The notes beneath the pieces were generated by a model. The model was not told the DNA's origin, did not search any database, and saw only the letters and a program-made list of their open reading frames with translations. A DNA stretch of 32,000 bases from Vibrio cholerae ATCC 14035 (lineage in GTDB: Bacteria > Pseudomonadota > Gammaproteobacteria > Enterobacterales > Vibrionaceae): contig NZ_JHXR01000001.1 in NCBI RefSeq assembly GCF_000621645.1, forward strand, positions 210,001 to 242,000, read 5' to 3'. Numbering within the stretch: the stretch's first letter is position 1; every line of letters starts with the position of its first letter. This document shows positions 1 through 32,000 of this stretch, piece by piece. A program made the translations under genes and the position numbers.

Positions 1-1020
1 GAATCCGTTGGTGGCGAGAAAGTCTCTAGCCAGTTTTCTTGTGAACAACTGGCGACGTTAATTTTCACCTCGGGTTCGACGGGGACACCTAAAGCGGTGA
101 CTCACACTCATCAGCAACATTTGGCTTCGGCGCGCGGTTTACTGAACAAGTTTGCTTTTACCGAGTCAGACAGTTGGTTACTGAGCTTGCCGCTGTATCA
201 TATTTCTGGTGTGGCCATTCTTTATCGTTGGCTTGCTGTCGGAGCGACACTCAAGATCGGCACTGGCGATCTGCAAAACGATATTGCTGGCGTCACTCAT
301 GCTTCATTGGTGCCTACTCAGCTTAAACGTCTGTTGGACAGCAGCTCTCCATTGACGCTCAAACGTGTTCTGCTCGGCGGCAGCCATATCCCTGTTGAAC
401 TCGCTCAAATGGCGGCAACGCGTGGTATTGATACTTGGCTCGGCTATGGCATGACCGAAGCCGCCTCCACCGTGACGGCAAAGCGGGTCGATGGACTTGC
501 AGGTAATGGTGAGCTTTTGGATCATCGTGAGCTGCGCCTTGTTGATGGGCGGATTTTCATTGCTGGGAAGACGTTGGCACAAGGCTATTATTGGCAAGGG
601 CAGCTAGTTCCGCTCACTAATGAGCAGGGTTGGTTTGACAGCAAAGATCTCGGTCGCTGGCAGGGCAATAACCTGTTGATTGATGGCCGAGCGGATAATC
701 TTTTTATCTCTGGCGGTGAAAATGTTCACTGTGAAGAAATAGAAGCGGTGTTAAACCAGCACCCTCATGTGCAAGTGGCGATCGTAATACCCGTTCAAGA
801 TAGTGAGTTTGGTGCGCGACCCGTCGCCGTGATTCGTAGTGAGGCCGAGTGGTGTCAAGCCATCGGTGATACTTGGTGCCAAGCTAAACTCGAAAAATTC
901 AAATGGCCTATCATGTACTTTTTACTCCCCGATGCTTTGCTGGATGGGGGAATTAAAGTCTCTCGTGCGGCGGTGAAAGCGTGGTTGGCCGCCAACCAAA
1001 CGCAGTTCACTCCGCTATAA
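1..1020 (+). CDS. menE: O-succinylbenzoate-CoA ligase (MenE), 5'-truncated by the window edge
   Basis: Frame 1 is open from nt 1, so the gene enters from the left. The ORF-track start at 97 is an internal GTG. Nt 1-96 translate to ...LIFTSGSTGTPKAV, the AMP-binding core motif. Downstream HASLVPTQL, LLGG, GYGMTE, NLFISGGENV and GGIKVSR match my recollection of the E. coli MenE C-terminal two-thirds. Confidence 0.9.
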   Translation, partial: ESVGGEKVSSQFSCEQLATLIFTSGSTGTPKAVTHTHQQHLASARGLLNKFAFTESDSWLLSLPLYHISGVAILYRWLAVGATLKIGTGDLQNDIAGVTHASLVPTQLKRLLDSSSPLTLKRVLLGGSHIPVELAQMAATRGIDTWLGYGMTEAASTVTAKRVDGLAGNGELLDHRELRLVDGRIFIAGKTLAQGYYWQGQLVPLTNEQGWFDSKDLGRWQGNNLLIDGRADNLFISGGENVHCEEIEAVLNQHPHVQVAIVIPVQDSEFGARPVAVIRSEAEWCQAIGDTWCQAKLEKFKWPIMYFLLPDALLDGGIKVSRAAVKAWLAANQTQFTPL

Positions 1021-1048
1021 GATTAAACCTATCCGCTGCTGGTTGAGT

Positions 1049-2212
1049 TTATGGTCGCGGGCGAGTCGTCAACCGTAAGTACGCCAATCCGATCACAAGG
1101 CCAATCAGCGTCGCGCTCATTCCAAACAAGGTTGCACCAGAAAGCGTGATCACAAAAGTGAGTAGCGCAGGCTCGCGGTACTCATCGATTTTAAACGCGC
1201 TCTGCAAACACATCATCAATGTACCGAGCAGCGCTAAACCAGCGAGCATGGCTGAAATAGGTTTGGGTAGCGCGAGGAAGAGATTGACGACAAGGGCCGC
1301 AAAAATCCCTGCCAATAAATAAAATCCTCCAGCCCAAAGTACCGCACGGTAGCGTTGTGCTTTGTCTTGATCGACATCCTCATTCATACAGATGGCGGCA
1401 GAAATGGCGGCTAAGTTGACGCTAAAGCCGCCAAAAGGCGCGCTCATCAGGGTTGCCAATCCCGTGCCCACCAAAATCGGTTTGATTGGTGCGTCATACT
1501 GATAGCTTTTGAGCATCGCAATCCCCGGTAAATTTTGTGAAAGCATAGTGATGAGGTAGAGCGGCAGGGCAAGGTTAAGCATGGCGAGCCAATCAAACTC
1601 CGGCGTCACCCAGATTGGCGTGGCGATCCGCAGCGCCAGATCCGCATGCTGAAAGCTTCCCAAGGCGAGAGCACTGCCAAGACTGACCAGCAAGAGCACC
1701 AACATGGTGTATCGAGGAACAAGGTGCTTAGCCAGTAAGTAGCTAGTAAATAAAAGCGCAAAGAGTGCGGGAGTATCGGTCAGCGGGGTGAAGGCTTTGG
1801 CACAAAAGGGCAGCAAAATAGCACCAAGCATAGCCGTACCTAGAGGAACTGGGATTTTACTCAGTGCTCGTGTCAAAGGTGCGAGCATGCCCGTCAAAGT
1901 AAACAGTGCGCCAGAGAACATAAACGCGCCAATCACCACGGGTAATGAATATTGTCCCGCCGATGCCGCCAGCATGACTGCCGCAGGTGTTGACCACGCC
2001 GTGACAATTGGCGTTTTGTAAAACCAAGAGTAGAGGATTGACGTTAGCCCCATCACCACGCCTAGAGTCAGCAACCAACTTTCGATTTGAGTTGGATTGG
2101 CACCTGAGGCTGTGGCGGCTTGGATCACGATCACCACCGAACTGGTGTATCCCACCAAAACCGTGGTAAATCCCGCAGAGAGGTGACTAAGATTGAAGAA
2201 TCCTTTCATCAT
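1049..2212 (-). CDS. benE: BenE-family benzoate/aromatic acid membrane transporter (E. coli YdcO-like)
   Basis: The 387-aa polytopic hydrophobic protein has an N-terminus (FNLSHLSAGFTTVLVGYTSSVVIVIQAA) typical of the BenE family. It is divergently paired with an XRE-cupin regulator, as in E. coli ydcO/ydcN. Confidence 0.8.
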   Translation of the reverse strand: MMKGFFNLSHLSAGFTTVLVGYTSSVVIVIQAATASGANPTQIESWLLTLGVVMGLTSILYSWFYKTPIVTAWSTPAAVMLAASAGQYSLPVVIGAFMFSGALFTLTGMLAPLTRALSKIPVPLGTAMLGAILLPFCAKAFTPLTDTPALFALLFTSYLLAKHLVPRYTMLVLLLVSLGSALALGSFQHADLALRIATPIWVTPEFDWLAMLNLALPLYLITMLSQNLPGIAMLKSYQYDAPIKPILVGTGLATLMSAPFGGFSVNLAAISAAICMNEDVDQDKAQRYRAVLWAGGFYLLAGIFAALVVNLFLALPKPISAMLAGLALLGTLMMCLQSAFKIDEYREPALLTFVITLSGATLFGMSATLIGLVIGLAYLRLTTRPRP

Positions 2213-2234
2213 GATTTCCTTTTCAGGTAAAGTC

Positions 2235-2283
2235 GTGCGTAATAGCGCACGTTCCGAGTATAGCTCTGTGCGTTATAGCGCAC
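2235..2283. promoter_or_regulatory. Two near-identical 16-bp operator-like boxes in the benE / XRE-cupin divergent intergenic region
   Basis: GTGCGTAATAGCGCAC (2235-2250) and GTGCGTTATAGCGCAC (2268-2283) are 15/16 identical. Each has palindromic ends (GTGCG...CGCAC) and their starts are 33 bp apart. They lie 23 nt from the benE ATG and 17 nt from the regulator ATG. Confidence 0.55.
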
Positions 2284-2299
2284 AATAAGGGGTTTTCGC

Positions 2300-2845
2300 A
2301 TGACTGACGTGATGTTTAAGTCACAAATTGCTAATCAATTAAAAAATCTGCGCAAAAGCAGAGGGTTGAGTTTGGATGCCACTGCTCAACTTACTGGGGT
2401 ATCTAAAGCCATGTTAGGTCAAATTGAACGTGGTGAATCCAGTCCCACCATTGCGACACTTTGGAAAATTGCTAGCGGCCTTGAGGCTTCATTTTCCGCT
2501 TTCTTTGCCAATGATCCGCAACTTTTGTCGAGTGAGCGTTCTTTCCCTGACGATCTCAACATGAAAATCCACACCTTATTTCCTTATGCCGCAGATACAG
2601 GATTGGAAATATTTGAAATTACACTGCTCGATCACCATCAGCAGATGTCATCACCTCATGCTTTAGGGGTCATTGAATACATTCATGTTTTGGAAGGGAT
2701 TATGAAGGTGTTCTTTGATGAACAGTGGCATGAGTTGCAACAGGGAGAGCATATTCGTTTTTTTAGCGACCAACCTCACGGGTATGCGGCGGTGACAGAA
2801 AAAGCAGTGTTTCAAAATATTGTTGCGTACCCAAGGCGCGGCTAA
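2300..2845 (+). CDS. XRE-family HTH transcriptional regulator with C-terminal cupin domain (E. coli YdcN/SutR-like)
   Basis: The 181-aa protein has an N-terminal HTH_3-like segment (LKNLRKSRGLSLDATAQLTGVSKAMLGQIERGESSPTIATLWKIASGL). Its C-terminal part looks like a cupin beta-barrel (HVLEGIMKV...GEHIRF). Confidence 0.8.
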   Translation: MTDVMFKSQIANQLKNLRKSRGLSLDATAQLTGVSKAMLGQIERGESSPTIATLWKIASGLEASFSAFFANDPQLLSSERSFPDDLNMKIHTLFPYAADTGLEIFEITLLDHHQQMSSPHALGVIEYIHVLEGIMKVFFDEQWHELQQGEHIRFFSDQPHGYAAVTEKAVFQNIVAYPRRG

Positions 2846-2897
2846 CAGGTGCAGTGGGCGGTTTTGGCATAGGTAAGTCACCCACTGCCAGAGGATA

Positions 2898-4913
2898 CTA
2901 AATTTTGAATTTACTCATCTTTAGCGCCAAATCTTCTTGTTTTAGCTTGAGTGCTGAAATGGTGTGCTCACTCTGTTGGATTTTTTCTTGGGCACTTTGG
3001 CAAAGTGCTTGTAAGTGAGAAAGGCTAGAAGCAATACTGGTCACCGATTGCTCTTGATGAGTAATCGCCTCAGAGGTCTGCTGGTTCATCTGCGTTAGTC
3101 GAGAGATTTCAATCGCGACTTGATGTAAGGACTCTTCAGCCTGTGATGTGATCTCTGTGGTTTGAGTACCTTTTAACATGCTGTTGTTAATAACTCTTAC
3201 CGATTCATCGGCGCTGCTACGCAATTGAGTAATGCTCTGCTGGATGGTGTTGGTACTGCCTTGTGTTCGTGTAGCAAGTGAACGCACTTCATCGGCAACC
3301 ACCGCAAAGCCTCGCCCTTGTTCTCCCGCACGAGCGGCTTCAATCGCTGCATTAAGTGCGAGCAAATTAGTTTGTTCTGCAATGCCATTAATGTCGGCTA
3401 AAACTGGCTCGATACTTGTGACATGATTTTTTAAGGAGTTGATGGTTTCAGTTCCTTGTGTCACCTCTGCAACCAGTTCATTGACCGATTGAGCGGCTTG
3501 TCGAACGTTGCTGAGTGTACTTTGCGCGTTTTTATCTATGTTAAGTACCGATTGGCTTATCTCTCGCGCGCCACTGATCACTTGCGAAGAAATGGCGGTC
3601 ATCGCCGTGGTCGCGTTCGAAATAGTATTCACTTCGAATGTCTGTTTATTGACGGCTTCTGCGGTCACTTTAAACGTGGCAGACAGGTCTACCGCCGCGG
3701 TCTTAGCGAGATTGGTAGATTGAGTGATGTCAGCAATAAGATTCTGTATTTTTTCGATAAATTTATCGAATGATTTGCCCAATTCTCCAAACTCATCTTG
3801 GGTGGTGATGTTCACTCGCAGGGTTAAGTCACCATTACCTTCAGAGATATCGGTTACTCTCTCCTGCAAACGTTGTATAGGCGATAGAATTTGGTTCACA
3901 AGGATCCAACCTAACAACAGTAATACAAGCAAAGCGATAATGATCAATACCTTAAATGAAGATATCGCCCATGCTTGTCCATCTAAAATAAGCACGGCTT
4001 GCTGCTCTACTTTACTGTCTGCGAGTTCTTCTAATTCGGCAATGAAATCCAGTAATGCCAGTGATGTTACTGTGTACTCTTGGTAGATTTGACGATAGTT
4101 CCGATAGCTTTCAATGACCGCCATCATCGCCTGTTCATGCTGCGAGTTTAATTGGGAGAATACTTCTTCATAACTTGCATTTTTCCATTCCTCTCCTGCC
4201 GATATAGTAAATCGGCCAGTCGAGAACATTTCGCTGTTGGCTTGTTTTTGAAATCCAATCGCTTGTTCAATGGCTTTAATTTGAGTGGCATCATCTTGAC
4301 CATCCAGCAAACGTTGTGTGTAGTAGAGCTTCCATAGCAAGCCTATATTGGATTCCATACCGCCATCTGCGGCTTGCCAGCGTTCCATAACATCACTTTG
4401 CCAAGTGATGTTCCGATTAGGTTCTCGTTCTAATTCCTCAACGGCACTATCACCTAATGTCTCTAGTTTTTCACCAAAATCGACAAGGACTTGCGTTGCT
4501 TTATCGTAGGATTTTTTGGTCTCGATATAGTTCTTGTAGCTAGTAATCAGTGCGTTTCTTGATTGTTGATACTGTGAGTTGAATTGAGAAAATTGTTGTG
4601 TCTGAGCCGCACTTAATAGACCCGCTTCGATCATGCGGGAAGAGGACGTATCGACATCTGTAATGGCAGTATTGAGTATTTGTTCAACCCGTTGGCTATC
4701 TTCGCCTAGGATGAGCCTATTGACGGCAAGCATCTGAGCTTCAATCTGTATGGTGGTTTCCATCGCCCCATCTGCCGTATCCCAAGCGGGGCCAACAATG
4801 TAGCTCAACCCCGAGGAGCTTGAGTACATGGTTTTTATTGTCCAAATGCCTAAAGCAGTAACTAAAATACCTACGACGCTGAATGTGACTAATATTTTTG
4901 TTTTTACTCTCAT
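2898..4913 (-). CDS. Methyl-accepting chemotaxis protein with a large bimodular helical periplasmic sensor, HAMP and MA signalling domains
   Basis: The conserved MCP signalling hairpin is present ([37 protein letters not shown]). There are two TM segments and a HAMP region ([21 protein letters not shown]). I place the start at the ATG at 4913 (MRVKTK...), which has AGAGGA 7 nt upstream, rather than the SD-less GTG at 4952 used by the ORF track. Confidence 0.9.
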
Positions 4914-5127
4914 GAAAGAGTCCTCTAACCCATCATATTTACCGGATGACACTGTTGGTGCTAAACGAAAGGCTGAAAAAGTCGGTAATGTGACTTTGAG
5001 TCTAGAACAGTTTTGGTGATGTTATTGGTTAATTGGGAGGATAAATAATGGGGTTATGAGGAGAAGTTGCAGCGCGATTGACTGCAACTTCAAAACATCA
5101 TGAATAATAGAGGAAGAAGGTGTGGGA

Positions 5128-7008
5128 TTAACGCCAATCGCCACGCAATTGTGCCACTTTTTCGTGCATCACCGCCGAGTTGGCTTGCTCCGGGGCAACT
5201 GGCATTCCCGCTTCAATCTCTAACTGTGAGCGAAAACGGCGTGGCACACCTTGGCAAGCTCGGCCTTTGTAACGGCTGAAATAACTGCCCCATAACCCTT
5301 TGAGTGCCAGAGGAACCACAGGAACAGGGCTGCGGTGTAGGATTAAATCTAAGCCACGCATAAACGGATTCATTTCACCATCGGCGGTAAGTCGACCTTC
5401 TGGGAAAATGCACACCAAATTCCCTTCGTTGAGTGAGTGTTCAATATCCGCAAATGCGCGGCGAAGAGAGGCTCGGTTGTTGGCAGAAATCGGGATCACC
5501 CCAGCGCGTTTCAAGAAACGTTTCAGCAGTGGCAGGTTGGCGTACTCTTCTTCCATCACAAAGTGAATTAAGCGCGGACAAACCGCACTGAGCAATAGGG
5601 CATCCATATAACTGACATGGTTACACACCAGCAGTGCGCCACCTTGCTCTGGAATATGGTGCAAGTTTTTATGGCGCACTCGGTACAGCGTATGAGTGAG
5701 GATCCACACCAGAAAGCGAACGGCAAAAATCGGCACTTGTAGGAAAATATACAAAGCCACCAAGACGTTAAGCACAGCCAGTAGTGCAAATAACTGCGGA
5801 ATACTCATCTCCAATACACTGAGGCACACAATGCCAAGTGCGGCACTGCCGACCATAAACAGCGAATTGTAGATATTGAGAGCCGCGATCACTTGCGCAC
5901 GTTCAGTGACTTTAGCGCGTTGCTGCAACATGGCGTAAAGCGGAACGATGAATACGCCACCAAACACGCCAATCAATAATAAATAAGCAAATAGTGGCCA
6001 TAGCGCGGAGTAAGTAACAAAATCCGCAAAAGTACTGAAAATGGGGAGATCGGCGGGAATGCTGGTCGCCATCAGATACCCGAAGAAGCTGATCCCCACA
6101 CTGCCCAAGGGCACAATGCCGACCTCAATCCGGTGTCCGGAAAGCTTGTCACACGCCAGTGAGCCGACGGCAATGCCGACGGAAAATAGCGCCAGTAAGA
6201 AAGAGACCGCGGCTTCATTACCGTTGAGGTGCAGTTTAGTGAAGTTAGGAAACTGAGTAAGGTACCCCGCGCCGAGAAACCAGAACCAACTGATCGCCAT
6301 AATGGACTGGAAAATGGCGCGATCACGTTTGGCTATGCGGAGCGTCTGCTTGGTTTGCGTAATTGGCTGCCAACGAAATTCGAGATGAGGAGCACTCGCA
6401 GGTGCGAGTGGGATAGCGCGGCTAGAGAGATAACCAAGCACGGCGAAAATCACTACCGCAGCCGCGGCGAAGTAGTGCGCGTTATCAGCGGAAGCAATCA
6501 GTCCAGCCCCTAAGGTGCCTAATAAGATCGCCAGAAAAGTACCGGTTTCTACTAAGGCATTACCGGGGACGAGCTCTTCCGATTTCAGTTGTTGTGGTAG
6601 CAATGCGTATTTCACTGGGCCAAAAAAGGCCGATTGTGTACCCATCAAGAACAATAAAAACAGTGAGATTCCGTAGCTTTGAGTGATAAAACCTATCGCA
6701 CCACACAGCATGATGGCGATTTCAAGCAATTTAACCCAACGAATATACCGAGACTTTTCTAGCTTATCCGCTAAGACTCCCGCGGTCGCAGAGAAGAGGA
6801 AAAAAGGCAGAATAAACAGCCCAGCAGCGAGATTGATGAATAAATTGCTTGAGATAGGTAACGCTTGAGGGCCTGCAAACGCAACAAAGAGTAACAAGAC
6901 ATTTTTAAAAATGTTGTCGTTAAAGGCACCAAGAAACTGAGTGATGAAATAGGGTAAAAAGCGGCGCTCAGTTAAGAGAGCCGTAGTTGGGTTTGCCATC
7001 TTGTTCAT
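5128..7008 (-). CDS. Fusion protein: LplT-like MFS (lysophospholipid transporter family) N-terminal domain plus PlsC-type 1-acyl-glycerol-3-phosphate/lysophospholipid acyltransferase C-terminal domain
   Basis: The 626-aa protein has ~430 aa of polytopic MFS-like sequence. This is followed by acyltransferase motifs: HX4D (CNHVSYMD) and the FPEGR block (CIFPEGRLT). Its start lies 4 nt downstream of the tetR stop, so the two are probably co-transcribed. Confidence 0.8.
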   Translation of the reverse strand: MNKMANPTTALLTERRFLPYFITQFLGAFNDNIFKNVLLLFVAFAGPQALPISSNLFINLAAGLFILPFFLFSATAGVLADKLEKSRYIRWVKLLEIAIMLCGAIGFITQSYGISLFLLFLMGTQSAFFGPVKYALLPQQLKSEELVPGNALVETGTFLAILLGTLGAGLIASADNAHYFAAAAVVIFAVLGYLSSRAIPLAPASAPHLEFRWQPITQTKQTLRIAKRDRAIFQSIMAISWFWFLGAGYLTQFPNFTKLHLNGNEAAVSFLLALFSVGIAVGSLACDKLSGHRIEVGIVPLGSVGISFFGYLMATSIPADLPIFSTFADFVTYSALWPLFAYLLLIGVFGGVFIVPLYAMLQQRAKVTERAQVIAALNIYNSLFMVGSAALGIVCLSVLEMSIPQLFALLAVLNVLVALYIFLQVPIFAVRFLVWILTHTLYRVRHKNLHHIPEQGGALLVCNHVSYMDALLLSAVCPRLIHFVMEEEYANLPLLKRFLKRAGVIPISANNRASLRRAFADIEHSLNEGNLVCIFPEGRLTADGEMNPFMRGLDLILHRSPVPVVPLALKGLWGSYFSRYKGRACQGVPRRFRSQLEIEAGMPVAPEQANSAVMHEKVAQLRGDWR

Positions 7009-7011
7009 CCA

Positions 7012-7602
7012 TTACCAGTTAGCCAGATAGTGATTCAGCAGATTATTAATCAAAGCATTACCATCAATCGGTTCATTGGCAAAAAATTTATCATCGACAC
7101 TCAAGATAGTGATGCCATGCACGCCAGACCACAATACGCGGCTCGCCTGCAACACTTCTTGCTCTGAACGCAAAGGCGCAATCACTTTCAGCAGATCTTC
7201 TAACATGCTGGTCATGTTATTAATGCGTTGAGCTTGCCACTCGGGCAGCATCTCCCCATTCATATTGTGTTCAAAAATTAACTGCCAGCGATAAGGATTT
7301 CTTTTCGCAAAATCATGGTAGCAATAAGCCAGTTGATAGAGTGCATCTTTCGGATAAGTGGTGGATTTCACAGCTTGCTGGGCTTCTTGCGCCAATTCAT
7401 CAAGGGTTTGCGCCACTACATGCAATAGCAACAAATTGTAATTGCCAAACACGTTGACTAAGGTGCTGGGCACGTAGCCAATCATAGTGGCGACTTTACG
7501 TAAGCTCAGCTCATGATAGGAGTGAGTATCGAGGAACTGTTTGACTCTATCTAAGGTGAGAGCCACCAGCTCTTCTCGGGTATGATCGTTTCGTCTAGCC
7601 AT
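7012..7602 (-). CDS. TetR/AcrR-family transcriptional regulator
   Basis: The 196-aa protein has an N-terminal TetR-type HTH (LSLRKVATMIGYVPSTLVNVFGNYNLL) and a helical C-terminal ligand domain. It is the first gene of the operon with the MFS::PlsC fusion. Confidence 0.8.
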   Translation of the reverse strand: MARRNDHTREELVALTLDRVKQFLDTHSYHELSLRKVATMIGYVPSTLVNVFGNYNLLLLHVVAQTLDELAQEAQQAVKSTTYPKDALYQLAYCYHDFAKRNPYRWQLIFEHNMNGEMLPEWQAQRINNMTSMLEDLLKVIAPLRSEQEVLQASRVLWSGVHGITILSVDDKFFANEPIDGNALINNLLNHYLANW

Positions 7603-7795
7603 GATCTGGATTCAATAATGAACAACGTTCGATAGTCTAAACATCCCCTATAGGAGCGTCAACGAATCGATTTGCAATATTCTGATACATGTCGATAAAT
7701 GCAAAACGTTTCCATTGCGAGATGAACTGGCTATAGTGACTTTGAGAAGATAGATCGGCTGCAAAGCCCCATAACATCGAACCCTAAGGAAGTGT

Positions 7796-8671
7796 ATGAA
7801 ACGTTTGTTTTCGCTTATCGCGTTAATCATGGTTTCGGTTGCGGTAACTCCGATTGCTGAGGCCAAAAAATTCGGAGGTGGTAAGTCGTTTGGTAATAAC
7901 AGTTACAAAACGGCTCCGGCACCTAAACAGCAACAACAAAAAAATGACACCGTGAAAAATGATGCGGCGAATCCAGCCAGCTCTGCGAAGAAAGGCTTAA
8001 TGGGCGGTTTGCTCGGCGGTCTACTGGCAGGTGGTCTGCTTGCTGCCTTCTTTGGCGGTGCATTTGAAGGTATCCAATTTATGGATATCCTGATCATGGG
8101 TCTGATTGCGTTTGTGATCTTCAAGCTGATGCGTGCTTTTCTGGCATCGAAGCAAGGCAGCATAAACCAATCTCAGCAGCAACCGGCCTACAGCGGCATG
8201 AACCGTACGCCGTTTGAGCAACCTAATGTACACAACTTTGAACAGCCACAATCTATGGGTGGTGGTTTTGGTAGTGCCGCTCAGAGCGATGTACCCCACA
8301 ATTACCCAGCCGGTTTTGACCGCGTGGCGTTTGTGAATGGTGCACGTGAACACTATCGCATCTTGCAAGGGGCGTGGAACCATAACCAACTCGAAACGAT
8401 TCGTGAGTATGTCTCTCCAAGCTTGTTTGAAGATCTTAAAGCCGAGCGTGCGAATTACGAAGGCGATCAACATACGGACGTCATGTACGTGGATGCAGAG
8501 ATTGTTCGTGCAGACTACGATGCAAACCGCGCTCAGCTCAGCTTGCAGTTCAGCGGTCGTTATCGTGACGCTGTCGAAGGTATTGAAGAAAACATCGAGG
8601 ACGTATGGCACTTAGAACGTGATCTGACAGTCCCCAATGCTCCTTGGTTGATTGTTGGTATCCAAGGTTAA
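7796..8671 (+). CDS. Tim44-like domain membrane protein (signal peptide, Gly-rich TM region, C-terminal Tim44-like fold)
   Basis: A signal peptide (MKRLFSLIALIMVSVAVTPIAEA) is followed by a Q-rich linker and GGLLGGLLAGGLLAAFFGG TM segments. The C-terminal ~140 aa (FVNGAREHYRILQGAWNHNQLETIREYVSPSLFEDL...) resemble bacterial Tim44-like proteins. The SD AAGGAAG lies upstream of the ATG. Confidence 0.7.
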   Translation: MKRLFSLIALIMVSVAVTPIAEAKKFGGGKSFGNNSYKTAPAPKQQQQKNDTVKNDAANPASSAKKGLMGGLLGGLLAGGLLAAFFGGAFEGIQFMDILIMGLIAFVIFKLMRAFLASKQGSINQSQQQPAYSGMNRTPFEQPNVHNFEQPQSMGGGFGSAAQSDVPHNYPAGFDRVAFVNGAREHYRILQGAWNHNQLETIREYVSPSLFEDLKAERANYEGDQHTDVMYVDAEIVRADYDANRAQLSLQFSGRYRDAVEGIEENIEDVWHLERDLTVPNAPWLIVGIQG

Positions 8672-8706
8672 AAAACAGACCAACGCCCAATTTAGTCATT
8701 GTATTC

Positions 8707-8734
8707 AACACCCAGCGAAAGCTGGGTGTTTTTT
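8707..8734 (+). terminator. Rho-independent terminator of the Tim44-like gene
   Basis: A perfect 10-bp stem (AACACCCAGC / GCTGGGTGTT) with a GAAA tetraloop is followed by a T-run. Confidence 0.85.
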
Positions 8735-8804
8735 ATCACGAAAATCCGAAGCCTGCCTCAACTGCAATCTGCCGATTTTTGGGTATATACTGGTCGCCTT
8801 CAAT

Positions 8805-9149
8805 ATGGCACAAAAGGAAAGTGACGTGGCGCAATTCAAACATCAACAACTCAGCCAAGCCGAGCAAGATAAACTCGATGCCGCAGTGTTTCGTCAACTG
8901 CTACAACATCTTGATCAACATAAAGAAGTTCAGAACATCGACCTGATGATTTTGGCGGATTTTTGCCGCAACTGCTTGTGTAAATGGTACGCTGCTGAAG
9001 CGGAAAAACAGGGGTTGGATTTGAATATTGATGATGCGCGTGAGCGCGTTTACGGTATGACTTACGATGAGTGGAAGGCAAACCACCAGCCGCCTGCGAC
9101 GCCAGAGCAACTCGCCGCCTTTGAAGCGAAAACGAAAAGCAAAGCTTAA
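8805..9149 (+). CDS. DUF1244-like small conserved protein
   Basis: The 114-aa protein contains the block VQNIDLMILADFCRNCLCKWY...ERVYGMTYDEWK, which I recall as characteristic of DUF1244. The ORF-track start at 8652 would read through the upstream terminator, so I use the ATG at 8805. No clear SD is present. Confidence 0.6.
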   Translation: MAQKESDVAQFKHQQLSQAEQDKLDAAVFRQLLQHLDQHKEVQNIDLMILADFCRNCLCKWYAAEAEKQGLDLNIDDARERVYGMTYDEWKANHQPPATPEQLAAFEAKTKSKA

Positions 9150-9161
9150 ATGTAGGCAATA

Positions 9162-9191
9162 AAAAACGCGCCCAATGGATGGCGCGTTTTT
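9162..9191. terminator. Bidirectional intrinsic terminator between convergent genes
   Basis: An 11-bp stem (AAAAACGCGCC / GGCGCGTTTTT) has an 8-nt loop. It is flanked by an A-run and a T-run, so it can serve both strands. Confidence 0.8.
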
Positions 9192-9215
9192 CGTAAACCG
9201 TATAAGCGGCTCGGT

Positions 9216-9707
9216 TTATTGCTTGCTTAGCACGTAAAACTCAGCCAGCTCACCTTCGATAACCTTACCTTCCATATCCAGATGGGACAGCGTGTTTTCA
9301 CCCACCATGAATTGTCTGCCAGTTTGGTCGCCTGTTTGCAGTGTTACGATGTTGCCAGCTTCATTCCAAACGAAAGTACCTTGAGAGGCAAAAGGTTCAC
9401 CTTCTTTATCGAGGTATTTTTCTGTTAGCGCGTAGGTGCCATCCGCGTTCAGCGTCAGCTCTGTTTCAATGCCACCGCAATCAGCACAAGGCAGAGTGCC
9501 TTGATAGATGCCAGCCCAATCTAGGCTGTTTTGAGCATTGTGCGCTGCATCAACGCTTGCTGTTGATGGTTGAGCCGCAGATTGCTCAGCAGGTGCTGCC
9601 GCAACATCAACGACTTTTTCTACTTCCACTTTTGCGTCTTGTTGGTTGTCGCAACCGACAAGAATGAGAGTCAGCGCGCTCAGGGCAAAAATACTTTTTT
9701 TCATCAT
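9216..9707 (-). CDS. NlpE/CutF N-terminal-domain-like lipoprotein
   Basis: There is a lipobox (LTLILVGC|D) and the NlpE_N signature YQGTLPCADCGGIETELTLNADGTY. Two adjacent ATGs (9707 and 9704) follow AAGGA. Confidence 0.75.
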   Translation of the reverse strand: MMKKSIFALSALTLILVGCDNQQDAKVEVEKVVDVAAAPAEQSAAQPSTASVDAAHNAQNSLDWAGIYQGTLPCADCGGIETELTLNADGTYALTEKYLDKEGEPFASQGTFVWNEAGNIVTLQTGDQTGRQFMVGENTLSHLDMEGKVIEGELAEFYVLSKQ

Positions 9708-9956
9708 AGATCCTTGGTTAAGAAAGGTTGACCATCACAAACACGACTAATATGAACTCATGCCGTTAAGTCCTAGTCAAACGCGCGTCATTTTAGCGAC
9801 AAGTTGTGTGTGATCTAGCTCAATAAAAGCGATATTTCCCAACAGATAATAAATAGTCATTTGCTTGTGGAGAAGGATACCCCTTTCCTACTTGCCGCCT
9901 ACAGACGACAACGCCAAATCGTTTGGAGAGAGCCTGTTGAGCAGAGACCAGAGGGA

Positions 9957-9988
9957 GATAATAAAAGACCCTCATCGATGAGGGTCTT
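9957..9988 (-). terminator. Rho-independent terminator of the minCDE operon
   Basis: The inverted repeat AAGACCCTCAT / ATGAGGGTCTT starts 8 nt downstream of the minE stop. On the minus strand it is followed by TTTTATTAT. Confidence 0.8.
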
Positions 9989-9995
9989 GAAGCGG

Positions 9996-10259
9996 TTATT
10001 TTTCGTCATCCGGCAGTTTGACGTTGAGCTCAAGCACCGAGATATCATCGCCTTTATGCTCAAAAGAGAGTTCGACCATGGATGGGTCAATCGCGACGTA
10101 TTTGGCAATCACTTTCAGAATGTCTTCTTTGAGTTGTGGCAAATAGCTGGGTGCAGGATCGTTTTGGCTACGACGCTCAGCCACAATGATCTGCAGACGC
10201 TCTTTGGCAACGCTCGCGGAAGTCTTCTTCTGTGGGCGGAAAAATTCCAGCAATGACAT
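9996..10259 (-). CDS. minE: Cell division topological specificity factor MinE
   Basis: The 87-aa protein begins [30 protein letters not shown], the canonical MinE N-terminus. It lies 4 nt after minD. Confidence 0.95.
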
Positions 10260-10263
10260 AGCG

Positions 10264-11076
10264 TTAACCTCCGAATAAGCGTTTGAAAATACCTTTCTTC
10301 GCTTCAGTCAGGAAACGAAACTCAACTTGTTCACCAAGTAGACGTGCCACCGTATCTTGATAAGCTTGGCCTGCATCGGATTGATCGTCAAAAATTACTG
10401 GAACCCCTTTGTTCGAGGCGTTCAATACGGCTTGGCTTTCTGGAATCACACCGAGCAGCGGCACATGTAGGATTTCTTCGACGTCTTGCACACTGAGCAT
10501 TTCACCTTGAGTGACGCGTGCAGGGTTGTAGCGAGTGAGCAGCAGATGCTGTTTGATCGGCGCTTGGCCTTGTTCCGCCCGCATCGATTTAGAATCGAGA
10601 ATGCCTAGAATACGGTCAGAGTCGCGCACTGACGATACTTCAGGGTTGGTGGTGACAATCGCTTCGTCGGCGTAGTACAACGCCATCAGCGCGCCTTGCT
10701 CAATCCCAGCTGGTGAGTCACAAATGATGAAGTCAAAACCCATCTCTTTGAGATCATTGAGCACGCGCTGTACACCATCTTTGGTTAGCGCATCTTTATC
10801 ACGAGTTTGAGAGGCAGGCAGGATGAACAGGTTTTCGTTGCGTTTGTCTTTAATCAAGGCTTGGTTGAGCGTTGCTTCACCGTTGATGACATTGACAAAA
10901 TCGTACACCACGCGGCGCTCACAGCCCATGATTAAATCGAGATTACGCAGACCGATATCAAAATCGATCACAGCGGTTTTTTTGCCTCGCAGCGCGAGAC
11001 CTGAAGCAATTGCAGCACTGGAGGTGGTTTTGCCAACCCCGCCTTTTCCTGACGTGACGACAATAATGCGCGACAT
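10264..11076 (-). CDS. minD: Septum site-determining ATPase MinD
   Basis: [18 protein letters not shown] contains the deviant Walker A motif, and the protein looks MinD-like along its full length. I use the ATG at 11076 (AAGGA upstream) rather than the TTG at 11094 of the ORF track. Confidence 0.95.
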
Positions 11077-11096
11077 GTTATTTTTTCCTTTCAATC

Positions 11097-11759
11097 TTAA
11101 ATCGTGAGCGTTTCGAGATAGAGCGATTCGTCAGTCATACTGAGCATCACCCTCTGTTGCCAGAACTGACTTTCAATTTGATCACTTAACCAATAGCGGC
11201 CAGCGATGGAAATCAATTCCGCTTGCAAATCATGACAAATAATTCGTGCTTCTCGTTGACCACTCGCTCCGGCAATCGCACGGCCACGTAACGTGCCATA
11301 AATATGGATTGAACCATCGGCGATCACTTCAGCCCCCGCACTGACGTGACTTAAGATCACCAGATCGCCGTCTTTGGCATAAATCTGTTGACCCGAACGT
11401 ACTGGGGTACGAATCACTTTGGTCGGAGCCATTTGCGCTGGGGCTTGGGCTGGGGAGTTTGTGGCGGTCATTACTGCAAAACCGGCTTCGACGGCAAGGT
11501 TTTGGCTACGTTTGTCTTTACATCCTGTGACACCGACGGGGATTAAACCCGCTTGGCTGATCCCTTGTTTTAACGCAGGATAATCAATATCGCCCTCGAC
11601 TTTCGCCACATTGATCACCACTGGCGCATTGGCAAAAAAGGCCGGGGCTTGCGCGATCTTTTCTTGAAGAAATTGAACAGTATGCGCAATTTGGTTGTCA
11701 GAAAGGTGTAATACCGACAAAGTAAAACTACTACCTTTCAGGTCAGGGTTTTTCGACAT
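11097..11759 (-). CDS. minC: Septum site-determining protein MinC
   Basis: This 220-aa protein is the first gene of minCDE. Its C-terminal beta-helix region ([26 protein letters not shown]) is typical of MinC. Confidence 0.9.
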
Positions 11760-11958
11760 GGTAACGTTGACCTCAATAAACTCTATGCCTTACGGAGAGA
11801 GCATTGGCTGAGAACAGGGCTGTCATGTTATATTCAGCGCCAAAGCACAGCAAGTTCTCTTGCGGTGAAATAAGTGATTTGGCATCAATTTTGATCAAAG
11901 TTAACTGAATTAAGACAAAATGCCCTAAGTGGTCAATAATCGAAATAAAAGGCTTGTC

Positions 11959-12237
11959 ATGCTTTGCTCTATTTACAAAAGTCCTAAAAAAGAAGGCACT
12001 TATCTCTATATTCCGAAACGGGACGATTTTTCACAGGTCCCTGACACCTTAAAACAGATGTTTGGTAAACCTATTTTTGTCATGCTGGTCAATCTTGAGC
12101 AGCGTCAGTTGGCGCAAGTGAATGTGGAGAAGGTGAAACAATCCATGCAGGAACAAGGTTTCTTTTTGCAGTTACCGCCGCCACCAGAAAATTTGCTGGA
12201 ACAACATAAGGAGCGCAAAGCGCGCCAAACTCCCTGA
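11959..12237 (+). CDS. ycgL: YcgL-domain protein
   Basis: [29 protein letters not shown]...[14 protein letters not shown] matches my recollection of E. coli YcgL. It is divergent from minC, as in E. coli. The start is the internal ATG at 11959 of the 11929 ORF. Confidence 0.85.
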
Positions 12238-12261
12238 TGAAGATGGCTCAAGGAGGGCATC

Positions 12262-13233
12262 TTGAAAAAATTATTATCGATAGTACTGGGCCTAGCGTTA
12301 TCGGCACCCGTACTCGCCAATGAAGTCAGTTTTGAACAATATGTCGAAAGGCTAAAGCAGCAAGCGCGTGAAGAAGGTATTTCCGAACGTATCCTCAACG
12401 AAGCGTTTCGTGATGTGGAATACAAGCCTCGTTCCGTCGTTGCGGATAAAAATCAGCCAGAGAAAAAGTTGACGCTGGATGAATACATCCCGCGCGCTGT
12501 ACCAGAGTGGAAAGTAAAGCAAGCGCAATCTCTGTATGAAAAACACTACACTGAGCTGCAACGCATTGGTAAGCAGTATGGAGTACAACCGAGATTTATT
12601 GTTGCCTTGTGGGGGGTTGAAAGTAATTTCGGTGCGTTCACGGGTAACTTTCGGGTGATTGATGCGTTATCGACGCTGGCCTATGAAGGCCGCCGTGAAG
12701 AGTTTTTCCGCAAAGAAACCATGGCCGCCTTGCAGATCCTCGAACAAGGTCACATTGCCCCTGAAGCCATGAAAGGCTCTTGGGCGGGCGCGATGGGGCA
12801 GTGTCAATTTATGCCAAGCTCGTTTTTGAATTTTGCCGCTGATGGCAACGGTGATGGCAAAAAAGACATTTGGGGAACACGTTCAGACGTATTTGCTTCT
12901 ACGGCTAACTATCTCAGCCAATCAGGCTGGGATGATAAGTACACTTGGGGACGCCAAGTGAAAATCCCCAAAGGGTTTGACCATGCTCTAGAAGGACGTC
13001 AGCCTGAAAAAGGCAAAACGTTACAAGAGTGGAGTAAGCTTGGGGTCACTCGTTATGATGGTAAACCGCTGCCAGCGCTTTCTGATGATATTAAAGCGTG
13101 GCTCATCATGCCTGATGATGAAGCAGGGCGAATTTATCTTGTGTATAACAACTACAATGTATTGATGAAGTGGAATCGCTCTCATTACTTTGCGTTGGCG
13201 GTCAGCCATCTGGCGGATCGGATTGCGTTCTAA
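12262..13233 (+). CDS. Lytic murein transglycosylase (MltB/SLT_2 family, soluble periplasmic form)
   Basis: The TTG start has AGGAGGG upstream. The signal peptide is MKKLLSIVLGLALSAPVLA. Family motifs are present: LWGVESNFG (catalytic Glu) and GAMGQCQFMPSSF. Confidence 0.85.
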   Translation: MKKLLSIVLGLALSAPVLANEVSFEQYVERLKQQAREEGISERILNEAFRDVEYKPRSVVADKNQPEKKLTLDEYIPRAVPEWKVKQAQSLYEKHYTELQRIGKQYGVQPRFIVALWGVESNFGAFTGNFRVIDALSTLAYEGRREEFFRKETMAALQILEQGHIAPEAMKGSWAGAMGQCQFMPSSFLNFAADGNGDGKKDIWGTRSDVFASTANYLSQSGWDDKYTWGRQVKIPKGFDHALEGRQPEKGKTLQEWSKLGVTRYDGKPLPALSDDIKAWLIMPDDEAGRIYLVYNNYNVLMKWNRSHYFALAVSHLADRIAF

Positions 13234-13269
13234 CCTGTTGGATTGGCGCAACGGATTGGCAATTAGCGA

Positions 13270-13301
13270 ACAGAGGGCTCTCATTGAGCCCTCTGTTTTT
13301 T
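13270..13301 (+). terminator. Rho-independent terminator after the transglycosylase gene
   Basis: An 11-bp perfect stem (ACAGAGGGCTC / GAGCCCTCTGT) with a 5-nt loop is followed by a T6 run. Confidence 0.85.
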
Positions 13302-13396
13302 CTGTTTGTGAGCAACGGGTTTTTAGGCATTTCGGTAATCGGGATGTGTTGATGAAGAAGGCTGTGATGGGGAGAGTTTGCTGATGGAGATGCGAT

Positions 13397-14344
13397 TTGT
13401 TTGCTGAACGCGCGAGCCAAATGGCTTTATTTGCGGTGTTAATCCAACATCAAAGTTTTACTGCTGCTGCGCACGCGCTAGGCGTGTCGGTGTCTCATGT
13501 CAGTAAACAGCTCGCCGCGTTAGAGGCCTCGCTGGGCGTTAAACTGGTGCAGCGCACCACGCGCAGCTTTACTCTGACGGATGCTGGGAATCTGTTTTAT
13601 GCCCAGTGCCGTGAACTTTTAACGATTGTGACCAATGCACAAAGTGAAATGGAAGATCAGCGTGATGAAGTGGTAGGGCTGATTAGACTTGGTTTATCGC
13701 AATCTTTTGGCACCTTGCATGTGTTGCCTGCTTTGGAGCAGCTTCGCCAACAATATCCTGAGTTGAACGTCGAAGTGCATCTGTTTGATCATAAAGTCGA
13801 TATGCTCAAGGAAGGGTTGGATTTATGGATCACCAGTAACGAGCAGCTACCAGAGGGTTATGTGGCGCAGCGCATTGCCGATTGCCGTTTTGTGGTGGCC
13901 GCATCGCCAGACTACCTGCTGCGTTATGGATCACCCACAGAACCTATGGCCTTAATGGAGCATAACTGCTTGATTTATCGAAGCTGGGAGCGCGATTACA
14001 CCCGTTGGTCATTCAGCCGAGATGGACACAATCAAACCATTAAAGTGGCCGGAAACTACTCGGTCGATCTGGCGGAGGCGGTACGCGATGCTGCCGTGGC
14101 AGGATGGGGAATCGCTTATTTGGCGACCTATTTGCTGCGAGATGAATTTCGCACAGGGCAGCTTATTCAGCTGCTGCCGGAGTGGTCCGCCAATCAACAG
14201 ATGCCGTTTTATGCGGTGTATCCCAGTCGTCAACATATGCCGAAAAAAACATCGGCGGTGATTGAATTTATCAAACAGCGGCTCGGTACGCCTTGTTACT
14301 GGGATACTCGTTTACAACCTTATGTTCGTTTTGCAGCAGAATAG
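13397..14344 (+). CDS. LysR-family transcriptional regulator
   Basis: It has the LysR HTH (FTAAAHALGVSVSHVSKQLAALEASLGVKLVQRTTRS) and a C-terminal substrate-binding domain. The start is ambiguous: TTG at 13397 or ATG at 13421. Confidence 0.85.
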   Translation: MFAERASQMALFAVLIQHQSFTAAAHALGVSVSHVSKQLAALEASLGVKLVQRTTRSFTLTDAGNLFYAQCRELLTIVTNAQSEMEDQRDEVVGLIRLGLSQSFGTLHVLPALEQLRQQYPELNVEVHLFDHKVDMLKEGLDLWITSNEQLPEGYVAQRIADCRFVVAASPDYLLRYGSPTEPMALMEHNCLIYRSWERDYTRWSFSRDGHNQTIKVAGNYSVDLAEAVRDAAVAGWGIAYLATYLLRDEFRTGQLIQLLPEWSANQQMPFYAVYPSRQHMPKKTSAVIEFIKQRLGTPCYWDTRLQPYVRFAAE

Positions 14345-14686
14345 CTTCTGGCGACTTAACGCCGTAGCCGTGTGGATCATGTTTGCTCTCCTTAATGACG
14401 CCGCCTTTCGATACTCGGTGAGATTAGCTCACTGGCTTGCTAGTGCAACAGGAGATCGCTGGGGGTATATTCCATGAGGATTATTGCTGTTTTTAAAAAG
14501 ATATTTTCCCAATGGAAAAGATAACTCAAAAGCAAACGTTTAGGTTTAATAAAATCAGCAAGTTATGAAAAGACGTATTTTGATTACCGGTTTGGTAATG
14601 AGTGATTAACAAACTCACCTTGCGCATACGATTTCCTTCACTAAAATCGCCGCCTTTCCTGTTCTACTCACAATTTGGGCGGCGTT

Positions 14687-15892
14687 ATGTCATCACTCCT
14701 CGGTATGGGCGCAATTTTGCTGGTTGCGTGGCTATTTTCTACCAATAGAAAAAATATCAACTTGCGTACAGTTTCTTTAGCGTTACTGCTGCAAATCTTC
14801 TTCGCCTTACTGGTGCTGTATGTACCTGCGGGTAAAGAGGCACTCAATCGTGTGACGGGCGCGGTGTCACAACTGATCAACTATGGGCAAGATGGTATCG
14901 GTTTTGTGTTTGGTGGCCTCGCCAATGGCAGCGTAGGTTTTGTGTTTGCGATTAATGTCCTTGGCATCATCATTTTCTTCTCTGCACTGATTTCTGGCCT
15001 TTACCATTTAGGCATCATGCCGAAAGTGATTAACCTCATCGGTGGTGGTTTACAGAAATTGCTTGGCACAGGCCGTGCAGAATCCCTTTCTGCTACCGCA
15101 AACATTTTCGTGGGTATGATTGAAGCGCCGCTGGTGGTGAAACCTTATCTTCATAAAATGACCGATTCGCAATTCTTTGCAGTGATGACGGGCGGCTTAG
15201 CGTCGGTTGCTGGCGGTACTTTGGTTGGTTATGCCTCTTTAGGTGTGGAATTGAACTATCTGATCGCGGCGGCTTTCATGTCTGCCCCTGCGGGTCTTTT
15301 GATGGCAAAAATCATGTTGCCAGAAACCGAACACGTCGATGCCGCGATTGCGCAAGATGAGTTGGATCTGCCGAAATCCACTAACGTCGTCGAAGCGATT
15401 GCGGATGGCGCGATGTCGGGTGTGAAAATTGCTGTTGCGGTAGGGGCGACTTTGCTCGCTTTCGTGAGTGTGATTGCTCTGTTAAACGGCTTGCTCGGTT
15501 GGTTTGGTGGCTGGTTTGGCATCGAGCTAAGCTTTGAACTGATCATGGGGTATGTTTTCGCTCCGGTAGCTTGGCTGATTGGTATTCCATGGCATGAGGC
15601 GATCACGGCAGGCTCGCTGATTGGTAACAAAGTGGTGGTGAACGAGTTTGTCGCTTTCATTCAACTGATTGAAGTGAAAGAGCAATTGAGTGCGCATTCA
15701 CAAGCGATCGTGACTTTCGCGCTGTGCGGTTTTGCGAATATTTCTACCATGGCGATTTTGATTGGTGGTTTGGGTAGCCTTGTACCTGAACGTCGCTCTT
15801 TTATCTCCCAATACGGCTTCCGTGCGATTGGCGCAGGCGTATTAGCTAACCTAATGAGTGCATCGATCGCTGGAGTGATTTTGTCTTTGTGA
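14687..15892 (+). CDS. nupC: NupC-family concentrative nucleoside transporter
   Basis: The ~401-aa polytopic protein carries CNT-family blocks (GQDGIGFVFG, ESLSATANIFVGMIEAPL, NEFVAF). I prefer the ATG at 14687 over the TTG at 14675 used by the ORF track. Confidence 0.85.
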   Translation: MSSLLGMGAILLVAWLFSTNRKNINLRTVSLALLLQIFFALLVLYVPAGKEALNRVTGAVSQLINYGQDGIGFVFGGLANGSVGFVFAINVLGIIIFFSALISGLYHLGIMPKVINLIGGGLQKLLGTGRAESLSATANIFVGMIEAPLVVKPYLHKMTDSQFFAVMTGGLASVAGGTLVGYASLGVELNYLIAAAFMSAPAGLLMAKIMLPETEHVDAAIAQDELDLPKSTNVVEAIADGAMSGVKIAVAVGATLLAFVSVIALLNGLLGWFGGWFGIELSFELIMGYVFAPVAWLIGIPWHEAITAGSLIGNKVVVNEFVAFIQLIEVKEQLSAHSQAIVTFALCGFANISTMAILIGGLGSLVPERRSFISQYGFRAIGAGVLANLMSASIAGVILSL

Positions 15893-15910
15893 TCACAGAT
15901 TGATGGATTG

Positions 15911-15938
15911 AGGCCAGCGAGTATGCTGGCCTTTTTTT
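15911..15938 (+). terminator. Rho-independent terminator of nupC
   Basis: The stem AGGCCAGC / GCTGGCCT has a 6-nt loop and is followed by a T7 run. Confidence 0.85.
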
Positions 15939-16155
15939 GTTATTCCTAAATCACCGCTTTTAGTAGTGGTGATTGTTTTAAAGATCTCCTTTTTATTTCG
16001 TGAATCGCGCCGAAAAAGAATTGAAAGCGATGATTAACCGCAGAAGAAGCAGTGACACTGTGCCGAGAACGGTAAACTATTCCATTGATTAACATGCAAA
16101 TCTTTCACTCTGGAGTATTAGTTATAAGCGACATCATCTAATACAGGAGAGAAAC

Positions 16156-18696
16156 ATGAAGCGCTATTGTTTAGCCGCCGTGATTACCGCCAGTTTGGGG
16201 GTAAGTTACTCAGCACAAGCCTATAACTGTGCCGGAGTGCCAGTGTGGGACAGCAGTACAGTGTATGTTGGCAGTGATAAAGTTCAAAAAACCAACACCG
16301 CTTACCAAGCGCGTTACTGGACTCAGGGTAACGATCCGGTAACCCATTCTGGTCAATGGGACGCATGGCAAATTCTTGGACAGTGTGACGGAGGGGCGAA
16401 TAACCCACCTCAAGTGTCCATTCAATCACCACTCAATAACGCCAAGATCCCACAAGGCTCCGTCGTCGGATTACAAGCCAATGCCTCAGATAGTGATGGC
16501 AGCATTACTCAGGTGGAGTTTTTAGTCGGCACACAGCGTATCGCGATTGACCAACAAGCCCCATACCAAGTGGATTGGACGGCAACGCTAGGAGCCACTT
16601 CAGTGACCGCGATTGCGACCGATAACCAAGGTGCAACCACCAGCAGCACCGTAAATATCAGCGTAACGCCTACTGGTAACCCAGTTCCGCCAACTGTGAC
16701 GTTGACTAGCCCAACGGGCAGTGAACAGCTAACCGTGGGCGATGTTCTAGCCGTGGCCGCAAATGCCACTGACAGTGATGGCACTGTCAACGCTGTTGAA
16801 TTTTATGTTGATGGCCAACTTGTTGTGATCGATAGCTCTGAGCCTTATCAGTTTAATTGGAATGCCGCTGTCGGCAGCCATACCTTTAAAGCCAAAGCGA
16901 TTGATAACGACAACCTGTCTACCCTGAGCCAAGAAGTGACTTTAACGGTCGGCAGTGGCTCGAATGCAGGTTGCGCGGGTTTACCTGTGTATTCGGTGGG
17001 AACCGCGTATTCGGCAGGGCAGTTGGTACAAAATAAGAACCAAAAATATCGCTGTGATATCGCCGGTTGGTGTTCTTCCAGCTCCGGTTGGGCGTATGAG
17101 CCAGGGGTTGGAAGTTATTGGAAAGAAGCATGGAGTGGTTTAGGCGCTTGTTCAACGCCACCTGTCGTGACATTAACCAACCCAACGGCGAACCAAGTGA
17201 TTCTTGCTGGCTCAACCGTCAGTGTGGCGGCGCAAGCCAGTGATGCCGATGGCTCGGTCACGCAAGTGGAGTTTTTTGCGGGCAACAACAGCTTAGGCGT
17301 GGTGACTCAAGCACCTTACGCGGTTAACTGGCTAGCCACTACTACGGGAAATCAAACCCTGAAAGCAGTCGCAACCGACAACGACAGTAACACCAGTGAA
17401 AGCGCAGTCAGCGTGACGGTGAGCGATCAAGATCTGGTGGTTTCACTGACTTCACCGACATCCGGCCAAACCGTTGGTCTAGGTAAACCGGTCAATATTG
17501 CCGCCGATGCTACGTCACTAACCAATAATGTGGCGAAAGTGGAGTTTGTGGTCAACGGCGCGGTAGTTGCAACGGATACAACAGAGCCTTTTGCTTACAG
17601 TTGGACGCCAAGTGCGATTGGTAACTATACCGTTGCCGCGAAAGCGACTGACGCAGCAGGAACGAGCGTGACCTCTTCTGCTGCCGCAATCAGCGTGGTA
17701 GAGCAAGCGCAGAAGAAACATCGCTTGATTGGTTACTGGCATAACTTCGTCAATGGTGCGGGTTGCCCAATTCGTTTGGCGGATATGTCACAAGCGTGGG
17801 ATGTGATTGATATTGCCTTTGCAGAAAACGATCGCAACAGTACCGGAACGGTACATTTCAACCTGTATGCCGGTGATATTTACAGCAGTTGTCCTGCGCT
17901 CGATCCTGCGCAATTCAAGCAAGATATGAAAGCACTGCAAGCGAAAGGTAAAGTATTTGTCCTTTCCTTAGGTGGCGCTGAAGGCACTATTACCCTTAAC
18001 ACTGATCAAGATGAAGCCAACTTCGTGAGCAGCCTGACTGCGTTGATCAAAGAATGGGGCTTTGATGGGTTGGATGTGGATCTCGAAAGTGGTTCAAACC
18101 TTGTTCATGGCTCACAAATTCAAGCGCGCTTAGGCCGAGCATTGAAGCAAATCGAGAAAAACATCGGTGGTGATATGTTCCTCACTATGGCGCCTGAACA
18201 CCCTTATGTGCAAGGTGGTATGGTTGCCTACAGTGGAATTTGGGGCGCTTACATTCCGGTGATTAACGAAGTGCGCGATACGCTTGATATTCTGCATGTT
18301 CAGCTCTACAACAACGGTGGTTTACCTAACCCATACACACCGAGCGCGGCACCAGAAGGCTCTGTGGATATGATGGTCGCCCAATCAAAAATGTTGATTG
18401 AAGGCTTCACTTTAGCCAACGGGACACGCTTTGAACCATTGCGTGATGACCAAGTAGCCATTGGTTTGCCATCAGGTCCAAGTTCGGCAAATTCGGGTCA
18501 AGCTCCAACCCAAAATATCCTTGATGCGTTGGATTGTTTAACCAAAGGAACCCGCTGCGGCACCATCAAACCAGCCTTTGCCTACCCCAATTATGCAGGC
18601 GTGATGACCTGGTCAATCAACTGGGATAAGCACGACGGCTTTAATTTTTCCAAACCGGTTGGGGATAAACTTAGCCAGATGAATAATGCTCAGTAA
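16156..18696 (+). CDS. chiA: Secreted modular GH18 chitinase (signal peptide, CBM5/12, 2x Ig-like, CBM5/12, 2x Ig-like, GH18 catalytic domain)
   Basis: The SD AGGAGA lies 6 nt upstream of the ATG. The signal peptide is ...VSYSAQA. The GH18 catalytic motif FDGLDVDLE is present, with the catalytic Glu codon at 18085-18087. Two chitin-binding-type modules have the aromatic pattern (AYQARYWTQG; YRCDIAGWC...YWKEAW). From memory it resembles V. cholerae ChiA-1. Confidence 0.9.
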   Translation: MKRYCLAAVITASLGVSYSAQAYNCAGVPVWDSSTVYVGSDKVQKTNTAYQARYWTQGNDPVTHSGQWDAWQILGQCDGGANNPPQVSIQSPLNNAKIPQGSVVGLQANASDSDGSITQVEFLVGTQRIAIDQQAPYQVDWTATLGATSVTAIATDNQGATTSSTVNISVTPTGNPVPPTVTLTSPTGSEQLTVGDVLAVAANATDSDGTVNAVEFYVDGQLVVIDSSEPYQFNWNAAVGSHTFKAKAIDNDNLSTLSQEVTLTVGSGSNAGCAGLPVYSVGTAYSAGQLVQNKNQKYRCDIAGWCSSSSGWAYEPGVGSYWKEAWSGLGACSTPPVVTLTNPTANQVILAGSTVSVAAQASDADGSVTQVEFFAGNNSLGVVTQAPYAVNWLATTTGNQTLKAVATDNDSNTSESAVSVTVSDQDLVVSLTSPTSGQTVGLGKPVNIAADATSLTNNVAKVEFVVNGAVVATDTTEPFAYSWTPSAIGNYTVAAKATDAAGTSVTSSAAAISVVEQAQKKHRLIGYWHNFVNGAGCPIRLADMSQAWDVIDIAFAENDRNSTGTVHFNLYAGDIYSSCPALDPAQFKQDMKALQAKGKVFVLSLGGAEGTITLNTDQDEANFVSSLTALIKEWGFDGLDVDLESGSNLVHGSQIQARLGRALKQIEKNIGGDMFLTMAPEHPYVQGGMVAYSGIWGAYIPVINEVRDTLDILHVQLYNNGGLPNPYTPSAAPEGSVDMMVAQSKMLIEGFTLANGTRFEPLRDDQVAIGLPSGPSSANSGQAPTQNILDALDCLTKGTRCGTIKPAFAYPNYAGVMTWSINWDKHDGFNFSKPVGDKLSQMNNAQ
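16405..16950 (+). repeat. Tandem pair of ~90-aa Ig-like modules inside the chitinase (modules 1 and 2)
   Basis: Both modules share the pattern P..V.L.SP......G..V...A.A.D.DG.V..VEF.V.G..........PY...W.......H/T.......A.D......S. They span aa 84-171 and 177-265. Confidence 0.7.
17155..17700 (+). repeat. Second tandem pair of Ig-like modules inside the chitinase (modules 3 and 4)
   Basis: The same pattern as modules 1 and 2 occurs at aa 334-422 and 425-515. Module 4 has lost the D.DG motif (ADATSLTNNVAKVEF). Confidence 0.7.
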
Positions 18697-18724
18697 ATCC
18701 GTTCGTTGAGTTTCTTTTATCGCC

Positions 18725-18758
18725 AAATTCACCTCAGTTACGCTGGGGTGAATTTTTT
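18725..18758 (+). terminator. Rho-independent terminator of the chitinase gene
   Basis: A 13-bp stem (AAATTCACCTCAG / CTGGGGTGAATTT, one G.U pair) with a 5-nt loop is followed by a T-run. Confidence 0.85.
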
Positions 18759-18883
18759 ATGGCACTTGTCTAGAGAGTTACCAATAAGTAAAGAGGTTGG
18801 TTGAAATCCGTGGAGGGTAAGTGAAGATAGTCCGCGATAGGTTTGACTCAACATCACATAAGCACGCTTTTCGTAGCACGTAT

Positions 18884-18897
18884 ATGATGCGGATCAA
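18884..18897. promoter_or_regulatory. Candidate FNR (CRP/FNR-family) box upstream of torY
   Basis: ATGATgcggATCAA matches the FNR consensus TTGAT-N4-ATCAA at 9 of 10 positions. A weak -10 (TAGGAT, 18919-18924) would put the box centre about 40-42 bp upstream of a transcription start, which is class II geometry. Confidence 0.35.
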
Positions 18898-18950
18898 TAT
18901 CTCATACCCCAAAAGGGGTAGGATGATCGCATATTTATAAATGTAAAAGG

Positions 18951-20057
18951 ATGTGTAAGCTTATGTCGATCAAAAAAAGGTATGTTGCACTGCTTGTTGC
19001 CATTGGGGTGGCAATTGGCTGGGTCACTTTAGGTGGCAGTGCTGCAGTGATGCATTACACCTCAAGCACCGAGTTTTGTCTCTCCTGCCATTCTATGGAG
19101 ATCCCTTTTAAGGAGTATCAAGGCTCTGTTCACTTTTCCAATGCGAAAGGCATTCGCGCCGAATGTGCCGATTGCCATATTCCGAGCGATCCCATCGGTT
19201 ATTTCGTCACTAAGGTACGAGCGACCAAAGACATCTACCACGAATTTGTAACAGGTAAGATTGATACGCCTGAGAAGTATGAGGCGCACCGACAAGAGTT
19301 AGCGGAGATGGTATGGCAGCAGATGCGCGGTAACGATTCGGCAACGTGTCGCTCTTGCCATGATTTTGATGCCATGGAGCCGTTTGAGCAGTCACACGAA
19401 GCGGTGAAAATGCATGAGTATGCCAAAGCCAATAACCAAACCTGTATTGATTGCCACAAAGGTGTCGCGCACTTCGCACCTGAAGCGGAGCTTGATAGCA
19501 AAGCCTTTGAAACCTTGATGGCCTTTACCGAAAAAACGGCCGCTGACGCGCAGCGAGTTTACCCCGTCACCACGATTGCGATGGGTGAATTGGGTACGAT
19601 CAACCCGACGACTGCTCTGGATGTTGTGAGTACCAAGGGCACTGAACGTACCGTGCAAATCAACGCTTACCAAATGAAAGGCGCAGAACAAGTACTGTAT
19701 ATGGGTGAGGGGCAACGTGCGGTTGTCGCGACTTTAACTGAACAAGGCCAAAAAGCGCTGCAAGCACAAGACTACAAAACCGATGCTTACGGTAACCAAT
19801 GGCGCGCGGTGAATTTAACCGCCACCATCACATCGCCTGTGGTGGATAGTTTAGAGCCGGTTTGGTCTTATGCCGAACAGCTTGATAACGTTTACTGTGC
19901 GACCTGCCATGCGAAAATTCCAGCCAGTCACTTTACCGTGAATGCTTGGGGGCCAGTGGCGAAAAGTATGGGAGAGCGGACGGATATTTCCGCTGAGAAT
20001 CTGGAGATTCTCACCAAGTTCTTCCAGCACCATGCCAAAGATATGGTTAGCCACTGA
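18951..20057 (+). CDS. torY: Pentahaem c-type cytochrome of the NapC/NirT/TorC family (TorY-like)
   Basis: There are five CXXCH motifs (CLSCH, CADCH, CRSCH, CIDCH, CATCH) and an N-terminal membrane anchor. At ~365 aa its size matches E. coli TorY. The alternative start at 18963 (MSIKKR...) is equally plausible. Confidence 0.85.
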   Translation: MCKLMSIKKRYVALLVAIGVAIGWVTLGGSAAVMHYTSSTEFCLSCHSMEIPFKEYQGSVHFSNAKGIRAECADCHIPSDPIGYFVTKVRATKDIYHEFVTGKIDTPEKYEAHRQELAEMVWQQMRGNDSATCRSCHDFDAMEPFEQSHEAVKMHEYAKANNQTCIDCHKGVAHFAPEAELDSKAFETLMAFTEKTAADAQRVYPVTTIAMGELGTINPTTALDVVSTKGTERTVQINAYQMKGAEQVLYMGEGQRAVVATLTEQGQKALQAQDYKTDAYGNQWRAVNLTATITSPVVDSLEPVWSYAEQLDNVYCATCHAKIPASHFTVNAWGPVAKSMGERTDISAENLEILTKFFQHHAKDMVSH

Positions 20058-20079
20058 GTATAAGTAGAGGGATAACGTT

Positions 20080-22527
20080 ATGACTAAAATCACCCGCCGT
20101 GGATTTTTAAAAGGCACTGGTATGGCTGCCGGTGCAATGGCTTTCACTTCATTTTCACCACTCTCGATTGCCAGTGATAACGCACGTGGTAAAGGCGTGT
20201 TAACGGCTGGACGTATGGGGCCACTTCTCTGTGAAGTGCAAGATGGCAAAATGGTGGCGACCAAAAATGCGCTGGCGCAAACTGTACCGAACAGCTTGCA
20301 ATCGACAGGCCCCGATCAGGTGTATACCCAAGCGCGGGTTAAATACCCTATGGTTCGTAAAGGCTTTTTAGCGAACCCTGCCGCACCGAAAGGAGTGCGT
20401 GGCAGTGATGAGTTTGTGCGCGTATCGTGGGATGACGCGTATCGCTTAATCCATGAGCAGCATATGCGCATTCGCAAAACCTATGGTCCAGCTTCGGTGT
20501 TTGCTGGCTCTTATGGTTGGCGCTCCAGTGGCGTGCTGCATAAAGCTCAAACTTTATTGCAACGCTATATGAGTATGGCGGGCGGCTATTCAGGCCACTT
20601 GGGAGATTACTCAACCGGCGCGGCGCAAATCATCATGCCGCACGTGGTTGGTTCGATTGAAGTGTATGAGCAGCAAACCACTTACCCCGTAGTGCTAGAG
20701 CACAGTGATGTGGTGGTTCTGTGGGGGTTAAACCCGATCAACACATTGAAAATTGCGTGGAGCTCGACCGACTGTGCAGGCCTTGAATTCTTCCATCAAC
20801 TGAAAAAATCCGGCAAAACCATTATCGGCATTGACCCGATCCGCTCTGAAACCATCGAGTTTTTCGGTGAGCAAGCCCAATGGATTGCCCCACACCCAAT
20901 GACAGATGTGGCGATGATGATGGGCATCGCGCACTCGCTGATCAAGCAAGGTAAGCACGATAAAGCCTTCTTGGACAAATACACCGTAGGCTACGATCGC
21001 TTTGAAGCGTATTTGCTGGGTAAAGAAGATGGCGTTGAAAAGTCCGCGCAATGGGCAGAAGGCATTTGTGGCGTACCAGCCAAGCAACTAGAAACGCTGG
21101 CTGAGATTTTCAGCAACCATCGCACTATGCTAATGGCAGGCTGGGGTATGCAGCGTCAACAATATGGTGAGCAGCGTCACTGGATGGTGGTCACCTTAGC
21201 CGCGATGTTGGGGCAAATTGGCTTGCCGGGCGGTGGTTTTGGTTTCTCCTACCATTACTCGAATGGCGGGAACCCAGCGCGTGACGCGGGAGTTCTGCCT
21301 GCCATTTCGGCAGCTATTGGTGGTGGCTCTTCGGCGGGGAATGATTGGGCGATTTCAGGGGCGACGCAAAGTTTCCCGGTCGCGCGTATTGTGGAAGCGT
21401 TGGAGAATCCGGGCGGGGCCTATCAACACAATGGTCACACGCTGACCTTCCCTGAAATCAAGATGATCTGGTGGGCGGGTGGTGCCAACTTTACCCACCA
21501 TCAAGACACCAATCGTCTGATCAAAGCGTGGCAAAAGCCTGAGCTGATTGTAATTTCAGAGCCGTATTGGACAGCGGCGGCGAAGCATGCCGATATCGTA
21601 CTGCCGATCACCACAACGTTTGAGCGTAATGACTTGACCATGACGGGTGACTACAGTAACCAACACTTGGTGCCGATGAAACAGGTGGTGGAGCCACAAG
21701 GCGAAGCGCGTAACGACTTTGATGTGTTTGCCGATATGGCGGAAATGATCCGTCCCGGAGGCCGTGATGTGTTTACCGAAGGCAAAACCGAGATGGAATG
21801 GTTGTACGGTTTCTACAAAACCGCGCAGAAGAGCGGCCGTGCAGCACGAGTGGCGATGCCGAATTTCAGTAAGTTCTGGGAAGATAACCAGCTGATTGAA
21901 ATGAAGTGGAACGCGAAAAATGCTCAGTTTGTGCGTTACGCCGATTTTCGCGCGGATCCGATCCTCAATCCATTAGGTACACCGAGCGGCAAGATTGAGA
22001 TTTACTCTAAAACTCTGGCGGGCTTTAATTTGCCTGATTGTCCAGCCCATCCAACCTGGTTGGCTCCTGATGAATTTACAGGTAATGCGAAGCAGGGCGA
22101 GTTGCAATTAATGACGGCGCACGCGGCGCACCGTTTGCACAGTCAATTCAACTACGCTCAATTGCGGGAAGAGTATGCGATTGCTAACCGTGAGCCGATC
22201 TGGATCCACCCAGAAGATGCGGCATCACGCGGCATTCAAACGGGCGATTTGGTTCGTGCCTATAACCAGCGTGGCCAAGTACTGGTCGGCGCTTTGGTGA
22301 CGGATCGCATCAAACAAGGCTCAGTCTGTATTCACGAAGGCGGCTGGCCAGATCTTGATCCGCAAACCGGCTTATGTAAAAACGGTGGTGCGAATGTGCT
22401 GACTTCAGACATTCCGACTTCACGTTTGGCGAATGGCTGTGCGGCGAACTCTTCTCTGGTGCGTATTGAAAAGTACACAGGGCCAGCGTTGGAACTGACG
22501 GCGTTTATGCCACCGAAAAATGGCTAA
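20080..22527 (+). CDS. torZ: Periplasmic molybdopterin (bis-MGD) S-/N-oxide reductase, TorZ/BisZ-like
   Basis: A Tat signal is present ([17 protein letters not shown]). Long blocks match my recollection of E. coli TorZ ([48 protein letters not shown]). It begins 22 nt after torY. Confidence 0.9.
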
Positions 22528-22556
22528 TCGCGAGTGATAAGAAAACACTAATAGAA

Positions 22557-22582
22557 AGCCGAGGCGAGTGCCTCGGCTTTTT
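22557..22582. terminator. Intrinsic terminator between convergent torZ and the isonitrile synthase gene
   Basis: The stem AGCCGAGGC / GCCTCGGCT has a GAGT loop. An A-run lies upstream and a T-run downstream, so it may work in both directions. Confidence 0.85.
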
Positions 22583-22616
22583 GCGTTCTTAACCGACTTG
22601 CTGCTTTGGCTGAAGC

Positions 22617-24443
22617 CTAAGCCGAGGTGAGTTCAGCTTGTTCAACAATACGATTGTGCGGCTGCCAAGGTGAGTTGATTGAGTCTGGTTGTAGATGAAT
22701 AGACCAGTATTCGTTATGCATCGAACTCGTATGGCTCGCTTGCAAGGTGGTTAAATTATTCACCAACAGCAAATCGCCAGTTTGTAGCCTGTACTCAAAG
22801 CAAACTCTTGGGTCATGACATAACGTGTTGAGGCGTTGATAGACCCGCGACTGCTCGGTTAATTCGCTGACCCCTTCTAAATGAGTGAGGTAGCCCTGCG
22901 CATGCTGAAAATCTTGCCAACGCAGCACATCTTGGCGTGATGTCGAACAGTAACGGACGAGGGGGTGTAAAGTATTCCCGCCATGTTCAGGTGAAAAGTT
23001 GCTGTAGTGCATGATGGTGTTACGCAGCTGTTCGCGCTCTTGACCGTTGATGGTCAGGACGGCGAGTGCAGCGTCAACCACGGTCCAAGTATTCGAGTCT
23101 GGTGATGCAACGCTGTAAACGGCGTACTCATGGGGGGTGTAATCTTCATATTGATAGCGATGTGGGTGTACGGCCATATAAGCGGGTGGGCAGGAGAGCT
23201 CCCAATGTAAAGGTTGCTCACCAGCACTGCCTTTGAAGGCTTGTACGCTAACCTCATAAGCCCAAGTGACAGCAGAACGGTGATTGAGGTACCAAGTTTG
23301 TAGCTGTTCAGCGTCAGCCAGTGGTGCAAAACCGCGCAGCAAAACCGAGCCAAATTCTTTGACCAGTTGGCTGAGCTCTTTGGGAAGTAGCATATCCAGT
23401 GAAGCGCGATTGGCTGGGCACTCTAAATACAACCCCGATTTTTCATGTTGTAATTCTGCCCGTATTTGGCGCAGCGCATGGGCGTGCACTTCATCGGCTG
23501 CGCTCAATTGCAGGTAACACCAAGGCTTACCATCATGAGTGACAGGCAAGATCACCCCAGAACGTTTTAAGTGATTTTCTTTACTATCAATAATGAATTC
23601 GCCGCGGCTGGCATCAAACAGCAAAGTACTGTGCCAAGGCGTTTTGAATTGGCGTTCATGGAACAGAAACAGCGAGTATTTCTTACCTATCATCGGATGT
23701 TCATGAATGCTTAATCGAATGCAATCGGCAAATTTTTGCTGCAAGAAGTTATCCAGCGCTTTGCCTTGCACCATCATCCCCTTAGCGATATCCGCAAGGC
23801 GACGTCGGCGATCTTTGTATGAGAGAGGAGCAAGAACGAATTTCTGATCCTGATTCATGAATTTTTTCAAACCCAGATAGGTTTGATTCATCTTATTATT
23901 TTTTAATTTAAGTTCAGTGAAATTCTCTGCATAGTCAGGATCACCAAACTTCTCACGTAATCCATCAAAATATTCCGTGTCTTTCAGATCGGAAAATTCA
24001 TCAAAATGTTCGAAATTGACAATTTTTAACGCATCGCTGCAATTCATGTTTGCTACCATTTTACGCAGATTGTCTGAGTAATCATAATGGTGGTCTAAGT
24101 CGACAGAGATATAATCAGAGAATGTATGATAGTCAGAAAAGATATAAAACGTCACACCCGGTTCATAAACGGATTCAATGTCACGGATGCATTGAACAAA
24201 CTTTCTTAAAACGACATATTCACCGAGATCGGGTGTATGGCTAAGTACTTTATCTAAGTTATTTGTTTTACAGGGGAAAGCGGGGAGGAGTAATTTAATT
24301 TTCTCTTGGCTATTTACAAATCTACGAATTTGACTTTTTAAGTGAGCAAGCCCGTTGTAACTGGCATTGCATTGTGCAATTAGTTGATTTAGAAGAATAA
24401 ATGAGATCTTCTCCACATAGGTTTCTTGTTGAGCATCGAGCAT
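22617..24443 (-). CDS. Fusion protein: PvcA/IsnA-type isonitrile synthase (N-terminal ~335 aa) plus divergent TauD/PvcB-like domain (C-terminal ~250 aa)
   Basis: The SD GAGGAAA lies 5-6 nt upstream of the ATG at 24443. The N-terminal domain carries PvcA/DIT1-family hallmarks ([25 protein letters not shown], TPWHS). The C-terminal domain aligns by eye, block for block, with the stand-alone PvcB-like protein at 27261-28109. Confidence 0.85.
   Translation of the reverse strand: [608 protein letters not shown]
22689..23381 (-). other. Divergent TauD/PvcB-like domain of the fusion protein (aa ~355-585)
   Basis: [20 protein letters not shown] parallels LVLLRGFETFEHSEQFADY. PLHWELS parallels [28 protein letters not shown] parallels [20 protein letters not shown]. 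Confidence 0.65.
23439..24443 (-). other. IsnA/PvcA isonitrile synthase domain of the fusion protein (aa 1 to ~335)
   Basis: See the motifs listed above. The domain boundary is estimated from where similarity to ~330-aa PvcA ends and the linker ([29 protein letters not shown]) begins. Confidence 0.7.
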
Positions 24444-24582
24444 AAATTTTCCTCATTCGTTGGATTGGTTGAATGCAATTCAACATATTCAATACGGTCG
24501 TTTTCTTGTTGAGTAATTTGTGCACAAATGAGAATGACATCTTGGCTCATTATTGAACCATTCATCAGTAATTGGATAACGT

Positions 24583-24610
24583 ATCTACTCATCTCCCCGT
24601 ACATCTACTC
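24583..24610 (-). promoter_or_regulatory. Direct repeat of ATCTACTC (GAGTAGAT when read toward the isonitrile synthase gene), 20 bp apart
   Basis: ATCTACTC occurs at 24583-24590 and 24603-24610. It differs at one position from the ATCTAGTC core of the 10-mers at 24754, 28145 and 28181. Confidence 0.4.
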
Positions 24611-24620
24611 TAGGTGAATT

Positions 24621-24639
24621 AATTCCGCACATAGGAATT
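24621..24639. promoter_or_regulatory. Candidate LysR-type (T-N11-A) dyad in the divergent intergenic region
   Basis: AATTCC-gcacata-GGAATT is a perfect 6-bp inverted repeat with a 7-nt spacer and contains T-N11-A. It is embedded in further GAATTAAT / GGAATT repeats (24616-24648). Confidence 0.35.
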
Positions 24640-24753
24640 GGAATTAATGCCACAAATTCAAAAAATCGTTTGGTTATATGAAATCTGCTTGAAACCAATA
24701 AAAATTACTCATCTCTAACAGGCGGAATTATTATTTCTGCTATTCCTTGTACT

Positions 24754-24763
24754 GACTAGATAA
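24754..24763 (+). promoter_or_regulatory. GACTAGATAA box 39-48 nt upstream of the cluster LysR start; it contains a -10-like GATAAT when the next T is included
   Basis: The same 10-mer occurs twice upstream of the pvcB-like gene. The proximal copy there has the same orientation and nearly the same distance to the ATG. Confidence 0.45.
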
Positions 24764-24801
24764 TGAAAATAGAACCCAAAGTTACTAATAAAGGAACAGT
24801 C

Positions 24802-25692
24802 ATGCTAAATGAGTTAAAACGCATAGTGATATTCAATAAAGTGGTTGAGTGTGGTTCTTTTACTTGTGCAGCAGAAGCATTAGGTATGACCAAATCTAAG
24901 GTCAGTGAACAGATCACCGCTTTAGAAAAAACACTGAATGTGCGCTTGCTAAACCGAACTACCCGTAAAATCAGTTTAACCACAGAGGGGGACACATTTT
25001 ATCAACGCAGCCACGGATTATTGAATATTGCGGAGGAGGCGCTTTGCTCCGTTAACCACTTAGCGTCAGAAGTTTCCGGAACGATCCGCATTGGTACCAC
25101 TATTGATGTCGGCACTTTTTTGCTCAACCCGCTACTGGCTGAGTTTTATAAGCAGTACCCTAAGGTGAATTTCGATATTCAGCTCGATGATGGACTGCAA
25201 GATTTGGTGGATTCTAATCTGGATATGGTGATCCGAATTGGTGAGCTGACGTCATCCTCTTTAGTTGGCCGTGTTATAGCGCCTTTTGAGTTAGGTATTT
25301 ATGCCAGTCAAACCTATTTAGAGAACGCGCCGCCGATCAATACGATTCAGGATTTAGAGCAGCACGATTGGGTCTATCTCACACGCTTAAATCTGCCTAA
25401 CCAAACCCTAACTTTAACCAATCAAGAGGGCGTACAACATCAGGTCAAATTCCATAGCAAACACAGCAGTAATTCTCCGCTTGGCGTCATGACCATGGTG
25501 CAAAATGGTTTGGGTGTGGGATCGATTGCCAGTTTTTTGATTGATAAGTTGCCTGATGCATCGCTAGTGCGATTGTTTCCGGACTTCTATCAGATCAGTA
25601 CTACCATGAATATTCTCTACCCCAGTCGGAAAAATTTGCCGCCAAGGGTGCGTTTATTTATCGATTATCTGGTGGGAACATTGTGTGGTTAA
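24802..25692 (+). CDS. LysR-family transcriptional regulator (cluster-situated)
   Basis: MLNELKRIVIFNKVVECGSFTCAAEALGMTKSKVSEQITALEKTLNVRLLNRTTRK is the LysR HTH. I use the ATG at 24802, which has AAGGA 6 nt upstream; the ORF-track start at 24763 lacks an SD. Confidence 0.85.
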   Translation: MLNELKRIVIFNKVVECGSFTCAAEALGMTKSKVSEQITALEKTLNVRLLNRTTRKISLTTEGDTFYQRSHGLLNIAEEALCSVNHLASEVSGTIRIGTTIDVGTFLLNPLLAEFYKQYPKVNFDIQLDDGLQDLVDSNLDMVIRIGELTSSSLVGRVIAPFELGIYASQTYLENAPPINTIQDLEQHDWVYLTRLNLPNQTLTLTNQEGVQHQVKFHSKHSSNSPLGVMTMVQNGLGVGSIASFLIDKLPDASLVRLFPDFYQISTTMNILYPSRKNLPPRVRLFIDYLVGTLCG

Positions 25693-25812
25693 TGGAGAGT
25701 GTTTAAACAGAACGCGCAATGAGCAGCATGGGTGTCGATGGCTTCTAGTGCCGGGGAAAGTCACCAAGCCCGTTTAGGGCTTGATGAAGATCGAGTGAAC
25801 GCAGGTATTGAA

Positions 25813-27276
25813 CTAGTGAGGTAAGTTGAATTCTGCCAACACACCTTCTGCCAACACACTGTGAACCTGATGCAGTGGAGTGACCCATTCGATGTAAGCA
25901 TCAGGGCGAACCAATACCGCTTGTCCCGGATAAGGTGCGTGACGTGTCCAGTGTTGAGCATTTTCGGATTGGGTACCGATGCGGATCACATGTACATGCG
26001 GCGGCACGTCAACCACGCATTCGTCATCACTAAACAAGAACAGTGTCCATCTTGCGTAGTCAAGCAGTGAGTACACACGAGTGATCTCAGTACCTTGATT
26101 GAGCACGAAATCCCACATTCGAGTGCCAGCTAAGCCTTCTTCGGAGTAGCGAATGCCCATTCCCGTGATATTACCTGAACGCTTTTCAACGATTTTTACG
26201 TAGTCTTGCGCATGGGTGTTGGTGGCTGAAAACTTCGTTGAGCGTACCAGTTCGCCGGAGCTGTCTATCACGCTCTGCGCCACTGGTTGACGTTCAGCGT
26301 GATAACTTTTCAATAAAGCAGGAGAGGCTTGACCTTTAATCACCATACTCAGTTTCCAGATCAGGTTAAATGCGTCAGCAACCCCAGTATTTAATCCTTG
26401 TCCACCGTTGACTGAGTGTACGTGGCAGGCATCCCCTGCAAGGAAAACCCGGTCATCGACGCTGTAATGTTCTGCTACTGATTCTTTCACGGCAAATTGC
26501 GAGAACCAGACCACTTCTTTAAAACCCAATTGATGAGGTGCCATTGCCCGGTTAATTTTGGCGATAGCCTGCTCTAAGGTGAAATCGTGCGTATCCATAC
26601 GGACATAAAAGCGATCGATTTCACCTTCGCGAGGGATCCATGCCACATCTGAGGTTTCTGCTTGGAACACAATAATTTCAGGGACTTTAGGAAAGTCACT
26701 GTCAATCACACCATCAATCACCGCCCAGATAATTTCGGGGCGCACAATGTGAAAAGGCACATTAAAATGGCGACGCACAAAAGATTGAGACCCATCCGCA
26801 CCAATCACAAAGCGCGATTGAATACGCTCACCATTGCTGAGATGAGTTAGGCAGCCTGCTTGATTGAGCTCGATATTGTCGACGCTTGTGTTGCGCCAAA
26901 CGGGGGCATTCGCTTCAAGTAATTTCTTGTCCAATAGCTGCTCAACAAACGATTGACCTAACATCAAAAAGTGTTTGTGCAAGCAGCCTTCCAAGGCTTC
27001 CCACCAGCTCGATTGGCGCGAGATAAAATGGCCATTAGCCCAAACCGAGCTGGTATTACACGGCTTGCCTAAAGGGTAAAGATCATCAAAAAGCTTCGCG
27101 ACTTCGAGCAGTTGTAAGGTACGGGCATTTAACGCATCGGCGCGTCCGACTTGAAGTGGTTCGGCTGACTTATCAATGATCAGCGCGTTTAAACCGCAGC
27201 GCTGTGCTAAGTAGGCACTCATTAACCCAACTGGGCCTGCGCCGATAATGACGATGTCGGTTATTTTTGTGGACAT
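25813..27276 (-). CDS. Class A FAD-dependent aromatic monooxygenase (PheA/TfdB-type hydroxylase)
   Basis: The GXGXXG dinucleotide fold (IVIIGAGPVGLMSAYLA) and the FAD-binding block GDACHVHSVNGGQGLNTGVADAFNLIWKL are present. At 487 aa it has a C-terminal extension. Its ATG at 27276 overlaps the upstream gene by 16 nt. Confidence 0.85.
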   Translation of the reverse strand: MSTKITDIVIIGAGPVGLMSAYLAQRCGLNALIIDKSAEPLQVGRADALNARTLQLLEVAKLFDDLYPLGKPCNTSSVWANGHFISRQSSWWEALEGCLHKHFLMLGQSFVEQLLDKKLLEANAPVWRNTSVDNIELNQAGCLTHLSNGERIQSRFVIGADGSQSFVRRHFNVPFHIVRPEIIWAVIDGVIDSDFPKVPEIIVFQAETSDVAWIPREGEIDRFYVRMDTHDFTLEQAIAKINRAMAPHQLGFKEVVWFSQFAVKESVAEHYSVDDRVFLAGDACHVHSVNGGQGLNTGVADAFNLIWKLSMVIKGQASPALLKSYHAERQPVAQSVIDSSGELVRSTKFSATNTHAQDYVKIVEKRSGNITGMGIRYSEEGLAGTRMWDFVLNQGTEITRVYSLLDYARWTLFLFSDDECVVDVPPHVHVIRIGTQSENAQHWTRHAPYPGQAVLVRPDAYIEWVTPLHQVHSVLAEGVLAEFNLPH

Positions 27277-28109
27277 TGGTACGACTCCAAGCTTGGATTG
27301 TTATAAGGAGGATTACTTAACACTTGCACACGACGAATGTGACGCGGCGTGTGAGAGTTAAAGGCTTCACGGCCATGGAGTAAGGAGAAGTTATCGGTGA
27401 TCACTATGTCACCCGTTTGCCACTCATGAGCGTAGAAGTTACGTGGGTCGTACAGTGCACGGCGTAAACTTTTGTGAAACTCGATCGCTTGCTCAGGAGT
27501 AATGCCAGACAGTGATACATCAGGTGGATTGAGCAGGTCGCCATTTTCTTCAAAATGCGGCTCGTTGTAGCGTATTACTTGATAGTCTCGGTATGGATGC
27601 TGCATCACAATCGGGGAGACGGTTTTACTGTGGTAAAACTCCATTTTACGCTGGTAGTGTCCGGTGACTTGCTGCCAAAGCTCAAGATCTGGCTGAGGGG
27701 CGTGCTGTAAAGCCAGCATGGTATGACTGAAGGTCGTACGCCCGCCATGCCCCGGTAAAGGAGCCTTTACACACTGAAAGATTTGGTATTCAGGGACTTG
27801 TGGGCGATACATGCCATCCCAATGCATCGGCATGTAGCTGCTGTCAAAAATGTGATCGCCAGGATCCTCTTTTTGTACCAGATCTAATACGCGCCCAAAC
27901 GGCCAAACACTCACTTCTCCCCAACGTTCGCAGTAGTCCGCAAACTGCTCCGAATGTTCAAAGGTTTCAAAACCACGCAGTAACACAAGTTGTTCACGCA
28001 AAAAGAGTTCGCGTAACTCATCAATATCTAACTCATTGACATGAATCGGAGCATGTTTCGGTTCTACGATCACTCCAAACGGTTGCAGAGCGGTAATTTT
28101 GTACGGCAT
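27261..28109 (-). CDS. PvcB/IsnB-like Fe(II)/2-oxoglutarate-dependent dioxygenase (TauD/TfdA family)
   Basis: The facial triad is intact: H-W-D in PMHWDG (His codon at 27822-27824) and the distal His in NFSLLHGREAF. An Arg lies 11 residues later (TPRHIRR). I use the ATG at 28109, which has GGAGG 8 nt upstream, rather than the TTG at 28124. Confidence 0.85.
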   Translation of the reverse strand: MPYKITALQPFGVIVEPKHAPIHVNELDIDELRELFLREQLVLLRGFETFEHSEQFADYCERWGEVSVWPFGRVLDLVQKEDPGDHIFDSSYMPMHWDGMYRPQVPEYQIFQCVKAPLPGHGGRTTFSHTMLALQHAPQPDLELWQQVTGHYQRKMEFYHSKTVSPIVMQHPYRDYQVIRYNEPHFEENGDLLNPPDVSLSGITPEQAIEFHKSLRRALYDPRNFYAHEWQTGDIVITDNFSLLHGREAFNSHTPRHIRRVQVLSNPPYNNPSLESYQCPQK

Positions 28110-28144
28110 ATCAATGGCCTCCAAAATGGGCTTAGGTTTTTCCT

Positions 28145-28190
28145 TTATCTAGTCCGATTATTTGTACAACCGCTGGAATTGACTAGATAA
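28145..28190. promoter_or_regulatory. Perfect 10-bp inverted repeat TTATCTAGTC-N26-GACTAGATAA upstream of the pvcB-like operon
   Basis: The arms lie at 28145-28154 and 28181-28190, which is 36-81 nt upstream of the ATG at 28109. Confidence 0.5.
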
Positions 28191-28287
28191 CAAAAGAAGA
28201 ACCGAGAGTTACCGATACAGGAACAGTCTCTGCGTTATTGAGAGAGAAGGGAATACCTATTTAGAAAGAGGGGGGAGTATAAAGCGC

Positions 28288-28329
28288 AAACAGAACGAAA
28301 GAGGTCAATCCATGCATGGTATTGACCTC
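28288..28329 (-). terminator. Probable intrinsic terminator of folD
   Basis: The stem GAGGTCAAT / ATTGACCTC (28301-28329) has an 11-nt loop. On the minus strand it is followed by TTTCGTTCTGTTT. Confidence 0.6.
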
Positions 28330-28406
28330 TTACTGCTTCTCAGGTGTTAGCACAAGGCGTTAACACAAGGTGAGTGTGAATACCGCGATGCAGATAGCCA
28401 CTGTGG

Positions 28407-29267
28407 CTAACCTTGAGTGTGGAACTGCTCACACGCCATCATAGTGTTTTCAATCAAGCTTGCGACGGTCATAGGTCCTACACCACCGGGTACTGGAGTG
28501 ATAAAACTTGCACGCGTACGGGCAACATCGTATTCCACATCGCCAACCAGCTTGCCAGTATCTAAGCGGTTAATGCCAACATCGACCACAACTGCACCTT
28601 CTTTAATCCATGCTCCCGGAATAAAGTTAGGTTTACCGACCGCGACCACCAAGATATCTGCTTGGCGAATATGGCCTTCGAGATCTTGAGTAAAGCGATG
28701 GCAAGTGGTGGTGGTGCAGCCTGCCAAGAGTAGCTCTAACGTCATCGGACGACCGACAATGTTGGAAGCTCCCACAATCACCGCGTGTTTGCCGCGTAGT
28801 GGAATATTGTAGCGTTCAAGCAGAGTAATAATGCCTTTGGGTGTGCAAGAGCGTAGTTTCGGAATGCGCTGCGCCAAGCGACCGACGTTGTAAGGGTGGA
28901 AGCCATCCACATCTTTCTCTGGGTGAATACTTTCCAACACTTTGGTGGTATCCATACCCGCAGGTAACGGCAGTTGTACCAAAATGCCATCGATTTGCGG
29001 ATCGTTATTGAGTTCTTCAACCAGTGACAGCAAGGCTTCTTCGCTAGCGGTGGCGGGTAAATCGAAAGATTTGGAGACAAAACCGACTTCTTCACAGGCA
29101 CGGCGTTTACTGCCGACATACACTTGTGAAGCAGGATCTTCGCCCACCAACACAACCGCCAGTCCTGGGGCTCGTAACCCAGCTTGAACACGAGCTTTAA
29201 CACGGGCTGCCACTTCTGAGCGCACCGTTTGCGAAATCAGCGTTCCATCAATATTTTGAGCAGTCAT
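28407..29267 (-). CDS. folD: Bifunctional 5,10-methylene-tetrahydrofolate dehydrogenase/cyclohydrolase FolD
   Basis: [42 protein letters not shown]... is collinear with E. coli FolD as I recall it. The start is the ATG at 29267, with AAGGAAA upstream. The ORF-track extension to 29342 is not supported. Confidence 0.95.
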
Positions 29268-29426
29268 GACTTTCCTTACAGGTTTGGAGCGAAAATTTTT
29301 GCGCACATTGTCGCAGATATTTTTGATAACATCCACAGGCAAACGTTTGCTTTGTTCTGTTTTTCGGCAGTTGAGATGAGATCGGTAAAATATTGCTCAT
29401 TCGAAACAGAAAGTTAGACAAAGGCG

Positions 29427-29454
29427 TTGATCTAGCCCGTTTAACTCGTATAAT
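29427..29454 (+). promoter_or_regulatory. Sigma70-type promoter of the tRNA-Arg gene
   Basis: TTGATC (29427-29432), a 16-nt spacer and TATAAT (29449-29454). The -10 ends 14 nt before the mature tRNA 5' end. Confidence 0.6.
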
Positions 29455-29468
29455 CCTCACCCTGTAGC

Positions 29469-29545
29469 GCGCCCTTAGCTCAGTTGGATAGAGCACGTGC
29501 CTTCTAAGCATGTGGTCACAGGTTCGAATCCTGTAGGGCGTGCCA
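29469..29545 (+). tRNA. argU: tRNA-Arg (anticodon UCU, reads AGA)
   Basis: I folded the cloverleaf by hand. The acceptor is GCGCCCT/AGGGCGT, with a G1.U72 wobble where E. coli argU has G-C. The D arm is GCTC-AGTTGGATA-GAGC. The anticodon stem CGTGC/GCATG carries the loop CTTCTAA. The T arm is ACAGG-TTCGAAT-CCTGT. CCA is encoded. Confidence 0.93.
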
Positions 29546-29554
29546 TTATTTCAG

Positions 29555-29587
29555 ACCCCAGCAAAGCTCATTTGCTGGGGTTTTTTA
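29555..29587 (+). terminator. Rho-independent terminator after tRNA-Arg
   Basis: An 11-bp stem (ACCCCAGCAAA / TTTGCTGGGGT) with a 5-nt loop is followed by a T6 run. Confidence 0.85.
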
Positions 29588-29896
29588 TTGTCATCCTCAA
29601 ATCACTGTTTTGAGCGGTGACGGTTTTAAATTTTGTTGCGTTGGGTAGTTGAGAAGTGGCGATTTTGCATCGGTATCATCGACAAGCTGTGCGACCTCTC
29701 GGTTTTTTTTATGCCCCCTATTTACAAAGCCATCAGGTGGTGCAAGGATCCGCGTGCTCAGGGAAAGGTAAGTCCAAACTAGATATCACCATCCTGCCGT
29801 ATTACCCAATATATTCAACCGCTTATCCGCATTTTTAGTCGACTTGGTATTTTTGTGACTACCAATTTATTGGACTGAAAACGCAGGGAGATACCC

Positions 29897-31192
29897 ATGA
29901 AACGCATCCCCGCATTGGACAGTATCCGAGGATTATTGTTGGTGCTGATCACCTTCAACCATCTTATCTGGTACAGCGGCGGTACAACCATACTGCAAAT
30001 GATTACTCATGAACCTGTCGGCGTGTTTGGTGCCGCGGAAGGTTTCATCTTTATGTCTGGACTACTGGCTGGTATGGTCTATAGCCGCCGTGAATACACT
30101 GACCGTCAAGCGGCTGGGAAAGTGTGGCATCGTGCGTTCATTATCTACAAATACCACATTGCAGGACTCTTTATTGCTATGCTGTGGTTTTGGCTGGGCA
30201 GCCACTATTTTGCTGAACAAGTCACCGTGTTTGGTGGCAGCTTTAGTAATCTGCCTACTATGCCTTTTATGACCATGTTGATGAGCTTCCTGCTGCTCAA
30301 TAAACCCGCCTATCTGGAAATTTTGCCACTCTATATCATGTATATGTTGCTGTTTCCTTTGGCACTGTACGGGTTTCGTCGCGGTTATCTTAAATGGGTA
30401 CTTGCGCTGAGCGTGCTGATTTGGGCAAGCAGTGGTTGGATTCAAGGCGCTATGCTTTTGCCACTCTTTAAGTGGCTTTCTGCAGAATACATTCCTGAAC
30501 TCGGTTACTTTGACCCTTTTGCTTGGCAACTGCTGTTTTTCTTTGGTGGTGCATTAGGTTATTGCAAGCGTCAAGGCGAGTTGGCGTGGTTCCACCCTAA
30601 ATTGGTTTGGTTATGTGCGGCGATAGCTTTGGTTATCTTTATGGCTTACCGCGATCTTTTAACGCCATTGGGTATTACTAAGCAGATGGTGTATGCGGCA
30701 TCCAGTAAGCCAGAGCTTGGCTGGTTGCGTGTACTGAGTTTGAGTGTATGGATCTACTTAATCTCTGTTGTGATCCGCTTTTTCCCAACGGCATTAGTGT
30801 ATGAACCGCTGAGCTATCTCGGCCGCCATTCATTACAAGTTTTTACTTGGCAAACCGTACTGATTTTTATCACTGCACCTTGGCTTCTGACCACGCGCGA
30901 CTCGGTTTGGCATACAGCGATTATTCTGCTGCTCTGTACAACATTGTGGATTCCCGCTTGGCTACAGACACAGCGTAAAGAAAAGCCAATCAATTTGTCA
31001 TCTGCGGTGGTGGCTTGCCTTTCACTGGTTTTAGTGATGACGACGAATTTTACAAGCTTCCCTCAACCACCCAAAAGTGACATTGTGGCGAGCAGTGATG
31101 AGGTCGTCACCGATGCTTTACCCAGCAGTGAGATTTCTAATCATGAGCTGCTGAGTGAACCGATGAACAGTGATGAGACACCCGTGAACTGA
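29897..31192 (+). CDS. OpgC-family / acyltransferase-like polytopic membrane protein
   Basis: The 431-aa protein has ~10 predicted TM segments and a short acidic C-terminal tail. Its N-terminus (IPALDSIRGLLLVLITFNHLIW) resembles the OpgC-type DxxRG...H opening. The SD GGGAG lies upstream. The functional call is tentative. Confidence 0.6.
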   Translation: MKRIPALDSIRGLLLVLITFNHLIWYSGGTTILQMITHEPVGVFGAAEGFIFMSGLLAGMVYSRREYTDRQAAGKVWHRAFIIYKYHIAGLFIAMLWFWLGSHYFAEQVTVFGGSFSNLPTMPFMTMLMSFLLLNKPAYLEILPLYIMYMLLFPLALYGFRRGYLKWVLALSVLIWASSGWIQGAMLLPLFKWLSAEYIPELGYFDPFAWQLLFFFGGALGYCKRQGELAWFHPKLVWLCAAIALVIFMAYRDLLTPLGITKQMVYAASSKPELGWLRVLSLSVWIYLISVVIRFFPTALVYEPLSYLGRHSLQVFTWQTVLIFITAPWLLTTRDSVWHTAIILLLCTTLWIPAWLQTQRKEKPINLSSAVVACLSLVLVMTTNFTSFPQPPKSDIVASSDEVVTDALPSSEISNHELLSEPMNSDETPVN

Positions 31193-31504
31193 GCCAGAAT
31201 AAACTGTCCCGTGTATGTTATGCCGATGCCGTTTTTAGCTGCATCGGCTAACGCAGTTGTCGGTATACCTGCGTACTTTTTCTGACTACCTTCCTCGCCG
31301 GATAATTCTTTATATAGCCATCAAGACCTTACTGAGGTAGACCGTTTTGATGCCGAAGCTTAAGACCAGCTTTGGTAACTCACGAGGTATTTCAAATCGC
31401 GGCTACGTCTATTGGACAGCCTATCAACCGTCACATTCTCGCGTTACAGTGAGTTTTTATCATTCACGATTTTTTGAAGCCAGTACAACCTGTGAGAGCC
31501 TGAA

Positions 31505-32000
31505 ATGAGCAAGCCCCTTTATGTGTTTGATTTGGATGACACCCTGATTGATGGGGACTGCGCAATGATTTGGAATGCGTTTCTTGCTGAGAAAGGCATT
31601 GCGACGGAGCGCAATTTTGTGGAAGAAGATCGAAGACGCATGGCGCTGTACGCGCAAGGCAAGATGGATATGGCGGAATACATTGCTTTTGCGATGCAGC
31701 CATTAGCGCAAGTGCCAAGTACAACCGTGCAAGATTGGGTGGAAGAGTGCGTGTCACGCTGGATTGTTCCAAAACAATTTGCCCAAGCTCGTGAGTTGAT
31801 TGCGCAGTTAAAGCAGCAAGGTAATACCTGCTTAATTATTTCCGCTTCTGTTTCGTTTTTAGTGAAAACCGTCGCTCAACGTTTCGGAATTGAACACGCG
31901 TTAGGGATTGATCTTGTGAGCCAAAACGGTTGCTACAGCGGTAACATCGAGGGCGTTGCTAGCTACCGAGAAGGTAAAGTGCTGCGTTTACAACAATGGT
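31505..32000 (+). CDS. HAD-superfamily (subfamily IB, SerB-like) hydrolase, 3'-truncated by the window edge
   Basis: This gene is absent from the ORF track because no stop codon is reached. I translated it by hand from the ATG at 31505: MSKPLYVFDLDDTLIDGDCAMIWNAFLAEKG... It carries HAD motif I (FDLDDTL) and motif II (CLIISAS). The frame stays open to nt 32000. Confidence 0.8.
   Translation, partial: MSKPLYVFDLDDTLIDGDCAMIWNAFLAEKGIATERNFVEEDRRRMALYAQGKMDMAEYIAFAMQPLAQVPSTTVQDWVEECVSRWIVPKQFAQARELIAQLKQQGNTCLIISASVSFLVKTVAQRFGIEHALGIDLVSQNGCYSGNIEGVASYREGKVLRLQQW

What the first reader, a model, noticed from the sequence alone, without database searches (positions are those of the whole stretch)
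22617..23381. The TauD-like domain fused to the isonitrile synthase has an altered metal/2OG-binding set (HxE, shifted distal His, no Arg)
I aligned the C-terminal domain of the fusion by eye to the neighbouring stand-alone PvcB-like protein, and the blocks are collinear. LLRGF is conserved. PMHWDGM corresponds to PLHWELS. PEYQIFQCVKAP corresponds to [33 protein letters not shown] corresponds to [22 protein letters not shown]. Three catalytic positions differ. The HxD Asp is Glu (H413-W-E415; His codon at 23205-23207). The distal His is displaced by two residues (LLHGR versus LQASH). The Arg that binds the 2-oxoglutarate C5 carboxylate, 11 residues after the distal His in TauD-family enzymes, is absent (TPRHIRR versus NEYWSIH). 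The cluster therefore has one canonical PvcB paralogue and one fused divergent paralogue. The fused one may be a pseudo-enzyme or scaffold, a substrate-channelling partner, or an oxygenase with different co-substrate chemistry. I do not know of this pairing in the Pvc or Isn systems.
Basis: partly seen in the sequence, partly recalled or inferred. Interest (0 to 1): 0.7.

Follow-up and report, generated by a model that had tools for sequence, protein, structure and literature searches.

The report
Dead oxygenase domain on isonitrile synthase
The Vibrio cholerae isonitrile synthase VC1949 carries a C-terminal copy of its partner oxygenase that has kept the fold but lost most iron, 2-oxoglutarate and substrate-binding residues, so the neighbouring stand-alone oxygenase gene most likely does the chemistry.

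Summary
ORF 22617-24443(-) is V. cholerae VC1949/Q9KQP9, an isonitrile synthase fused to a TauD/PvcB-fold domain. Against PIsnB (7TCL: H101, D103, H250, R261, R265), MAFFT and profile-profile alignment give H413, E415, Q568, N577 and S581. So HxE is real and both Arg are gone. The distal His is replaced by Gln, not shifted: H571 is absent even in V. mimicus.

Across 44 fused homologues, 24 keep the full H-D-H-R-R set. None of the 16 in the V. cholerae-type clade does, and each subclade carries different residues. Gene context separates the two classes in every locus read. Ten of 10 degenerate fusions sit beside a stand-alone PvcB/IsnB gene plus an FAD aromatic hydroxylase; 6 of 6 canonical fusions have neither.

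The degenerate domain evolves faster but is still under purifying selection (dN/dS 0.06).

Best reading: a pseudo-dioxygenase domain kept for a non-catalytic role, with the stand-alone IsnB-type enzyme acting in trans. The protein and the ICS-dioxygenase architecture are already known ("V. cholerae IsnAB"). The degeneration and its link to the operon appear undescribed in the literature I could search. Interest is moderate.

The parts
22617..24443 (-). Fusion gene, 608 aa: V. cholerae VC1949 / UniProt Q9KQP9 'PvcA protein', called 'IsnAB' in the literature
   Evidence: ORF. Exact-sequence look-up names it V. cholerae PvcA Q9KQP9, seen on 1000 or more contigs. Gene lengths and order match N16961 (PMC2807590; VC1949-1951).
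23574..24329 (-). Isonitrile (isocyanide) synthase domain, residues 39-290 (fold extends to about residue 325)
   Evidence: PF05141, 211 bits. The AF2 model matches PvcA 3e59 and PIsnA 9dh4 with TM 0.83. dN/dS is 0.03 in the V. penaeicida strain pair.
22644..23381 (-). TauD/PvcB-fold pseudo-dioxygenase domain, residues 355-600
   Evidence: PF02668 partial match, 40 bits. phmmer to PvcB 3eat gives E 3.4e-5. hhalign to stand-alone PvcBs gives 98.3%. Foldseek to PIsnB 7tcl gives TM 0.83, rmsd 2.6 A over 267 columns.
23199..23207 (-). H413-W-E415, the remnant of the HxD metal motif (PIsnB H101/D103)
   Evidence: This column pair reads HWA in V. mimicus, GWQ in V. metschnikovii, HWN in V. penaeicida and DWN in Marinomonas.
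22740..22742 (-). Q568, occupying the distal-His column (PIsnB H250)
   Evidence: Operon-type homologues have Q, L, M, V or R here (P0012 alone keeps His); all 24 canonical fusions and 6 stand-alone PvcBs have His.
22731..22733 (-).
   Evidence: V. mimicus has Q and V. metschnikovii has Y at this position.
22701..22715 (-). N577-E-Y-W-S581, in place of the R-E-L-W-R signature. N577 is in the 2OG-carboxylate Arg column (R261). S581 is in the substrate-carboxylate Arg column (R265).
   Evidence: Residue roles in PIsnB are from PMC9467999.
22653..22691 (-). C-terminal motif [13 protein letters not shown] (585-597). Most of its positions are invariant among the degenerate fusions, a shorter QPxSxNSP(W/F) core recurs in several canonical fusions, and stand-alone PvcB lacks it.
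   Evidence: Alignment invariants Q259 to N271 of A2; alignments.
27261..28124 (-). Stand-alone PvcB/IsnB Fe/2OG oxygenase (VC1944) with intact H101, D103, H250, R261 and R265. It is PIsnB-type: R at the K107 position and N at the N188 position.
   Evidence: phmmer to PvcB 3eat gives E 7e-84 and to PIsnB 7tcl gives E 1e-77. Catalytic columns. The selectivity rule is from PMC9467999.
25813..27276 (-). Class A FAD aromatic-ring hydroxylase. Its start overlaps the pvcB stop by 16 nt.
   Evidence: PF01494 plus Rng_hyd_C. NCBIfam PRK07190, 972 bits. PDB relatives include VibO, phenol 2-monooxygenase and 3-hydroxybenzoate hydroxylase. Overlap.
24763..25692 (+). LysR-family regulator, divergent from the fusion gene (319-bp intergenic region)
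   Evidence: A LysR gene accompanies the module in most related loci.

Best explanation
The C-terminal domain of VC1949 descends from an active IsnB/PvcB-like Fe(II)/2-oxoglutarate oxygenase domain that was fused to the isonitrile synthase. It has become a pseudo-enzyme.

Shown:
- It keeps the TauD/PvcB double-stranded beta-helix fold.
- It has lost the distal His (Q568), the 2OG-binding Arg (N577) and the substrate-carboxylate Arg (S581).
- Its Asp is now Glu (E415).
- These columns drift freely among orthologues.

Inferred:
- The domain cannot assemble a 2-His-1-carboxylate Fe(II)/2OG site.
- The pathway therefore runs as follows. The N-terminal ICS domain converts L-tyrosine to tyrosine isonitrile. 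The stand-alone IsnB-type oxygenase encoded two genes away (27261-28124) carries out the oxidative decarboxylation/desaturation in trans, giving a vinyl isonitrile. The co-transcribed FAD monooxygenase hydroxylates the phenol ring.
- The dead domain is retained under purifying selection for a non-catalytic role. The most likely role is stabilising or oligomerising the synthase domain. A docking or hand-off role for the intermediate is possible.
- The degeneration followed recruitment of the stand-alone oxygenase and hydroxylase pair, and it happened repeatedly in different lineages.
For: 1. Fold. The AF2 model has pLDDT 85.7 and pTM 0.89. Foldseek matches PIsnB 7tcl at TM 0.83 and PvcB 3eat at 0.73.

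2. Residue mapping. MAFFT and hhalign (98.3%) agree on H413, E415, Q568, N577 and S581. The roles of H101, D103, H250 and R265 in PIsnB come from PMC9467999.

3. Family census. Twenty-four fused proteins and 6 stand-alone PvcBs have H-D-H-R-R. None of the 16 proteins in the V. cholerae-type clade does, and the residues differ between subclades.

4. Gene context.
- Ten of 10 degenerate fusions sit next to a TauD-family gene and an FAD_binding_3 gene (window).
- Six of 6 canonical fusions have neither.

5. Evolutionary rate.
- The C-domain/N-domain identity ratio is 1.16 among canonical fusions and 0.62 among degenerate ones.
- Between V. cholerae and V. mimicus, dN is 0.28 for the C-domain, 0.07 for the N-domain and 0.09 for PvcB.

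6. Retention.
- dN/dS is 0.063 for the C-domain between two V. penaeicida strains.
- 47 of 282 positions are invariant among 10 degenerate domains.
- Of the V. cholerae cluster members listed, all 12 alleles read in full are 608 aa; the only shorter entries (179 and 234 aa) are labelled 'partial'.

7. Where the losses fall. Of 34 columns conserved at 90% or more in canonical domains, the 11 lost include D103, the G of the GG(R)TTF region, E of RYNEP, H250-G-R and R261. Most of these are shared with stand-alone PvcB. The 11 kept look structural.

8. Recurrent loss. P0012 keeps H-D-H, while its sister P0014 (99% bootstrap) has H-G-R. Both already have the operon.

9. NCBIfam dioxygenase models hit the distal His/Arg region of canonical P0011 and P0020 but do not hit the window protein.
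Against: - No biochemistry was done here, and I could not read the model's coordinates to measure the site geometry.
- From memory, unverified (Grzyska et al. 2007, J Inorg Biochem): TauD variants D101E and H255Q keep substantial activity. So HxE plus Gln is not by itself proof of a dead metal site.
- H413, E415 and Q568 are invariant among the 13 V. cholerae alleles read, although divergence within the species is tiny.
- The literature labels the protein a two-domain ICS-dioxygenase, 'IsnAB'.
- From memory, Crawford et al. 2012 (PNAS 109:10821) obtained the rhabduscin aglycone by heterologous expression of V. cholerae genes. I could not access the paper to see whether VC1949 alone was sufficient.
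- The structural role is inferred only. In some lineages the domain is eroding (P0015 580 aa, P0017 582 aa, P0018 534 aa), which fits a dispensable relic as well.
- The phylogeny does not resolve whether the canonical V. quintilis pair lies inside or beside the degenerate clade (44% against 18% bootstrap).
- The context correlation is phylogenetically non-independent.
Confidence: 0.6

Rival explanations
1. The fused domain is still an active oxygenase that uses a variant site (H413, E415, Q568 or another residue) and perhaps a different co-substrate. VC1949 would then be a true bifunctional IsnAB, and the stand-alone PvcB would perform a second, different oxidation.
For: - The fold is intact.
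- H413, E415 and Q568 are invariant among the V. cholerae alleles read.
- From memory, D-to-E and H-to-Q ligand variants of TauD retain activity.
- The literature name 'IsnAB' implies bifunctionality.
- From memory, heterologous expression of V. cholerae genes gave the aglycone.
Against: - Both Arg residues, the 2OG anchor and the substrate-carboxylate anchor, are gone (N577, S581).
- Sister species with the same operon have HWA...Q...D (V. mimicus) and GWQ...Q...N (V. metschnikovii), so no site is conserved.
- Further family-wide residues are lost: G451, E511 and G-R after the distal His.
- The domain evolves 3-4 times faster than the N-domain and PvcB.
- A bona fide IsnB-type enzyme sits beside it in every degenerate-fusion locus read (10 of 10).
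Confidence: 0.12
2. The domain is a functionless relic in slow decay. It is carried along only because its removal has not yet happened or because deletions tend to damage the upstream synthase.
For: - Catalytic residues drift freely.
- The substitution rate is elevated.
- Internal deletions and truncations occur in V. proteolyticus-type proteins (P0015, P0017) and in Microbulbifer epialgicus (P0018).
Against: - dN/dS is 0.063, far below 1, in the only unsaturated comparison.
- 47 positions are invariant among 10 degenerate domains. These include motifs not needed for catalysis: YxYxDxTP, GxERExxR and [13 protein letters not shown].
- The ORF is full length in all 12 V. cholerae alleles read and across several genera at 33-61% C-domain identity.
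Confidence: 0.2
3. The dead domain is a ligand-binding or hand-off module. It captures tyrosine isonitrile released by the synthase domain and delivers it to the stand-alone oxygenase and hydroxylase, or it recruits them into a complex. That would shield cellular iron enzymes from the isonitrile.
For: - W394 (PIsnB W74) and part of the pocket scaffold are retained.
- Some operon-type lineages (V. penaeicida, V. nigripulchritudo, P0010) keep both Arg columns while lacking the metal ligands.
- Isonitrile coordination inactivates the PIsnB iron centre (PMC9467999), which gives a rationale for sequestration.
Against: - In V. cholerae itself the carboxylate-anchoring Arg is Ser and the lid insertion is shortened.
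- No binding residue is conserved across the whole degenerate clade.
- No interaction data exist.
Confidence: 0.08

Closest known systems
PIsnB (Photorhabdus, PDB 7TCL) and PvcB (P. aeruginosa, PDB 3EAT/4YLM): Fe(II)/2OG desaturases acting on tyrosine isonitrile
   Same: They share the fold (Foldseek TM 0.83 and 0.73) and collinear sequence blocks (hhalign 98.3%). The LLRGF, W74, HW, GD and NN motifs are retained.
   Different: The domain lacks H250 (Gln), R261 (Asn) and R265 (Ser), and D103 is Glu. It has a 14-residue insertion after the HW motif and a C-terminal [13 protein letters not shown] tail. It is only 18-19% identical and is fused to the synthase. The true orthologue of these enzymes in this window is the stand-alone gene at 27261-28124 (E 7e-84).
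[quoted passage not shown]
   Same: The architecture is the same: PF05141 followed by PF02668 in one polypeptide. VC1949 is itself cited as the bacterial example, 'V. cholerae IsnAB' (PMC5974471; ICS-TauD is 36% of fungal ICS proteins, PMC10153163). Part of the C-terminal tail motif is shared with several canonical bacterial fusions.
   Different: Canonical members keep HWD, LHGR and RELWR (24 of 24) and stand alone in their loci (6 of 6). The V. cholerae-type members have lost these residues and always sit beside a separate PvcB/IsnB gene and an FAD hydroxylase gene.
pvcABCD (paerucumarin) and isnAB (rhabduscin) pathways
   Same: The logic is the same: an isonitrile synthase acting on tyrosine, then an Fe/2OG oxidation, then ring hydroxylation or tailoring, often with a LysR regulator nearby. 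The stand-alone oxygenase here carries the PIsnB-type markers (R at K107, N at N188), which predicts a vinyl isonitrile.
   Different: Ring hydroxylation would be done by a single-component class A flavoprotein hydroxylase. From my own knowledge, the Pseudomonas PvcC/PvcD system is instead a two-component HpaB/HpaC-type hydroxylase. The synthase also carries an extra dead oxygenase domain. There is no glycosyltransferase.
Pseudoenzyme domains in general (catalytically dead paralogues kept as scaffolds or regulators)
   Same: The domain is homologous to an active enzyme, its catalytic residues have been replaced, purifying selection persists, and an active paralogue is present in the same system.
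   Different: I found no previously described pseudo-TauD domain in isonitrile pathways. The search covered only the held open-access library.

Membership tests
Fe(II)/2OG dioxygenase, TauD/TfdA family (PF02668), PvcB/IsnB subgroup | Double-stranded beta-helix TauD fold | tested here: met
   The AF2 model has pLDDT 85.7. Foldseek matches 7tcl at TM 0.83 and 3eat at 0.73, and also matches many TauD, AtsK and RdpA structures.
Fe(II)/2OG dioxygenase, TauD/TfdA family (PF02668), PvcB/IsnB subgroup | Sequence match above the Pfam gathering score | tested here: met
   40 bits against a cut-off of 27, but only residues 483-567 (profile positions 170-249 of 267), stopping just before the distal His. 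hhalign to PvcBs gives 98.3%.
Fe(II)/2OG dioxygenase, TauD/TfdA family (PF02668), PvcB/IsnB subgroup | [quoted passage not shown] H) | tested here: not met
   H413 and E415 are present, but the distal-His column holds Q568. H571 is not conserved.
Fe(II)/2OG dioxygenase, TauD/TfdA family (PF02668), PvcB/IsnB subgroup | Arg binding the 2OG C5 carboxylate, about 11 residues after the distal His | tested here: not met
   N577 occupies the column of PIsnB/PvcB R261.
Fe(II)/2OG dioxygenase, TauD/TfdA family (PF02668), PvcB/IsnB subgroup | Arg anchoring the substrate carboxylate (PIsnB R265) | tested here: not met
   S581. The role of R265 is from PMC9467999.
Fe(II)/2OG dioxygenase, TauD/TfdA family (PF02668), PvcB/IsnB subgroup | 2OG-dependent turnover with Fe(II) | not testable with these tools
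   This needs a biochemical assay.
Two-domain ICS-dioxygenase fusion (ICS-DOX / ICS-TauD / 'IsnAB') | PF05141 and PF02668 domains in one polypeptide, in that order | tested here: met
   The model shows both folds in one chain. The protein is named as the bacterial example in PMC5974471.
Two-domain ICS-dioxygenase fusion (ICS-DOX / ICS-TauD / 'IsnAB') | Catalytically competent dioxygenase half: the HWD, LHGR and RELWR signature seen in 24 of 24 canonical fusions | tested here: not met
   The window protein has HWE, LQAS and NEYWS.
Isonitrile synthase PvcA/IsnA (PF05141) | Domain match and fold | tested here: met
   PF05141, 211 bits. Foldseek matches 3e59 and 9dh4 at TM 0.83. The NCBIfam PvcA equivalog model scores only 99 bits against a 600-bit cut-off, so this is a family member, not a PvcA equivalog.
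Pseudoenzyme (operational definition) | Homologous to an active enzyme, catalytic residues lost, sequence still under purifying selection | tested here: met
   Homology. Residue loss. dN/dS 0.063 in the V. penaeicida pair and 47 invariant positions. Lack of activity itself was not tested.

The most novel reading that the evidence does not exclude
An ancestrally bifunctional synthase-oxygenase handed its oxidation step to a recruited stand-alone paralogue. Its own oxygenase half was then repeatedly and independently converted, in several marine gammaproteobacterial lineages, into a non-catalytic module. That module now serves as a docking or hand-off platform, organising the synthase, the IsnB-type oxygenase and the flavin hydroxylase into a complex that handles the iron-poisoning isonitrile intermediate. 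V. cholerae 'IsnAB' would then not be the bifunctional enzyme the literature assumes.
Probability: 0.2. Interest if true: 0.65.

Novelty: new variant of a known kind. Interest (0 to 1): 0.45.

Why it matters
VC1949 is cited as the bacterial prototype of two-domain isocyanide synthase-dioxygenases. If its dioxygenase half is dead, pathway predictions for the V. cholerae isocyanide cluster need correcting, and so does genome-mining logic that counts an 'ICS-TauD' fusion as two catalytic steps. In this clade the oxidative step would belong to VC1944.

The family also offers a clean natural experiment. Closely related fusions exist with and without a trans-acting paralogue. That allows a study of how a fused tailoring domain loses catalysis, which residues go first, and why the dead domain is kept.

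The practical payoff is modest: correct construct design for heterologous production, and a set of residues for resurrection or truncation experiments.

Tried and rejected
- The word-indexed protein search with the C-domain alone returned nothing. The full-length query was needed. The exhaustive phmmer search later showed the domain family is small, with only 38 representatives at E of 0.001 or better among 1.84 billion, nearly all of them in 560-740 aa fused proteins.
- Pairwise HMMER aligned H426-P-H428 with the HWD motif. I rejected this because profile methods and the canonical fusions place HWD at 413-415, and HPH is not conserved.
- The 'shifted His' H571 was rejected as a ligand because it is not conserved.
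- A halogenase-like HxA reading for V. mimicus (HWA) was considered and dropped, because the distal His and Arg are missing there too.
- Interspecies dN/dS was unusable because dS is saturated. Only the V. penaeicida strain pair gave a ratio.
- The Biopython bootstrap timed out and was replaced by a custom NJ bootstrap. That bootstrap left the position of the V. quintilis pair unresolved.
- The model's coordinates are not exposed to the scripts, so ligand geometry could not be measured.
- The primary paper on V. cholerae isnAB expression (Crawford et al. 2012) and Clarke-Pearson & Brady 2008 are not in the held library. Ten literature searches found no description of the degenerate site.
Full report
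**What is at the coordinates**

The window is a Vibrio cholerae chromosome segment. The ORF at 22617-24443(-) encodes 608 aa. Its sequence is identical to V. cholerae 'PvcA protein' Q9KQP9 and was seen on at least 1000 contigs.

Gene order and lengths match N16961 VC1944-VC1952 (PMC2807590; VC1949-1951 in PMC5816637):
- chitinase
- torY/yecK
- biotin-sulfoxide/TMAO-type reductase
- the fusion gene
- a LysR regulator
- an FAD monooxygenase
- PvcB
- folD

Pfam gives DIT1_PvcA for residues 39-290 (211 bits). It gives a weak, partial TauD match for residues 483-567, at 40 bits against a cut-off of 27. The finding's range corresponds to residues 355-608, and the quoted H413 codon (23205-23207) is correct.

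**Is the C-terminal part a TauD/PvcB-like domain?**

Yes.
- By sequence alone it matches PvcB (3EAT) at E 3.4e-5 over its whole length.
- A profile of ten degenerate domains aligns to a profile of ten stand-alone PvcBs with 98.3% probability, E 2e-14, over 247 columns.
- An AlphaFold2 model of the full protein, built from 24 homologues, has mean pLDDT 85.7 and pTM 0.89.
- Foldseek matches the N-terminal half to PvcA 3E59 and PIsnA 9DH4 (TM 0.83). It matches the C-terminal half to PIsnB 7TCL (TM 0.83, rmsd 2.6 A, 18% identity) and to PvcB 3EAT/4YLM (TM 0.73).

**Where the catalytic residues fall**

In PIsnB the metal is bound by H101, D103 and H250. The substrate carboxylate is held by R265, which stacks on W74, and by G104 (PMC9467999). 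R261, eleven residues after H250, is the family's 2OG C5-carboxylate Arg; that assignment rests on established TauD-family knowledge.

Two independent alignments give the same mapping: MAFFT with canonical fused domains as bridges, and hhalign without them.

| PIsnB residue | Window residue |
|---|---|
| W74 | W394 |
| H101 | H413 |
| D103 | E415 |
| H250 | Q568 |
| R261 | N577 |
| R265 | S581 |

The 'shifted distal His' is not. H571 lies three residues after the true column and is replaced by Q in V. mimicus and Y in V. metschnikovii. A pairwise HMMER alignment had put H426-P-H428 under HWD. That motif is absent from all homologues, so I rejected it.

**Comparison across the family**

A genome scan and a protein search recovered fused homologues of 580-646 aa from Vibrio, Marinomonas, Microbulbifer, Algicola, Pseudomonas and metagenomes. 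An exhaustive phmmer search of 1.84 billion representatives with the C-domain alone found only 38 hits at E of 0.001 or better. Almost all were C-terminal parts of 560-740 aa proteins. The domain is therefore a small lineage that essentially occurs only fused to the synthase.

In a joint alignment of 44 fused proteins and 6 stand-alone PvcBs:
- 24 fused proteins and all the PvcBs carry H-D-H-R-R.
- None of the 16 proteins in the V. cholerae-type clade does.
- The replacements differ between subclades.

| Protein | Five catalytic columns |
|---|---|
| V. cholerae | H-E-Q-N-S |
| V. mimicus | H-A-Q-D-R |
| V. metschnikovii | G-Q-Q-N-R |
| V. penaeicida | H-N-L-R-R |
| V. nigripulchritudo | H-N-M-R-R |
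| Marinomonas | D-N-Q-N-H |
| Microbulbifer | S-N-Q-S-C |

No alternative site is conserved, which argues against a variant oxygenase.

Thirty-four columns are conserved at 90% or more in canonical domains. Of these, 11 are lost in the operon-type group, 11 are kept and 12 are partly kept. The lost ones include D103, a Gly of the GG(R)TTF region, the Glu of RYNEP, H250-G-R and R261, most of which are also invariant in stand-alone PvcB. The kept ones look structural: L360, W394, W414, P494, R508, G556-D557, N563 and W580. NCBIfam dioxygenase models hit the distal His/Arg region of the canonical fusions P0011 and P0020 but not the window protein.

**Gene context**

Every degenerate fusion whose locus I could read lies next to a stand-alone TauD-family gene of about 278-287 aa and an FAD_binding_3 monooxygenase of about 480-500 aa. 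That covers ten loci: the window, V. mimicus, V. metschnikovii, V. penaeicida, V. nigripulchritudo, Marinomonas transparens, Microbulbifer sp. GL-2, V. proteolyticus and two metagenomic contigs.

Every canonical fusion examined has neither. That covers six loci: an Alteromonadaceae MAG, V. quintilis, Algicola sagamiensis and three metagenomic contigs, one of which carries a tandem pair of fusions. The correlation is perfect, but it is phylogenetically non-independent.

The stand-alone gene in the window is a close orthologue of characterised enzymes (E 7e-84 to PvcB, 1e-77 to PIsnB). It carries the PIsnB-type markers, Arg at the K107 position and Asn at the N188 position. By the published rule these predict vinyl-isonitrile formation (PMC9467999). 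The monooxygenase is a class A aromatic hydroxylase, related to VibO, phenol 2-monooxygenase and 3-hydroxybenzoate hydroxylase. Its start overlaps the pvcB stop by 16 nt.

**Is the dead domain decaying or kept?**

It evolves faster than its neighbours.
- Among canonical fusions the C-domain is as conserved as the N-domain (identity ratio 1.16). Among degenerate fusions the ratio is 0.62.
- Between V. cholerae and V. mimicus, dN is 0.28 for the C-domain, 0.07 for the synthase domain and 0.09 for PvcB.

It is nevertheless constrained.
- In the only pair with unsaturated dS (two V. penaeicida strains), dN/dS is 0.063 for the C-domain and 0.032 for the N-domain.
- 47 of 282 positions are invariant across ten degenerate domains. 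These include motifs unrelated to catalysis: YxYxDxTP, GxERExxR and the C-terminal [13 protein letters not shown].
- All 12 V. cholerae alleles read in full are 608 aa.

On the other hand, V. proteolyticus-type proteins and one Microbulbifer protein have internal deletions in the domain. So in some lineages it is eroding.

**Order of events**

An NJ bootstrap on the synthase domain separates the distant canonical fusions from the clade of operon-type proteins plus the V. quintilis pair with 100% support. It does not resolve where the canonical, solo V. quintilis pair sits.

P0012 still has H-D-H, with His at both Arg columns. Its sister P0014 (99% bootstrap) has H-G-R. Both already have the operon. 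Triad loss therefore happened after the operon formed, and more than once.

**Interpretation**

Shown:
- the fold is retained
- the distal His and both Arg are lost in V. cholerae
- these columns are not conserved among orthologues
- a bona fide IsnB-type oxygenase and a hydroxylase sit beside every degenerate fusion whose locus was read
- selection is relaxed but still purifying

Inferred:
- The domain cannot bind Fe(II) and 2OG and is a pseudo-enzyme.
- The oxidation of tyrosine isonitrile is done in trans by the stand-alone enzyme.
- The dead domain is kept for a structural, docking or hand-off role.

I put about 0.8 on 'not an Fe/2OG oxygenase' and about 0.6 on the full statement.

**Main caveats**

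- TauD D101E and H255Q variants are reported to retain activity. This is from memory and I did not verify it here.
- The literature calls the protein 'IsnAB', a two-domain ICS-dioxygenase (PMC5974471).
- As I recall, Crawford et al. 2012 obtained the rhabduscin aglycone from V. cholerae genes. I could not access the paper to see whether VC1949 alone sufficed.

**Novelty**

The protein, the cluster and the ICS-TauD architecture are known. The degenerate active site, its restriction to one clade, and its strict association with a stand-alone PvcB/IsnB gene plus an FAD hydroxylase were not described in anything I could search. I rate this a new variant of a known kind, of moderate interest.

Noticed in passing
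window 18951-22527, compared with L016 9075-11615: The torY/yecK-like cytochrome c gene and the biotin-sulfoxide/TMAO-type reductase gene lie between the chitinase and the fusion gene in the window. In V. mimicus the chitinase directly follows the fusion gene, so this pair is an insertion or deletion between sister species.
   Followed up: no
window 27261-28124 (-): pvcB can start at TTG 28124 (287 aa) or at an ATG five codons downstream (282 aa). Public annotations of V. cholerae carry both lengths.
   Followed up: no
window 27261-27276: The pvcB stop region overlaps the start of the FAD monooxygenase gene by 16 nt, suggesting translational coupling. In V. penaeicida, V. nigripulchritudo and Marinomonas the overlap is 4 nt.
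   Followed up: partly
window 29469-29545 (+): A tRNA-Arg (anticodon TCT) lies between folD and a 431-aa multi-pass membrane ORF at 29897-31192.
   Followed up: no
L013 4519-6456 and 7001-8938: Two canonical ICS-TauD fusion genes (645 aa each) lie in tandem downstream of a LysR gene in a metagenomic contig.
   Followed up: no
L014 4940-11274: A canonical fusion sits beside a phage-type integrase, a Mob relaxase, an H-NS gene and two haem 'Dehydratase_hem' (aldoxime-dehydratase-like) genes. This may be a mobile isonitrile/nitrile-related island.
   Followed up: no
proteins P0087, P0077, P0063: Other fused lineages show independent partial degeneration. P0087 has the HWD region deleted and R261 changed to Q. 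P0077 has H250 changed to D. P0063 has R261 changed to S and R265 changed to K.
   Followed up: partly
proteins P0015, P0017 (V. proteolyticus, L012) and P0018 (Microbulbifer epialgicus): These proteins have shortened C-terminal domains (580, 582 and 534 aa) with the HWD region or larger segments deleted. They no longer hit Pfam TauD.
   Followed up: partly
L001, L016 and the window, compared with L002-L005, L009, L012: In V. cholerae, V. mimicus and V. metschnikovii the LysR gene lies between the monooxygenase and the fusion gene, splitting the module into two transcription units. In the other loci that carry a LysR gene it lies upstream of pvcB, and the three genes form one co-directional block.
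   Followed up: no
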